From positions 768,001-832,000 of the forward strand of contig CAWIAD010000002.1 in assembly GCA_963833985.1 (NCBI GenBank): DNA of 64,000 bases. The letters run 5' to 3'. Below, piece by piece: positions 1 to 64,000 of the stretch; within the stretch, counting starts at the first letter, position 1, and every line of letters starts with the position of its first letter. The notes under the pieces were generated by a model. It had not been told where the DNA came from. It was given only the letters and a program-made list of their open reading frames with translations, and did not search any database. Both the position numbers and the translations under genes were made by a program. Source of the stretch: an uncultured Planctomycetaceae bacterium. Lineage in GTDB: Bacteria; Planctomycetota; Planctomycetia; Isosphaerales; Isosphaeraceae.

Positions 1-1207
1 GCCAGCCCGTCCTTGCCGTCGCCGATGGCCTTGCGCAAGACCTCCGTGAGGACGGAGGGGCCGGCCGCAATGGCCGCGGCCAGTGCACCGTTGTCCTGAG
101 TTCCCAGGCCACCGAGGCCGACGCGGGCGATGGCCTCCTGGAGTTTCAAGCTCGTCAGACAGGTGCGTGCGTCCAGCTTCTGGGGCTCCAGCAGGACGGC
201 CTGCTGTGCCAGCCGCAGCGCAAGATACCGTTCGGCCTCGGCCCGATTCATGGGCCAGGGCGCCGGTACCTTGCGATCCGGATCCCAGACCCACACGGCC
301 AGGGAATCGCCAGGGAACTCGATTTGATGACGGTGGTAGCTCCAGGCGGCGTCCAGCAGCACCTGCGCCGGGCTTCGCGGCTGGTCCGCGAACGGCCGCC
401 CGGTCAGGCTGGCCACCGCGGACCGGGCCGCGCCGCGCACCGGGGCGGGGGCTCGAGTCGCAGCCGCGAAATAGGTCAGGAACGGGACGGCACGGGGATC
501 GCCAATCGCGCCCACTGCCGTGGCCGCGTCGGCCGCCAGGGTCGCATCGGGACTGTCCAGAACGGCCAGGAGCGGGGGAACGGCGGACTGGTCAAGCCGG
601 CCCAGGTTGCGTGCCATGAGGCTTCGCTGCTGGGCCGTGAGGGCCGGGTTCTGAAGCGCCTGGATCAGTAGCGGCACGGCGAAGGGCCCGGCCTCACGCA
701 GCCGGTCGACGGCGTACGATTGCTCTTCCTCCGTACCGGTCAGCTCGGTCGCCCATCGGGAGATCCGCTCGGGCTGGGTCGCGTCGCGCCGGGCGGCCGT
801 CATCAATCGCTCCACCAGAGGTTGCACGTACCGGCGAGTCTCCGGCTCATCGGCCAACCTCAAGAATGAGCCGGCGCCGTAGCGGTCGCGCAGCTCGACC
901 AGGGTCGCGTCGTCCACCGGGCTCTTGATGAACGCCTCGAGGTAGGGGACGGCCTTGCGGCTCTGTCCGGTCCGCACCAGGTAATCGATCGCGCTCCAGA
1001 GCTCCGCCGGCGTGCGCGGCTCCTGCGCGAAGGATTCCGGCCCGGCGCCTGGGCATGCAGCGGACTGACCAGGATGAGATCAAGGCAGAGCGCCGTCAGC
1101 GGAAGAGCCACGCACAGCGCCGCGCCGGTCAGGCTGCGGTGCTGGACGTACCGGCTTGCCAGCGCCGCGGTGCGACGGTCGGGATCGTACAGGAGGCGTC
1201 GCCACAT
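1..1207 (-). CDS. HEAT-repeat-like exported protein; 5' part only, runs off the window; 1-nt frameshift near 1042
   Basis: Signal-like N-terminus ending LHAQAP. Restoring one G continues PESFAQEPRTPAELWSAIDYL...AVPPLLAVLDSPDATLAADAATAVGAIGDPRAVPFL (HEAT/PBS-like repeats), and the frame stays open to position 1. Confidence 0.7.
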
Positions 1208-1295
1208 GGAACACTTCCGATCACGTTGGGGAGGCTGGTTCGTCCTGGTAGATCCGCCGGCATCCACTCTGCCGGGAAGTGGGGTTGTGCGGGGC

Positions 1296-2579
1296 TCAGA
1301 GCCCGAGTTCCTGGCTGACGAGGTCCTCGTAGGTCTCGCGACGGCGCACCAGCCGCAGCGCGCCGGCGGTGACGAGCACCTCGGCAGCGCGGGGGCGCGT
1401 GTTGTAATTGGAAGCCATCACCATGCCATAGGCCCCGGCGGAAAAGGTGGCGATCAGGTCGCCGCGTGCCAGCGGGGGCAGCGCCCTGTCCTTGGCCAGA
1501 AAGTCGCCGCTCTCGCAGACCGGTCCCACGACGTCCCAGGGTTCGGTGCCGTCCATGGCGGCCTCGTAGTCCTCAGGAGGGGCAGGCAGGCCGGGCGCGG
1601 CGAGCACCGGCCAGATTCGATGGAACGACTCGTACAGCGCCGGCCGGATCAGATCGTTCATGGCGGCGTCCTGGATCAGGAACCGCTTGTCTCCAGACTG
1701 CTTGGTATATAACACACGGCTGACCAGGATGCCCGCATTGCCGACGATGACTCGCCCCGGCTCGATGGCCAGGCGGCAGCCGGTCGCCTGCACACCCGGC
1801 ACAATCGCCCGGGCGAACTCGGCAACGGGCCGGGCCTCGTGGCCCCTGTAGGAAATCCCGAATCCACCGCCCATGTTGTACCACGCGATCGGATGCCCCA
1901 GTTTGCGCAGACGGCCAATCAGCTCGACCCCCTTGGCCACTGCGCCGGCGTAGGGCTCGGCGGTGGTGATCTGGGAGCCGATGTGCATGTGGATGCCAAT
2001 CATGCGGACGTTGCGCAGTGCCATGGCGGACTCGGCGACCCGCAATGAACGCTCGATGTCCATGCCGAACTTGGACTCTTTTTTCCCCGTTGAGATGTAC
2101 CGGTGCGTGCGCGGATCCACGTCCGGGTTGACCCGCAAGGCGACGTGCGCGACACGGTTCTGCGCGGCCGCGACGCGGGCGACGGCGTCGAGCTCGGCCT
2201 CGCTCTCGACGTTGAACATGAGCACGCCCGCCTCCAGCCCGGCGGCAATCTCGTCGTCGGTCTTGCCCACGCCGGCGAAGACGGTCCGGCCGGGGTCGCC
2301 ATCGGCCAGCTTCACGCGGTGCAGCTCGCCACCGGAAACAACGTCGAAGCCGCTTCCGTGGTCGGCCATGAGCCGCAGGATGCCCAGGTTCGAGTTCGCC
2401 TTCACCGAGTAGCAGACCAGCGGATCAACGGCCGCGAACGCCGCCCGCAGCGAGTCCAGCGTTTCCAGGATCGCTCTCTGGCTGTACACGTAGAGGGGCG
2501 TACCGAACCGGTCCGCCAGCTCGGCCACGGGGACGTCTTCGCAGTAAAGCTGCCGGTCGCGGTAGTGAAACGGTTCCAT
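1296..2579 (-). CDS. lysA: diaminopimelate decarboxylase
   Basis: Motifs YSVKAN (PLP lysine), HIGSQI, EPGR, GPVCESGD and GAYGMVMASNYNTRPR. Confidence 0.97.
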   Translation of the reverse strand: MEPFHYRDRQLYCEDVPVAELADRFGTPLYVYSQRAILETLDSLRAAFAAVDPLVCYSVKANSNLGILRLMADHGSGFDVVSGGELHRVKLADGDPGRTVFAGVGKTDDEIAAGLEAGVLMFNVESEAELDAVARVAAAQNRVAHVALRVNPDVDPRTHRYISTGKKESKFGMDIERSLRVAESAMALRNVRMIGIHMHIGSQITTAEPYAGAVAKGVELIGRLRKLGHPIAWYNMGGGFGISYRGHEARPVAEFARAIVPGVQATGCRLAIEPGRVIVGNAGILVSRVLYTKQSGDKRFLIQDAAMNDLIRPALYESFHRIWPVLAAPGLPAPPEDYEAAMDGTEPWDVVGPVCESGDFLAKDRALPPLARGDLIATFSAGAYGMVMASNYNTRPRAAEVLVTAGALRLVRRRETYEDLVSQELGL

Positions 2580-2656
2580 GGGATCTCGGGGTAGGATGGT
2601 CTATTATGCGTCGAGCGCCGGTATTCCCGGCAGGATCTCGCCCTGGGCGTGAGCCG

Positions 2657-4069
2657 TCACTCTCCCAGCACCTCCCGCCAGTGCTGAAGCTGAATCGCAA
2701 CCTGCTCGGGTGCCGTCGATCCGTGCGACCGGAGGGCACGCACCGCGCTGGCAACGCCCAGACTACCGCGGGCATCCGGGCCCAGAACCGGATGGGCCGC
2801 TTGCAGGTCCGCATCGCTCAGGTCGGCCAGCCGCTTCAAGCCGAGGCGCTCGCACTGGCCCACCAGCCGGCCGATGATGGCGTGCGCGGAACGCTGCGGA
2901 ACGCCTTTCGCGATCAGGAATTCCATCAAGGCCGTCGCGTCCAGGAAGCCCTCGTCAAGGCGCTCGGCGATGCGCTCGGAATGAAGCCGAGCACCCGCCA
3001 CCACCACGGCCGCCAGAGCCACGCAGGACTCGACGGTATCGAAGGCGTCGAAGACCGGCTCCTTGTCTTCTTGAAGGTCGCGGTTGTAGGCCAGCGGCAG
3101 CCCCTTGATCAGGACCAGGAGGGTCGTGAGAGCGCCGACGACGCGTGCGGCCCGTCCCCGGATCAGCTCCAGCACGTCCGGATTCTTCTTCTGGGGCATG
3201 ATGCTGCTGCCGGTGCAGATGTGATCGGGCAGCGCGAGGAACCCGAACTCCTGGGTGCTCCAGAGGATCCATTCCTCGGCCCAGCCCGAAAGGTGCCCCG
3301 CGGTGAGGGTCAGTGCAAAGACGGCCTCGATGGCAAAGTCGCGATCGCTCACCAGGTCCAGGCTATTGGCCCCGACCGCATCGAAGCCCAGCTCCGCAGC
3401 CACCAGCCCGCGGTCGATCGGAAGGCTGGTTCCGGCCAGGGCCGCAGCGCCTAAAGGAAGAACATTCAACCGCTTGCGGCAGTCAGCCAGGCGGCCGCGA
3501 TCGCGCTGGAGCTTCTCCACGTAGGCCAGGAAATAATGGGCGGCCAGTACGGGCTGGGCGCGCTGCATGTGGGTGTAGCCGGGAATGATCAGCTCCGCAT
3601 GCCGCCGGGCCGCGGCCAGGAATGCCCGCTGGAGCTCGATCAGCCGGTTTTCCATCCGATCGATCGCGTCCCGGATCCAGAGCCTCAGATCGGTGGCGAC
3701 CTGATCGTTGCGGCTCCGCGCCGTGTGCAGCTTGCGGCCCACGTCGCCAAGTTTGTCGATCAAAGCCGCTTCGATGTGCATGTGCACATCTTCACGGTCC
3801 ACCGAGAAGACGAACGTGCCTGCCTCGATCTCGGCCTGGATTTCTGACAGAGCCCGCACAATTTGACAGCACTCGTCCGAGGAGATCAGTCCCACGCGCA
3901 TGAGCATCCGCGCGTGTGCCGCGGAGCCCTCGATATCATGCCTGAAGAGACGACGATCAAAGGAGATAGACTCTGTAAACTGGACCACGCGAAGGTCCGT
4001 TTCGGAGCTGAATCGACCACTCCAGGCCTTCTCCACCACGCAGGACGCTCCCTGAACCGGAAGACTCAT
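2657..4069 (-). CDS. argH: argininosuccinate lyase
   Basis: Motifs WSGRF, HTARSRNDQ, PGYTHMQRAQP, GSSIMPQKKNPD and YNRDLQEDKE. Start uncertain (4069 or 4087). Confidence 0.97.
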   Translation of the reverse strand: MSLPVQGASCVVEKAWSGRFSSETDLRVVQFTESISFDRRLFRHDIEGSAAHARMLMRVGLISSDECCQIVRALSEIQAEIEAGTFVFSVDREDVHMHIEAALIDKLGDVGRKLHTARSRNDQVATDLRLWIRDAIDRMENRLIELQRAFLAAARRHAELIIPGYTHMQRAQPVLAAHYFLAYVEKLQRDRGRLADCRKRLNVLPLGAAALAGTSLPIDRGLVAAELGFDAVGANSLDLVSDRDFAIEAVFALTLTAGHLSGWAEEWILWSTQEFGFLALPDHICTGSSIMPQKKNPDVLELIRGRAARVVGALTTLLVLIKGLPLAYNRDLQEDKEPVFDAFDTVESCVALAAVVVAGARLHSERIAERLDEGFLDATALMEFLIAKGVPQRSAHAIIGRLVGQCERLGLKRLADLSDADLQAAHPVLGPDARGSLGVASAVRALRSHGSTAPEQVAIQLQHWREVLGE

Positions 4070-4341
4070 TGCGCAACCTTTTGGCAAATCTGACCTAGTT
4101 TAGGCACACATTTGGTCGATGTCAATTCACTGCAAAGGATTCGGCTGGGGGCGGACCGGCAGCCGGGTGATCCCACGAAACATAGAGTTTACCGCCGTCC
4201 CCCGGTTCGCTTAGGATGCTCGTATCGCGAAGAAAGTCGTGCCGCCCGGCTCTGTCGCCGGATGGGTGGGGTGGGGTGGGGATGCTTCCGCAAGCGGTCT
4301 GGGGGCGATCCCGCAGTGAGCTTGTGCCGAGGGAGGAAGTG

Positions 4342-4839
4342 GTGGCTGAACTCCAGGAAGACCTGAAATACGTGGACGGGCAGATCGAGGGGGTGGTGTT
4401 CCGTTCCCTCAAGTTCTTCAACGACAAGCGCGGCTGGCTGGTGGAGATCTTCCGCAACGATGAGCTGGAGCAGGAACGCTGGGCCACCATGATGTACGTG
4501 TCGTCGACGCTCCCGGGCGTGGCGCGCGGGCCTCACGAGCATGTGGACCAGACCGACGGCTTCGCGTTCATCGGGCCGTCGGACTTCCGGCTCTATCTCT
4601 GGGATGCCCGGCCCGACAGCAAGACCCGTGGCCATCGCTCGGTGACGACCGTGGGTGCATCCAACCCCTCCGCGGTCTGGATTCCGCCGGGTGTGGTGCA
4701 CGCCTATCGCAACGTGGGCGATGTTTCCGGCCTCGTCTTCAATGCACCGAACCGGCTTTACGCCGGCTGGGGCAAGAAGGAGCCGGTCGATGAGATCCGG
4801 CACGAGGACGCGGATCCGCCCCGGTTCCTGCTCGATTGA
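4342..4839 (+). CDS. dTDP-4-dehydrorhamnose 3,5-epimerase (RmlC)-like cupin
   Basis: Motifs DKRGWLVE, PGVARGPHEH and WIPPGVVHAY. GGAGG RBS precedes the GTG at 4342. Confidence 0.8.
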   Translation: MAELQEDLKYVDGQIEGVVFRSLKFFNDKRGWLVEIFRNDELEQERWATMMYVSSTLPGVARGPHEHVDQTDGFAFIGPSDFRLYLWDARPDSKTRGHRSVTTVGASNPSAVWIPPGVVHAYRNVGDVSGLVFNAPNRLYAGWGKKEPVDEIRHEDADPPRFLLD

Positions 4840-4866
4840 TTCCGCTCGCACTGAGCAACCACGACC

Positions 4867-5247
4867 ATGGACCAGCCACCGGATCGCCGCTTTCCCGAGC
4901 CCTGGCACGATCCCGAGTTCTCCGCGCCCCGGGGTGGAACCCAGAAGCCCACGGACCGGAACGCGCAAGGCGTCGAGGGCGGTGACGGTGACGGTGACAG
5001 GCGGGTTAGCCGGCGCAGGCGCATGAGCGGCTGGGCGGTGGGGATTGTCGGGTTACCAATCACGGCAGGGCTGGTCCTCAATCCGACGGTCGGCCCGCTG
5101 ATCGTCGGCGCCCTGGCGCTCTTCGCCATGGTCCTGCTCCTGGTGGCCGGCGCGATGGCCCTGGGAGTGATGGGAATGGGCCTGTTCGCGGTCGGCGACC
5201 GGATCATCGTGTGGCTTCGCCAGGGAAGCCGCTGGCCGGAAAAATGA
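4867..5247 (+). CDS. hypothetical membrane protein
   Basis: 126-aa ORF with two hydrophobic segments, directly after the cupin gene. Confidence 0.55.
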   Translation: MDQPPDRRFPEPWHDPEFSAPRGGTQKPTDRNAQGVEGGDGDGDRRVSRRRRMSGWAVGIVGLPITAGLVLNPTVGPLIVGALALFAMVLLLVAGAMALGVMGMGLFAVGDRIIVWLRQGSRWPEK

Positions 5248-5262
5248 GCCGGAGGTTGGCGA

Positions 5263-5287
5263 CGGCCGTGCCTGCTTGACACGGCCG
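5263..5287. terminator. hairpin between convergent genes (possible terminator)
   Basis: CGGCCGTG-9nt-CACGGCCG, an 8-bp stem with no U-tract. Confidence 0.3.
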
Positions 5288-5339
5288 CGGCTTGCGCTGC
5301 CGGCTCGAAGCCAGTCGAAATCGATGCGAAGGAATCCGC

Positions 5340-5909
5340 TCAGGGCTGGGCGATGCCAATGACTCCCACCGCCACACGCCCACCGGCATTGCCGACAGGC
5401 TGGCTGTAGTCATCGGCCTTCTCGTGAACCACGAGGCCGCGGCCGATGATCGAGTGCGGGCCCTCGAAGGTGAGGTGCGGATCGACGAGGTCGATCGATG
5501 CGTTGCCGTTCGCGTTCGCCGTGATGTTGCCCAGATCGCCGACGTGCCGCATGGACCCTTCCTGCTTGCCGTGCTTTTGGGCCTCGGGGTTGAAGTGGCT
5601 GCCCGCCGCCTTGCCGTCCGGCGACCAGACGCCGAACTCGTGCACGTGGAACCCATGCTCGCCGGGGGTCAGGCCGGAAAGCTCGCCCTTGACTTGCATT
5701 CCGCTGTCGGTCCTGGTGAAGGTCACGCGCCCTTCAACCTTGTTCCCCTTGGTGGCCAGAAGGATTGCCACGGCCTTGGTGACCGTCGCACCCTTGGCGT
5801 GAGCCTTCTTCATTTCCTGGCGGGCCTCTGCGGGATTGTGCAATCCCGAGAGGGCGAGGCAGACCAGGAGACCCACCGCGAGGGCGGCCGCACCTTTCTT
5901 CAACGACAT
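5340..5909 (-). CDS. sodC: Cu/Zn superoxide dismutase, exported
   Basis: Signal peptide plus HGFHVH, HFNP, RHVGDLGN, SIIGRGLVVHEKADD and GNAGGR. Confidence 0.92.
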   Translation of the reverse strand: MSLKKGAAALAVGLLVCLALSGLHNPAEARQEMKKAHAKGATVTKAVAILLATKGNKVEGRVTFTRTDSGMQVKGELSGLTPGEHGFHVHEFGVWSPDGKAAGSHFNPEAQKHGKQEGSMRHVGDLGNITANANGNASIDLVDPHLTFEGPHSIIGRGLVVHEKADDYSQPVGNAGGRVAVGVIGIAQP

Positions 5910-6258
5910 GTCCATTCTCCCCAGGTAATGATCTCTGAAATCTCTGTGCAGTGCACGCGCGAGGCTTGATGCCAGGCTAGCTGGACTCAGGTTGGCTCTC
6001 AAGAGTCTGCCTGCACCTGCGTGACCACTTTACGCGAAAGACGTCTGGAAAACGCCCGCACGCCCGCCAGGATTGACCCTTTTTCATCGAACCGGCCAAC
6101 TCGGGGCGGCACGGGCAGCTCATGGACAGGGGCTCAGTGCGCACGGATAATGCCAGGGGTTCCGAGGCTGCCACGTTCCCCAGCGCGTTCTCGGGCTTGA
6201 AGCCGCGCGTGGCCCGCTGAGGAGGGAGAACGAGAGCAGCCCCGGCCGGAACAGCAAG

Positions 6259-7492
6259 ATGGGTGAGCCGTCGTATCAATCCCCGGACTCGATCCTCGAA
6301 CGATGGCTGCTGCGGCACCAGCAGCGCCGGTGTGCCGGTGTACCAACGGTCTCGGTGCTGGCCGGCCGGCTGGAAGAGACGGTCCCCGGGCTGCGGGACT
6401 GGGCCTCGCGTACGAATCGAGGCATGGATTGCATCGAGGCCGATGCTCTCGATTTCGACGCCATGCTCTGGGCCTGGATTGATCGATTTGTCGCCGAGTT
6501 CGACCTCGTCGGCGAAGCGACAGCCTGGCTGTCCAGACAACTGGGCTGCTCGTCTCGCGAACTCGATGGCTCCCTCCGCGGCAGGAGTGGCGTGGAGCGG
6601 GCCATGTTCCTGGAGCGGACCTTGCCCGCGACGTCCCGCACCGGGGTGGAAGCCGCGTGCCGCTGGCTGCTGTCTCATGAGAGGCCAATGTCCGGGGCTC
6701 TATCCCGGAACGAGCTGGCGGCGGAGCTGGACTCCGGTCCGGGAGCCTTGCCGCAACCGTGGGCGCGACTGCTCATCGCGCTGGGGGCGTTGATCCCAGG
6801 CGCAACGGCAGCCGTTGCTGGCGATGGTCTGGCGGGAACGTGGGAACGCCCCGGAATCGGGCCGCGCGCTTTGCAGCCTCGCTCGTTGGTCTCTGAATCT
6901 GGCCACGGCACAGCCGGCCCTGGCGCTCGCGCTGCTGCTCGAACCGGCCGCCTGGAGCGCCTACCTCGAGCATGCTCCGCCATCTCGAATCAAGGCTCAG
7001 CTCCAGGAGTCGGCACTGCCGCGCATCGTCTGGTCTCCGGGAGCCACGGAGCCGAGCTTTCCCGAGGTCGGGCTGGAGCACCCCTTTCGCCTGGCGGAGG
7101 ATCGCTCTGCCGCGGATCCTGCCGATGCGGAAGCGGCGGACCGCGCACGCAGCGCGGCCGAACGATTGCTCTTCGAGCGGCTGGAATCGCTGCCCGAGAC
7201 GGCTGGCGTCTTCCAGCTCAATGCGACACTTGATTTTCACTTCGGTCCCCACCGGTCCATGGAAATCGATCTCGCCGCGCCCTCCTTGATGCTGGCGCTG
7301 GAAATTGACGGCTACTACCACTTCCAGGATGCCGGCTCCTACCGTCGCGATCGCCGCAAGGACCTGGAACTTCAGCAGCGTGGATACGTGGTGGTTCGCG
7401 TGCTCGCCGAGGACGTCGTGGGCCGGCTGGAAGAGGTTCTCGAGACAATCCGTGCGGCGGTCGCGTTCCGCAGGCACGAGGCACTCCGATGA
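6259..7492 (+). CDS. DUF559/Vsr-like PD-(D/E)xK endonuclease-domain protein with an unknown N-terminal region; apparent frameshift near 6795
   Basis: C-terminal ARSAAERLLFERL...EIDLAAPSLMLALEIDGYYHFQ...RRDRRKDLELQQRGYVVVRVLAEDV matches the DUF559 pattern. The frame starting at 6259 joins the 6815 frame if a C-run at 6794-6796 is lengthened by two bases. Confidence 0.75.
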
Positions 7493-7505
7493 AGGGGAAC
7501 GATCG

Positions 7506-8573
7506 ATGACCGAAGAACTGGACCTGCGCCCGATCGACTTGCTGGTTCTGACGCGGCTGCTGGCAACCGGCGAGAAGGGTGACACCGTGTCCGGCATCAG
7601 GAAGGACCTCGCACCCTTGCTGGAACATCGCTGGTCCGGCAACGTTTTGACCCAGGTCCTGGACCGCACCTTGATCAGGCTGTCCTCCCTGGGTCTCGTC
7701 ATACAGCGACCGGGCAAGACGAAGCGAGCCGCTCCGGGCGTGCTCCTGACCGAGGACGGCAGGCGAGAGGCACTGGCGGCCCTGAACGTCAGCGCGCTTC
7801 CCGCCAAGCCCAAGCCAACCTGGTCCGTCCTGAAGAAATCGCTGCTGGTGGCGCGGGCGCTGGGGCTGTCCGCGCCTGGCCCGGCTTTTGCCAAGGGCAC
7901 GGGGCTGAAGGCGGTCCTGTTGCGGCAGAAGTTCGGCCTGCCGCTGGGTGATTACCCCGACCTGAAGATCGTCAAGACCGAGCTGACCCGAACTCTCCTG
8001 GGGATGGGCCCGAAGGAGAAGATCACCCTGGATACCGTACAGGGGGCACTCTTTGGCCGGGAGCTGGGCGAGCGGCGGCCCGCCGACCCGAAAAAAGTGC
8101 TGGACCGGCTGGTTTCCAGGCATCTGGGTGCCCGCCGCGATGACGACAGGGAATGGCGTGAGGCCGTGCTTCGCGGGTGGATCGATGGGTCGGCTGATGG
8201 CCCTGCTGCGCAGGACTCCGCCACGCCCTCGACGCCGCGCACGGAACCGTCGCATGCCGCACGCGCCATGGACCTGGCGGCGTTCGCCCGCAGCACCAGG
8301 GCCGCGGCCGAGAAGTGTCCGACCGGGCGCTTCGGCGACGACAAGGTCTTCATCATTCACGTGTGGAACACGCTTCAGAGCCACGACGAGTTCCGCGGCA
8401 CTGATCTGGCTGGCTTCAAGCAGCGGCTCGCCGAGGCGAATAATGCCCGCCTTCTGGACCTGAGCCGGGCCGACCTGGTACAGGCCATGGACCCGGAGGA
8501 CGTGCGTCGCTCCGAGGTCACCTACGACAACGCCACCTTCCACTTCATCCGCCTCGGATCCGAAAGGCACTGA
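7506..8573 (+). CDS. hypothetical protein, probable N-terminal winged-helix domain and a distinct C-terminal domain
   Basis: GAAGGGG RBS and ATG at 7506. N-terminal pattern LLVLTRLL...VSGIRKDL...TLIRLSSLGLV...LLTEDGR resembles a wHTH. C-terminal segment GRFGDDKVFIIHVW...LDLSRADLVQAMDP...TFHFIRL. Confidence 0.7.
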   Translation: MTEELDLRPIDLLVLTRLLATGEKGDTVSGIRKDLAPLLEHRWSGNVLTQVLDRTLIRLSSLGLVIQRPGKTKRAAPGVLLTEDGRREALAALNVSALPAKPKPTWSVLKKSLLVARALGLSAPGPAFAKGTGLKAVLLRQKFGLPLGDYPDLKIVKTELTRTLLGMGPKEKITLDTVQGALFGRELGERRPADPKKVLDRLVSRHLGARRDDDREWREAVLRGWIDGSADGPAAQDSATPSTPRTEPSHAARAMDLAAFARSTRAAAEKCPTGRFGDDKVFIIHVWNTLQSHDEFRGTDLAGFKQRLAEANNARLLDLSRADLVQAMDPEDVRRSEVTYDNATFHFIRLGSERH

Positions 8574-8579
8574 CCTCCC

Positions 8580-11500
8580 ATGACGCCTGAGACCTCGGCC
8601 TCGCTCGACCCGCCGGCCGCCGTGGGCAGCGGTCCTCATGACGACCCCCGCGTGGCGGCATTCTGCTCGGAAGCGCATCCGGGACTCTTCCACGCGGTGG
8701 CTTACGGCAGTGACATCTGGCGGGCCGATCCCTTCGACGTGCCCTCGATCCATCGCAGCGTGCGCGAGGCCTTCCGGCAAACCGTCGATCGCGTGTGTGC
8801 CGCGGGCGCGCTGCCGACCGGCCGGATCCTGCTGCTGCTGGGAGACTCTGGAAGTGGTAAGACGCACCTGATGCGCGCCTTCCGCAACCAGGTGCACTCG
8901 TCTCACCGCGGTTATTGCGGTTACATGCAGATGACCGCGCTCACCGACCAGTATGGCCGCTACGTCCTGAATAACCTCGTCGAATCGCTGGACAAGCCCT
9001 ATTTTGAGCACGAGTCGGCGATCTCGGGCCTGATGCGGCTCTCCTCGGCGCTCGCCCGCTCGCTGGCCGCCAGCGAGCCGGCAAGCAGTCTGCTGGAGAA
9101 GCTCAGGGAGGAGGAACTGGACCAGCGAACGCTCGACCACATCGTGGGCGAGCTGGCGGACCGCGTCATCCTCGACGACCGCTTCAACTCGATCAACGTG
9201 TTCCTGGTGCAGGCCCTGCTCTACTTGCAGTACGACGACCCGCGAATCAAGGCCCGGGTCCTCAAGTACCTGCGCTGCGAGGACTTCACGGCTCATGACC
9301 GGCAGCTCCTGGGCGGGCTCATCCCCGCCACGTACCCCGACGCGCCCCACTGGATCATCCAGCGGCTGGGCGAGCTGATCTGGGTGCTCGAGGGCGTGCC
9401 GCTGATTCTCTGCGTCGATCAGCTTGAAGATATGTTCGACATGGAAAACGCGCCGGCACGGTTCCGGCGCTCCCTGGCCACGCTCTGCGACATCGTCAGC
9501 CGGCTGCCCTCCGCCATCGTGGTCATCTCCTGTCTGCAAGACTATTACGTGAAACTCCGAGAATACCTTGCCAGACCCACCCAGGATCGCATCCAGGGAA
9601 ATCGCGGGCCGATTCATCTGAAGGAGTCGCGCGAGCCGGATGAGATCGTCCAGATCATCGCCGAGCGGTTGCAGTTCCTGTTTCGATCGGCGAATGTACC
9701 GTGGGACCCGGCTGATCCCACGTATCCCTTGCCGGCCGACCTGCTGCGGCGGCTCGCCGGACGGAGGACGCGCGACGTGCTCGGCGAGTGCCAGCTCTTT
9801 CGCGACCGCTGCGTCGCCGATGGGAGACTGGTTGCTTACCCTTTTGATAACGAGCCGGACAGGCCGCCGGAACCACCGTTCTCCATCGAGCAGGCATGGA
9901 ACGAGCATCGCGCGACGGTCCCTCCGGTGGTGCCATCGGAAGAATCCGAGCTGGCCGGAATTCTCGGAGGCGCCATCGGCTGCTGCGCGGAAGAGCTTGC
10001 ACCGGGCCTGAAAATCTCGGCCAGGACCGACGGGCGGTACGTGCATGTTGAGATCCATGGTCGGGATGACAGCGTGGAGCGGATGCTGGTGGGCGTCTGC
10101 AACAAGGCCGCGCAGGGGGGCGGGCTGGGCAGACAGGTCGAGGAGCTGAAGACGCGCGCGGGTGAGCTCACGGCGGTCGTCGTCCGATCGACGGCGTACC
10201 CGGCCAGTGCGAGAGCCGTGGTCTCCAGGCTGCTCGAGGAGCTTGTCGCCGGCGGTGGACGCAAGGTGGTCGTGGAAGACTCCGACTGGCGATCCATGCT
10301 CGCGTTCGAGAGCTTTCGCGCCGGCCAGACTGCCACGTCCGCGCTGCATGCCTGGAGACAGCAGGCACGACCGATCACGAGCCTGAAGTCGCTGCGCGAG
10401 ATCCTTGATCTGGACCGCCTGGAGCAGGGGCCGTCGCGTGCTGGCCGGAAGTCCGCTGCCCCCGCCCCGCCGAAAGAACCTGCGGTGAACCGGCCCGCAG
10501 TGAAAGGGCCCGCGGTGAACCCGCCCGCGGTGGATGAGCTGGAGAAGGCCGGGTGCGTCGAGCCCGACGTGAGCGGGCCTGGCGACGTCGCGGTTGTTCT
10601 CAGGCCGCTCAACCCACGGCGGCCAGTCTGGCTCGATGTCGGCAAGACGGCTGATCGTCGAGCCGGCAATGTGGTGCTGGAAGACGCGGAGCTGACGCGG
10701 CACGCGGCATTCATCGGAGCGCCTGGGTCTGGGAAGACGACGCTTGCCCTGAGCCTGGTCGAGCAGCTTCTGGTCGCGGGGATTCCGGCCATCCTGGTGG
10801 ATCGCAAGGGAGACCTGTGCGCCTATGCGCAGACCGGCATGGGTCTGCGCAACGGGCTGGACGGAGGCCTGGCGAAGCGGGCCGACGAGCTGCGGAGCCA
10901 TGTGGAAGTCGCCCTCTATACACCCAGGCGGCCTGATGGCCGGCCCCTGTCCATCACGGCGGTCCCCGCTGGCCTGGGGACGCTTTCCGACCTGGAACGC
11001 CGCCAGGCGGCGCGCTTCGCGGCCTCCGCGCTGGCTGGAATGATGAACTACGGCAGCAGCAAGCGCGACCAGTCGTTGCTGGCGATCCTCGGCCGGGCGA
11101 TCGACCTGCTGAGCCAGGAGCAGCCCCAGGTCCCGCTCCCCATGGAATCGCTGCTCAGCTTCATCGGCGAACGCGACCCCGGCCTGATCAACGAGATCGG
11201 CCGGCTTGACGTCCGGCTCTTTGACAAGCTGGTCCAGGACCTGGAGACCTTGCGGCTGAACCATGGAGACCTGCTGGCGGCGGAGGGCGAGCCGCTGGAG
11301 ATCGAAGCCCTGCTCGGTCTGGGACCGTACGCGAAACCCGGCAAGACGCGGCTGAGCATCATCAGCACCAAGTTCCTGGGCAGCAACCAGGACGTCCTGT
11401 TCTGGATCGCCCAGTTTGCGATGGAAGTTGGGCGCTGGATCAGCCGGGCACCCGCCCCGGACGGCACCCTTCAGGCCGTGCTCCTGTTCGATGAGGCCGA

Positions 11501-11879
11501 TCTCTACCTTCCCGCGGTGCGTCAGCCCGCCAGCAAGGAACCGATGGAGCACCTGGTGCGCAGGGCTCGATCCGCAGGGCTGGGCCTGCTGCTGGCCACC
11601 CAGAACCCTGGCGATTTCGACTATCGCTGCCGCGATAACATCCGTACCTGGTTCGTCGGGCAGGTCAAGGAGGAGAACTCGATCACCAAGATGAAGCCGA
11701 TGCTCAGCGAGTGCCGGGTTGACGTCGCGGGCCTGCTGCCGGGGCAAACCACCGGCGAGTTCCACCTCATCCGCGATGGCAGCGCCATCGGTTTGTCCGC
11801 GAACCCGTCCGCCGTCGATGCGCGCCAGCTCTCCGAGCAGGAAATCCTCGACCTGGCACGACGAACCTCCCAGCTCTGA
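8580..11879 (+). CDS. double P-loop NTPase: N-terminal AAA+-like domain and C-terminal HerA/FtsK (DUF87-like) domain
   Basis: Domain 1 has Walker A GDSGSGKT and Walker B LILCVDQLE. Domain 2 has HAAFIGAPGSGKTT, LVDRKGDL, LLFDEAD and RRARSAGLGLLLATQNP (HerA/FtsK arginine-finger and TQ motif). Confidence 0.85.
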   Translation: MTPETSASLDPPAAVGSGPHDDPRVAAFCSEAHPGLFHAVAYGSDIWRADPFDVPSIHRSVREAFRQTVDRVCAAGALPTGRILLLLGDSGSGKTHLMRAFRNQVHSSHRGYCGYMQMTALTDQYGRYVLNNLVESLDKPYFEHESAISGLMRLSSALARSLAASEPASSLLEKLREEELDQRTLDHIVGELADRVILDDRFNSINVFLVQALLYLQYDDPRIKARVLKYLRCEDFTAHDRQLLGGLIPATYPDAPHWIIQRLGELIWVLEGVPLILCVDQLEDMFDMENAPARFRRSLATLCDIVSRLPSAIVVISCLQDYYVKLREYLARPTQDRIQGNRGPIHLKESREPDEIVQIIAERLQFLFRSANVPWDPADPTYPLPADLLRRLAGRRTRDVLGECQLFRDRCVADGRLVAYPFDNEPDRPPEPPFSIEQAWNEHRATVPPVVPSEESELAGILGGAIGCCAEELAPGLKISARTDGRYVHVEIHGRDDSVERMLVGVCNKAAQGGGLGRQVEELKTRAGELTAVVVRSTAYPASARAVVSRLLEELVAGGGRKVVVEDSDWRSMLAFESFRAGQTATSALHAWRQQARPITSLKSLREILDLDRLEQGPSRAGRKSAAPAPPKEPAVNRPAVKGPAVNPPAVDELEKAGCVEPDVSGPGDVAVVLRPLNPRRPVWLDVGKTADRRAGNVVLEDAELTRHAAFIGAPGSGKTTLALSLVEQLLVAGIPAILVDRKGDLCAYAQTGMGLRNGLDGGLAKRADELRSHVEVALYTPRRPDGRPLSITAVPAGLGTLSDLERRQAARFAASALAGMMNYGSSKRDQSLLAILGRAIDLLSQEQPQVPLPMESLLSFIGERDPGLINEIGRLDVRLFDKLVQDLETLRLNHGDLLAAEGEPLEIEALLGLGPYAKPGKTRLSIISTKFLGSNQDVLFWIAQFAMEVGRWISRAPAPDGTLQAVLLFDEADLYLPAVRQPASKEPMEHLVRRARSAGLGLLLATQNPGDFDYRCRDNIRTWFVGQVKEENSITKMKPMLSECRVDVAGLLPGQTTGEFHLIRDGSAIGLSANPSAVDARQLSEQEILDLARRTSQL
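10479..10538 (+). repeat. 4 x 15-bp in-frame tandem repeat (PAVxx linker)
   Basis: Units cctgcggtgaaccgg / cccgcagtgaaaggg / cccgcggtgaacccg / cccgcggtggatgag. Confidence 0.85.
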
Positions 11880-11909
11880 GACCCTTCATCGCCACAACAA
11901 ACCGCCTGG

Positions 11910-11948
11910 CGGATCGACCTGCTCGCGTCGCGAACAGGTCTGTATCCG
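11910..11948. terminator. long imperfect hairpin between convergent genes (terminator or REP-like)
   Basis: CGGAT..GACCTG-CTCGCGTCGCGAA-CAGGTC..ATCCG. Confidence 0.45.
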
Positions 11949-11957
11949 AGAGCCCGC

Positions 11958-12992
11958 TCACTTGGCGAACTCCGCGTGCGGATGCGTCGTGTAGAAGTGC
12001 AGGCCGTGCCTGGGGTCAAGGAAGCGGTACAAGGGGACTGCGCCGGGCGTTGCGTCCGACTGGATGAAGAAAGCGATGCCGGTGGTGTGGAAACCCTTGC
12101 GCCCCACTCCTTCGCCATCGTCCGCGGTTGTATAGATATGATCCTTCCGTCCGTGCCAGGCGTGAACGGCCACAGCGCCGGGCACGGCGCGATCAAAGAC
12201 GTGGCAAACGACCCCTTCGGAGATCAGGCCTGCCCCGCCGGGGCCGGCCGGGCTCGTGGTGTACTGGTGCGCCCCGGTGCGGCGGTCAAACCAGCGGTAG
12301 AGCGGCACCGTCCCTGGCTGGGGAGCGGCGAAGACGTAGCCGGCGACGCCCTCGAGCTGGAACCGCGTCAGGTCGAAATGGAGAACCACCTGCTGCGCCG
12401 TGTAGTCGATGCCGCAGAACGCCCCGTACTGCTTGAAGACGGCCGAGCGCTTGAGCACCTCGGCATTGAGCCTCTGCGAGAGCAACGAGGTGCGGCCGGC
12501 GGCGATCTGGGTGACCAGATCGTCGAAGAACGAGCCCAGCAGCTTCGCCAGCAGGCCGGCCATACCCTCCAGCTCCGCTTTCTTGACGGCTTCCACGTCC
12601 ACCCGGAAGCGGGGCGTCGCGTCAGGGCCGGCCTCGATGTTGACCGCGGTGCGGATCTCGAAGCGGAACCTGCGCAGGCCCGGCGTATGGTTGCTGGAGC
12701 GGCTCACGAGCTCGGAGACGGCTGCGCCCACGGGCGGCCGGAATTCTCCCTCCACCTGACAGGCGGTCAGGAAGCGTCTGCGCCCCGCGTCGATGGCCAG
12801 CAAGCGGTAGGAGTGGACCGTGCCGCGATACTGTCCCTGCTTCTCGAACGGGCTGGGAGGAAGCTGCTCCACGACGCCCGCGAGGAAGTCTCTGTCAAGC
12901 CGCACCTCGGTGGCGGCCCGGGCGCGGTGGGCCGGGAGCAGGACTGTCCACAGGCAGACCGCCAGGGTCAGGTGCAGTGCGCAGCGCTTCAT
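11958..12992 (-). CDS. secreted protein with C-terminal DUF5648-like (PLYR...HFYT) repeats
   Basis: Signal peptide (ARA|ATE) and repeats GTVPLYRWFDRRTGAHQYTT, AVHAWHGRKDHIYTT and GAVPLYRFLDPRHGLHFYTT. Confidence 0.7.
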   Translation of the reverse strand: MKRCALHLTLAVCLWTVLLPAHRARAATEVRLDRDFLAGVVEQLPPSPFEKQGQYRGTVHSYRLLAIDAGRRRFLTACQVEGEFRPPVGAAVSELVSRSSNHTPGLRRFRFEIRTAVNIEAGPDATPRFRVDVEAVKKAELEGMAGLLAKLLGSFFDDLVTQIAAGRTSLLSQRLNAEVLKRSAVFKQYGAFCGIDYTAQQVVLHFDLTRFQLEGVAGYVFAAPQPGTVPLYRWFDRRTGAHQYTTSPAGPGGAGLISEGVVCHVFDRAVPGAVAVHAWHGRKDHIYTTADDGEGVGRKGFHTTGIAFFIQSDATPGAVPLYRFLDPRHGLHFYTTHPHAEFAK

Positions 12993-13016
12993 GGGCTTTC
13001 CTTGCCAGGGACGGGC

Positions 13017-14816
13017 TCACGGTGAAGCCACGACGAATGGCCAGATCATCGGAATGAGGATCACGGCGGCCGTGAACATGAGCAGATTCAGCGGGACTCC
13101 GACGCGAACGAAGTCAGCGAAGCGGTAGCCGCCGGGGCCGAAGACCATCATGTGCGTCTGGTAGCCGATCGGAGAGGCGAAGGCGTAGGAGGCGGCCAGG
13201 GTCACGGCCATGATGAACGGGCGCTCGTTGACGCCTAATAGCCGCGCCGATTCCAGGCAGAACGGAAACGCCAGTACGGCGGCCGCGTTGTTGCTGATCA
13301 GCTCGTTGAGCACCATGGTGCCGAAGTAGATGGCGGCCATGGTGGCCGTCGGGCCCAGCGGCCGGGTGAGGTGCACGAGCTGCTCGGCGAACAGTCTGGC
13401 CACTCCCGATTGCTCGAGCGCCTTGCCCATGCCGAACGAGGCACCAATGGCCAGGAGCACGGACCAGTCGACAGACTTGCGGGCGTCCGACGTGGAGATA
13501 CAGCGACAGGCGACCATGGCTCCGGCCGCGAGGAAGGCCGCCACCATGATGTCCACCTTGCCGCTCACGAACGCCGTGATCATGGCCAGGAATATGATTG
13601 CGGCGGGCCAGGCGCGGTCGTAACGCACCGGCCGTGAGTCCTCGACGTCGCTGATCAGGTAGAAGTCCGGGTTGTTGCGGTAGACGCGCCTGAAGTCGTG
13701 GCCCACCTGCAAGAGCAGCGTGTCCCCCGCGTGCAGCTCGATATCGCCCACCTTGTTGGTCAGTCGTGCTCCGTTGCGGTGCACGGCCACGACGGCCGCG
13801 TCGTACATGGCGCGGAAGTCCGCCTCGCGCACCGTCTTGCCCAGCAGGGGGGACGACGGGCTGATGACCGCCTCGCAGAGTGTCCGCCCGCGCTGTTTCA
13901 CGGGCGAGACCTCGTACCGCTCATCAGCGGCGGGAACCAGGCCGGGAATCTTCTCCAGGTCGATGATGGTGCCGACGACGCCCGTGAAGACCAGCCGGTC
14001 GTTGGCGCGAATGGTCTCCTCCGGCCCCACCGGGCCGATGACCTCGCCTTCACGGCTGATCTCGATCAGGAACAGCCCGGGGAGATGCCGCAGCCCGGCC
14101 TGGCCGACCGTCTTGCCCACCAGCCGGCAGCCCGGCGTGACCTGCATCTCCACCAGGTACTCGCGCCGCGATTCCTCAAGCTGCTCGATCAGGTCCTTGC
14201 GGTCGGGGAGGAGCCGGCGGCCCAGTGTCAGCATGTAGGCCGCTCCCAGCAGTGCGCAGGGGAACCCGACATAGCCGATCTCAAACATGCTCATCGGCCT
14301 GAGCTTTGATTTGATGAGCAGCCCCTGGACCACCAGGTTGGTGCTCGTGCCAACCAGGGAGCAGGTGCCCCCCAGGATGGAGAGGAACGAGAGCGGCATG
14401 AGCAGCCGGGAGGGAGAGATCCGCCGCTTGCGGCACCACGAGATCAGCACCGGCACCAGAAGGGCCACCTTGGGCGTGTTGTTCAGCACCATCGCGGAGG
14501 GGATGAGCACCGCCGCCATGGAGAACAGCGCCTTGCCTTCGGTCTCCACGTGGCCCAGGAACCGCTCCCCCACAAACTCCATGACACCGGTCTCGCGGAG
14601 GGCGGCCGCGACCACGAAGAGAGCGGCGACGGTGAGCATGCCCGAGTTGGCAAAGCCCCCGAACGCCTCTTCCGGGCCGATGACCCCCAGCGCCGCCAGC
14701 AGCACCACGGCTCCCACGAACAGCGCATCGGTGGGCAGGTCGCGCACCAGTCCATAAAGCAGCGCGGCGAGTACCGCCAGCGTCGCACACATATCGAACG
14801 TCAGTCCTGATCCCAT
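13017..14816 (-). CDS. SLC13/DASS family permease with TrkA-C domains
   Basis: Multiple transmembrane segments, LNNTP, GGTCSLVGTSTNL, two RCK_C-like cytoplasmic domains, ISNNAAA and SPIGYQTHMMV. Confidence 0.92.
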   Translation of the reverse strand: MGSGLTFDMCATLAVLAALLYGLVRDLPTDALFVGAVVLLAALGVIGPEEAFGGFANSGMLTVAALFVVAAALRETGVMEFVGERFLGHVETEGKALFSMAAVLIPSAMVLNNTPKVALLVPVLISWCRKRRISPSRLLMPLSFLSILGGTCSLVGTSTNLVVQGLLIKSKLRPMSMFEIGYVGFPCALLGAAYMLTLGRRLLPDRKDLIEQLEESRREYLVEMQVTPGCRLVGKTVGQAGLRHLPGLFLIEISREGEVIGPVGPEETIRANDRLVFTGVVGTIIDLEKIPGLVPAADERYEVSPVKQRGRTLCEAVISPSSPLLGKTVREADFRAMYDAAVVAVHRNGARLTNKVGDIELHAGDTLLLQVGHDFRRVYRNNPDFYLISDVEDSRPVRYDRAWPAAIIFLAMITAFVSGKVDIMVAAFLAAGAMVACRCISTSDARKSVDWSVLLAIGASFGMGKALEQSGVARLFAEQLVHLTRPLGPTATMAAIYFGTMVLNELISNNAAAVLAFPFCLESARLLGVNERPFIMAVTLAASYAFASPIGYQTHMMVFGPGGYRFADFVRVGVPLNLLMFTAAVILIPMIWPFVVASP

Positions 14817-14995
14817 CAACCTCCATCTCCCCGGCAATGGTCGACCGCGAGCTCGGCATGAGGGCCACGAAGCGCTTCACCGGGCCGGCTCGGCCCTGGA
14901 GCGTGGGGCTTAATGTAACAAAAATGCCACAGAACGGAACCGTCGGCGGCTTTGCGGTCCGCATGGCTCGGGAAAGGCGTCGCCGGGTGAGCGGC

Positions 14996-17740
14996 TTACA
15001 GCTCGGTGGTGGCCCGGATCAATGATTCCTTGAGGTTATGCGTGAGCTTGAAGCCCAGCTTCTCGCAGATCCGCTGCATCTCGATGTTCTCCGGCAGGAT
15101 GTCGCCAAAGATGTGGTTGATGTTCTCGTCGCGGCCCACCTGGAGCAGGCGGCTGAGCAACTCCGTGCCGAGGCCCAGCCGCTGATAGCGGTCGCTCACG
15201 ACCAGCGCGAACTCGGCCTCGTCGGTGCCGCGAACCTTGGTCAGGCGGCCGACCCCGCGGATCTCGTGCTCGCCGGTCTCGGGATTCTTGCGGTCGGCCA
15301 CCAGCGCCATCTCGCGGTCGTAGTCGATGAAGCAGATGCGAGTGAGGCGCTCGTGCGCGACGCGGGCCGTGAGCTTCATGGCGTGGAAGTAGCGATAGGA
15401 GACGCTGCGCTCGGAGAGCGTGCCATGGAACTTGACCAGGAGCGGCTCGTCCTCGGGGCGGATGGGCCTGAGGACCACCTCCGTCCCATCCTCGTCGGTC
15501 CAGGGAGAGATGTACTGGGTGGGGTAGGGGCGAATCGCCGGCCTGGTCAGGTCGGCCGCGCGGGTCTCCAGTTCATGCACGATCACGCGGGCGTCGAGGA
15601 CCAGCAGCCGCTCGGGCGAGGCGAGCAAGGGGTTGATGTCCACTTCCTTGATCCACTTCTGCTCGATCACCAGGTGGCTGAAGCGGACCATGAGCTGCTC
15701 GAGCGCCGCGATGTCGACGGCCTTGCGGCCGCGCACGCCGCGCAGCGCGGTGTAGATCCGGGTTTGCTCCATCATCCGCCGGGCCAGGGTGGTGTTCAGC
15801 GGAGGCAAGGCCAGAGCGCGGTCCTTGAAGACCTCGACGAGCTGACCGCCGGTTCCGAAGAGCAGGACGGGCCCGAACTGGGCGTCGAGACTGCTGCCGA
15901 TGATCAGCTCGTAGCCGTCGAGCTTGATCATGGGCTGGACGCTGACCCCCTGGAAGTGCGTGGCGCCGGCCCGCTCGCCGACGGTCGTCTGGATGGTGCG
16001 GAACGCGCTGCGCACCGCGTCGGCGTCCCTCAGGTTGAGCTGCACGCCGCCAACGTCGGTCTTGTGCGTGATCGTCTGGGAGTGCAGCTTCAGCACGATG
16101 GGGTAGCCCAGGTCTTCGGCTGCGGCAACCGCAGCGTCGGCCGTCTCGGCGACCAGTGTCTTGACAGTCGGGATCCCGTAGGCAGCCAGGAGCTGCTTGG
16201 ATTCGGACTCGGTGAGCACCGTCCGCCCCTGGCGGCGAACCGCGGTGATGATGCTCTCCGCCCGCTCCCTGCCGGCGTTGGCACTCTCGCTGTCGAACGG
16301 CAGATTGGGCGTCTCGTAGAGCCCCTGAAGGTTGTAGCTAGAACGCCACATGAGCGTGAAGACATGGGCCGCCATATCGGGATAATCATAGGTGGGGATA
16401 CCCGCCCGGCTGAGGATCTGCTCGCCTTGCTCGACGGCCTCGCCTCCCATCCAGCTCGCGAGCACGGGCTTACCGCTGATCTTGGCATGCTGCCGCAGGT
16501 GCTCGGCAGTGGCCGTGGGGTCGGTCATGGCCTGAGGGGTGAGGATCGCCAGCAGCCCGTCGATGTTGGGGTCTTTGGCCGTGATCTCCAGCGATTGAGC
16601 ATAGCGCTGGGGGTCGGCGTCGCCCAGGATGTCAATCGGGTTGCTGTGGCTCCAGGCGGGTGGTAAGAGGGCGTTCAGCGCCGCCATCGTCTCCGCCGTG
16701 AGCGGGGCCAGCTCGCCATGGTTGTCAATCAGCGCGTCGGTTGCCAGCACCCCGGGCCCGCCGGCGTTGGTCAGGATGGCGAGCCGCGGCCCCTTGGGCC
16801 GGGGCTGCTTGGAGAGCACCTCGGCCATGTTGAAGACCTCGGAAATGGAATTCACCCGGAGCACGCCAACCCGGCGGAACGCGGCATCCAGCACCTCGTC
16901 GCTGCCAGTGAGCGACCCGGTATGCGAGGCCGCCGCCTTCGCCGCCGCCTCGGTGTGCCCCGCCTTGATGACGATGATCGGCTTGGTGAGCGCGACCTCG
17001 CGTGAGGCCGACAGAAACGACCGGGCATCGCCGATCGATTCCATGTAGATGACGATGCACTTCGTGTACGGGTCGTCCCCCAGGTAGTCGATCAGATCGC
17101 CCCAGCCGACATCCAGCATCGAGCCGACCGAGATGAACGCGCTGAAACCCACATGCTCACGGAAGCTCCAGTCGAGGATGGCCGTGCAGAGGGCGCCGCT
17201 CTGGCTGATGAAGCCGACCGAACCGGGCCGGGCGATCTGTGCCGCAAACGTGGCGTTCATGCCACTGTACGGCCGCATCACGCCCACGCAGTTCGGGCCG
17301 ATGATCCGCATGCCGCCCCGCCGCGCCTCCTTCAGCAGCTCCTGCTCCAGCCTGGCCCCTTCCGCACCAATCTCCTTGAAGCCGGCCGAGATCACGATGG
17401 CGCCCGGCACACCGGCATCCGCGCATTCGCCGATCACGCCGGGTACGGAGCTGGCCGGCGTGACCACCACCGCCAGGTCCACCGGATCGGGAACCGACTT
17501 GACGTTCTTGTATGCCTTGATGCCCAGCACGTTCGGCCGGTTGGAGTTGATCGGATAGACCGTGCCGCCGAACGGGTTGCTGATCAGGTTCCAGAGCACG
17601 GCCCGGCCCACGCTTCCCTGTTTGTCCGTTGCGCCGATGACCGCGACCGTGCGAGGCGCAAAAATTGCTTCCAGGGGGGGCCGGTTCTCCGGCTCGCCTC
17701 CCGGAAGGAACGACATGGCGGATAGCGTCGAAGGAGTCAT
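14996..17740 (-). CDS. bifunctional ADP-forming acetate-CoA ligase family / GNAT acetyltransferase (Pat-like)
   Basis: CoA-binding [36 protein letters not shown]-grasp HKTDVGGV, and a C-terminal GNAT domain (RPIRPEDE...[10 protein letters not shown]). Confidence 0.93.
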
Positions 17741-18252
17741 GAATCGTGCCCTTCTGTTTTCCGGCCCCTGAACGAGGAATCATCCCCTGCGACAACACCG
17801 GTCAAGTCAGACGTCGACTGGTTGGGAGTTGCAGGTAAGCCAGTCAGAGAGGAACGACTGCCAGAAACCGCGACGGCCCGGGCTTGCGTGACGGCATCGT
17901 GGAACGGCAGGCCAGGCTTCTTGATTTTCTCCAGTGATGCACTCGCTGTCCATGAGACTTCACCCGAGCAGGGTCTTGTTCACCGTTTCGGCATCCGTGC
18001 AGCGGCTCATCTTTTTGAACCGGCCGAAACAATCAGACTCATGTTCGTTCTGCACCAGCGTGGTGTGCGGACGGGCCGCCAGTCGTCGCGCGGGTCCCCC
18101 TATTAAAGAATAGTATGCCGCAGCGTACGAGAATGACATGAGCTAAACTGTTTTCTCCGGACGCGCGCCGGAGGGCGCTGCAACCCGTTCGGCCCACGCC
18201 GGCGTGGTGCCAGGGTTCTATCTCTTCCCGAAGCAGCACGGAAGCTTTGTGC

Positions 18253-19287
18253 TCAATAGCCGTCGCCGCTCACGAGGTCGCCGCCGGCCACCGTACCCAG
18301 ACCTCGCCAGAGCTGCCCGTTGATCGTGGTGCGGACGAACCGCGCCGAGCCGTCCGCCAGCAGCGCGTTGACGCCGCCGGGATGATAGCTGCGTGCAGTG
18401 ACAGCCGCGAACGTGGGACCGCCGTTTTCCTCGTTACGACCGTTCAGGTCGAGGTCCATCCCCTTGTAAGCCTGCCGGCCCAGGATCACCTTGTTCGGCG
18501 GCCAGGCCGTGGTGAAGCCGGCCGCATGAACGTTGCCGTCGGACCATTCGGTATGGAACTCATACTGGTTCTCGGTGACGCAGGTGCCGTTGTCGTACTC
18601 CGGGGCGACGACGTAAGGGTTTGCATCCGGGTCGGGCACCTGGTACGGATTGTTCACCGAGGGAAGCGCGGTGAAGCGGCAGTTCGAGGCGGGCTGGCGC
18701 GCCTTCACCTCGGAGACCAGCAAGGTCTGGCTCAGCCCGTCCTGGAACTCGGCCAGGTCGCGGCTGCGGTTGGCACCAAAAGCTGACCGGTTCAGCGGAC
18801 CGTTGAACCCGCCCCACACGAACCAGTCGCCCTGGCTGACGCCATAGTTGATCTCGCCTGCCAGGCCATAATCGTGCAGGAACGACTGAGGCTCGAGCTC
18901 GCTGGGGCAGAGGAACGTGCTGACGGAGAGCGCGATGGCCGTCGCGTTCGCGGGGTCCTCCTTGAAGACCGACACGTTCGCCGCGGCATAAAGGGAGCTC
19001 CCCTCCAGGTACGGCAGGATACGTGCCTGCGCGCTCCAGCCGGTGTTGTAAACCGTCGTATTGCCAGCGCCGGAGAGTGCCATTGACATCGGCAAGGCCC
19101 CGGACGCTGAAACGTAGTGGTGCATCGCCAGGCCAATCTGTTTGAGATTGTTGATGCACTGGAGCCGCCGGGCCGCCTCACGGGCCGCCTGGACAGCCGG
19201 CAAGAGAAGCGCCAGCAGAAGCGCGATGATGGCGATGACCACGAGCAGCTCGATGAGCGTGAATCCGCGGCAGCGTGACCTGGACAT
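18253..19287 (-). CDS. DUF1559 prepilin-type N-terminal cleavage/methylation domain protein
   Basis: [14 protein letters not shown]...[23 protein letters not shown] and a C-terminal H-X9-DG motif ([12 protein letters not shown]). Confidence 0.95.
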
Positions 19288-19395
19288 GAGAGCCTCACCC
19301 GACCATGACCTGACTCGGACGATTGTCATAAGTCGATCATGCCGCGACCTGGCTCGGGATGCAAGGACACCTGCCGCCAATTTGCTGCACCCCGG

Positions 19396-20858
19396 TCATT
19401 TCCGCCTGGCTTGCACCTGTGTGCAGATCCAGTCCGCCATTGCGGAGAGGGCGCTCGGGTTGATCGTTTCCTCGATCGCGGCGTACTCCGATGGGGCCCC
19501 GGTCTGGCATTTCTGGAACAGGTGATTGAGGCCCGCAAGCTGCCGCACCTGCACGTGGGTGTTACCGGCAGACCTGAGCGTCGCCTCGATCTGCCCGAGG
19601 TTTTCCCGGGGCGGAACCTGAAGGTCCTTCTCGCCCACGAGCGCCAGAACGGGGCATCGCACCTGCGCCAGCGTGGGCCGGGGATCATAGGTCAGGAAGT
19701 AGCGAAACCAGGGCGAACGGACCAGCTTGAGCTGGCCTTCGACCAGCCCGTCGAAGTTGCCCAGCGCCTTGCGATCCGCCTCACTCAGCGATTCCTTGAG
19801 GGTCTTCACGACGCCGCGCATCCTGGTCTCGGCGGCCTTTTCGTCCTTCTCGGTCTTGAGGATGGCGAAGAGCTGCTTCTGCACCTCGAGCTGGCCCTTC
19901 AGCGTCTTCTCATCGGCCCCCATGGCCTTGAGGACTGCCTGGCCTTGCAGGTAGAGGATCTCCTCGCCGGGCAGCCCCGTGCCAGCCATGAGCACGATGA
20001 ACGCCACATCGGGCGAGCGAGCGGCCACCATGGGCGCGATGATACCGCCTTCACTGTGGCCCAGGAGGCCGATCCGGACGGGATCGATCTCGGTCCGCGA
20101 TTTCAGGTAAGCGATGCCGGCGAGCACGTCGCCGGCGAAGTCGTCGCTGGTCGAGGCCATGGTATTGCCGCTCGAGCCGCCCACGCCGCGGTCGTCCACG
20201 CGGAGCACGGCGATTCCCCGACGCGCCAGCATGTCGGCCAGGACCAGGAACGGCTTGTGCTCGAAGAGCGTCTCGTCACGATCCTGCGCGCCGAACCGCT
20301 GATCAGGATGACGGCAGGGAATGGTCCGGTCCCCTGGGGCTCGGTCAACGTGCCCGCCAGATTGATGCCGCCGGCCTTGTTCGCATACGTGACGTCGATC
20401 ACCTTGTACGGGAACGGGGCTTTTGGCGTCTGAGGCCGGCGCACCTCGGTGGCCTTCGCCGTCTTCTTCAACGTCAGCGGCAGGCCGTTGCCGGCCTGGC
20501 TCCAGTTGCCGGCGGCCTCGGTGCCGTCCCCGTTCAACTTGCCCTCGTAACGCGCGAACAGGGCTTTCATCTCGAAGGAAAGCTTCTCCTTGTCCAGGGT
20601 GATCGTATCGATCTTCAACCCCCGGGCACCCTGGTCCGGGCTGTCCAGGGTGGCGGAGAGCGTTCCGTCGGCCGCTTTGCGGACATGCACGACGACACGC
20701 AGGCGGAGCCCCGCTCCAACGCTCAGCGCACCCTCCCAGATCTGCTCCGGGCCAGCAGCCCGCGGCTTGTCGGACGCCGCCGGGGGAGTGGGCGGGTCGG
20801 CGGCCAGGTCTGGCGCTGCCACTCCTGCCGCCATCAGCCAAAGAAATCCCGTGGTCAT
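19396..20858 (-). CDS. exported alpha/beta hydrolase; 1-nt frameshift near 20292
   Basis: Motifs LDSPDQG, RRPQTP, LAGTLT.P, GHSEGG nucleophile motif and LNHLFQ. ISGSG-AQDRDE is restored by adding one base. Confidence 0.88.
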
Positions 20859-21069
20859 GAGGCACCTTCCACGCGGGCCCTTCATCATCGCTCTCCAGCT
20901 CCTGGGACCGAGACGCACGGAGACAACCGCTGTCGCCGCCAGTCATGGGGTCTTTCGTCGCCACGGAGGAATTATCATGGAGCAGGAGCCGACTTCAGGG
21001 CCCACTCAGTCTGGACCAGGCTCGGCCTCGAGAGGATTCCGCTGCAACCTTATCGGAAGGAGAACGCTC

Positions 21070-22311
21070 ATGCCAGGAGGAACACTCCGGCTCACGATGC
21101 TGCTGGCGTGCCTTGCCTGCATGCTAGCAGAGCCACGGCCCTTGCCCGCCCAGGCGCCGCAAGCTCACGCGCCGGACCCGGTTGCTCCGTCCACCGGCAC
21201 GCCCCCTCGTGACTGGCTGCCGCGCTGGGAGCGAAACATCCAGGCCGATGCGCGAAACCGCTATTGCGACCGCGAGCTCGGTGAGGAGATCGGCTGGCGG
21301 GTCAGCCCGTTCGAGAACGGGTTCCTGGAGGGCTACCTAGTCACGCGTGATACGAAATGGCTTGACCTGCTGGTCGATTGGGGAGACGCGTGGACGGTGC
21401 GCGGGGTCAAGGAGCCCGACGGGTTCCTGGGCTGGCCCAAACCGGAGGGCGCCAGTACCCCCGCAGTGCCCGGTTTCACGACCGATAACATGCTCGGCGA
21501 GGCAATGGGACTGACTCCCCTGGTCCGTATGGCTCGAGTTGTCCGCGACACGCCAGCACTTCAGGGACGCTACCAGACGAAGGCCCTGGGCTACCTGAAG
21601 CTCGCGGAGCAGGAGTTCGAGAAGTGGGACCGGCGCGGCTGCTGGCGCGAGGTCGCGCAGGGCGGTGTGTGGGTCGTTCCTACCTTCGGCGTCGATCTTG
21701 CCGCGGGCCGCTTCACCGCAGGTTACGACCGCCGCTTCACCGATGGCTTTACCAACCCCGCCAACAAGCAGAACCTCACGGCGCTCTGGCTGATCGCGCT
21801 GTATGAAGCCACCGGAAAGCCCGTCTACCGCGACCGGGCCGAGAAATGGTGGCGCGTGATGAAGTCTCGGATCCGGCTCCGCGATGGCGGCAAGACTTAC
21901 GAGTGGAACTACTGGGACCCTGCGGGACCCTGGGACTACAAGCCCGACGGCTCGCCCAGGCACTGGATCGGCGTCCATCCCAACGGCGGCTACTATGCGG
22001 TGGATGTCGAGGGCATCGTGTCCGCATTCGAGCACTCCCTCGTGTTCCGGCGCGACGACATCGACCGCCTCATCGCCACGAACCGCGACTTCATGTGGAA
22101 CCACAAGATCCAGGGGGCGAAGTTTCAGCGCATCGACGGCGGCAGCCCTGATCCGAGGTGGCGAAACTCGCCCGGCACGCTCTGGGTCGCACTGGTTCCC
22201 TACGACGAGACGCTACGGGCGATCTTCGAGGCCAACCACAACCCCGCAAGCTGGGGCGGCCTGAGTTCCACGCCCTGGTACCTGGCGCGCGGGAGTACCA
22301 GAGCAGACTGA
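21070..22311 (+). CDS. secreted hypothetical protein, possibly an (alpha/alpha)-barrel carbohydrate-active enzyme
   Basis: GGAG RBS, signal peptide and W/Y-rich helical repeats (LYEATGKPVYRDRAEKW). No firm family motif. Confidence 0.55.
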   Translation: MPGGTLRLTMLLACLACMLAEPRPLPAQAPQAHAPDPVAPSTGTPPRDWLPRWERNIQADARNRYCDRELGEEIGWRVSPFENGFLEGYLVTRDTKWLDLLVDWGDAWTVRGVKEPDGFLGWPKPEGASTPAVPGFTTDNMLGEAMGLTPLVRMARVVRDTPALQGRYQTKALGYLKLAEQEFEKWDRRGCWREVAQGGVWVVPTFGVDLAAGRFTAGYDRRFTDGFTNPANKQNLTALWLIALYEATGKPVYRDRAEKWWRVMKSRIRLRDGGKTYEWNYWDPAGPWDYKPDGSPRHWIGVHPNGGYYAVDVEGIVSAFEHSLVFRRDDIDRLIATNRDFMWNHKIQGAKFQRIDGGSPDPRWRNSPGTLWVALVPYDETLRAIFEANHNPASWGGLSSTPWYLARGSTRAD

Positions 22312-22517
22312 TCCCGGCCGCTGTTTTCCACTGGGGCGGGGCCTCCTGTTGACTTTGGAGCTGGCGCGGGTAGAGACACAGGGGTACGGCGTGATGCCAC
22401 CAGGGCCGAAGCAGGCCCGGATTCCTTCCTGACACGCGGATGTGCACCGGCCGCCTCTGCGCCTTCCAGCACCCGTCGTCCCACCCTCCCCGCCCCACCG
22501 GAATCAGGAGCACCCCC

Positions 22518-23824
22518 ATGACCCGCTCCGAACTGAGCCACTCGATTTCACGGCGCGACTTCGTGAAGGAGGCCGCGGCCGGTATGGCCATCAGCGGCGG
22601 CCTGTCGCTGGCCCACACGGCCCACGCGGCCGGCAGCGACGTGATCCGCATCGGCGTCATCGGCTGTGGAGGCCGGGGCACCGGGGCAGCGGGCGACGCG
22701 TTGACCGCCGACCCCGGCATCGCCTGGTTGCCCTCTGCGACCTGTTCAAGGACCGCGTCGAATCCAGCCGGTCACTCCTCAAGGCCGAGAAGCCCGAGCA
22801 GGTGCAGGTGGACGATGAACACTGCTTCGTGGGACTCGACGGCTACAAGAAGCTCATTGACAGCGTTGATTACGTGCTCATCGCCTGCGCGGCCAAGTTC
22901 CACGCCATGTACCTGAAGGCTGGCATCGAAGCCGGCAAGCACGTGTTCGTGGAAAAGCCGCACGCCATTGATCCGCTGGGCATCCACGTGATCAAGCAGG
23001 CTACCGCGCTGGCGAAGCAAAAGAACCTGGGCATCCTCTCCGGCCTCATGAGCCGCTTCGCTCCGCCAATCCGCGAGACGGTCCAGCGCGTGCAGGACGG
23101 TCAGATTGGCGAGATCATGTCGATCGAGGAGAACTTCATCCGCGGCCCCTATGGCAGTATCCAGCGCACCGCGGCGATGCGCGAACTCGAGCAGCAATAC
23201 GCCAACCAGTACCGCTTCTCCTGGCTGTGCGGGGACGACGTCGTGCAGTCGCTGGTGCACAACCTCGACCGGGCCACCTGGGCCCTCAATGAGACGCCGC
23301 CGGTGCGCTGCCACGGGCTGGGCGGCCGGTCTGGCCCGCAGAACCTGCTGGGCGACGTGTTCGACCACCACGCCGTGGTTTACCAGTACGCCAGCGGTAT
23401 CCGGCTCTACGCCTTCTGCCGCACGACCCACAATTGCTACAACGAGGATTCCAGCATCATCCTGGGCACGAAAGGCACGGCCCATCTGAAGTCGGGCCGG
23501 ATCACCGGGCAGAAGCCCTGGCATTACACGGGCCCGAACGTGAGCCCCTACGTGGTCGAGCACCAGGAGTTCCTCAGGTCGATCCGTGCGGGTAAGCCGA
23601 TGAACTGCGGTGACTACGCCGCCCGGAGCACGCTTGTGGCCATCATGGGTCAGCTCTCCTGCTACAGCGGCCAGGAGGTCACCTGGGACGAGGTCAGCGC
23701 CTCGGAGTACTTCTTCGCGCCCCGCCCCGAAGCCTGCACCTGGACGATGGAACCGCCGACCAGGCCCGATGCGAACGGGGTTTACCCCGTCTCCGCCGTG
23801 CCCGGCACAACCAGAATCCTCTGA
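22518..23824 (+). CDS. Tat-exported Gfo/Idh/MocA oxidoreductase; 1-nt frameshift near 22721
   Basis: SRRDFVK Tat motif, [19 protein letters not shown] and a QSLVHNLD segment. Confidence 0.9.
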
Positions 23825-23904
23825 GCGTCCCACCGGAGCAGGGCATCCGCGCCTGCCGCTGTGACTGACGGCCTTCCGGCCTGCGCGATAGACTGGCATG
23901 TGTC

Positions 23905-25221
23905 TCAGGTCGTCTTCTTCAAGGGCCCCGGCGGCGGATGGTCGCCCAGGCCGAAGAGGTGGCGGACGGCGGAGAGGATCGGGTGTGGATGGCCGCCGTC
24001 CTGAGGTGCGGTGACGGCCGAGCGGACCGCCGCGCGGGGATGGTGCAGGAACTGGTTCTGAAGCCGCATCGCCATGTGGGCGATCGCCTCGCGGTCGGCC
24101 TCGCTCAGGTTCGGTCGGGTTGCGAACAGGGCGGTCAGCTCACGCTGGCGCAACTGGTCGGCGTGGTTGCCAAGCTGCTGGAGCAGGGCGCCGGCCGCCT
24201 GCTGGTGACGCACCAGGGCACAGCACGCGGCCGTCTCACGCTCGATGATCAGCAATGCCGGATCAACGCTCTTCTGCCTCCGCACGCGGTTCTGCTCGGC
24301 CTGGGCGCGGAGGTCGTCAATGTGGTAGAGCGTCACCTGGTCCAGGTCGCCGATCCTGGGGTCGAAATCGCGCGGGATGGCAATGTCGAGAATCAGCGCG
24401 AGCCGGTTGCGGCGGGCGCGCTGCACGCGGACGTATTGCTCCAGGCTGACCACCGGCTCGGTGGCCGCGGTCGTGCTGACCACCAGGTCGGCCTCGATGA
24501 GCGCCTGGCCCAGGCGGTCGAATGGAATGGCCTGCCCGCTCCAGCGCTCGGCCGCGTACTGGGCCCGGTCGGTGTTCCGGTTGGTGATGAGGATCCGACC
24601 CGGGTTCAGGGCCTTCAGGTGCTGGAGCGTCAGGTCGCCCATCTTGCCGGCGCCAATCACCAGCACGGTCTTGTCGGCGAACGTATCGAAGACTTCCCTG
24701 GCCAGATCCACCGCCACGCTCGCCACGGACAGCCTACCCTGGTCCATGCCGGTCCGTTCGCGCACCAGCTTGCCAACGCGCAACGCGGCCTGGAAGACGG
24801 TGTGGAACACCGGCCCGATCGTCTTCCGCTCGATCGCGGCACGGTAGGCCTCGCGCACCTGGCCAAGGATCTGGCCCTCTCCCAGAATGAGGCTTTCCAG
24901 GCTAGCGGCGACCCGAAACAGGTGACCGACGGCTCCCTCGTCGTGATAGCTGACCAGGTGCCCCGCGAAGAGTTCGGGCCGAACCGCGTGGAACTCCACC
25001 AGGAATTCCATCAGGGCATCCGCATCGGGAACCGATTCCGGGCTGCCCGCCAGGTAGACCTCGACCCGGTTACACGTCGAGAGGATCACGATCTCGTTGC
25101 CTGGAAAGGAGGCTGCCAGCGATTCCAGCCCGCGGCTGCTCTTCGGCTCATCAAAGGCGAGCGCCTCGCGGACGGAGGCCGGCGCGGAGCGATGGTCGAC
25201 GCCCACGGCGAGCAGTTTCAC
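23905..25221 (-). CDS. hemA: glutamyl-tRNA reductase
   Basis: Motifs LSTCNRVE, GEGQILGQV, IGAGKMG and DIAIPRD. Confidence 0.96.
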   Translation of the reverse strand: MKLLAVGVDHRSAPASVREALAFDEPKSSRGLESLAASFPGNEIVILSTCNRVEVYLAGSPESVPDADALMEFLVEFHAVRPELFAGHLVSYHDEGAVGHLFRVAASLESLILGEGQILGQVREAYRAAIERKTIGPVFHTVFQAALRVGKLVRERTGMDQGRLSVASVAVDLAREVFDTFADKTVLVIGAGKMGDLTLQHLKALNPGRILITNRNTDRAQYAAERWSGQAIPFDRLGQALIEADLVVSTTAATEPVVSLEQYVRVQRARRNRLALILDIAIPRDFDPRIGDLDQVTLYHIDDLRAQAEQNRVRRQKSVDPALLIIERETAACCALVRHQQAAGALLQQLGNHADQLRQRELTALFATRPNLSEADREAIAHMAMRLQNQFLHHPRAAVRSAVTAPQDGGHPHPILSAVRHLFGLGDHPPPGPLKKTT

Positions 25222-26086
25222 GGCCGCCCTCCCCCCGGCCGCACTCCTCCATGGGCGGTCGGCAGGTGCAGAGCCTCAACTCCCACCCACGTGAACACCA
25301 GGAAGGCGAACGCCACGATCGTCAGCATCATCACGCTCCGGCCGCGCAGGGCCGGCCGGAACCGGGCATGCAGCAGGACCGCGAACACAAACCACATTCC
25401 CAGGGCGCTTACGACCTTGGGATCGGACCAGCTCAGGGTCAACCCGGCTTCCGGCCAGAACCGCCGCGCCTCCACGCTCAGGACCATGCCAATCAAGAGG
25501 CCAAAGGTCAGCAGGGGAAATGCGGCCGTGATGGCACCGCGGTTCACCCGTTCGGATTGCTCGAGGCTGGGCAAGGCGATCCCGAACCGCCCCGGTCGCT
25601 TCGACTTCAGACGCCGCATCTGGGCCAGGTACATGAGGCCGGCCGCGAACGCCAGGCAGGTGGACACCGCGCCACCCAGCAAGAAGATGCCATGCACCGT
25701 TCCCCAGAAGGCCAACATGCCGGCTTCCAGCCAGTCCGACTCCCGGGCGCGAACCAGCCGGCCGCGACCACCAGCCCAAGAACGAGGGGAAGCACGAACA
25801 GGCCAACGGCAACATTCCGCGGCCAGTGGATCATGAAATAGATGCCGATCAGGGCAACAATCCATGCCAGCACCATGACCGATTCGAACGCCGTGGTCAC
25901 CGGCAGGAGGCTCTGTTCCTTGAATGCCAGGTTGGCCAGGAACGCCGTCTGCACGAGCCAGCCCAGGGAGGTGAGCCCGACCGTGAGGTACCAGCGAAAG
26001 GGACTGCGCACCACTAGCCGCGCCAGCTCGCAAAGCAGAGCCAAGCCGTAGGTGCCCGCAAAACAGAGAACCTTGAGCCGATCCAT
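25218..26086 (-). CDS. cytochrome c assembly (CcsA/HemX-like) membrane protein; 1-nt frameshift near 25745
   Basis: Multi-pass membrane protein with HG..L, MYL.Q...LK, LPSLE and WSDPKV motifs; overlaps the hemA start. Confidence 0.8.
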
Positions 26087-26424
26087 GCCGACGACGCTCC
26101 GGGCGCCAGGCGGTCCTGATAAGCAGGCTGCGGAACCCGTCGCCGACCCGGCGCTACCCCGCGACGGGTTGCCACCAGCTTGACCACGCCCGGGCGCCAC
26201 ACTGGCCTGGATGATGGAGGTTATTGTAGGATTCCAGGCTGCGAAATTGCAGCCCCAGATCGGGTTGACCGGTACGGCAAGGCCCTGCCTCCTCGCTGTG
26301 CCGCCTGTCCAGGGGCCGGTGAACCCGGCTATTCAGCGCTCCGTTGCTTCGTCACGATGAACGAGGGCCTCTGGAGTCATCGGTTCGGAACGACGGCTAA
26401 TTTTCCTCAACACGTAGACATTGC

Positions 26425-27624
26425 ATGCCGCGCCGCGATTCACCGCGATCACCGTCCCGTACGGACTCCCCGCGCCGGCCCTCGGGGCACACCGCCCGCC
26501 CGCCCGGCCGCTTTCGCGGGCGAGCCGTGTGGCTGGGCATCCTCACGCTCATGGGCGGGCTCGGGGGAGTGCTCATCCTGGCGTCGTTCGGGCCACAGAA
26601 CCCCTCGCTGCTGCGCAACCGGGCGGATGCCGCGGCCAGGGCCGGTGACTGGCCGACCGCCGCGGACCTCTGGCACCAGGTCAATACCACCGATCGGGCC
26701 TCGAGCACGAGCTATCTCGGGGAGGGCCGGGCTTGCCTGGCGATCGGCCGGGCCGGCCAGGCCGAGCAGGCCCTGCGCAAGGCCGCAATGGCCGAGCCGA
26801 CAGACCCGGACGCCTGGCTCTTGCTGCTGGAAGTATTCCGGGTCGAGGACCGGTGGATCGACGCCCTGCTCCTCGGCTGGCCCGCACTGGAAAGGGTTGC
26901 CCTGGAGGCGCAACCACAGGTCCTCCGCGAGCTGACCCTGGCCGCCCTCACCGATCTGCCCGACGAGCTGGCGCGGACGACCCTGAAACGCTGGATCGAG
27001 GCCGATCCAGATGACCTGAACGCACGGGCGGCCCTCTTGCGGCGGATGGGCAGCGAGCCCCGGGCCGATGATCCCGACCGGGAGGCGCGGATCGCCACGC
27101 TCGCGTCCATGCTGGCCAGCCATCCTCGGCACGTGGGTGTGCGTGACGCGCTCGTGTCGGCGCTTGCCGATGCCGGCGAGCCGGAGGCTGGCCGTACGCT
27201 GCTGGAATCGTGGCCGCCAGATCAGCGCGACGGCCGCTACTGGCGGCTCCGCGGCCTCTGGGACCTCGAACATGATCAACGTCCTCAAGCCGCGGTCACC
27301 GCGCTGCGTGCGGCTCTGGCCGATTTTCCCCACGACTGGCGCATCCACTACCGGCTCGCCCGAGCCTTGCGCGCTCTCGGCCGCAGCGAGGAAGCGCACC
27401 ACGAGGCCGAGACCGTCGGCCGCATCCGCGAGCTGCTCGACCCGCTCGCCCTGGGGCCGGTCCTGGACGAAGCGTTCAAGCACCTCGACAGCTCCGGCGC
27501 CGGAACACTGGCGCAGCTCTGCGCGCGCGTGGGATTGACCCGGCTGGCCGACCGCTGGCGCTCCCTCGGATCCGTTGAATCCCGGCAACGAGAGGTTCAG
27601 GAAAGAAACACCGGGCGGCTCTGA
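26425..27624 (+). CDS. membrane-anchored tetratricopeptide repeat protein
   Basis: N-terminal transmembrane segment followed by TPR-like A/L-rich repeats (GRAGQAEQALRKA, HYRLARALRALGR..EA). Confidence 0.75.
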   Translation: MPRRDSPRSPSRTDSPRRPSGHTARPPGRFRGRAVWLGILTLMGGLGGVLILASFGPQNPSLLRNRADAAARAGDWPTAADLWHQVNTTDRASSTSYLGEGRACLAIGRAGQAEQALRKAAMAEPTDPDAWLLLLEVFRVEDRWIDALLLGWPALERVALEAQPQVLRELTLAALTDLPDELARTTLKRWIEADPDDLNARAALLRRMGSEPRADDPDREARIATLASMLASHPRHVGVRDALVSALADAGEPEAGRTLLESWPPDQRDGRYWRLRGLWDLEHDQRPQAAVTALRAALADFPHDWRIHYRLARALRALGRSEEAHHEAETVGRIRELLDPLALGPVLDEAFKHLDSSGAGTLAQLCARVGLTRLADRWRSLGSVESRQREVQERNTGRL

Positions 27625-27831
27625 ACCAAGATTCAGTCACCGGACACCCGGCCTTCGGGTATAACAAGTAGAGTGCAACTCGTGACGGCGGCGGCTCAGC
27701 CAGGTTCGCTGCGGTCCACACTTCCAATCGCTGCACACTCTCTTCTGTCGCTCCGGATCGGCCGTGCCTGGCTGCCCGTGGTCGGCATCTCGACTTCCGG
27801 GACATGAGTTGCTTCGGGAACCGAGGAGATC

Positions 27832-28917
27832 ATGACGATGCCTTACCTGGATCTTGATCTCGACCGCGAGGAATCACGGTTGACGATCCACGGCGTTCCC
27901 TCGACCGGCAACATGGCAACGTCAGCGGCCGGAGAGCTGAGAGAAAGCGATCCGGATGGCCCCGCGCTCACCGAAGTCCCCGGCCGGGTGCTTCTGATTG
28001 AGCCGAACTCGGACGAGCGCTGCTGGCTGCGTAACGAACTCATCACCGGACACATGGAAGTCTTTGAAGCGACCGACATGATCTCCGCCCTGCGTTCGCT
28101 GGCGATGTTCCGGCCCAACATCATCCTCGCCCAGCTGCGATTGCCAACCTACAATGGGCTCGAACTGGTGCGCCGGCTCAAGCGCGAGAGCGCCACGCAA
28201 TCAACCCCGGTATTGCTCTACACCGACATGGCTTCCGCCGGCGAGCGGATCCAGGCGCTCAACCTGGGAGCCAGCGACCTGGTCTCCAAACCGTTCGTGG
28301 CGGCCGAACTGATCGCACGGCTCCGCGTGGCACTGCGCACGCGGCACCTCCTGACCATCCTGGAGCAGCGGGCACACCTCGACGGCCTCACGGGTCTGGC
28401 CAATCGGGGCGTCCTGGAAGACCGTCTGCCCCGCGAGTGGGTCGCCTGCCGTCGCCGTCAGTCTGCCCTGGCCGTGATGATCACTGACCTGGATCATTTC
28501 AAGGCGATCAATGATTGCCACGGCCATGCCGCCGGCGACAGCGTGCTCCGCCAGTCGGCCGCCCTCCTGGCCCGGATCATCCGTGCCAGCGACCTGGTCG
28601 CCCGCTACGGCGGCGAGGAGTTCGTGGTGGTGGCCCCGGATTGTGAGATCGGCCCGGCTGTGCGGCTCGCCGAACGGTTCCGCACGGCACTGGCCGAACA
28701 TCCGATCGACGAGAATGGCATCGCGATTTCGGTCACGGCCAGCGTGGGCGTCGCTTCCGTCTCGGACCTGACCGGCTCGAACCCCGCCGAATTGCTCAAG
28801 CGGGCCGACGAAGCCCTTTACCAGGCCAAGCGGGCCGGCCGCAATGCCACCTGGTACTGGGAGCAGGGACAAACCGGTCCGGTTCCGGCGACCGACGACG
28901 TCCTCGCCACACGCTGA
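27832..28917 (+). CDS. diguanylate cyclase with a degenerate receiver domain
   Basis: Motifs DGLTGLANR, DLDHFK.IND..GH..GD and RASD-x5-GGEEF. REC-like N-terminus. Confidence 0.92.
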   Translation: MTMPYLDLDLDREESRLTIHGVPSTGNMATSAAGELRESDPDGPALTEVPGRVLLIEPNSDERCWLRNELITGHMEVFEATDMISALRSLAMFRPNIILAQLRLPTYNGLELVRRLKRESATQSTPVLLYTDMASAGERIQALNLGASDLVSKPFVAAELIARLRVALRTRHLLTILEQRAHLDGLTGLANRGVLEDRLPREWVACRRRQSALAVMITDLDHFKAINDCHGHAAGDSVLRQSAALLARIIRASDLVARYGGEEFVVVAPDCEIGPAVRLAERFRTALAEHPIDENGIAISVTASVGVASVSDLTGSNPAELLKRADEALYQAKRAGRNATWYWEQGQTGPVPATDDVLATR

Positions 28918-28927
28918 GGGCCGCGGC

Positions 28928-30262
28928 TCACGACCGCCTGGAACCAATACCGGTCTCTGCCATGGCCCGGCCCATGCCATGGTAGGTGAATCCAAGCGCT
29001 GCCATCCGCGCGGCATCGTAGACGTTCCGCCCGTCGAAGACGACGGGCTGCCTCAAGAGCCGCGACATGATCTCAAAATCGGGATTGCGAAACTCGTTCC
29101 ACTCGGTGGCAATCACCAGCGCATCGGCTTGCTCGAGAGCCCCGTAAGGCCGGTCGCAGTAGGTCAAACGATGGCCGTAGATCGCCTGCACATTCGGCAA
29201 CGCCTCGGGATCGTGAACTCGCAGTGCCACGCCGGCCTCGAGCAGCGAATCGATCAGCACCAGGGCGGGCGCCTCGCGGATATCGTCGGTACGCGGCTTG
29301 AAGGCCAGGCCCCAGATCGCAATCGTACGGTCCCGCAGGGAACCGTTGAAGTGAGCGTGGATCTTGCGGAAGAGCACGTTCTTCTGCATCTCGTTCACTC
29401 GGTCCACGGCCTCCATCATCTCCGCCGGCAGCCCCCGTGACTGGGCCATGTGAATCACCGCGCGGATGTCCTTCGGGAAGCAACTGCCGCCGTAACCGAC
29501 CCCCGGATGCAGGAAGTGGAAGCCGATCCGCTGGTCGTGGCCGATGCCCCGGCGCACGTCATTGATATCCGCGCCATAGGCCTCGCACAGGTTGGCCATC
29601 TCGTTGATGAAGCTGATCTTCGTGGCCAGCAAGCAGTTGGCCACGTACTTGGTCATCTCGGCACTCTCCGGCGACATCACCAGGAACGGCCGATCGGTCC
29701 GCAGAAAAGGCGCATAAAGCTCGTGCAACCGTTCAGCGACCTCGGGCTTGCGCGCTCCCACCACCACCCGATCCGGCTTGTTGAAGTCCTCGATGGCCGC
29801 ACCTTCCTTGAGAAACTCAGGGTTGCTGGCCACGTCGAACGTCACCCTGGCCACTTCGCCCATCCGGCGCGCCAGCTCGGCGTTGGTTCCAACAGGCACC
29901 GTGCTCTTGACCACGATGATCTTGGGCGAGCGGAGCACCTCGGCCACCTGGCGGCCGACCGCCCAGATGCCGCTCAGGTCCGCGCCCCCATCGTCGCCCT
30001 GGGGCGTGCCCACCGCGATGAAGACAATCTCGGCCTCCTCGATCCCCGCGGCCAGGTCGGTCGTGAATGTGAGCCGGCCGTCCCGCTGGTTGCGGTGCAC
30101 CAGCTCGCTCAGGCCCGGCTCGTAAATCGGGATCTGGCCGTTGTTCAGCCCGTCGATCTTGGCCGCAACCTTGTCAACGCAGACAACGTCGTTGCCACTC
30201 TCGGCCAGGCAGGTGCCCTGGACGAGTCCCACATACCCCGTTCCGATCACTGCGATTTTCAC
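28928..30262 (-). CDS. ugd: UDP-glucose 6-dehydrogenase
   Basis: Motifs [34 protein letters not shown] and GLAFKP.TDDIRE. Confidence 0.95.
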
Positions 30263-30387
30263 GACGCGGCTCTCTTCCTTGTTCCAGCGATCCCCCGAGA
30301 CCAACTTTCCACGCCCGGCTCGTCCGCATTATTCATAGAACGAATTGATCCAGCAAGATCCTGAGCCCTCAGCAGGTGTACGAGAAT

Positions 30388-31017
30388 TCATGACCGGTTC
30401 TCCTCAATGCATTGCAGCACAGCCTGGCGAACGGCTTCCGAACCGTGTTCAGTCCAGAGCGAGATCCAGCGGGGATTCGCCCAGTCGCGGAGCAGTCGGC
30501 GCCGGGCTACCGGATCGGCCACGCGGTCGAGGACCACTGGGCGAAGCTCGGCGAACACGGCCGCCAGGCCGGCCGCGGCTGGCCCCAGCGCCTGGGCTGC
30601 CTGATCGCGAAGCACCGCGGCCAGGGCAGGACTTGCTCCCGAGGTCGACACCGTCACGACCAGCGGCCCCGACCTCCAGACGGCGGGAACCTGGAAATCC
30701 CCCGATCCGGGATCGCTTGCCGAGCAGGCCCAGACGCCGATCCGCCGGGCGTCGGCAACGACCCGTGCATTCACATCCTCCGGCCCGGCCGCAATCACCA
30801 GGCTTGCACCTTCCAGCAGGGCCGCGTGGTAGGGCCCGGCGATCACCTCCAGGCCCGCAACCTCCCTCAGATCCAGTGTCCCGGCCGCCGGATCCACTCC
30901 GACCACCCGCGCCCCGGCCGCCAGCAGTCCGCCCGCCCTGCGCCGGCCCACAATCCCCAGGCCCACGACCACCGCCGTCCGCCCCCGCATCTCCAGCTCG
31001 ATCGCATACCCCGGCAT
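30388..31017 (-). CDS. precorrin-2 dehydrogenase / sirohydrochlorin ferrochelatase (SirC/Met8-like)
   Basis: Motifs VVVGLGIVGRRR, DF.VPA and VSTSGASPALA. Confidence 0.85.
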   Translation of the reverse strand: MPGYAIELEMRGRTAVVVGLGIVGRRRAGGLLAAGARVVGVDPAAGTLDLREVAGLEVIAGPYHAALLEGASLVIAAGPEDVNARVVADARRIGVWACSASDPGSGDFQVPAVWRSGPLVVTVSTSGASPALAAVLRDQAAQALGPAAAGLAAVFAELRPVVLDRVADPVARRRLLRDWANPRWISLWTEHGSEAVRQAVLQCIEENRS

Positions 31018-31112
31018 GACGCTTCAGTCCCTTAGTCCCCCCCCTCAAACCTTTCTCTACTCTCAATCTATGGCCGTCCACGCGCTACTGTGGCCAGCCT
31101 TCTTCTCCCCAT

Positions 31113-32582
31113 CTATCCTTCTTTTCTCCCGATCAGGGTGCAGCTTTCGCCGTTCGTCCTCTCCCCATCATCCTTTTCTTCATCCCCGCTTGCTCTCGAT
31201 CGCTCCTCATTCCCGCCCCCTCCACTCGCATCCTGCCCGAGGCGCGTGCCCGATTGGCTCCGTTCTGGCGTCCCTTTTCGCTCCGCAACGACTGCATCCT
31301 CTTTACCACTATCAACTTGCGTCGCCACCAGATTGGCTTCGTTCAAGACACCCCGAGAAACTCGTGGTGAACCACCCGTAGGGTGGGTCAGCGCAGCGCA
31401 ACCCACTGGCTTGCAGACCTTTACGTGCGGTGAGATACCCCCGCCCAACGACATCCCGGGACCATCCCCTTCGTTCCGGCCGTTGCGCGATTCATCGTGT
31501 GGTTGACGTGCGACTGGCTCCGGCGCGGGGCCGATCTGCGGCTCATGGACAACCGGCATGGGGGGGCGGTCGGCTTCATTATTGTTGTCGGCGCCGAGCT
31601 CGGCTTTTTGCAGCTTCGACAGCGTGGTCAGCGTACGCAGCAGCTCACGGGTCAGCGCACCCTGGTGCCGGCGCAGGACCGCGACGGCCTTGCTGGCGGC
31701 GAAGACCGCGCGGTCGGGCTCGGCGTCGGCTTCGATCTGCTCCAGGTCCTCGTGCTCGCCGAGCCGCGCTTCCAGCCGGTGGATCGCCTCGTCCACGATC
31801 GAGCTGAGGACCTCCCAGCCCTCTTTCGGGTTCGCCGGCGGGCGCGACAGGCGCCGCCACGGCATCGCGCCGCTGAAATAAGGGCCGGAGCTGGCCTTCA
31901 TGTTGCGGAACAGCTCCCAGAGCTCGCGGCCCTGACCCGGCTCGATCGCGTCGACGGCCTGGAATACGCGGTTGGCGGCCGGGTCGATCATCCCTTCCAG
32001 GAAGCTCTTGCCCATGAGCCGCAGGAATCGGTAGTGGTCGGTTTCGCTCCAGGCGGCCCGCACGTCGATGAGGTTGCGGAACTCGGACCACCGCGCGAGG
32101 AGCCAGCGGCAGCCCTCGGGGAGCTGCTCCAGCCGGGCCAGGAACACGGCGGGCATGTCGTCGTAGTACTCGGCCTTGCCGAACCGCTCACGCGGGTCGA
32201 GCGTGTCCAGCAGCTTGCGGCCCAGGATGTGGGCCTGCTTCAGCCGCGTGGCCTCGTCGCGGTCGCGCTGGCGGTGCACGCGAGCCGCGAGGTAAGCCGT
32301 CTCGGCCCGCTCGGCGCGGTCGATCTGCCAGTCGAGGCGTGCGGCATGGCCGACCAGGGTGCGTTCGACGTCGTTGCGCGGCACGAGTTCGAACGTCCAC
32401 TGCAAGATCCGTTCGGCGAGCTCCTTCGGATCTTCCTGTGGCAGGACGGGGATGGCGATGCGGGCGTTGGCGCCATGCCTCAGCGCGTTGAGCCGTGCGC
32501 GGGCCTTGCCCTGATCGCTCTTCGGCCCCGTGCTTTTTGCGGCGTTGCGGCGATTGGCCGCGATCTGGGCTGTGGTGGCCAC
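31113..32582 (-). CDS. hypothetical protein with N-terminal AQIAANRRNA.KSTGP.S..GK...LNALRHG motif
   Basis: Recognisable N-terminal motif, helical core and low-complexity C-terminus. Confidence 0.7.
   Translation of the reverse strand: MATTAQIAANRRNAAKSTGPKSDQGKARARLNALRHGANARIAIPVLPQEDPKELAERILQWTFELVPRNDVERTLVGHAARLDWQIDRAERAETAYLAARVHRQRDRDEATRLKQAHILGRKLLDTLDPRERFGKAEYYDDMPAVFLARLEQLPEGCRWLLARWSEFRNLIDVRAAWSETDHYRFLRLMGKSFLEGMIDPAANRVFQAVDAIEPGQGRELWELFRNMKASSGPYFSGAMPWRRLSRPPANPKEGWEVLSSIVDEAIHRLEARLGEHEDLEQIEADAEPDRAVFAASKAVAVLRRHQGALTRELLRTLTTLSKLQKAELGADNNNEADRPPMPVVHEPQIGPAPEPVARQPHDESRNGRNEGDGPGMSLGGGISPHVKVCKPVGCAALTHPTGGSPRVSRGVLNEANLVATQVDSGKEDAVVAERKGTPERSQSGTRLGQDASGGGGNEERSRASGDEEKDDGERTNGESCTLIGRKEG
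31378..31406 (+). repeat. GTAG-type REP-like palindrome inside the 3' end of the 31113-32582 ORF
   Basis: GTAG-G-GTGGGT-CA-GCG-CAG-CGC-A-ACCCAC: GTAG tetranucleotide followed by a hairpin. Confidence 0.6.
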
Positions 32583-32953
32583 GGAGTTGCTCTCTTTGCT
32601 TGTAGTGCAGGTCGTGTATGCGGTGCGCAGAGCGGCCCTGGCTGCTGGTTCACCGAGGAGCGGCGCGGGGAGCGGCCCTCTCGGCGAGCCGCGGCCGATG
32701 CGCCGGGATCTGCCGTCTATCTATGAGGATCCGACCGAAACTGCCAAAAACCGGAGGAATCCGGAGAAATTTTTGGTTTCCCCCTCAGCCGTCGGGCAGG
32801 TGTATTCGTACGGCAGGCGATGCTTGCGTGCCGGGGCGTCTGCGTCCGCATCTGCGTCGCCGCAGGGCACGCAATCCTTGCCTGCCGGGGCGCGCACCAT
32901 GACTTCTCCGCCTGGAGCCCGGGCGCATGGCCAGGTGCGCCAGCGCCATGGAC

Positions 32954-33047
32954 TCTGCGGCACATGGCCACGTGCGTGAGCACGTGGTTTTCACGGGCGC
33001 AGCCTCCAACCTCGGGCGTGAGCCCGACCAGCACTGCGCCGCATCAC
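32954..33047 (+). repeat. 94-bp direct repeat, copy 1 (multi-hairpin element)
   Basis: About 90/94 identical to 33084-33177. Contains CCACGTGC-GTGA-GCACGTGG and TCGGGC-GTGA-GCCCGA hairpins. Confidence 0.92.
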
Positions 33048-33083
33048 AGGCATCCCCACGGCGATGCTCCACCCGACCCCGCG

Positions 33084-33177
33084 TCCGCGGCGCATGGCCA
33101 CGTGCGTGAGCACGTGGTTTTCACGGGCGCAGCCCCCAACCTCGGGCGTGAGCCCGACCAGCACCGCGCCGCATCAC
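33084..33177 (+). repeat. 94-bp direct repeat, copy 2, abutting the stop of the Y1 transposase gene
   Basis: Lies 130 bp from copy 1 and ends 5 nt from the transposase stop codon. Confidence 0.92.
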
Positions 33178-33182
33178 GCTCA

Positions 33183-34235
33183 TCACCTCACCTCGCACCC
33201 GCCCAGGTTCGCCAGATGATGCCGCCCCAGCCGCCCCGCAATCTCCCTCAGCCGCTCCCGGCTCGCCGCGAAGAACCGCCCCAGCAGCCGACCGCCGGCC
33301 AGCTTCAGCAGCCGCGCTTGCCAGCTCTCGGCATTGCTCCCCAGCCGCTCCAGGATCCCCGCCAGCTCCGTCGAGATCATCGCCTTCCCTTCGCGAAACA
33401 GCCGCCCGGTGTAGTCCACAAGCAGCAGATAGCTGCCCAGCGAGAACCCCTCGACCATCCCTTCGCGACCGCGACCGGAGTCCGAGTCCGAGTCAAGCCC
33501 CCGTCGGTCCTCGATCGGGCACAGCCACAGCCCCTCCTCCAGCCCCTCCGCCGCCTGCGACCCCGCCACGCTGCCGGCCTCGGCGGCCTTCAGGTCCTCG
33601 GCTCGACCCTGGTCCCGGACATGCTCGACGCGTTCCTTGATCGACGTGTGGGCGCTCGCCTCGGGCACCTCGGCGATGCCCGCGGCCACCGGGTTCAGAT
33701 CGATGTAAGTGCAAGTGGCCAGCAACGATTCCTCATCGAGGATCGCCACGCTCTGGAACCGCCCCTCGAAGAACGCCCCGCGGGTGTTCTCCTCGCGGTT
33801 GGCCATCCGCGACAGCGGCTCCTTCAGGCACTTCATGAACCAGCTCAGGCTCTGTAACCGCTGGCGTGCGGTGGCCACCCACTTCACGTCTTTCAGCCGT
33901 TCCTTGACCCAAGCCTCCGAGACCGGCAGTGCCTTTCGAGCCTTGTCGCGGGGCGGAAAAAGCCTCCCCCAGCGCCGCACGATGTCCTCATCCGCCCACC
34001 CCGCCGCCACATCGGGGTCGAGCCGCACCAGCAGATGCAGATGGTTATCGAGGATGGCGAACCCGCCCACCGCCACGGAGAAGATCTCCGCAAGTTCCTG
34101 CAAGCGCCGTTCGATCCATTCCTTGCGGTCGATCCCGCCCTCCCCCAGCAGAAACGCCCGCCGCACGCACCGCGTGATGCAGTGATACCAGCGAGTAACC
34201 GATGGATCCACCAGATGCGCACGGGCAATCGTCAT
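33183..34235 (-). CDS. HUH/Y1 tyrosine transposase (RAYT-like, IS200/IS605 TnpA superfamily)
   Basis: YHCITRCVRR, HUH motif NHLHLL, FFEGRFQS and catalytic Tyr in YIDLNPVAAG. GGAGG RBS. Confidence 0.88.
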   Translation of the reverse strand: MTIARAHLVDPSVTRWYHCITRCVRRAFLLGEGGIDRKEWIERRLQELAEIFSVAVGGFAILDNHLHLLVRLDPDVAAGWADEDIVRRWGRLFPPRDKARKALPVSEAWVKERLKDVKWVATARQRLQSLSWFMKCLKEPLSRMANREENTRGAFFEGRFQSVAILDEESLLATCTYIDLNPVAAGIAEVPEASAHTSIKERVEHVRDQGRAEDLKAAEAGSVAGSQAAEGLEEGLWLCPIEDRRGLDSDSDSGRGREGMVEGFSLGSYLLLVDYTGRLFREGKAMISTELAGILERLGSNAESWQARLLKLAGGRLLGRFFAASRERLREIAGRLGRHHLANLGGCEVR

Positions 34236-34262
34236 GTAAGGACCTCCCAGCAAGATCTACAT

Positions 34263-34291
34263 AAGCTACCCAATTCCACCGCCCGTGTCAA
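34263..34291 (-). promoter_or_regulatory. sigma70-like promoter of the Y1 transposase
   Basis: Minus-strand TTGACA-17 nt-TAGCTT, 27 nt upstream of the ATG. Confidence 0.6.
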
Positions 34292-34294
34292 GAT

Positions 34295-34420
34295 TACGTT
34301 GCCTGTCCTCTTTTTGCATCTTTTTGCATTTCCTCTTTTTGCATTGCCCTTGGGATACATTGCCTGTCCTCTCTCTTGCCTTTTCTCTTGGCCTTGCCCT
34401 CTCTTGGCTCGGTCTCTCTG
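34295..34420. repeat. pyrimidine-rich nested short repeats upstream of the transposase
   Basis: TAC(G/A)TTGCCTGTCCTCT at 34295 and 34356; CTTTTTGCAT three times; CTCTTG variants. Confidence 0.75.
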
Positions 34421-34599
34421 GGAAGTGCTCTTTGGGGAAGCGGTCCTGCCGCCTGCCTACGTGGCCGTCCTGGTAGCTCCCGGACTGAACCATCTCGCCG
34501 CTCTGCCCCTTCGCAGCCTCGCCAGGGGGTTGCTGCCACGCTAAACTTGAAATCTTCCTGCAAATGACCTCAAGCCAGCCGATGGGGGAGCCGACGACG

Positions 34600-36412
34600 T
34601 TGCCTTTGCTCGTGCAAAAATTTGGCGGGACGAGTGTTGCCGATTCGAACAAGATCCTGGCCGCGGCGCGGCGGGCCATCCAGGCACATCACCGGGGTAA
34701 CCAGGTCCTGGTAGTCGTCTCGGCCCGCGGGCACACTACCGATGAGCTGATCGCCCTCGCCAAGGAAATCACCGACCAGCCCCCCGCGCGAGATGGATAT
34801 GCTGCTCTCGACTGGCGAGCAGGTGAGCGTGGCGCTCCTGGCCATGGCTATCGAGAGCCTGGGCGTGCCCGCGATCAGCTTCACCGGAGCCCAGATTGGC
34901 CTGGTGACCGACAGCTTCCACACCAAGGCACGGATCAAGAACATCTCCAATGAGCGGATGACCCAGGCGCTCGCCGACGGCAAGATCGTCATCGTCGCCG
35001 GCTTCCAGGGAATGGACGAGAATTACAACATCACCACGCTGGGCCGGGGCGGATCGGACACCACCGCCGTGGCCCTCGCCGCGGTCCTGGGCGCATCAGC
35101 CTGCGAGATCTACACCGACGTCGACGGCGTCTACACGACCGATCCGCGGGTCGTCCCGGAGGCCGGCAAGATTGACCGCATCAGTTACGACGAGATGCTC
35201 GAGCTCGCCAGCCTGGGCGCGGGGGTGATGCATTCGCGGTCCATCGAGTTCGCCAAGAAATACGGCGTGCCGATCCACGTCCGCAGCTCGTTCTCCGATG
35301 CGCCGGGTACCTGGATCGTCGGCGAGGATGACGCGCGCCGGCTGGGTGTGGCCGTGACCGGTGCCGCGCTCGCGAAGGACGAAGCCCGGATCACCATCCT
35401 CGGCGTGCCGGACCGGCCCGGCGTCGTGCACTCGATCTTCGAGACGATCGCACGCGCCAACCTTGTCGTCGACATGATCGTCCAGAACGTGGCCACGGAA
35501 GGCAGCACCGAGCTCAGCTTCACCGTGGCACGCGGCGACCTGGCCGAAACCCTGCGCGCCGCCACGGCCGCCGCCGAGCAAGTGGGCGCCACGGGCGTGA
35601 CGCACGACGCCGAGGTGGCCAAGGTGTCGGTCGTCGGCCTGGGAATGCGTACTCACACCGGCGTTGCCACCGCCATGTTCAAGGCCGTCGCCGAGGCCGG
35701 CGTGAACATTCAGATGATCACCACCAGCGAGATCAAGATCAGCCTGCTGGTGGAGCGGACCGCCGCCGTGGCGGCCCTCCGCGCCGTGCACAAGGTGTTC
35801 CTGCTCGACGAGGTCCACGCCCGGCCTCTACCCGAGTTCGCTTCCGGCACAACCGCCCTGCGTGCCATGAAACTCGTTCCCCTGGCTGACCCCGATGCCA
35901 GCCGGCCGACCGACCGTGGCATGGAAGACCTGGTCATCGCGGGCGTCGAGCTGGACGAGACCCAGGGCCGCATCACCCTCTATGATGTTCCCGACCGGCC
36001 AGGTTACGCGACCAGAATCTTCCAGGCCATTGCCGAGGCCGGCGTGTTCGTGGACATGATCGTCCAGAACGTCAGCCAGGCCGGACAGTGCAATCTGTCG
36101 TTCACCGTGCCGCGCGACGTCGTCGACCGCGCAGCACAGGCCATCACGCCCATCGCCGGCGGCAAGATCTCCATTGAGCCGGCCATGGCCAAGCTCTCGG
36201 TGATCGGCGTGGGCATGCGCACCCACACCGGCGTCGCCACGCGCATGTTCGGAGCGCTCGCGGAGCGAGCGATCAACATCAACCTGATCAATACCAGCGA
36301 GATCCGCATCAACGTGGGCACCGACGTGGCCAAGGGAAAAGAAGGCCTCGATTGCCTGCGCCGGGCCTTCGCACTCGATGACCCGGCCACAGCAGATCCC
36401 AAGGCTCTCTAA
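34600..36412 (+). CDS. lysC: aspartate kinase with four ACT domains; frameshift near 34790
   Basis: Motifs [21 protein letters not shown] and YTDVDG, plus duplicated DMIVQN...GMRTHTGVA...TSEI ACT pairs. Confidence 0.93.
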
Positions 36413-36506
36413 CCGATGGAACTCGAAGTCAGTGCTCCATCCGTGGCGATTTCCTCCTTTACTCCATCTGTGGCTCATCCCACCTTGCCTTTGAGGATCA
36501 TCATCC

Positions 36507-37763
36507 GTGGCTCGCGACAAGCTCGTGCTCGCCTACAGTGGCGGCCTGGATACGTCGGTGGCCGTCAAGTGGATCAACGAAACGTACAACATGGACGTGG
36601 TCGCCTACACGTGTGATCTTGGCCAGGGCCAGGACATCGAGGCGATCCGCCAGAAGGCGCTGCGGACCGGCGCGGTTGACGCCGTGGCCGAGGACGCGCG
36701 CAACCTGTTCATTGACTACTTCGTCTGGCCATCGCTCATGGCCGGGGCGATTTACGAGGGCAAGTATCCGCTGGCCACGGCGCTGGGGCGTCCGCTGATC
36801 GCCCAGCTCATGGTCCGCGTGGCGCGCGACCATGGCGCGGTGGCCGTGGCACACGGCTGCACCGGCAAGGGGAACGATCAGGTTCGCTTTGACGTGACGT
36901 TCCAGACACTGGCGCCGGACCTGAAGATCGTCGCCCCGGTGCGTGAATGGAAGTGGACGCGGACGCAGGAGCTCGAGTTCGCGGCCGCGCATGGCATCGA
37001 GGTGGAAGCCACCAAGAAATCAATCTTCAGTACCGATCAGAACCTCTGGGGCCGGTCGATCGAGGCGGGGATCCTCGAGGACCCCTGGGTCGAGCCCCCG
37101 CCCGAGACCTTCCAGTGGACCGCCGATCCACGGCTGGCGCCCGACGTACCCGAGGAGGTCGAGATCACGTTCGACCGCGGCAAGCCCGTGGCCCTGGATG
37201 GCAAGGAGAAGGACGGAATCGAGCTGATCGACGATCTCAACAAGCTCGCCGGCAAGCACGGCGTGGGCCGCATCGACCACATCGAGAACCGCCTGGTGGG
37301 CATCAAGTCGCGCGAGATCTACGAGGCGCCGGCCGCCGTATTACTGCACGAGGCGCACCGCGAGATCGAGTTCCTGACGCTGTCCAAGGAGTCGCTCCGG
37401 TTCAAGGCGCTGGTCAGCCAGGCTTACGCCGACCTGATCTACAACGGCCTCTGGTTCAGCCAGCTTCACCAGGACCTGATGGCGTTCACGATATCCAACC
37501 AGCAGTACGTCTCGGGCACGGTCCGGCTCAAGCTCTTCAAGGGCCACGTGATGACGGTGGGCCGTAAGAGCCCCAGCAGTCTTTATCGCCATGAGCTGGC
37601 GACGTACGAGGAGGGCGACCAGTACGACGCAACCGCCGCGCTGGGGTTCATCAAGATCCACGGCCTGGGCCAGACCACGCAGGCCAAGCACCAGCTCTTG
37701 AAAGGCAAGACCGGCCCCCGGCTGGAGCTGCCCAGCATCATCCCGCCGGACTCGGGGAAATGA
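36507..37763 (+). CDS. argG: argininosuccinate synthase
   Basis: Motifs LAYSGGLDTS, HGCTGKGNDQVRF and ENRLVGIKSREIYEAP. Confidence 0.97.
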   Translation: MARDKLVLAYSGGLDTSVAVKWINETYNMDVVAYTCDLGQGQDIEAIRQKALRTGAVDAVAEDARNLFIDYFVWPSLMAGAIYEGKYPLATALGRPLIAQLMVRVARDHGAVAVAHGCTGKGNDQVRFDVTFQTLAPDLKIVAPVREWKWTRTQELEFAAAHGIEVEATKKSIFSTDQNLWGRSIEAGILEDPWVEPPPETFQWTADPRLAPDVPEEVEITFDRGKPVALDGKEKDGIELIDDLNKLAGKHGVGRIDHIENRLVGIKSREIYEAPAAVLLHEAHREIEFLTLSKESLRFKALVSQAYADLIYNGLWFSQLHQDLMAFTISNQQYVSGTVRLKLFKGHVMTVGRKSPSSLYRHELATYEEGDQYDATAALGFIKIHGLGQTTQAKHQLLKGKTGPRLELPSIIPPDSGK

Positions 37764-37876
37764 GATCGTCTGCCGAGGATCCAAGCCGGGACAATGCGGC
37801 CGGTGGTAAACCGACGGTGTACGTCATCGCAGGACCTAATGGGGCAGGAAAGACCACCTTTGCAGTCAACTTTCTA

Positions 37877-39387
37877 TTTCTACTGTATCTCTACGTTCGT
37901 AGTTGGTTCTTCAAAGGGGGTAAGAGTTTGCGTGAGTAATGCTGGAAGAATCGGGCGAGCTCGTTGCGTTCCAACCAACGTGTGGTGCACCGGGAGAGCT
38001 TCTCGGGGCTGTTGACGTTGAGACGTTCCTCGATGATCCCTGCGATCAGTTGCCGCAACCGCGGTGACGTCAATGCCGGTGTCTGTATTTTTTCCCCGCC
38101 GCGTCTCCTGATTCAGGAACCACGCGGCCACGAGCGACAAGGTTTGATGGTGATGCCAGGCGATCCAGTTCCGCACCTGGTAATCGGCCAGGCCCGCCTC
38201 CCCTTTGCCCCGCTCCAGGCACTCCTCGATCCGATGCGCCAGTTTGGCCACCCGGCCAAATTCGATCAACGGAGTTTCGGCTTTACTATTTGATAAATAA
38301 TAATCATGTTTAACAGTTCCATCGGCCTGTTGCTCACGCGTGATGAAGAGGACCTCCTCGAAACCTGCACGATTGCCCGGTCCTCGAGATTGGACGCGCC
38401 GCTTGATCGCGTCGACCACCAAAGGTCCCTTCTCGCCATCACGGACGTCGAGCCTCGTCCACGCCGATTCCGGCAGGGCCGCACGCCAATGATCCACACG
38501 CATGAAAGGAGCCTTGGGGGGTTGACCCCGCCCCCCATATTCCGGTGGCGGTGCCTCCAGATCGCGGATCGTCGTGTTCGACGGAACCGCCAACAGATAC
38601 TGCTCCCCCCGCTCCCTCAACGCCTGGCGAAAACTCGCGGGACGGCCCATTTCATCGTCCCCCGCCACCCACGCGTGTGGCAGCAACCCACCTTGCTCAT
38701 CCAGCATCGCCAGGGCCAATTGATGGCGCGTCTGGAACTTGATGGACTTGGGGACGCCAGCCTTGTTCCGGCGGTCGCGATCCTTGGCCCATTCCTTGGG
38801 CAAGTAAAGCCTTACATTGGTAATCGTATGCTCTTTTCTAGACGCATAAGCCATGTAGACGCCAACCTGACAGTTCTCAACCTTCCCCAGCCGGCCGCAC
38901 CACTGCCGCGCGACGCCCACCGACATAGTCCCTTTCTTGGGGAAGCCCGAAGGGTCGAAGATAATCACCCCATCCTTCTCGCCCAGTTGCTCGCCGACCT
39001 GCTGCGCCAGGATCGTGAGCAGGGGTTGATGATCCCATGGCACGTGCCCGATGAACTTTTGGATTCCTTGTCGTTCTTGATCGTGGAGATAAGCGATTCC
39101 CTCGCCGGTCTTGTGCTCAAGCTTCGACAGCAGACCGGTAACGTACTCGGTTGCATGTCGATGTTGTTCAGGTTCGCTCAGGGTCGCAGCGAACGGCTCG
39201 ATGAAGACGTCCAACCGTTCCAGCAGACCATCGATCAAGTCAGGCGACACCTGCGATTGTGCCAGCATGTCAGCCAACCGTGCTTCGTATCGTCGATCCA
39301 TGACGCCCTCGCTTCCTTGTAACATCCTTGACGGAAGCGAATATCAGAAAAAACCTTACAGTTCGTCAACCCCAGGATACAGTAGAA
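37877..39387 (-). mobile_element. IS701-family insertion sequence (about 1.5 kb)
   Basis: 12-bp inverted repeats TTCTACTGTATC (37878-37889) and GATACAGTAGAA (39376-39387). CTA is duplicated at 37874-37876 and 39388-39390. Confidence 0.92.
37880..39301 (-). CDS. IS701-family DDE transposase
   Basis: Motifs FDPSGFPKKG.MSVGVARQWCGRLGKVENCQVGV, RLYLPKEW and RIEECLERGKGEAGL.DYQVRNW. Confidence 0.95.
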   Translation of the reverse strand: MDRRYEARLADMLAQSQVSPDLIDGLLERLDVFIEPFAATLSEPEQHRHATEYVTGLLSKLEHKTGEGIAYLHDQERQGIQKFIGHVPWDHQPLLTILAQQVGEQLGEKDGVIIFDPSGFPKKGTMSVGVARQWCGRLGKVENCQVGVYMAYASRKEHTITNVRLYLPKEWAKDRDRRNKAGVPKSIKFQTRHQLALAMLDEQGGLLPHAWVAGDDEMGRPASFRQALRERGEQYLLAVPSNTTIRDLEAPPPEYGGRGQPPKAPFMRVDHWRAALPESAWTRLDVRDGEKGPLVVDAIKRRVQSRGPGNRAGFEEVLFITREQQADGTVKHDYYLSNSKAETPLIEFGRVAKLAHRIEECLERGKGEAGLADYQVRNWIAWHHHQTLSLVAAWFLNQETRRGKNTDTGIDVTAVAATDRRDHRGTSQRQQPREALPVHHTLVGTQRARPILPALLTQTLTPFEEPTTNVEIQ

Positions 39388-39899
39388 CTACCCGCTTTCG
39401 TGCACTGCCGCGAATTCGTAAACGCGGACCTGATCGCCGCCGGGCTGTCCCCATTCGCGCCCGAAACTCAGGCAATGCGTGCAGGAACATTGATGCTGAC
39501 CCGGATCAAGGAACTCGCAGCAGAGCGTTCTGATTTTGGATTCGAAACGACCCTCTCCGGCCGTACGTACGCCAGATTACTCTCGGGGATGAAGACGGCG
39601 GGCTATCGCCTCGTTCTTTTCTTTCTCTGGCTGCCGGACGCCGAGCTGGCCGTAGCCCGCGTTGCGAACCGCGTGAGACAAGGCGGGCACGGAATTCCGG
39701 AAGAGACGATTCGGAGGCGCTTCTCGCGTGGCATGCACTGTCTTTTCCACGTCTACATGCCCATCATGGATCACTGGGAACTGTACGATGCCTCGCGGTA
39801 TCATCCGGTACTGGTGGCACGGCATGCCGATGGCCAGCAGTCGATCTATGACGAAGAAACTTACCAAGCAATCACGGCCATCGTGGGAGGCTCCTCCGG

Positions 39900-40091
39900 A
39901 TGAAGCCCCAGGAACGAAACCTGACCGAGTGCGCCCAGGCTGGCTTTCTTGCTGCGGCGAAAGACGCGATGCGCGTGGCACAGCAGACTGGCACACCGGT
40001 GATCGTGTGGGAGAACGGTCAGGTTCGGAAGATTGCCTGCGACCAGCTCGATGCGCTCGCGACTGAAGCGGCAAGCACCGATCGATCATAG
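39900..40091 (+). CDS. small protein coupled to the zeta-like gene (putative partner/antitoxin)
   Basis: ATGA overlap with the upstream stop, GGAGG RBS, 63 aa with A..TGTPVIVWENGQV motif. Confidence 0.65.
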   Translation: MKPQERNLTECAQAGFLAAAKDAMRVAQQTGTPVIVWENGQVRKIACDQLDALATEAASTDRS

Positions 40092-40230
40092 GACAGCCCG
40101 ACTCCCGAGCGAAAGAGGGCGCGGTGAGAGCCGGCCATAGCTTCTGCCCAGGTCGCGGGTTACCACCTTGTGGCGGAGAGTCGGGGCTGCCGCGGCGCTA
40201 ACATGCATCATGTCATGCAATGATCGGGCT

Positions 40231-40258
40231 TTGACAAACGGGCCAGGATTGGTAATGT
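40231..40258 (+). promoter_or_regulatory. possible sigma70-like promoter for the TPR-alphaCTD/tgt/yajC/secDF cluster
   Basis: TTGACA-16 nt-TAATGT with TGn immediately upstream of the -10. Confidence 0.4.
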
Positions 40259-40430
40259 ATGGGGTTCACGCTTTCGTTGCTGCGACGTGCCGAACAGGAA
40301 CTTGGCCTCCGCCACAGCGCGGCGATCATCCGCCACGAAGCAAGGGGCGTGCACTCTCACGCTCTCATGAAGCGTGATAGGCACATAGGACCGGAACAGA
40401 GCGGGATGGGGATACGGGAGATTTGATGGT

Positions 40431-41770
40431 ATGGCCGAGATGATGACCACCGACGTCCGAGCGATCATGGACCGGACGCCCTTTGATGTTTCCGCAGTGG
40501 CCGATTTGCGTGAGGTGCTGGGCCGCGATCCGTCGCGTTATCGCACGCTACGCGATGCGGTGAGCAATATCCGCGAGCGTGAAAAGAAGGATCAGAAGCC
40601 CGAAACGTTTCTGCGGCTGGGCGTGGGCGAGGTGCTCCTGGGCCGATATGGTCCGGGCCTGGACCAGCTCAAGCGGGCTGGCGAGGCAGGCATGGCCTTC
40701 TTCTTCCAGGGGCTGGCCTTCGAGAACCTCCAGCGCTATGACGACGCGGCGAAGGCCTTTGCGCACGCCGCCAAGCTGGGATACGACCCCAAGAACTCCG
40801 AGCTGCACCGCGCGGGGCCCTGCGCCGGATCGGTCACGTGGAGGAGGCCAAGAAGATCCTCGCCGGCTTGCAAAAGCTCAGCGAGTCGTCGGCCGAGTAT
40901 CACTTCCAGAAGGGGGCCATCCTGGCCGCCGAGGGCGAGCTCGGCCAGGCGGCATCGGAGCTGGAGAAGGCCCTCAGCCTCGATCGCGATCACAACGGGG
41001 CACTCTTTGAGCTGGCGTACATCAACGACCTGTTCGGCAACGACGACCAGGCCGTGGACCTGTACAAACGGTGCACCGAGCGTCCGCCGGTTCCCCTGGC
41101 GGCGTGGATCAACCTGGGGGTGCTCTACGAGGACGAGATGAAGTTCCGCGATGCGGAGCAGTGCTATCGCCAGGTCCTCGCCCACGAGCCAAACCACCCG
41201 CGCGCCCGGCTCTTCGTGAAGGATTGCCAGGCCAGCAAGGGGATGTATTACGACGAGGATCTCGAGAAGGGATACACGATCCTCAAGCAGCTTCTGGAGA
41301 TCCCCGTCACCGACTTCGAGCTTTCGGTACGCAGCCGTAATTGCCTGCGGAAGATGAACATCCGCACGCTGGGAGACCTCACGCGCACCACCGAGGCTGC
41401 GCTCCTGGCCAGCAAGAACTTCGGCGAGACCTCGCTGGCCGAGATCAAGGAGATGATGACATCCAAGGGCGTGCGCCTGGGCATGGCACTGGAAAGCGGC
41501 GAACGCGGTCCGGTCACCCAGGACCATCGCATCGACCCGCCCCAGGAGGTTCCCCCCGAGATGCAGGCCCTTCTGGGCAAGCCCATCAGCGAGCTGAGCC
41601 TGTCGGTTCGTGCCCGCAAATGCATGAGCAAGCTGAACATCCAGAGCGTGGGCGACCTGGCCAAGCGGTCCGGCGACGAGCTCCTGGAATGCAAGAACTT
41701 CGGTGTGACGTCGCTCAACGAAGTCCGCGACAAGCTGAGCACGCTGGGACTGAAGCTCAAGAATGACTGA
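40431..41770 (+). CDS. TPR protein with two RNA polymerase alpha C-terminal-like domains; 1-nt frameshift near 40817
   Basis: TPR repeats followed by FELSVRSRNCL...SKNFGETSLAEIK and LSLSVRARKCM...CKNFGVTSLNEVR. Confidence 0.88.
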
Positions 41771-41831
41771 CATCCGTATTCGCCAGTGCTGAACCAGGGA
41801 ATCGCACTCCCCACGAGTCTCCGGCGCATTG

Positions 41832-42989
41832 ATGTCCATCTGCGACCAACCTGATCCCTCCGCGGCTTGCCGGCCGGAACGCCCGGTGCGGTTCATCACC
41901 GTGGCCAGGGACAGCGGCTCGGCGGCGCGGGTGGGCCGGCTGGAGACGCCGCATGGGGTGGTGAGTACGCCTGCGTTCATGCCCGTGGGCACGCAGGCGA
42001 CGGTCAAGGGACTGACGCCCGACCAGGTTCACGCCTCGGGTGCACGGATGCTGCTGGCGAATACCTACCACCTGGCCCTCCGGCCCGGCTCGGAGATCGT
42101 CGGGGCACTCGGCGGCCTGCACACGTTCATGGGCTGGGACGGTCCGATCCTGACGGATTCCGGGGGGTTCCAGGTCTTCAGCCTGGCCGACAGGAGCCGG
42201 ATCACCGAGCACGGCGTGTCGTTCCGGTCCCACATCGACGGCCGCCTCCTGGAGCTGACGCCGGCGCGTGCGATGGCGATCCAGCAGGAGCTCGGGGCCG
42301 ACGTGGCCATGTGCCTGGATCACTGCCCGGCATTGCCGGCGAGCCATGAGGAGATCGGCCGGGCCGTGGACCGGACCGTCGCCTGGGCGGGCCTCTGCAA
42401 GGCCGCACACGCACGGCCGGACCAGGCACTTTTCGGGATTGTGCAAGGAGGGGCACACGCCGATCTTCGCGCCAGGTGTGCCGAGGCCCTGATTGCGCTC
42501 GATTTTGACGGCTACGCGATTGGCGGCGTGAGCGTGGGCGAGAGCCGCGAGGAAGTGGACCGGGCTCTTCAGGTCACGACGCCCCTGCTGCCGGAGGACC
42601 GGCCGCGCTACCTCATGGGGGTCGGCCGGCCGCAAGACATGCTCAGTGCCGTCGCCGCGGGCATCGACCTCTTCGACTGCGTGCTTCCCACGCGCAACGG
42701 GCGTAACGCAACCTGTTTTTCCTCAAAGGGATTGGTAAAACTTCGGAATGCCGCACAGGCTCGTGACCCGCGGCCCATCGAGGAGGGCTGCCCTTGCTTG
42801 GCGTGCCGGCGCTTCAGCCGGGCCTATCTCCGCCACCTCTTCCTGGCCAGGGAGATGCTGGGGCCAATCCTGGCGTCAATCCACAACCTGACGTACCTGC
42901 ACCGGCTCACTGGCGCAATTCGTCTGGCGATCGCCGAGGGCTGCTTTGTCCAGTTACGGCTGGATGTGCTTGAAGCTTTGGGACCCTAG
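41832..42989 (+). CDS. tgt: tRNA-guanine transglycosylase
   Basis: Motifs [45 protein letters not shown] and Zn site CPCLAC...H. Confidence 0.97.
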
Positions 42990-43101
42990 GCGTTAGAGTG
43001 CAGTTTCCGGGGCCCGGCAGGCGAGGGATGGGGACCGAAGTGTCTTCCCATGGCCTGGCCTGGTTTCCCGAGTCCACCGAGTCAGACACGGATACCTCAT
43101 C

Positions 43102-43455
43102 ATGCCCGGATCGTATGACCAGCTGGGATTGCTGTTCGCGCAGGCCCAGGACGCGGCGAATAACTGGAATGGCCTGATGTTCTTCTTGCCCATTCCCTTC
43201 CTGGTCTACTTCATGATCTGGCGCCCTCAGCAACAGCAGGAGAAGAAGCGGAAGGCGATGATCGAGGCCCTCAAGAAGAATGACAAGATCGTGACGGCCG
43301 GCGGGATCTTCGGCACCGTGGTCTCGGTGGATCCTGGTGGTGAGAAGCTGGTGGTCCGGATCGACGACGACAAGGGCGTGAAGCTGACCCTGGCCCGGTC
43401 GAGCGTCACGCGCGTGCTGGAAACGACCTCGGAAAAAGCGGCCGAAGCGTCGTGA
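43102..43455 (+). CDS. yajC: preprotein translocase subunit YajC
   Basis: YFMIWRPQ...LKKNDKIVTAGGIFGTV; located between tgt and secDF. Confidence 0.93.
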   Translation: MPGSYDQLGLLFAQAQDAANNWNGLMFFLPIPFLVYFMIWRPQQQQEKKRKAMIEALKKNDKIVTAGGIFGTVVSVDPGGEKLVVRIDDDKGVKLTLARSSVTRVLETTSEKAAEAS

Positions 43456-43605
43456 TCGCCGCTCCGAGCGGCCGGGGACCGTACCATCACGGCTCGGCGG
43501 CAGGCGCCGTCTGCTCGTAAGACTTTTTTGATTCGTTTTTGATCTCACGCCGATGCCGCCCGCAGGACGCGGCCGGCGGTTGCACGCCGGGTTTGAGGAA
43601 CGACC

Positions 43606-46600
43606 ATGAAACAGTCCCCCTGGAAGCTCATTCTGATCATTGGTTCGGTGCTGGTCGGCCTGCTGGCCATGATCCCTCCTGACAAGAAGTTGAAGCTGGG
43701 CATCGACCTCTCGGGAGGGACGATCCTGGTGTACGAGGTGGCCAAGGAGAACCTCGGGCCCAACTTCAACATGGACGAGCTGATCGCGGCGCTCAAACAG
43801 CGGGCTGATCCGCAGGGCGTCAAGGAGACGCCAATCCGCAAGATTGGCAGCAACCGGATCGAGATCATTCTGCCGGCGGACAAGGAGGAGGACGTCGAGG
43901 AAGTCAAGAAGATGCTCACGGACGTGGGCTCACTCGAGTTCCGCATCCTCGCCAACCGCAAGCACGACTCGGCGGCGATCGAGCGCGCAATGGGGCCTCA
44001 GGGGCTGTCCAAGGTGCCCTCGCGGTACAAGTGGGCCCGGCTGGGCGAGATCTCCACCGGCAGTAGTCCGACGTTCACGGCCGATACGATCACCGACCTG
44101 CAACAGCACTGGAAGAGAGACCTGTACGCAGAGATCGACGTCATTCTCACCGGCAAGGTCGATCAGACGGGACCCGACCAGACCGTGAACATTCCGGTCA
44201 GCCGGAACACGGCCAACACGCTGACGCTGAAGCGCCCGCACGGACTGAAGTCGATCAGCTCGTACCGCATCGAGTACAACCCCAGTTCCATCCGTGGCGG
44301 CGATCCGAGCAATCCCCGGCCCACCGACCCGATTGTGCGCGAGGAAAAGATCTCGCCGGGCCGGACGGAAATCTACATCCTCTGCACACTGGACCGGCAG
44401 AACGTCACCGGCAGCTACCTGTCGCGCGCCTATTCGACCACGGATGAGAAGCTGCAACCGGCCGTCGGCTTCCAGTTCAACCGCCAGGGCGCCCGCAAGT
44501 TCGGCCAGCTCACTCGCGACCACCTTCCCGAGGAAGGTGATGCGTTCAAGTACCAGCTTGCCATCCTGCTGGACAACCTGGTGATGTCGGCCCCGTCGAT
44601 CAACTCGGAGATCCGTGACTCGGGAATCATCGAAGGGGGCGGACAGGGGTTCAAGCTCAAGGAAGTTCAGCACCTGATCAACATCCTTCAGGCCGGCAGC
44701 CTGCCGGCCAGCCTGAACCCGACGCCCGCCCAGGAGGAGAAGGTGGGCCCGACCCTGGGTGAGGACTCCATCGCCAAGGGCTGGCGCGCCATCTGGGTCT
44801 CCATGCTGGTCGTGCCCATTTTCATGGTCATCTACTACCGGTTCGCCGGCGTCGTGGCCGTCATCGCCCTGGTGGCCAACATGATCTTGCTGATCGGCAC
44901 CATGGCGTTCCTGCAAGCCACGTTCTCGCTGCCCGGGCTGGCCGGGCTGGCGCTCACCATCGGCATGGCCGTCGATGCCAACGTGCTCGTCTTCGAGCGC
45001 ATGCGTGAGGAGAAGGAGCGCGGGGCCAGCGTGGCGCAGCAGATCCGCAACGGGTTCAACCGCGCCTGGATCACCATCTTCGACTCGCACGTCACCAACT
45101 TGCTGGCCGCGATCGTGCTTTACGCCGTGGGCACCGAGGAAGTCAAGGGCTTCGCCCTGACGATGATCATCGGCATGCTCTGGAACCTGTACACGGCCGT
45201 GTTCATGTCGCGCGTGATCTTCGAGACGGCCTATTCCCAGGGCTGGCTCAAGGAGCTCCGCATGCTCAAGATGTGGGACAAGACCAACATCGACTTCATC
45301 GGCCCGCGCTATTACTGCATGGCCGGCTCGCTGATCCTCATCCTGCTGGGCCTGGTGGCCTTCTTCGCGCGCGGCCGGACGATGTACAACATCGACTTCA
45401 CGGGCGGGACACTTGTGACCATCCGGCTCAACGAGAACGATCCGACCGTGCAGTCGCTCTCCGAGTCGAGACGTGCCGAGTTCGTCCGCCAGAAGGCGAG
45501 CGTGCTGCCGGACGTCACCGTCGAGAGCTTGCGGGTGGGTAATGACGCCAAGCTGGCGCGGTTCAATATCCGCACGACGGCGACCGACCAGGAGTCGCAG
45601 GAAGAAAAGGACAAGGTCAAGAACAAGATCATCGAAGCGTTTGGCCCGGCCCTGGCCAAGGTGGAGATGACCGTGGGCGAGCCGAAACCCATTGCTCCGG
45701 AGGCCGCGCCGACGGCTGACGCGGCGAAATCCGGCCCCAACCTCACCACCCGGTTCGCGGGCGGCTGGGCGTATCCGCTCAGCTTCAACACCACGGCCTT
45801 CAACAGTACCCAGTCGCCCGCCGCGGTGGTCTCCGCGGAATTCGCCAAGGTCCTGGAAGCCGGCGGCATCGCCAACCCGACCACGCGCTTCGAGATCACC
45901 GAGCAAACCACCAAGGAGGCCGGGGTCGCCAGCACCGATCTGCTGCTGAAGACCAACCTCGAGCCGGATGTCGCCCAGGTTCACATCGCCAAGCTCAAGG
46001 ACTCGCTGGCCAGCAACCGCGACCTGCTCTTCGAGCGGATCACGATCTTCGGCGGCACAGTGGCCAGCGAGACGCGTACGCTGGCCCTCATCGCCACGGT
46101 GGCAAGCTGGGTGATCATCATCGTCTACCTCTGGTGGCGGTTCCACTCGTTCATCTACGGCCTGGCGGCCGTGCTCGCCGTGGTCCACGATGTCCTCATC
46201 ACCCTGGGCGCGATCGCGGTGAGTTACTGGCTGGCCCGGGTCCCGGTCATCAGCAGCATCCTCATGCTCGATCAGTTCAAGATCGACCTCCCCATCGTGG
46301 CTGCGTTCCTGACCTTGATCGGGTTCTCGGTGAACGACACGATCGTCATCTTCGACCGCATCCGCGAGATCAAGGGTAAGACCCCGCACCTGACCAACAA
46401 GATGGTCAACGACGCCATCAACCAGACGTTGAGCCGTACCATCTTGACTGCGTTCACCGCCTGGCTGGTGGTGGTCATCCTCTACATTCTGGGCGGCGAG
46501 GGCCTGCACGGCTTCGCCTTCGCCCTGGTCGTCGGCTTCCTGAGCGGCACCTACAGCACGGTCTACATCGCGACCCCCATCCTCATCGACTGGGTGGGCA

Positions 46601-46653
46601 CCAAGACCGAGCCGGCCAAGACCGGCGAGAAGAAGCTGGCCAAGGCCCAGTGA
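43606..46653 (+). CDS. secDF: protein translocase SecD/SecF fusion
   Basis: Motifs LGIDLSGG, VGPTLG, TIGMAVDANVLVFERMREE, IDFTGG and GFSVNDTIVIFDRIRE. Confidence 0.96.
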   Translation: MKQSPWKLILIIGSVLVGLLAMIPPDKKLKLGIDLSGGTILVYEVAKENLGPNFNMDELIAALKQRADPQGVKETPIRKIGSNRIEIILPADKEEDVEEVKKMLTDVGSLEFRILANRKHDSAAIERAMGPQGLSKVPSRYKWARLGEISTGSSPTFTADTITDLQQHWKRDLYAEIDVILTGKVDQTGPDQTVNIPVSRNTANTLTLKRPHGLKSISSYRIEYNPSSIRGGDPSNPRPTDPIVREEKISPGRTEIYILCTLDRQNVTGSYLSRAYSTTDEKLQPAVGFQFNRQGARKFGQLTRDHLPEEGDAFKYQLAILLDNLVMSAPSINSEIRDSGIIEGGGQGFKLKEVQHLINILQAGSLPASLNPTPAQEEKVGPTLGEDSIAKGWRAIWVSMLVVPIFMVIYYRFAGVVAVIALVANMILLIGTMAFLQATFSLPGLAGLALTIGMAVDANVLVFERMREEKERGASVAQQIRNGFNRAWITIFDSHVTNLLAAIVLYAVGTEEVKGFALTMIIGMLWNLYTAVFMSRVIFETAYSQGWLKELRMLKMWDKTNIDFIGPRYYCMAGSLILILLGLVAFFARGRTMYNIDFTGGTLVTIRLNENDPTVQSLSESRRAEFVRQKASVLPDVTVESLRVGNDAKLARFNIRTTATDQESQEEKDKVKNKIIEAFGPALAKVEMTVGEPKPIAPEAAPTADAAKSGPNLTTRFAGGWAYPLSFNTTAFNSTQSPAAVVSAEFAKVLEAGGIANPTTRFEITEQTTKEAGVASTDLLLKTNLEPDVAQVHIAKLKDSLASNRDLLFERITIFGGTVASETRTLALIATVASWVIIIVYLWWRFHSFIYGLAAVLAVVHDVLITLGAIAVSYWLARVPVISSILMLDQFKIDLPIVAAFLTLIGFSVNDTIVIFDRIREIKGKTPHLTNKMVNDAINQTLSRTILTAFTAWLVVVILYILGGEGLHGFAFALVVGFLSGTYSTVYIATPILIDWVGTKTEPAKTGEKKLAKAQ

Positions 46654-46715
46654 GCCGCAACGTCCGCCATGCGGGCAGCGGAGATCAATCTCCCTTGCCC
46701 GCACGGCGCCGCGCC

Positions 46716-46768
46716 TTGACACGCCGTCGAAGACAGTTGTAGGATGAACGATATCCTGACAATTGTCA
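46716..46768 (+). promoter_or_regulatory. sigma70-like promoter with a downstream perfect palindrome (putative operator)
   Basis: TTGACA (46716)-18 nt-TAGGAT (46740), then TGACAATTGTCA at 46757-46768. Confidence 0.5.
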
Positions 46769-46785
46769 TGGGGGCGTGCCAATCG

Positions 46786-48027
46786 ATGCTGTATCTCACT
46801 CGACAAACCTGGGCGATCGCCGGCGTGATCGTCCTGGCGCTGGCCATGGCGACCGCTGTGCCGGCGGCCGAACCTGATGCCGCGTCCCTGGTGCGCCAGG
46901 CCCGCGAGCAGGAAGCATGGATCGAGCGCGTGCACAGCCTTCAGATCGAGGCCGTGCAGCACTGGACGCGAACTCCAGAAGGGCTTGAGAAGTTACGCCG
47001 GCAGGCCGAGGCGGATTTCCCGGGAAGCCGTTTTGAGACCGACCCCAACTCCCGCCCGCATTGCAAGTGGACCATCGATTTCGCTTACGACCGGACGCGC
47101 GTCAGGGTCCGTCTTCAGGATGAGGGCTACTCCGACGACCTGCGTCTCTGGGACGGAAAACGCTTCGTCTTCCAAAACCGCTACGCCGACTGGCCCGGAC
47201 TTCGACCGGACCAGGACGCCACCTTGATCGCCAGCAAGCCCGGGACCTGGCTCTCCGGCCAGGGCTGGAGCTACTTTGCCAGCTTCCGCGCCGGGCCGCA
47301 CAGCTTCTGGTGGAACAGTCCGCAAGAGCGCGCCGATATCGAACGGATGAGTCCCAGGCCCGAGGATTTCGCCTACGAGGGCCAGGCGGACTTCCACGGC
47401 ATGACGTGCCATGTCGTGAGCCACTGGGACTCGTGGACGAGCCTGTTCATCGGTGTCGGCGACGGCCGGCTGCACGGCATCAGGTCCGGAGCACAGACCT
47501 CGAGGAAGCTCAAACGATCACTCATCGAGCTTTATCGCGCGGTGGGTCGTCAAGTTGCCGACGAGCAAGACATGGAGCGACAGGCCTCGAAGGTCACCGC
47601 CGAGGAGCGGGCCAAGGTGCGCCGGCTCGGCTCGGCGCGGTTGACGCAGCTCATCGACCCATGCTTCGAATTCCAGATCTCGCTGTACAAGGAGATTGCG
47701 CCCGGCTGCCGCATTCCCCTGGTTCAGTCCACCTGCTTTTTCGAGGTCGACCGGAATGGCGATGCGTTCGAAGCCTCGAGCGATGAGATGCATATTCTCA
47801 AAGTCAAGGTGAACGAACCCCTCCCCGACGCCCTCTTCGCCGTGAGCTTCAAGCAGGGCGAGCGGATCGAGGACCAGACCGTCGATCCGCCGCTCTCCTA
47901 CCGCTACAAGGCCAACATCACGCCCGGGGAATGGGCCGCGATTCGCGCCGAAGCCCGAACGAAGGCCCAGGCACGCCGCGATCGAGAGCGTGCTCGCGCA
48001 GCACAGATGAAGCGGCCGGGCCGGTGA
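46786..48027 (+). CDS. secreted hypothetical protein, possibly LolA-like beta fold
   Basis: Signal peptide and beta-rich body ending in KVNEPLPDALF. Start may be 46744 or 46786. Confidence 0.6.
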   Translation: MLYLTRQTWAIAGVIVLALAMATAVPAAEPDAASLVRQAREQEAWIERVHSLQIEAVQHWTRTPEGLEKLRRQAEADFPGSRFETDPNSRPHCKWTIDFAYDRTRVRVRLQDEGYSDDLRLWDGKRFVFQNRYADWPGLRPDQDATLIASKPGTWLSGQGWSYFASFRAGPHSFWWNSPQERADIERMSPRPEDFAYEGQADFHGMTCHVVSHWDSWTSLFIGVGDGRLHGIRSGAQTSRKLKRSLIELYRAVGRQVADEQDMERQASKVTAEERAKVRRLGSARLTQLIDPCFEFQISLYKEIAPGCRIPLVQSTCFFEVDRNGDAFEASSDEMHILKVKVNEPLPDALFAVSFKQGERIEDQTVDPPLSYRYKANITPGEWAAIRAEARTKAQARRDRERARAAQMKRPGR

Positions 48028-48053
48028 CGGCGGGCGCGAGGGCGGCCCGCCGT
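48027..48053. terminator. GC hairpin between convergent genes
   Basis: ACGGCGGGC-9nt-GCCCGCCGT. Confidence 0.4.
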
Positions 48054-48077
48054 GCATGAACCGGCGTTGCTCCCAGC

Positions 48078-48901
48078 TCACGCGAAGACCTGCGAGATCC
48101 CCTCGGAAAAGAGGTCCAGCTCCCCGATCTGCCGCAGTCCGAAGAAAGCGGTCAGGGCCAGCTCGATGGCGATCACCAGGGGAAGCGGCGGATGGATCAC
48201 GAGAAAGAGCAGACCGAGCAGCAGTGCCATGCCCAGGGCGCGCAGCAGCGTGCCCCGATTCAGGACCATCGCCTCGGAGTCTTCAATCCGGCGCAGCAGT
48301 TCGGCCAGGCGAGGCATCTTCTCGATCCAGCGGCGGAACGTGGTGGACGAGCGGGCGAAATAATGGGCCGAGATCACAAAGAACGGCGCCGAGGGGATAC
48401 CCGGCACGATCACTCCGGAGATCGCGCAGAGCAGCGAGGCCCCACCCAGCGCCAGATAATTCCAGCGATCCGCCTCGAGGGCGACCACCGACGCGGGAGC
48501 CGGCTGCGGATGTGCCGGTTGTGGACGACTGCCGGGTTTGAGCACACCGCCAGCACGGCCCGCGTTCCAGGCATTGGCGCCGCACCAATGGCCAGCGTCA
48601 CGCGGCGGGCAAGCTCGTGCTCGTCGAACCGGCTGGACTCGAACTGGAACCGGCACGAGTGAGCCAGCAGATCCAGCTCAACATGCAGCGCGCCGTGTTC
48701 GTGCATCGCGGCATCGCCGAGTGCCCGACAGAAACTCTCGTTGCCTTTTCGGAACATGCGCGCATCCACGATTTCCAGGACTCCCGCGGCCCGGTCGCAG
48801 CGGACGGTGAGCGCGGACGGCGCATCCTCGCGGACCACGACGCTGCCGCCGGATGATGGCTCCCTGGCCCCGGTCGAACTGGCCGGCGCCAGATCTGACA
48901 T
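48078..48901 (-). CDS. DUF454/YbaN-like membrane protein with an extra N-terminal domain; 1-nt frameshift near 48580
   Basis: G..VPGIPSAPFFVISAHYFARSS..FRRW motif; the upstream frame encodes a soluble domain. Confidence 0.65.
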
Positions 48902-49175
48902 GATTCGATTCAGCCAGGGGACCTCTTGAAGCAGACTCGCAATCCCCGAGATCGGAACCCGGCCAGCCAGCAGCATGGTATTTCCATTCATATGCGTAAT
49001 CCGCTGATAAATGAGATGAACGGGATGATCCGGCCACGCGGTCCTGCGCGGCGGTATTCTCTACTTGCAGCGGGCACGACCCCGGGGATCCGGAATCCCG
49101 CATCGACTTCGCCTGGCCAGTGCCGCCGAGCCTCTCGTGAGGCACCTCGTGCTGGAGGAGCACACACGCCATCGC

Positions 49176-49538
49176 TCAGCAAACGAGCGGAGCACGCCAG
49201 GCGCGGGCGGTCATGAAATGGATGGGCATGTGGGGAACAGGCACTGGCCTCGACAACGAGCCCAAAACCTGGTGGCAGGATCGAGGCGGCGCGCCGGCCT
49301 GGCGGCAGTCGTCCTCGTTGTCATTCTCGTCGCGATCGACGAAATGACTGGAGTCAACGATCCGCTCCGTGTCCCGGCTGAATGCAGCCTCCGGCAATCC
49401 CGTGAGGCTGATCGGTGAGCGGAGGTGAATAAGGGCTGCCGGCGCGTTCCCGTCACCCATCCGCGCATGGCAGGGTTTCGCGCAGGTGGTGCTTCCTGCG
49501 AGCAGAATACCGAGCAGTACAGGAACCCGGGACATGAG
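49176..49538 (-). CDS. small hypothetical protein with signal-like N-terminus
   Basis: MSRVPVLLGILLAG...; ORF only, no family motif. Confidence 0.35.
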   Translation of the reverse strand, partial: LMSRVPVLLGILLAGSTTCAKPCHARMGDGNAPAALIHLRSPISLTGLPEAAFSRDTERIVDSSHFVDRDENDNEDDCRQAGAPPRSCHQVLGSLSRPVPVPHMPIHFMTARAWRAPLVC

Positions 49539-49677
49539 TGAAACCATCCTCACCTGGGAGCACCTGGACTGCGTACGCCGCTCAATCCGTGGTTATTCTT
49601 TCGGCTTTTCCGGAATCTGTCTACCGGGATTTTCGCGATTCCGCGGGTCCTGATGCTGCCTCCCCGAGCGGGCTGGA

Positions 49678-50499
49678 TCACCGTCCTTCCTGAGGGCCGC
49701 GCAGCACCTGTCCGCCAAAAAGCTGCCTCACTTGCTGGCCGTCGTGAATCCAGAGCGCTCCCTGGGCATCGATCTGGAGCGCACTTGCGGTGAACACGGC
49801 CGGGCCCAGCGCGACGCGGATGGTCTCGCCGCGCAGCAGGTTAAGCTGGTCCCAGCGCTCGGCAAGCGTGGAATCATCGGCGGCCAGGCGAGGGAGTTCA
49901 TGTTCAAGCTGCGCCAGGATCTCGGCGAGAAGGGTATGCAGGATGTCCGGCTCCAGAGGTTGCGTCTGCAAGTCGGCCAGCGACGTGGCCATCACACGAA
50001 CCTCGGCCGGCGCCTCCGCCATGCGGGTCAGGACGTTCAGTCCCAGGCCGATAAGCACGCGCGGACCGCCCGTCGTCTGAATTCGTTCGGGGAGGATTCC
50101 ACCCAGCTTGCGGCCCTCGACCTGGATGTCGTTGGGCCAGCGGATGCCGATGCCCGGAACGGACAGGCCGAGTGCCCGCACGGCCTCGATCACCGCCAAG
50201 GCGGTCAGGAGGGCCAGGCGCGGCTCGTGGTCGGTTCGCAGCCCGTGCGCGGCGGGGTCGAGCGCCAGGGTGAACGTGAGCGAGCCTTCGTCGGACCACC
50301 ACGCGTTCTCGCCGCGGCCGCGGCCGCGGGTCTGGCGGTCGGCCCGGACCAGCAGGGGAAGCTCGTCAAAGCCCGCGAGCAGCATCTCCCGGGCCAGGTT
50401 GCTCGTGGAATCGACGACAGCGCGGTGGATCACCGCGCGGACGAACGGCGGCGCAGTCCCAGCCGTCGCGATGTTCCAGCCCGGCCCATTTTTCGTCAT
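49678..50499 (-). CDS. birA: biotin-protein ligase
   Basis: Motifs DSTS, QTRGRGR, WPNDI and RKLGGIL.E; directly downstream of pyc. Confidence 0.9.
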   Translation of the reverse strand: MTKNGPGWNIATAGTAPPFVRAVIHRAVVDSTSNLAREMLLAGFDELPLLVRADRQTRGRGRGENAWWSDEGSLTFTLALDPAAHGLRTDHEPRLALLTALAVIEAVRALGLSVPGIGIRWPNDIQVEGRKLGGILPERIQTTGGPRVLIGLGLNVLTRMAEAPAEVRVMATSLADLQTQPLEPDILHTLLAEILAQLEHELPRLAADDSTLAERWDQLNLLRGETIRVALGPAVFTASALQIDAQGALWIHDGQQVRQLFGGQVLRGPQEGR

Positions 50500-50505
50500 G
50501 TTCCG

Positions 50506-53500
50506 TCACTCGTCCGTCAGCTTGAGCAGCAGGTCGCCAGCCTTGACCTGAAGACCGACCGATGCAATCACCTCGGAGACGCGCCCGGGCCGTTCGGCAT
50601 AGAGGGTGGTCTCCATCTTCATGGCTTCCATCGAGAGCAGCTTCTGGCCCTTCCGCACGCGGTCGCCGGCCGAGACGGCCACGCCGACGACCAGGCCGGG
50701 CAGGGGAGCGCCGAGCTGGTTGGGGTCCGAGGGGTCGGCCCTGGGAGTTTCGCGGATCGACGAGGCTAGCGAGCGGTCGAGCACCTCGACCTCCCGGGGC
50801 TGGCCGTTGAGCTCGAAGAAGACGGTCCTCTTGCCGTCCGTATGGGGCTCGCCCACAGCCAGTAACTTGACGATGAGCGTTTTCCCTTCTTCGATGTCCA
50901 GCTTGACCTCCTCGCCCGGCTCCAGACCGAAGAAGAAGACGGGCGTCGGCAGGATCGACGTATCCGAATAGGCACGCTGATGGGAGGCCAGGTCGGGAAA
51001 GACACGGGGATAGAGGACGTAGCTGAGTGCATCGCGCATGCCGGCGGCAGTGCCCAGCAGCGCGGATGCCTTCTCTCGGGCTGCGTCCAGGTCGGCCGGA
51101 GGCAGGCTTGCGCCGGGACGGTCCACAAGTGCGGTCCGGCCCTTGAGCACGCGGCTTTGCAGCTCGGGAGGGAAACCGCCCGGAGGCTGGCCCAGCCGCC
51201 CCTCGAAGAACTCGATGACGCTCTCCGGGAAGGCGAGCTCGCGCTCGGGGTCCAGCGTGTCCTCCGGCGTGAGGTCGTTGGCCACGAGGAAGAGCGCCAT
51301 GTCGCCCACGACCTTCGATGACGGCGTCACCTTGACGATGTCGCCGAAGAGCAGGTTTACCTGGCTGTACGCGTTGCAGACCTCACGCCAGCGCGGGGCC
51401 AGCCCCAGCGCCTTGGCTTGCTGGAACAGGTTGGTGTACTGGCCTCCGGGCATCTCCAGGTCGTAGAGATCGGCGGCCGGCGACCGCGGCCCGGACTCGA
51501 ACGGAGCGTACATGCTACGCACCTCGTCCCAGTAGCGGCTGATCTCGATGAGCGCGCGATGGTCGATGCCGCACTCGCGCGGGTTGAAGCGGAGCGACTC
51601 GACCACGGCGCTGAGGCTGGGTTGCGAAGTCAGGCCGGACATCGACGCCATCGCCCCGTCGGCGACGTCCAGGCCTACCTCAGCGCCCTGAAGGATACTG
51701 GCCGCCTGGGCGCCGCCGATGTCGTGCGTGTGGAAGTGCACCGGCAATCCCACTTCCTGGCGGAGGGTCTCGATCAGCTTCCTGGCGGCGTATGGCTTGC
51801 AAAGGCCGGCCATGTCCTTGATGGCGATCAGGTTGGCCCCGCGCTTCTCCAGCGCTCGGGCCATCGTGACGTAGTACTTCAGATCGTACTTGGGACGTGC
51901 GGGATCGAGGATGTCTCCGGTGTAGCAGATGGCTGCCTCGCAGAGCGCACCGGACTCGCGCACGGCTTCCATGGTGCGCTCCATGTTGGGCACCCAGTTG
52001 AGCGAGTCGAACACCCGGAACAGGTCGATGCCCGCAGCCGCGGACTCCTTCACGAAGGTCGCGACCACGTTGTCCGGATAGCTCGTGTAACCGACCGCGT
52101 TCGAGCCCCGGATGAGCATCTGGAAGAGGATGTTGGGAATCTTCTCGCGGAGCTGAGCCAGGCGATCCCACGGATCTTCCTTGAGGAACCGCATGGCTGT
52201 GTCGAACGTGGCGCCGCCCCACATCTCGATGGAGAACAGGTTCGGCAGGAGCCGCGCGTAGGCCTCGGCCGCGCGAAGCATGTCGCGGGTGCGCAGGCGA
52301 GTGGCCAGCAGCGACTGATGGGCGTCTCGGAAGGTCGTATCGGTGAGCAGCAGAGGCTGCTGCTCGCGCACCCAGCGCGCGAACGCCTCGGCGCCCAGGG
52401 ACTGAAAGCGCTGCCGCGAGCCGTCGGCCAGGGGCTCAAGGTGGTTCGATGCCGGCGGCTGGGGTTCGTGGAACAGGTTCGCGTACCCGTCCTGCTTGAT
52501 TCCGGGAAAGCCGTTGACCCGGACCTCCGCGGCGTAAGTGAGCAGCCTGGTCGCCCGATCCTGCCGCTGGATGAGCCGGAACAGTTCTGGCGTCTGGTCG
52601 ATGAACCGGGTGGTGCAGCGCCCTTCCAGGAACGTGGGGTGGGTGACCACGTTGAGCAGGAACGGGATGTTCGTCTTCACGCCGCGGATGCGGAATTCCT
52701 GCAAGGCCCGCTCCATCTTCAGGGCGGCGTCCCGGAACCGTCGCGCATAGGCGGAGACCTTCACCAGCAGCGAATCGTAGAACGGCGTGATGATCGCCCC
52801 GGTCGTCGTCGACCCGCCGTCCAGCCGCAGCCCGGGACCGCCGGAGGAGCGATAGTGCGTGATCCGCCCGTAATCGGGTGTGAAGTTGTTGGTCGGGTCC
52901 TCGGAGGTGATCCGGCACTGGATGGCATGTCCCTGCACCTGGATCGACTCCTGGCCGTCGATGCTGATGTCCGGATCGGCCAGCTCGCGGCCCTGGGCGA
53001 TGAGGATCTGACTCTTGACAATGTCAATGCCGGTGATGATCTCCGTGATCGTGTGCTCCACCTGGAGCCGAGGATTGACCTCGATGAAGTGGAACGCACC
53101 GGTCTCATCGTCGACCAGGAACTCCACCGTCCCGGCGTTCTGGTAGTTCACCTTGCGGCCCATCGCAAGGGCCGCCTGGCAGATCGAGTCGCGCACGAAG
53201 GGATCCACGTTGGCGGCGGGGGCGATCTCGATCACTTTCTGGTGCCGGCGCTGGATCGAGCAATCGCGCTCGTACAGATGCACCAGCCGCCCGTGCTGAT
53301 CGCCTAGTAGCTGCACCTCGATGTGCTTGGCGCGGCGGATGAATTTCTCCAGGAACACGTCCGGGCAGCCGAAAGCATTCTGCGCCTCGCGCCGCGCCTG
53401 GTCGAGCGCGGGGTCGAGCGCATCGGCCGTTTCCACGACGCGCATGCCGCGCCCGCCTCCGCCCATCGACGCTTTGACGATCACCGGATACCCCAGCGCC

Positions 53501-53955
53501 TCGGCCACCTGGTGGGCCTCCGGCCCCGGTGTGACGGGCGCGTCGCTGCCGGCGAGGATGGGCACGCCGGCCTCACGCGCCAGGCTCCGCGCGGCCACCT
53601 TGTCGCCCAGCAGGTCCAGCAGCTCCGGCGGCGGCCCGATGAAGACGATTCCCGCCTGTGCACAGGCGCGTGCGAACTCGGCGTTCTCGGACAGAAAGCC
53701 ATACCCGGGATGGATGGCGTCGACCTGTTTCTCCCGCGCCAGATCCACGATCGCGGCGATATCCAGGTAGCTGCGGATCGGCTCGCCGGCGTTCCCCACC
53801 TGGTACGCCTCGTCGGCCTTGAGCCGGTGCAGCGCGAAGCGATCCTCATGCGAGTAGATCGCCACGGTGCGGATTCCCAGCTCATGCGCCGAGCGAAAAA
53901 TGCGAATGGCAATCTCGCCGCGATTGGCCACCATCAGCTTGCGAAACGCTGTCAT
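50506..53955 (-). CDS. pyc: pyruvate carboxylase
   Basis: Motifs ANRGEIA, ERDCSIQRRHQK, DTTFRDAHQSLLATR, WGGATFD, HFHTHD and biotinyl EAMKME. Confidence 0.98.
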   Translation of the reverse strand: MTAFRKLMVANRGEIAIRIFRSAHELGIRTVAIYSHEDRFALHRLKADEAYQVGNAGEPIRSYLDIAAIVDLAREKQVDAIHPGYGFLSENAEFARACAQAGIVFIGPPPELLDLLGDKVAARSLAREAGVPILAGSDAPVTPGPEAHQVAEALGYPVIVKASMGGGGRGMRVVETADALDPALDQARREAQNAFGCPDVFLEKFIRRAKHIEVQLLGDQHGRLVHLYERDCSIQRRHQKVIEIAPAANVDPFVRDSICQAALAMGRKVNYQNAGTVEFLVDDETGAFHFIEVNPRLQVEHTITEIITGIDIVKSQILIAQGRELADPDISIDGQESIQVQGHAIQCRITSEDPTNNFTPDYGRITHYRSSGGPGLRLDGGSTTTGAIITPFYDSLLVKVSAYARRFRDAALKMERALQEFRIRGVKTNIPFLLNVVTHPTFLEGRCTTRFIDQTPELFRLIQRQDRATRLLTYAAEVRVNGFPGIKQDGYANLFHEPQPPASNHLEPLADGSRQRFQSLGAEAFARWVREQQPLLLTDTTFRDAHQSLLATRLRTRDMLRAAEAYARLLPNLFSIEMWGGATFDTAMRFLKEDPWDRLAQLREKIPNILFQMLIRGSNAVGYTSYPDNVVATFVKESAAAGIDLFRVFDSLNWVPNMERTMEAVRESGALCEAAICYTGDILDPARPKYDLKYYVTMARALEKRGANLIAIKDMAGLCKPYAARKLIETLRQEVGLPVHFHTHDIGGAQAASILQGAEVGLDVADGAMASMSGLTSQPSLSAVVESLRFNPRECGIDHRALIEISRYWDEVRSMYAPFESGPRSPAADLYDLEMPGGQYTNLFQQAKALGLAPRWREVCNAYSQVNLLFGDIVKVTPSSKVVGDMALFLVANDLTPEDTLDPERELAFPESVIEFFEGRLGQPPGGFPPELQSRVLKGRTALVDRPGASLPPADLDAAREKASALLGTAAGMRDALSYVLYPRVFPDLASHQRAYSDTSILPTPVFFFGLEPGEEVKLDIEEGKTLIVKLLAVGEPHTDGKRTVFFELNGQPREVEVLDRSLASSIRETPRADPSDPNQLGAPLPGLVVGVAVSAGDRVRKGQKLLSMEAMKMETTLYAERPGRVSEVIASVGLQVKAGDLLLKLTDE

Positions 53956-54026
53956 CAAACCATCCCGACAGGAGAACCCGGTGCACGGCGTCTTTGGCCG
54001 GGGGAGAGATCCAGCCCTTCCTCGAT

Positions 54027-54092
54027 CGTGACCCTGCCCGTCAGGGCATGGTTCGGACGGGTGTAGCCCCCAACCTCGGGCGTCAGCCCGAC
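54027..54092 (+). repeat. dispersed third copy of the multi-hairpin element
   Basis: Gap-free alignment with 33093-33158, including AGCCCCCAACCTCGGGCGT(C/G)AGCCCGAC. Confidence 0.85.
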
Positions 54093-54360
54093 AACACGGT
54101 GAGCATCATCAAGGCGATTGGATTATGCCCGAACACAAGTCCGGAGATCATCCCCAATCGGGAATCCGGGCGCGGACGGGGGGGGCGTCGAGCTTGTGAC
54201 GACGCACCGCCGGGCGCCAGACGCCAGCAAGCGGTGCCTGTTTCTGACGCGCCCCACTACCACTGTTCGCTGCTGGTATTCTCTGGAGACTCTCAGTAAC
54301 CGCGACGTTGAAGCGGAACTCGCCAGGGATCGTCGCCTTCCGGTGGGGACGAGCTTGGGG

Positions 54361-54789
54361 CTACGCTGACCCATGGGGCTCAGTGCCGGTGGAGAGTCTT
54401 TCATCCACCCGCTTGAATAATTCCTCGATTTCAGCGAGCAATGCCGGGCGGTCCAGGGCGCGGTCTTTTTCACCCACCGATTCGTACCGATATTGAACCG
54501 CGAATGGATAAAGGTCAACCAAGCTCAGAACGGCGGATATATCCTCCCCTGCTTCCTCCAAGGCCTGTATGAGCATCATGAGGTCATGTGTTCGACTATA
54601 CCTCATTCCAAGACTAGCAAGCCAGGCCTTGAGACTCTTCTCGGCGGCTTGCTGGGCGTGGAATCCAAAGATCGCGTCGGAGAAAAGCTACCGCACTACC
54701 GCCGCGTCGGGGCTAAGCATTCCACGTAAAGTGTTCAGATCGCCCTTTGCCATCTCGAGAAGAGATCGGGCATGGTCAAGGTCGCTCAT
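54361..54789 (-). pseudogene. HEPN domain protein with an in-frame TAG at 54688-54690
   Basis: MSDLDHARSLL...VVR*LFSDAIFGFHAQQAAEKSLKAWL...RTHDL...FAVQYRY, all in one frame. Confidence 0.82.
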
Positions 54790-55048
54790 AGAGCACGCGC
54801 CCTTCCTTGATGGCCTCGCTAACGACATGGTTCGTGGTGTCTTTCCAGCGATCGACCTCCTGAGGAGTAAAAAAAATGATATCGATTGGTATACCCAGAG
54901 GAGGGATGCTGCGCCGAAGCCGCCCGATTTCTTGTCGCCGGCTCCAGTCCGGGTAGGACGTTCGATCGCCGATAACCAGCAAATCAATATCGGAGGACTC
55001 ATCCGCGGTTCCGCGAGCCTGTGAACCAAATAGGATGACCCGTTCCAA

Positions 55049-57292
55049 CCTACTTTCCGCACATCTCCCTTTGATTTCCCCGAATTCGACCTGAGGCCAT
55101 CTTCTCAGACGCGGCCCCAGGGTCGGTAAACATCTACAAGTCGATCGGCACGGGGACCTTGTTCGGTTCAGATGGTTCGCCAACCGGACCGTTCCTGAAC
55201 TCGAGCCATTCTTCGCCTTGTCTTATGACTTGGCAATGTCCAGCCGCGCGCCGCGATTCTCGCCGCGACGACTTGTGACACGGGCTATGAGCGTAAGTTG
55301 AGCGGCTCACAACTTACGTCAAGGCAAATTGTCATAAGTGAATCACAAGATTTTTTGTCCTTGACGTCCCGATCTCCTCCGCCATCATTGCGGCAAGCCC
55401 TGCGGCGGTCGGCCTGCTCCCCTCACGGCCCTGGAAGGCCCGGCGGCGGACACCGGCCAACTCGCTGCAAACCCTCCGGAGATGATCCGCATGAACGAAC
55501 CTCAACGACCGCGCCAACCCGGCGAGACGGCCCGCTCGAAGGGACGCACGCGCACGCTCAACACGCGGCGGATTGCCGCCGTGCCCATCCTGGAACACTT
55601 CCTGAGTCGGCTCCGCCTTCGCGAGTTTCTCTGCGACCACCTGCCCCATGAGGACGGCCGCACTCGGGTCCCCACGGCCACGGCCTTGCTCGTCCTGCTG
55701 CGCAACCTGCTGATCTCGCGTGAGCCACTCTATGGTGTCGGTGAGTGGGTGGCCCGCCATGAGCCGAAACTGTTCGGGTTGTCCGATGTCCAAGTCGCCG
55801 CAATGAACGACGATCGAGTTGGCCGGGCCCTCGACCGTCTCTTCGACGCCAATCTCTCGGGGTTGGCCCTGAAGGTCGCGGCCCATGCCGTACGCGAATT
55901 CGACGTCAGCCTCGACCAGTTACACAACGACTCGACCACCATCACTTTCCACGGTGACTACGAGTCGGCGGAGGCGGAGCGAACCCTGCGGGGACAATTG
56001 CGGTTGGCGGTGACCTGGGGTCATAACAAAGACCACCGCCCCGACCTCAAGCAGCTACTCTACATCCTCACCGTGACCGGCGACGGTGCCGTCCCGGTGC
56101 ACTTTCGCGTCGAGAGCGGCAACGCCACCGACGACCGCTCTCACCAGGAGACCTGGGAGTTGCTCTGTCAACTGACCGGACGCCGAGACTTTCTCTACAT
56201 CGCCGACTGCAAGCTGGCCACCACCGAGAACATGGCCTATCTGCATCAGCGCGGCGGTCGGTTCCTCAGCGTGCTGCCGCGAACTCGCAGTGAGGACGGT
56301 GCCTTCCGCGGCGCCGTACTCCGGGGAGAGATCCAGTGGCGATGGACCCACGACAAGTACGACGACAAGGGACAGTTGACCGACCGCTTCTCGATCTGCA
56401 AACCTGCGAGCCAGACCACCGAGGGTTACCGGCTGATCTGGTATCACAGCACACGCAAGGCCGAGTTGGATGCGGAGGTACGGCTGACCCGGCTGGAGAA
56501 GGCGTTGAAACGACTGGACGAACTGCGTGCCAAGCTCGCCTCGTCCCGAACCCGGTACCGCAGTCGAGCCAAGGTCGCCGAGGCGGTCGAGGAGCTGCTC
56601 CGAGACTGTGAGGTCACCGAGTGGATCTCGGTCGAGATCGAGGAGCAGGTCACCGAAAAGTTCCGCCAGGAGCGACGCGGCCGGCCTGGACAGGACACGC
56701 GGTACGTCCGAGAGGAGAAGCTCCGTTACTCGTTGAAGCATCGGATTGAGTTGGAGCGACTGGATGAGGAGGCCCGCTGTGATGGCATTTTCCCGCTGGT
56801 GAGCAACGAATCGAAGATGACGGAGCAGGATCTGCTCTTGGCCTACAAACAGCAACCGGCCATCGAACGACGGTTCGAGCACCTGAAGACTGACTTCGTG
56901 GTAGCGCCTATGTACCTGAAGGAGGTGAGTCGGATTCAGGCCTTGCTCTGCGTGTACTTCTTCGTGTTGCTGGTCGAGGCGCTGTTGGAGCGAGAACTCC
57001 GCCGCGCGATGGAACGAGCGGGAATCGAGAGCCTGCCACTGTATTCCGAAGGTCGGGCCTGCCGACGCCCGACGGCTCGAAAAGTGATCGACCTGTACGA
57101 GGACGTTCAAGAGCATTCCCTGAAGGCTGGGAAACGCCCTCTTGAGGTGTTCAGCACAGAGTTAACTCGGCTCCAGAAGAGAATCCTGCGCCTGCTGGGG
57201 ATACCCAAAGCCTACGAGATTTGAGCCTGACTGGCCGAAAGAGGGCACACGGAAATTACGAGATAGTCAAGGCGAGATGTGCGGAAAGTAGG
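55049..57292 (+). mobile_element. IS1634-family insertion sequence (2244 bp)
   Basis: Terminal inverted repeats 24/26 identical (CCTACTTTCCGCACATCTC...). 6-bp target duplication TTCCAA at 55043-55048 and 57293-57298. Confidence 0.95.
55491..57224 (+). CDS. IS1634-family DDE transposase
   Basis: Motifs NDDRVGRALDRL, HNDSTT, WGHNKDHRPDLKQ, YIADCKL and YKQQPAIERRFEHLK. Confidence 0.93.
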   Translation: MNEPQRPRQPGETARSKGRTRTLNTRRIAAVPILEHFLSRLRLREFLCDHLPHEDGRTRVPTATALLVLLRNLLISREPLYGVGEWVARHEPKLFGLSDVQVAAMNDDRVGRALDRLFDANLSGLALKVAAHAVREFDVSLDQLHNDSTTITFHGDYESAEAERTLRGQLRLAVTWGHNKDHRPDLKQLLYILTVTGDGAVPVHFRVESGNATDDRSHQETWELLCQLTGRRDFLYIADCKLATTENMAYLHQRGGRFLSVLPRTRSEDGAFRGAVLRGEIQWRWTHDKYDDKGQLTDRFSICKPASQTTEGYRLIWYHSTRKAELDAEVRLTRLEKALKRLDELRAKLASSRTRYRSRAKVAEAVEELLRDCEVTEWISVEIEEQVTEKFRQERRGRPGQDTRYVREEKLRYSLKHRIELERLDEEARCDGIFPLVSNESKMTEQDLLLAYKQQPAIERRFEHLKTDFVVAPMYLKEVSRIQALLCVYFFVLLVEALLERELRRAMERAGIESLPLYSEGRACRRPTARKVIDLYEDVQEHSLKAGKRPLEVFSTELTRLQKRILRLLGIPKAYEI

Positions 57293-57446
57293 TTCCAAGC
57301 TAGCGGCTCGAGCAATTCTGGCTACGATCTCCTCGAGTTGGGCCTCTGTCACGGATGGCATGATCGAAACACCTCCGAGTTCCTGCTGTCCGCCCACTAA
57401 ATACACTTCTGCCCTGTCAGAAGTCAGCCGCCCCCATACTCCCATC

Positions 57447-58411
57447 TTACTCGATCTCTGCCTCCACCGGGTTCTCCAGCGTGCCGATCGGTGCGATCGT
57501 CGCACGCACCAGGTCGCCGGGTTTCAGGTAGGTCCCGGTGGCCGAGCCAACGCCCGAGGGCGTTCCCGTGGCGATGATGTCACCTGGCTCGAGCGTGACG
57601 AACTGGGAGAGAAACGCGATCACCGCCGCCACGGGGAAGATCATCTCGCCGGTCGATGCCTCTTGCTTGATCTGGCCGTTGAGTGTGAGCTTCAGCGGCA
57701 GGGCCTGCGGGTCGGCCACCGCGTCGGCAGAGAGCACGCAAGGGCCCATCGGGCAGAAGGTGTCGTGCCACTTACCGTGCATCCAGTCGAAGAACTTGTC
57801 ACGTTCGCGCGGCTTGCGCCGGCATTCGGTTTGAAGTTGCGGTCGCTGATGTCGTTGACGACCGTGTAGCCGGCCACGCAGCGCAGGGCTTCGGACTCGG
57901 GTACGTCCCGGCAATGACGGCCAATGATCACGCCTAGCTCGCATTCCCAGTCGATGTGGTCGGGCGAGACGCGGGGAATCACGATCGGGTCGCCCGGGTG
58001 CGTGAGCGTTGTGCTCGGAGGCTTCATGAACACGTACGGGAACGTCTCTTGCCGCTCGGCCGCCGTGCCCCCGCGTTCGGTCACGTGCCTGGCATAATTC
58101 CCGGCAAGGAACAGCATCTTGGACGGGCCGGCGATCGGCACCAGAAGCTGCACGTCCTCGACGGGCACCGTGAGCTCGTCGCGGGCGATCAGGTCCAGGC
58201 CGCTGACCCAGGCATCCAGATCGCAGGCCAGCTCGTAAGAGCAGCCATCCGGAGGAAGCAGGTCGAGCAGGTCCTCCGTCGACGGCAAGAGCAGCTCCAC
58301 GCCCGTATCGCGGCTGTACGCCTCGGCCGCCTGGTCGATGGGAATCACCACGTTGTCGCCGTAAAAGCCCGTGAGCACCATGTCGTCGAAGCTGAAACGG
58401 CAAAGACGCAT
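57447..58411 (-). CDS. fumarylacetoacetate hydrolase family protein; 1-nt frameshift near 57818
   Basis: Motifs GNY..H, FMKPP, DWECELGVIIG, NDISDR, GKWHDTFCPMGP and TLEPGDIIATGTPSGVG. Confidence 0.92.
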
Positions 58412-58451
58412 TCGCTGGCTCCTGATCCACATGACGAGACCGCCGGGACGC

Positions 58452-59885
<1,434 letters not shown>

Positions 59886-60236
59886 GGCTTCCTGGCTCCT
59901 TTACCCGATGAGGGCAAGAATACGTGCTGCACACCCAAGAACCTGAGACAACCGCGCCTGGTCCCATGCCTCTTGCCGCCTGTAAACCCACTTCGTTCCA
60001 CCATTCTACCTTCTCCCGAAACGAGGGGAGCTATCTGGTACGGAGCATTCCGGGAGTCAGGGGCGGTTATCGATGGAAGGACTCCAGCCTGGCTCGCAAG
60101 GCACCAGGCCGCGTTTCTGTTCGCGACTGCATGCCACGTGTCACCCTCGGCAACGTGCTGGTCAGCGCGTACCATCTCCATTAAATTCAATGACAGAGCG
60201 CAACAGCAGCGGAAGCAGACGTGAGGTCGCAAGTCC

Positions 60237-61076
60237 ATGAAAAGTCCGTTCCCAGGCATGGACCCTTATCTGGAGAGACATTGGGGTGATGTCCATCAGT
60301 CCGCGATCACCTATATCCGCGATTGGCTCCAGCCACGGCTACCTGGTGATCTGCGAGCGCGGACGCAAGAACGTGTCTTCATCGATATCCCTGATCCGTT
60401 GCGCGGCGACTATTACCCCGATGTTCGCGTCGTCGAGCGTCCCGGTAGACCACAGGCCACGGGCTCGGGGACGGTTGTGGCCGGGTCGCTCACAAGCACG
60501 GAACCTGGACTGGAAACGGAAAACGGCCCTGTCGCGCCGGCCGAGCCGCTCTTGATCCATCTCGACATCGAGCCGCTCACCGAAGGTTACGTCGAGATCA
60601 TTGACGTCAAGTCAGGGCACCGCGTGGTGACGACGATCGAGTTGCTCAACACCGCCAACAAGCGTCCCGGCCAGGGTCGGCGACTGTATTTGAAGAAACG
60701 GAAGGATCAACAGGCGGCCGGCGTCAATCTGGTCGAGATCGACCTCTTGCGTCGCGGGAAGTCTGTCCTGATGGTGGGAAGAGAACAGCTTCCACGGTCC
60801 GTCCGAACGCCTTATCAAGTCTGTGTCTGGCGAGGATCACGCCCCCACGTGGTAGAGGCTTACCCAGTACCACTTCGGGAACGGTTGCTGGTGATCTTGA
60901 TACCGCTTTGACCGGCCGACCCGGATGTGCCGCTTGACCTCCAGGCGATCGTGGAGCAATGCTACCGCAACGGTGGGTACGACGACATCGACTACAAGGC
61001 CGAACCCGACCCAGTACTGAAGACCGACGATGCGAAATGGGCTGACGCACTCTTACGTGAACAGGACCGGCGCTAA
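60237..61076 (+). pseudogene. DUF4058 family protein with an in-frame TGA at 60909-60911
   Basis: MKSPFPGMDPYLE, VTTIELL...NK, NLVEIDLLR.G; the frame continues past the TGA as PADPDVPLDLQAIVEQCY...IDY to TAA at 61076. Confidence 0.85.
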
Positions 61077-61206
61077 CGTCCGGTCCAAAGCTGGCCGGTC
61101 TGCCGTGCGCCTGAACGGAATCTCCTGCTAGCTTCTCCGACCAGGCGAAATGCTGACGGGCCGCGATCATTCTCGAGGACCCAGGGGTCGCGGACATCGC
61201 GCGAGG

Positions 61207-61617
61207 TCACTTCTTCGCTTGCTGTGATGGGGAGTTCTTCTCCAGCTCGGCCATGAGCGTTTTGAAGTCATCGCGGTTGCGGAGCGGGTCCAAGGCCGAC
61301 TCGATGCGGAGGAGGTTCCGGTTCCGGAATCCACTCGCAACGGCCCGCTGTAACCATTCCATCGCCTTGTTCCCCGCTTCCTCGCCCTCCGAGGCCCAAA
61401 CGCCCGAGCCTGGTCGACCCGCCAGATTGGCTAGCACCGCGTGTGCGCAAACGGTGTCAAACAAGTGCCTCCCCGATCGGGATATTAACGAGAACAGCTC
61501 GCCCACAGTGATCATGGAGACATGGAGCTGACCCCCATACTGAAGAAATCGGTTCTGAACACTTCGGTTGCCTTTGAGATAGGCCGAGCACATATCTGTG
61601 TCAAGAAGGAAGCTCAT
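61207..61617 (-). pseudogene. chimera: truncated PIN/VapC N-terminus fused in frame to a TPR-kinase-type C-terminal tail
   Basis: MSFLLDTDMCS...SMITVGEL (PIN start), then AHAVLA.LAGRPGSG...AMEWLQRAVASGFRN...LDPLRNRDDFKTLMAEL. Confidence 0.7.
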
Positions 61618-61940
61618 AACTCCGGCGGCCGCCTCTCCAGCTTGCGCCGAGCTCGGTTCCACTCGAGGAATCGATCCATCTCCTCTGCGTCCTCAGCCCA
61701 GGCACCAAATGCCCGGCGCAGCCCCTCGCCGGGGGAGAGGTCTTTGACGTCATTCCAGGCTGCCTCCCACCGGGCATGTGCCTCATCTGAGAGGAATATC
61801 GGCGGCGTTGGGAGGCTAGACCCCGGATCCGACTCAATCGTGACCGTTATGACCTGCCCATCGGGCAGGCCAGGTTCCCGATCAAGCTCGATGATCCTGC
61901 CGTGGATCACGCCTTTCAAGGTCGAGGGTGCGTTGGCCAT
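61614..61940 (-). CDS. putative antitoxin upstream of the PIN gene
   Basis: LKGVIHGRIIELDREPGLPDGQVITVTI...LRRAFGAWA; ATGA overlap with the PIN start. Confidence 0.7.
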   Translation of the reverse strand: MANAPSTLKGVIHGRIIELDREPGLPDGQVITVTIESDPGSSLPTPPIFLSDEAHARWEAAWNDVKDLSPGEGLRRAFGAWAEDAEEMDRFLEWNRARRKLERRPPEL

Positions 61941-62039
61941 GCGATGGCTCTCCGGGTCGATCTGGTCCATGAATTGCTCGCAATGGAAGCGTATCACGGC
62001 AGCCGGCCGATTGTCTCCCTTTCCCTGACCGGCCGGGCT

Positions 62040-62223
62040 TCGTCATGGATGCGCAATGGCTGTCGAACACGGCGCGGGCCCCGATGCGATCGGCAGTCTC
62101 GTGCATGGGTTGGTCCTTCGGTCAGGCTGTGCTTCCCTCCGAGAAGCGATTTTTCCGATTCGTGCGCCTCACCGCGGACGAAAACGATTCGTTTTTTCCT
62201 TCCATCGCTTGAATGAGCCATGC
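62040..62223 (-). pseudogene. remnant: 3' end of a second ECF sigma gene followed by a degraded downstream gene start
   Basis: Translates AWLIQAMEGKNE, compared with AWLINAIDGKNE at the end of the intact ECF gene; followed by MHETADRIGARAVFD at 62106. Confidence 0.5.
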
Positions 62224-62497
62224 AGAGACAGAGACAAATAACAGTCTATGAAAGAAAGGATCGCACCAGACATGTAAAATGCATAGAAGCAACCGCAGGC
62301 TGAGCTTGAAGTGGAACGGAAGTCGCTATGGGTAAATAGTTGCCTTCTCGATAGAATTGGTTTGATCCGTGAGAACCGGCTGCCAAGCCGCCTCGAAAAG
62401 AATAGCCCGGGTACTGGTCTGAGCCAAGGTACCGAGACGAAATCGACAAACCTGGATAGTATCCCTAAGGGTGTTATGGGTCAGTGCGAGGGTTGCC

Positions 62498-62737
62498 GTG
62501 CCGTACTTCGAGTTCGTATGGACAGACGAGATTGTGCAGCACCTGGCGGAGCACGGTGTGAACCAGCAAGAGTTTGAACAGGTCGTGTCAAACCCGGATC
62601 GAGTTGGCTTGAGCCGCTCCACAGGACGACCGTGTTGCTGGGGTGAGACCATGGAAGGACGACCGTTGTTTTGCGTCTACGAGTACCTGGACGACATGAC
62701 CATCATTCCCGTCACAGCCTATCGCGTCTTGGACTGA
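62498..62737 (+). CDS. BrnT/DUF4258-like small toxin-type protein
   Basis: FEFVW...HLAEHGV...EFEQV...G.T..GR.LFCVYE...IIPVTAY. Confidence 0.7.
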   Translation: MPYFEFVWTDEIVQHLAEHGVNQQEFEQVVSNPDRVGLSRSTGRPCCWGETMEGRPLFCVYEYLDDMTIIPVTAYRVLD

Positions 62738-62790
62738 GCCGCATCACCAAACACTCCCCGCGGCGGGGCTTGATCGCCGCACGGTGAACT

Positions 62791-63168
62791 TTGGGCAAGA
62801 CAAAGAACGTTCCGACATCCTTGCTAGAACAGTTACAACGGGATCGGGACAAGATCGCCGCTGAATTGCCTGAACTGTTCAAGCGCGGTCAGCTGCTCGA
62901 CGAGGCAGCGACGGAGAATTCGCTTTCTGGCCATCTGCGTAGAGCGATTCATCATAGCGGGCGGCCGTTGAAGAAGATTGCCGAGGAGGTCGGCCTCGAC
63001 GTGTTCATACTTTGCGACTTTCTCGAGGGCACCAGAACACTCAGGTCGGACGTGCTCGATCGGCTGGCCCAGGCCGTTGTTGCCACAATCCACCTGGAGC
63101 CAGCTTCGCCGCAATGGCGTGACTCGCCTCCAGCGGTGGAGGAAACGGAAAAGCCAGAGCGGCCATAA
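62791..63168 (+). CDS. XRE-like HTH protein (putative antitoxin/regulator)
   Basis: LRRAIHHSGRPLKKIAEEVGLDVFILCDFLEG.RTLRSDVLDRLA. Confidence 0.65.
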   Translation: MGKTKNVPTSLLEQLQRDRDKIAAELPELFKRGQLLDEAATENSLSGHLRRAIHHSGRPLKKIAEEVGLDVFILCDFLEGTRTLRSDVLDRLAQAVVATIHLEPASPQWRDSPPAVEETEKPERP

Positions 63169-63256
63169 TGGAGTCGGAAACGGGTGGACGATCGGAGTGG
63201 CGGCGGGCCTCTGCTGATCGTCCCGCGCCAAACTGCAGACCGTCAGCGCACGGAAC

Positions 63257-63811
63257 CTATTCGTTTTTTCCATCGATGGCGTTGATCAGCCAGGCACGGG
63301 CATAGGTCCAGTAGCGGCTTGCCGTGGCCCGCGAGATGCCAAGCGCCTCAGCCGCTTCCTGTTCCGATAGACCAGCGAAGTAGCGAAGCTTCACGAGTTC
63401 CGCTTTGAGCGGATCGACGGTCGAAAAGCGTTCCAGCGCCTCATCCAGGGCCAGCACCTCGTCTGGTTGGGACTCGACCACCGGACCCGCTTCGCTGAGT
63501 GGTACGCGTTGCCTGTCGCCTCCATGTCGCGCTCGACGGTGATGCCGGGCCCTGTCGATCAGGATCTGCCGCATGGCCTCGGCGGCGACGCGAAAGAAGT
63601 GGCGATGATCAGCGAAGGCTCGGTCGCCGACGAGTCGAAGGTATGCCTCGTGCACCAGGGCCGTGGCATCGAGCGAGTGATCGGGCCGTTCCCTGGCCAT
63701 CCTCGCCGCAGCCAGCTTGCGCAGCTCGTCGTAAACCAGCGGCAGGAGCTGTGCCGCGGTGTCTGGATCGCCCTGCTCGACAGCTTTCAAGAAGCGGGTG
63801 ACCTCGTGCAT
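63257..63811 (-). CDS. ECF-type RNA polymerase sigma factor (planctomycete type)
   Basis: LLPLVYDELRKLAA, ATALVHEAYLRL, AAEAMRQILIDRAR, LVKLRYFAGL and W.YARAWL. Confidence 0.93.
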   Translation of the reverse strand: MHEVTRFLKAVEQGDPDTAAQLLPLVYDELRKLAAARMARERPDHSLDATALVHEAYLRLVGDRAFADHRHFFRVAAEAMRQILIDRARHHRRARHGGDRQRVPLSEAGPVVESQPDEVLALDEALERFSTVDPLKAELVKLRYFAGLSEQEAAEALGISRATASRYWTYARAWLINAIDGKNE

Positions 63812-64000
63812 GAGGCCAATGATATTCGCTGGGGAGATGGCGGGCAAACAAGACAGTGGAGCTGTTCAGCAGCTTGCACCATGCCGGCAGCGCGGCGCGA
63901 ATCCAGGTGTTCAGCTCGCGGGCTCGATCTGCCCCAGCTTTCGCACGTCGCCCTCGCGCCGGGTGAGGCCAATGCGGTCAAGGTACTCGCCAATGGGCAT

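Follow-up and report, generated by a model that had tools for sequence, protein, structure and literature searches.

Does the three-gene cluster that lies beside sodC in an uncultured planctomycete of the family Isosphaeraceae encode a defense system against foreign DNA, and is that kind of system new? We analyzed the cluster within a window of 64,000 nucleotides (contig CAWIAD010000002.1, positions 768,001–832,000). The original prediction read it as an undescribed, self-contained module composed of a DUF559 nuclease, a winged-helix protein, and a double ATPase. The layout it described holds. Genes 1–3 are co-oriented with coding regions spaced 13 and 6 nt apart, and their neighbors are sodC, which is divergent (Sod_Cu, E 2e-44), and a convergent gene encoding a DUF5648 protein (Table 1). 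After 12 duplicates were dropped from 103 loci, 91 distinct loci remained, 24 of which have a sodC match. The GC content of the cluster equals that of its flanks; a recently acquired island was rejected on the basis of this unshifted GC and the conserved flanks. The hairpin 3' of gene 3 exists, but its z-score of -1.75, equaled by 10 of 200 shuffles, does not make it the strong hairpin that was claimed. No terminator-like site was called there, and both a strong terminator and a sigma-70 promoter were rejected because scores were no better than those of shuffles.

Table 1. Positions in the window of the three genes and neighboring features.
Feature	Position	Strand	Description
Gene 1, 5' half	6259..6808	+	Matches N-terminus of intact relatives; domain without known family
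Frameshift site	6799..6818	+	One surplus base by homolog spacing; overlaps 8-bp inverted repeat
Gene 1, 3' half	6809..7492	+	Ends in DUF559/Vsr-like PD-(D/E)xK domain; acidic motif intact
Gene 2, 355 aa	7506..8573	+	Likely multi-winged-helix DNA-binding/adaptor protein; RcaD-like in position
Gene 3, 1099 aa	8580..11879	+	ORC/Cdc6-type AAA+, probable inactive REase-fold, Pro-rich linker, HerA
Imperfect hairpin	11911..11947	.	Between convergent genes; not significant relative to shuffles
sodC	5340..5912	-	Outside the system; conserved upstream neighbor in planctomycete loci

Gene 3 carries the two predicted P-loop domains with intact motifs, namely an ORC/Cdc6-type AAA+ domain (approximately amino acids 20–420) and HerA (approximately 690–1099). 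They are separated by a probable REase-fold domain (approximately 455–565) and a short, variable, proline-rich linker (618–690). An AF2 model of amino acids 1–617 (pLDDT 88) has Cdc6/Orc1 as its best folds (Z 13.8 and 13.7; rmsd 3.6–3.8 over 250–255 residues), with TnsC and BrxC ranked next (Z 12.8, 12.6, and 12.3 for TnsC and MuB folds; Z 12.7 for BrxC). The modeled structure supports the assignment of the N-terminal ATPase to the ORC/Cdc6 type of AAA+ proteins; its Walker A, DQxE Walker B, and arginines are invariant. Residues 455–564 are modeled as helix, three strands, helix, strand, helix, strand and lack a conserved acidic triad, and EcoT38I appeared at rank 43 (E 0.011) in the fold search with the 1–617 model. 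This middle domain is a probable inactive nuclease (REase) fold. A C-terminal wHTH was not found behind it; residues 567–616 form four helices without a wing, a possible degenerate remnant of such a domain. In the C-terminal half of the protein, HerA_C and DUF87 score over cut-off. A long helical insert separates strand 2 of HerA from Walker B, and Walker A/B, the arginine finger (RARSAG), and the sensor Q are invariant. The best PDB sequence match of this half is YjgR (E 2.4e-13), NCBIfam HerA_antiphage scores far under cut-off, and FtsK_alpha is absent from the 25 listed of 46 families.

Gene 1 ends in a DUF559 domain as predicted (PF04480, E 3.9e-6, over cut-off), but it is not one ORF. An intact 411-aa gene was rejected for this assembly, in which the two halves occupy different frames. 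The frame that begins with ATG 6259 is homologous to its relatives up to approximately residue 185 and is out of frame thereafter until 7233; the nuclease half occupies the next frame (6794–7492). The break near 6800 is overlapped by a perfect 8-bp inverted repeat (6802–6818). Because 48 of the 57 relatives that have both ends carry gene 1 as a single ORF, a programmed frameshift was rejected. The nine split copies all derive from MFD-series MAGs, which also contain frameshifts in genes 2 or 3, and the present assembly shows about 8 distinct frame-change sites among about 55 test genes. The gene 1 frameshift is probably an assembly error, and we lean toward a copy that is intact in the organism. 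A sizable minority chance goes to a copy that is losing its nuclease, as most of its genus does: in eight same-genus genomes, gene 1 is intact in two, a remnant in one, absent in four, and unscoreable in one. Genes 2 and 3 remain intact where the nuclease is lost.

The DUF559 match is found in 27 of 28 alignment rows, the single miss being an out-of-frame half (in alignment A3, P0004 still carried its out-of-frame tail, which slightly contaminated the analyses that used this alignment). By its acidic residues E328, D330, E341, and D343, which are nearly invariant across relatives, the domain is predicted to be an active REase. The N-terminal domain of gene 1 may possibly be a degenerate P-loop/STAND-like adaptor, judging from the weak resemblance of its profile to the Walker-B/strand-4 region in the gene 3 ATPase (4.5%, P 0.009). 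Its identification as an inactive STAND domain was not adopted, as profile comparison gave no more than a hint. An intact homolog of gene 1 had no match in the ESM Atlas.

Gene 2 is likely a multi-winged-helix DNA-binding or adaptor protein. The predicted winged-helix character finds weak wHTH/MarR hints, in that 2 of 28 family members have weak Pfam matches, one of them wHTH, and a comparison with structures gave a MarR match at E 0.2; against it, gene 2 itself matches nothing in Pfam or NCBIfam. A search with gene 2 returned 2679 representatives at E<=0.001, and PLSDB plasmids contained no match. Its C-terminal domain of approximately 95 aa (C-domain) is shared with phage proteins and also occurs in tandem copies and in fusions to receiver domains.

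This domain content is not without precedent. A computational study (Rakesh, Aravind, Krishnan 2024; PMC10853773, sections 22 and 26) predicts counter-invader systems that combine Orc/CDC6, an inactive REase, HerA/FtsK, an active REase, and a multi-wHTH protein; the kind was therefore already predicted there, and the module is not undescribed. It is a variant of these Orc/CDC6-coupled HerA/FtsK capture systems, a variant because gene 3 is without the canonical C-terminal wHTH. Both have the ORC/Cdc6 ATPase with a probable inactive REase behind it, an active REase, a HerA that carries a helical insert but lacks FtsK-alpha, and a separate, fast-evolving, likely wHTH protein, and neither has a methylase. 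In contrast to the published systems, ATPase and HerA are joined here in one polypeptide, the DUF559 nuclease follows a ~250-aa domain of no known family, and forms without nuclease or HerA are common. The main text of PMC10853773, as far as accessible, names neither planctomycetes nor myxobacteria, DUF559, or RcaD, and its Figure 7 or supplement may list the family. A literature search that covers subscription papers thinly returned no experimental study of the family or of the HerA/FtsK capture class, and nothing that ties RcaD to capture systems.

The original prediction stands in that the genes form a conserved, DNA-acting module that has no methylase and falls outside all PADLOC systems; the sole match is that of the HerA half to mad8 (E 4.6e-22). 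MADS is an eight-gene operon with a methylase and a kinase, whereas the HerA half alone matches here and the flanks are sodC and the DUF5648 gene. HerA-NurA, Sir2-HerA, and DUF4297-HerA likewise combine a HerA motor with an effector, but the present locus has no NurA, Sir2, or DUF4297 and adds an ORC-type ATPase and a likely DNA-binding protein. BREX and BRC (PMC12839542, section 36) share an ORC/Cdc6-type ATPase, a wHTH partner, and, in BRC, HerA; unlike them, our cassette lacks PglZ, methylase, GNAT, and TGT. No PglZ or DNA-modifying enzyme is encoded in the cassette or consistently among 145 neighbors of 28 loci. Identity with MADS, BREX, or the Sir2-, NurA-, and DUF4297-HerA systems was rejected because the partner genes are missing.

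The gene 3 ATPase follows gene 2 in all 88 scoreable loci (contig ends cut 3 of 91). Co-occurrence across phyla, which had been named as a check, was borne out: the three-gene form is found in Planctomycetota, Myxococcota (including Myxococcus xanthus AM003), Nitrosomonas, Thiocystis, Desulfobacterales, and the cyanobacterium Nodosilinea, and a Verrucomicrobium MAG in which genes 1 and 2 were seen is counted with it. The three genes are not, however, the obligate unit they were taken for, as the nuclease is absent from 20 of 81 scoreable loci and HerA from 11 of 83. Loss follows an order in which HerA is never missing where the nuclease is present. Of the loci in which gene 1 is whole and the 3' end can be scored, all 50 have HerA, and 9 of the 20 loci without gene 1 also lack HerA; kin among these loci are not independent. 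The fixed core is genes 2 and 3.

The system is present as a single copy in 9 of 9 genomes of the window's genus and 38 of 74 of its family; outside the family, 3 of 250 sampled Planctomycetota were positive, with 8 candidates scored per genome. It occupies a fixed site beside sodC or, in four Archangiaceae loci, beside gshB, and, set against the mobile gene neighborhoods that characterize capture systems, its distribution is patchy between phyla and fixed within families. Because it is single-copy, genus-wide, and at the same chromosomal site, its inheritance looks long and vertical, unlike that of most defense systems. The expected enrichment near defense islands is weak, with clear defense-type neighbors in approximately 6 of 28 loci, a count without a background control. 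Neighbors of the scanned loci are mostly housekeeping genes, no transposase is consistently adjacent, and no plasmid has a full-length match. Frequent nuclease loss, single copy, fixed sites, and housekeeping neighbors count against pure defense. They raise a serious, though in our estimate unlikely, alternative in which gene 2 is a DNA-binding protein of the chromosome, gene 3 supplies the ATPase that loads it, and the pair has a housekeeping or regulatory role in transcription, the nucleoid, or repair, with nuclease and HerA as optional additions. The core pair indeed persists without either partner and the C-domain is fused to receiver domains elsewhere, but half of the family and nearly all other sampled Planctomycetota manage without the system.

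Cyanobacterial relatives bear on this alternative in both directions. The gene 3 ATPase aligns with the ATPase encoded behind RcaD over 393 columns (HHalign 99.5%, E 2.4e-22). C-terminal domains of gene 2 and RcaD align weakly (P 8e-4; <=11 bits versus <=1.0 for reversed controls); equivalence over the full length was rejected (2.4%, and 0.7% for a second subfamily), the signal being confined to the C-terminal domain. By these alignments, gene 2 is likely a remote homolog and positional counterpart of RcaD. The middle domains of gene 3 and RcaG gave no profile match. Among 22 cyanobacterial genomes, the gene 2 profile was found in one and the gene 3 ATPase profile in nine, some of these being weak, unrelated NTPases. 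PMC2799420 reports that RcaD binds the cpc2 promoter, the only bench data for these relatives, and presents RcaG as its putative ATPase, which favors the housekeeping role. RcaD-RcaG shares gene order with our system but differs in that RcaD is described as a light-acclimation transcription factor and in its third gene. In cyanobacterial loci, the same ATPase family lies between rcaD and a different effector/pump gene, which encodes exonuclease, PD-(D/E)xK, FtsK-alpha, and FtsK domains in 4 of 7 rcaD loci fetched (three Pfam-scanned) and DUF1802 plus an Mrr-like nuclease in the second subfamily. This swapping of partners matches section 22 of PMC10853773 and argues against a housekeeping role, as do phage-borne copies of the C-domain.

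Ten IMG/VR contigs carry such copies but no other part of the system. They represent 8 distinct sequences, and the nine that were scored range from E 3e-30 to 6e-14. The settings of the C-domain are a fusion to a Mu-type portal, an LPD38 polyvalent protein, a protein with a 2H phosphoesterase, and a position flanked by portal and capsid genes. Their carriers are of the type of the phage polyvalent proteins described in PMC5512222, but the C-domain itself matches nothing in Pfam or PHROG. No match was found to the C-domain in cultured phages or to the gene 3 ATPase in viral contigs. A new observation here is that head-module and polyvalent proteins of phages contain the C-domain in the absence of the ATPase. 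One genome of the window's own family (G471/G030) contains a prophage C-domain together with genes 2 and 3; the phage copy (L286 and L361, 100% identical over 8130 nt) lies at a contig end beside ~50 kb of host-like genes, and the system locus (L017, left out of alignment A1 for an internal stop) lacks gene 1. The phage C-domain tree has 5 changes and long branches, and a topology test of one phage clade (p-AU 0.104) does not separate single from repeated capture. The phage copies provide indirect support for phage conflict and for a defense role. Given its tandem copies and receiver fusions elsewhere, however, the C-domain may serve phages as a plain DNA-binding module. It is possible, though doubtful, that phages of planctomycetes and other soil bacteria took the C-domain as a dominant-negative decoy that would arrive with the virion and jam the ORC/HerA motor.

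We therefore consider a defense role plausible and assign a probability of roughly 55% to a methylase-free system of the Orc/CDC6-coupled HerA/FtsK capture kind that acts against foreign DNA. Gene 2 would mark target DNA, the ORC-type ATPase of gene 3 would assemble there, and the HerA pump would pass the DNA to the gene 1 nuclease for cleavage; in this reading, the phage C-domain copies would be decoys that arrive with the virion. Since no self-marking enzyme is encoded, the target would probably be DNA ends or replication/packaging intermediates. The absence of a methylase is also compatible with an abortive-infection switch in which the C-domain would sense a trigger or hold the motor, the released nuclease-HerA pair would degrade host DNA, and phage copies would serve as triggers or antidotes rather than as decoys of DNA recognition. 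HerA relatives are present in solved anti-phage complexes and frequent nuclease loss fits a costly toxic effector, but an ORC-type ATPase with a likely DNA-binding protein suggests loading at DNA sites rather than protein sensing, and we regard this switch as quite improbable. Least probable is descent from a TnsC/MuB-like targeting module of a mobile element, now domesticated or decaying and without notable present function: TnsC and MuB folds rank high and parts are progressively lost in the window's genus, but no transposase is consistently adjacent and neither the two ATPases nor the nuclease vary in their catalytic motifs between phyla.

If the decoy reading of the phage copies is true, it would reveal a new anti-defense class and for the first time point to HerA/FtsK capture systems, RcaD-RcaG included, as real immune systems. 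The branch is intact in a strain of the genetically tractable species Myxococcus xanthus, and nature supplies forms with and without nuclease and pump as well as candidate phage inhibitors. Two questions therefore become directly testable. One is whether ORC/HerA modules that lack a methylase serve as immune systems and, if so, on what basis they distinguish self from non-self; the other is whether the reading of RcaD-RcaG as a light-response regulator is mistaken.

The most constant part of the system is the pairing of gene 2, which encodes a 355-residue protein likely to bind DNA, with the ORC/Cdc6-type ATPase that forms the N-terminal part of gene 3. Across 91 distinct loci, retrieved by searching with gene 3 or with gene 2, the ATPase comes after gene 2 in all 88 that could be scored. 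Gene 1, the predicted DUF559 nuclease gene, is less constant: 57 loci have it whole, 20 lack it, 4 hold only part of it (two of these at contig edges) and 10 could not be scored. HerA, the C-terminal pump domain of gene 3, is absent in 11 loci, and gene 1 was seen in none of these (9 clear, 2 unscoreable); the HerA-less loci are mostly kin, and the Fisher value for this association is therefore overstated. All three genes also occur in M. xanthus AM003, Nitrosomonas, Thiocystis, Desulfobacterales and Haliangiales; the Sorangium and Polyangium loci lack gene 1. Gene 2, essentially single-copy per genome, is present in 38 of 74 genomes of the window's family, 32 of 121 of the order of Archangium, 3 of 250 other Planctomycetota (shallowly scored) and 1 of 22 cyanobacteria. 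Of the 91 loci, 24 have sodC as a neighbour. In Vitiosangium (L061:6560-7824) a GFA gene plus an AraC regulator separate gene 1 from gene 2, and a locus labelled Mycobacterium (L025), whose sequence groups with Gemmataceae-type copies, is probably mis-binned.

The loci closest to that of the window belong to Isosphaeraceae and other planctomycete records. Inspection of the locus confirmed the gaps of 13 and 6 nt given in the note, the divergent sodC and the convergent neighbour (a DUF5648 gene); the supposedly strong hairpin after gene 3 is present but unremarkable. Gene 1 had been read as one ORF. It is split here: its opening frame stops matching relatives at about residue 185, and the next frame encodes the DUF559 half. 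The inverted repeat at the break could be the template for a real mutation or the trigger of a sequencing error.

Features of the locus in the window
Feature	Position	Strand	State
Gene 1, opening ATG	6259		
Gene 1, one surplus base (from homolog spacing)	within 6799-6808		
Perfect 8-bp inverted repeat	6802-6818		overlaps surplus-base site
Gene 2	7506-8573	+	intact
Gene 3	8580-11879	+	intact

The source genome (10.2 Mb, two contigs) was examined for frame changes with 168 reference ORFs, of which 57 had usable orthologs. Ten of the 57 showed frame changes; one was an artefact and two shared a site. The remaining sites, about 8 in 27,571 amino acids, mean that a gene as long as gene 1 would be affected with a chance of roughly 12-15%. 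Over the whole assembly, about one gene in seven is frame-changed relative to isolate orthologs, which calls for caution over broken genes in this genome. Because of this rate, and because gene 1 is a single ORF in 48 of 57 relatives, assembly error is likelier than real decay. Decay retains some probability, since most of the window's genus has lost or truncated gene 1.

Residues 1-617 of gene 3 were modelled with AlphaFold2 (pLDDT 88, pTM 0.86). Both Foldseek and a wide VIA search ranked Cdc6/Orc1 first, with TnsC, BrxC and MuB next. Among 28 sequences, Walker A, a DQxE Walker B and several arginines show little or no variation, and HerA carries a full set of catalytic motifs plus a long insert, in agreement with the prediction of two complete P-loop domains. 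In the model, helices and strands at residues 455-564 are arranged in the sequence typical of a restriction-nuclease fold, which we infer this domain to be; it has no conserved acidic site, and EcoT38I matched only at rank 43. No winged helix follows it in the modelled region. The nuclease residues of gene 1 are conserved among relatives; its N-terminal domain was assigned to no family in the ESM Atlas or by profile comparison. Gene 2, proposed to be a winged-helix protein, gave weak hints of this nature and no match in Pfam or NCBIfam. Some gene 3 homologs carry about 200 extra residues upstream of the ATPase domain (L098:9008-9632; L350, L356 and L357) with no Pfam match; this stretch may be a substitute effector, because most loci bearing it lack gene 1. 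Protein P0207, a single chain of 745 residues, matches both DUF559 and the gene 2 profile; it is either a fusion of genes 1 and 2 or an artefact of a frameshift. A second HerA-like gene of the source genome (C2:5497355-5498479; 32% identity to the C-terminal domain of gene 3) is possibly a YjgR-type ATPase.

The system had been put forward as a candidate undescribed one. The accessible portion of PMC10853773 predicts Orc/CDC6-coupled HerA/FtsK capture systems with the same domain set, in both helical-insert HerA and FtsK-alpha/exonuclease versions. The window's system shares with them the Orc/CDC6 ATPase, the HerA ATPase and a predicted active REase, but the C-terminal wHTH of those systems is absent from the gene 3 model. 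Their inactive REase has a probable counterpart in residues 455-564, and their multiple wHTHs a possible one in gene 2. We have therefore filed it as a variant. It is not a BRC system of the PglZ-bearing kind outlined in the available text of PMC12839542.

Cyanobacteria contain relatives of the gene 3 ATPase and likely relatives of gene 2. Matches to the gene 3 ATPase profile included 600-730-residue ATPases in eight further cyanobacterial genomes; eight proteins of this kind, once aligned, matched the ATPase of gene 3 in HHalign at 99.5% over 393 columns. For 4 of the 6 clusters looked up, the sources call the upstream gene 'transcription factor RcaD'. Of 7 rcaD loci fetched, 4 encode an exonuclease/PD-(D/E)xK/FtsK-alpha/FtsK protein downstream, and a second subfamily has DUF1802 and an Mrr-like nuclease instead. 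The last 95 residues of gene 2 align end to end with those of RcaD (P 8e-4), and an RcaD-tail profile scored up to 11 bits on gene 2 C-termini (reversed controls ≤1.0; 243 sequences). These alignments make homology of the C-terminal regions likely but unproven. As described in part of PMC2799420, RcaD binds the cpc2 promoter and RcaG is its putative ATPase. In Zarconia navalis a single rcaD is flanked by a tandem pair of RcaG-type ATPase genes (L252:1274-6214).

Ten IMG/VR contigs, of which three are identical, also carry the C-domain of gene 2; the nine examined contain no other part of the system. Among its carriers are a fusion to a Mu-type portal behind a terminase (L276), an LPD38 polyvalent protein (L277), a 2H-phosphoesterase protein (L280) and a protein encoded between portal and scaffold/capsid genes (L281). 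Polyvalent-type proteins are argued, in the available part of PMC5512222, to enter with phage DNA in early conflict. L286, the tenth contig, has the same sequence as L361, which is located at the end of a contig of 65 kb. Over its first ~50 kb that contig holds many homologs of genes in the window's genome, at identities of up to 77%; next come a recombinase-like ORF and a head module (phage genes named by reading). The genome of L361 belongs to the window's family and has genes 2 and 3 without gene 1. Elsewhere the C-domain forms 2-4 tandem copies or is fused to receiver or DUF6788-type domains (P0153, P0295-P0303; L360, L362, L352), and Chondromyces and a planctomycete MAG have solo copies apart from the system. 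Because of the tandem and receiver-linked forms, it is a reasonable alternative that phages use the domain as a general-purpose module for binding DNA. A tree of the domain is compatible with one capture by phages or with several.

Our preferred reading, to which we give a probability of about 55%, is that gene 2 would bind target DNA, where the ORC-type ATPase would oligomerise; HerA would then translocate the duplex and the DUF559 nuclease would cut it. Self and foreign DNA would be told apart by DNA state, since the cassette encodes no modifying enzyme. We infer the steps beyond domain content and gene linkage. In a survey of 145 neighbours of 28 loci, most are housekeeping genes. About six loci have clear defence-type neighbours, namely Septu (L064), an AbiL-type ATPase (L087), an AriAB-like gene (L027), a NACHT protein (L088) and EAD1-trypsin with STAND-WD40 (L090, L093). 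These are raw counts from the 28 loci alone, with kinase, cyclase and ABC matches left out. In the Sorangium loci without gene 1, the STAND-WD40 gene follows gene 3 (L090:12410-14209, L093:12560-14359), with EAD1-trypsin genes near. A housekeeping or regulatory core is a less likely second reading, abortive infection is improbable and a mobile-element remnant more improbable still.

The system is real and widespread and its type already predicted, and the window's copy has a doubtful nuclease gene. What raises its interest is the phage-borne domain together with its presence in M. xanthus.
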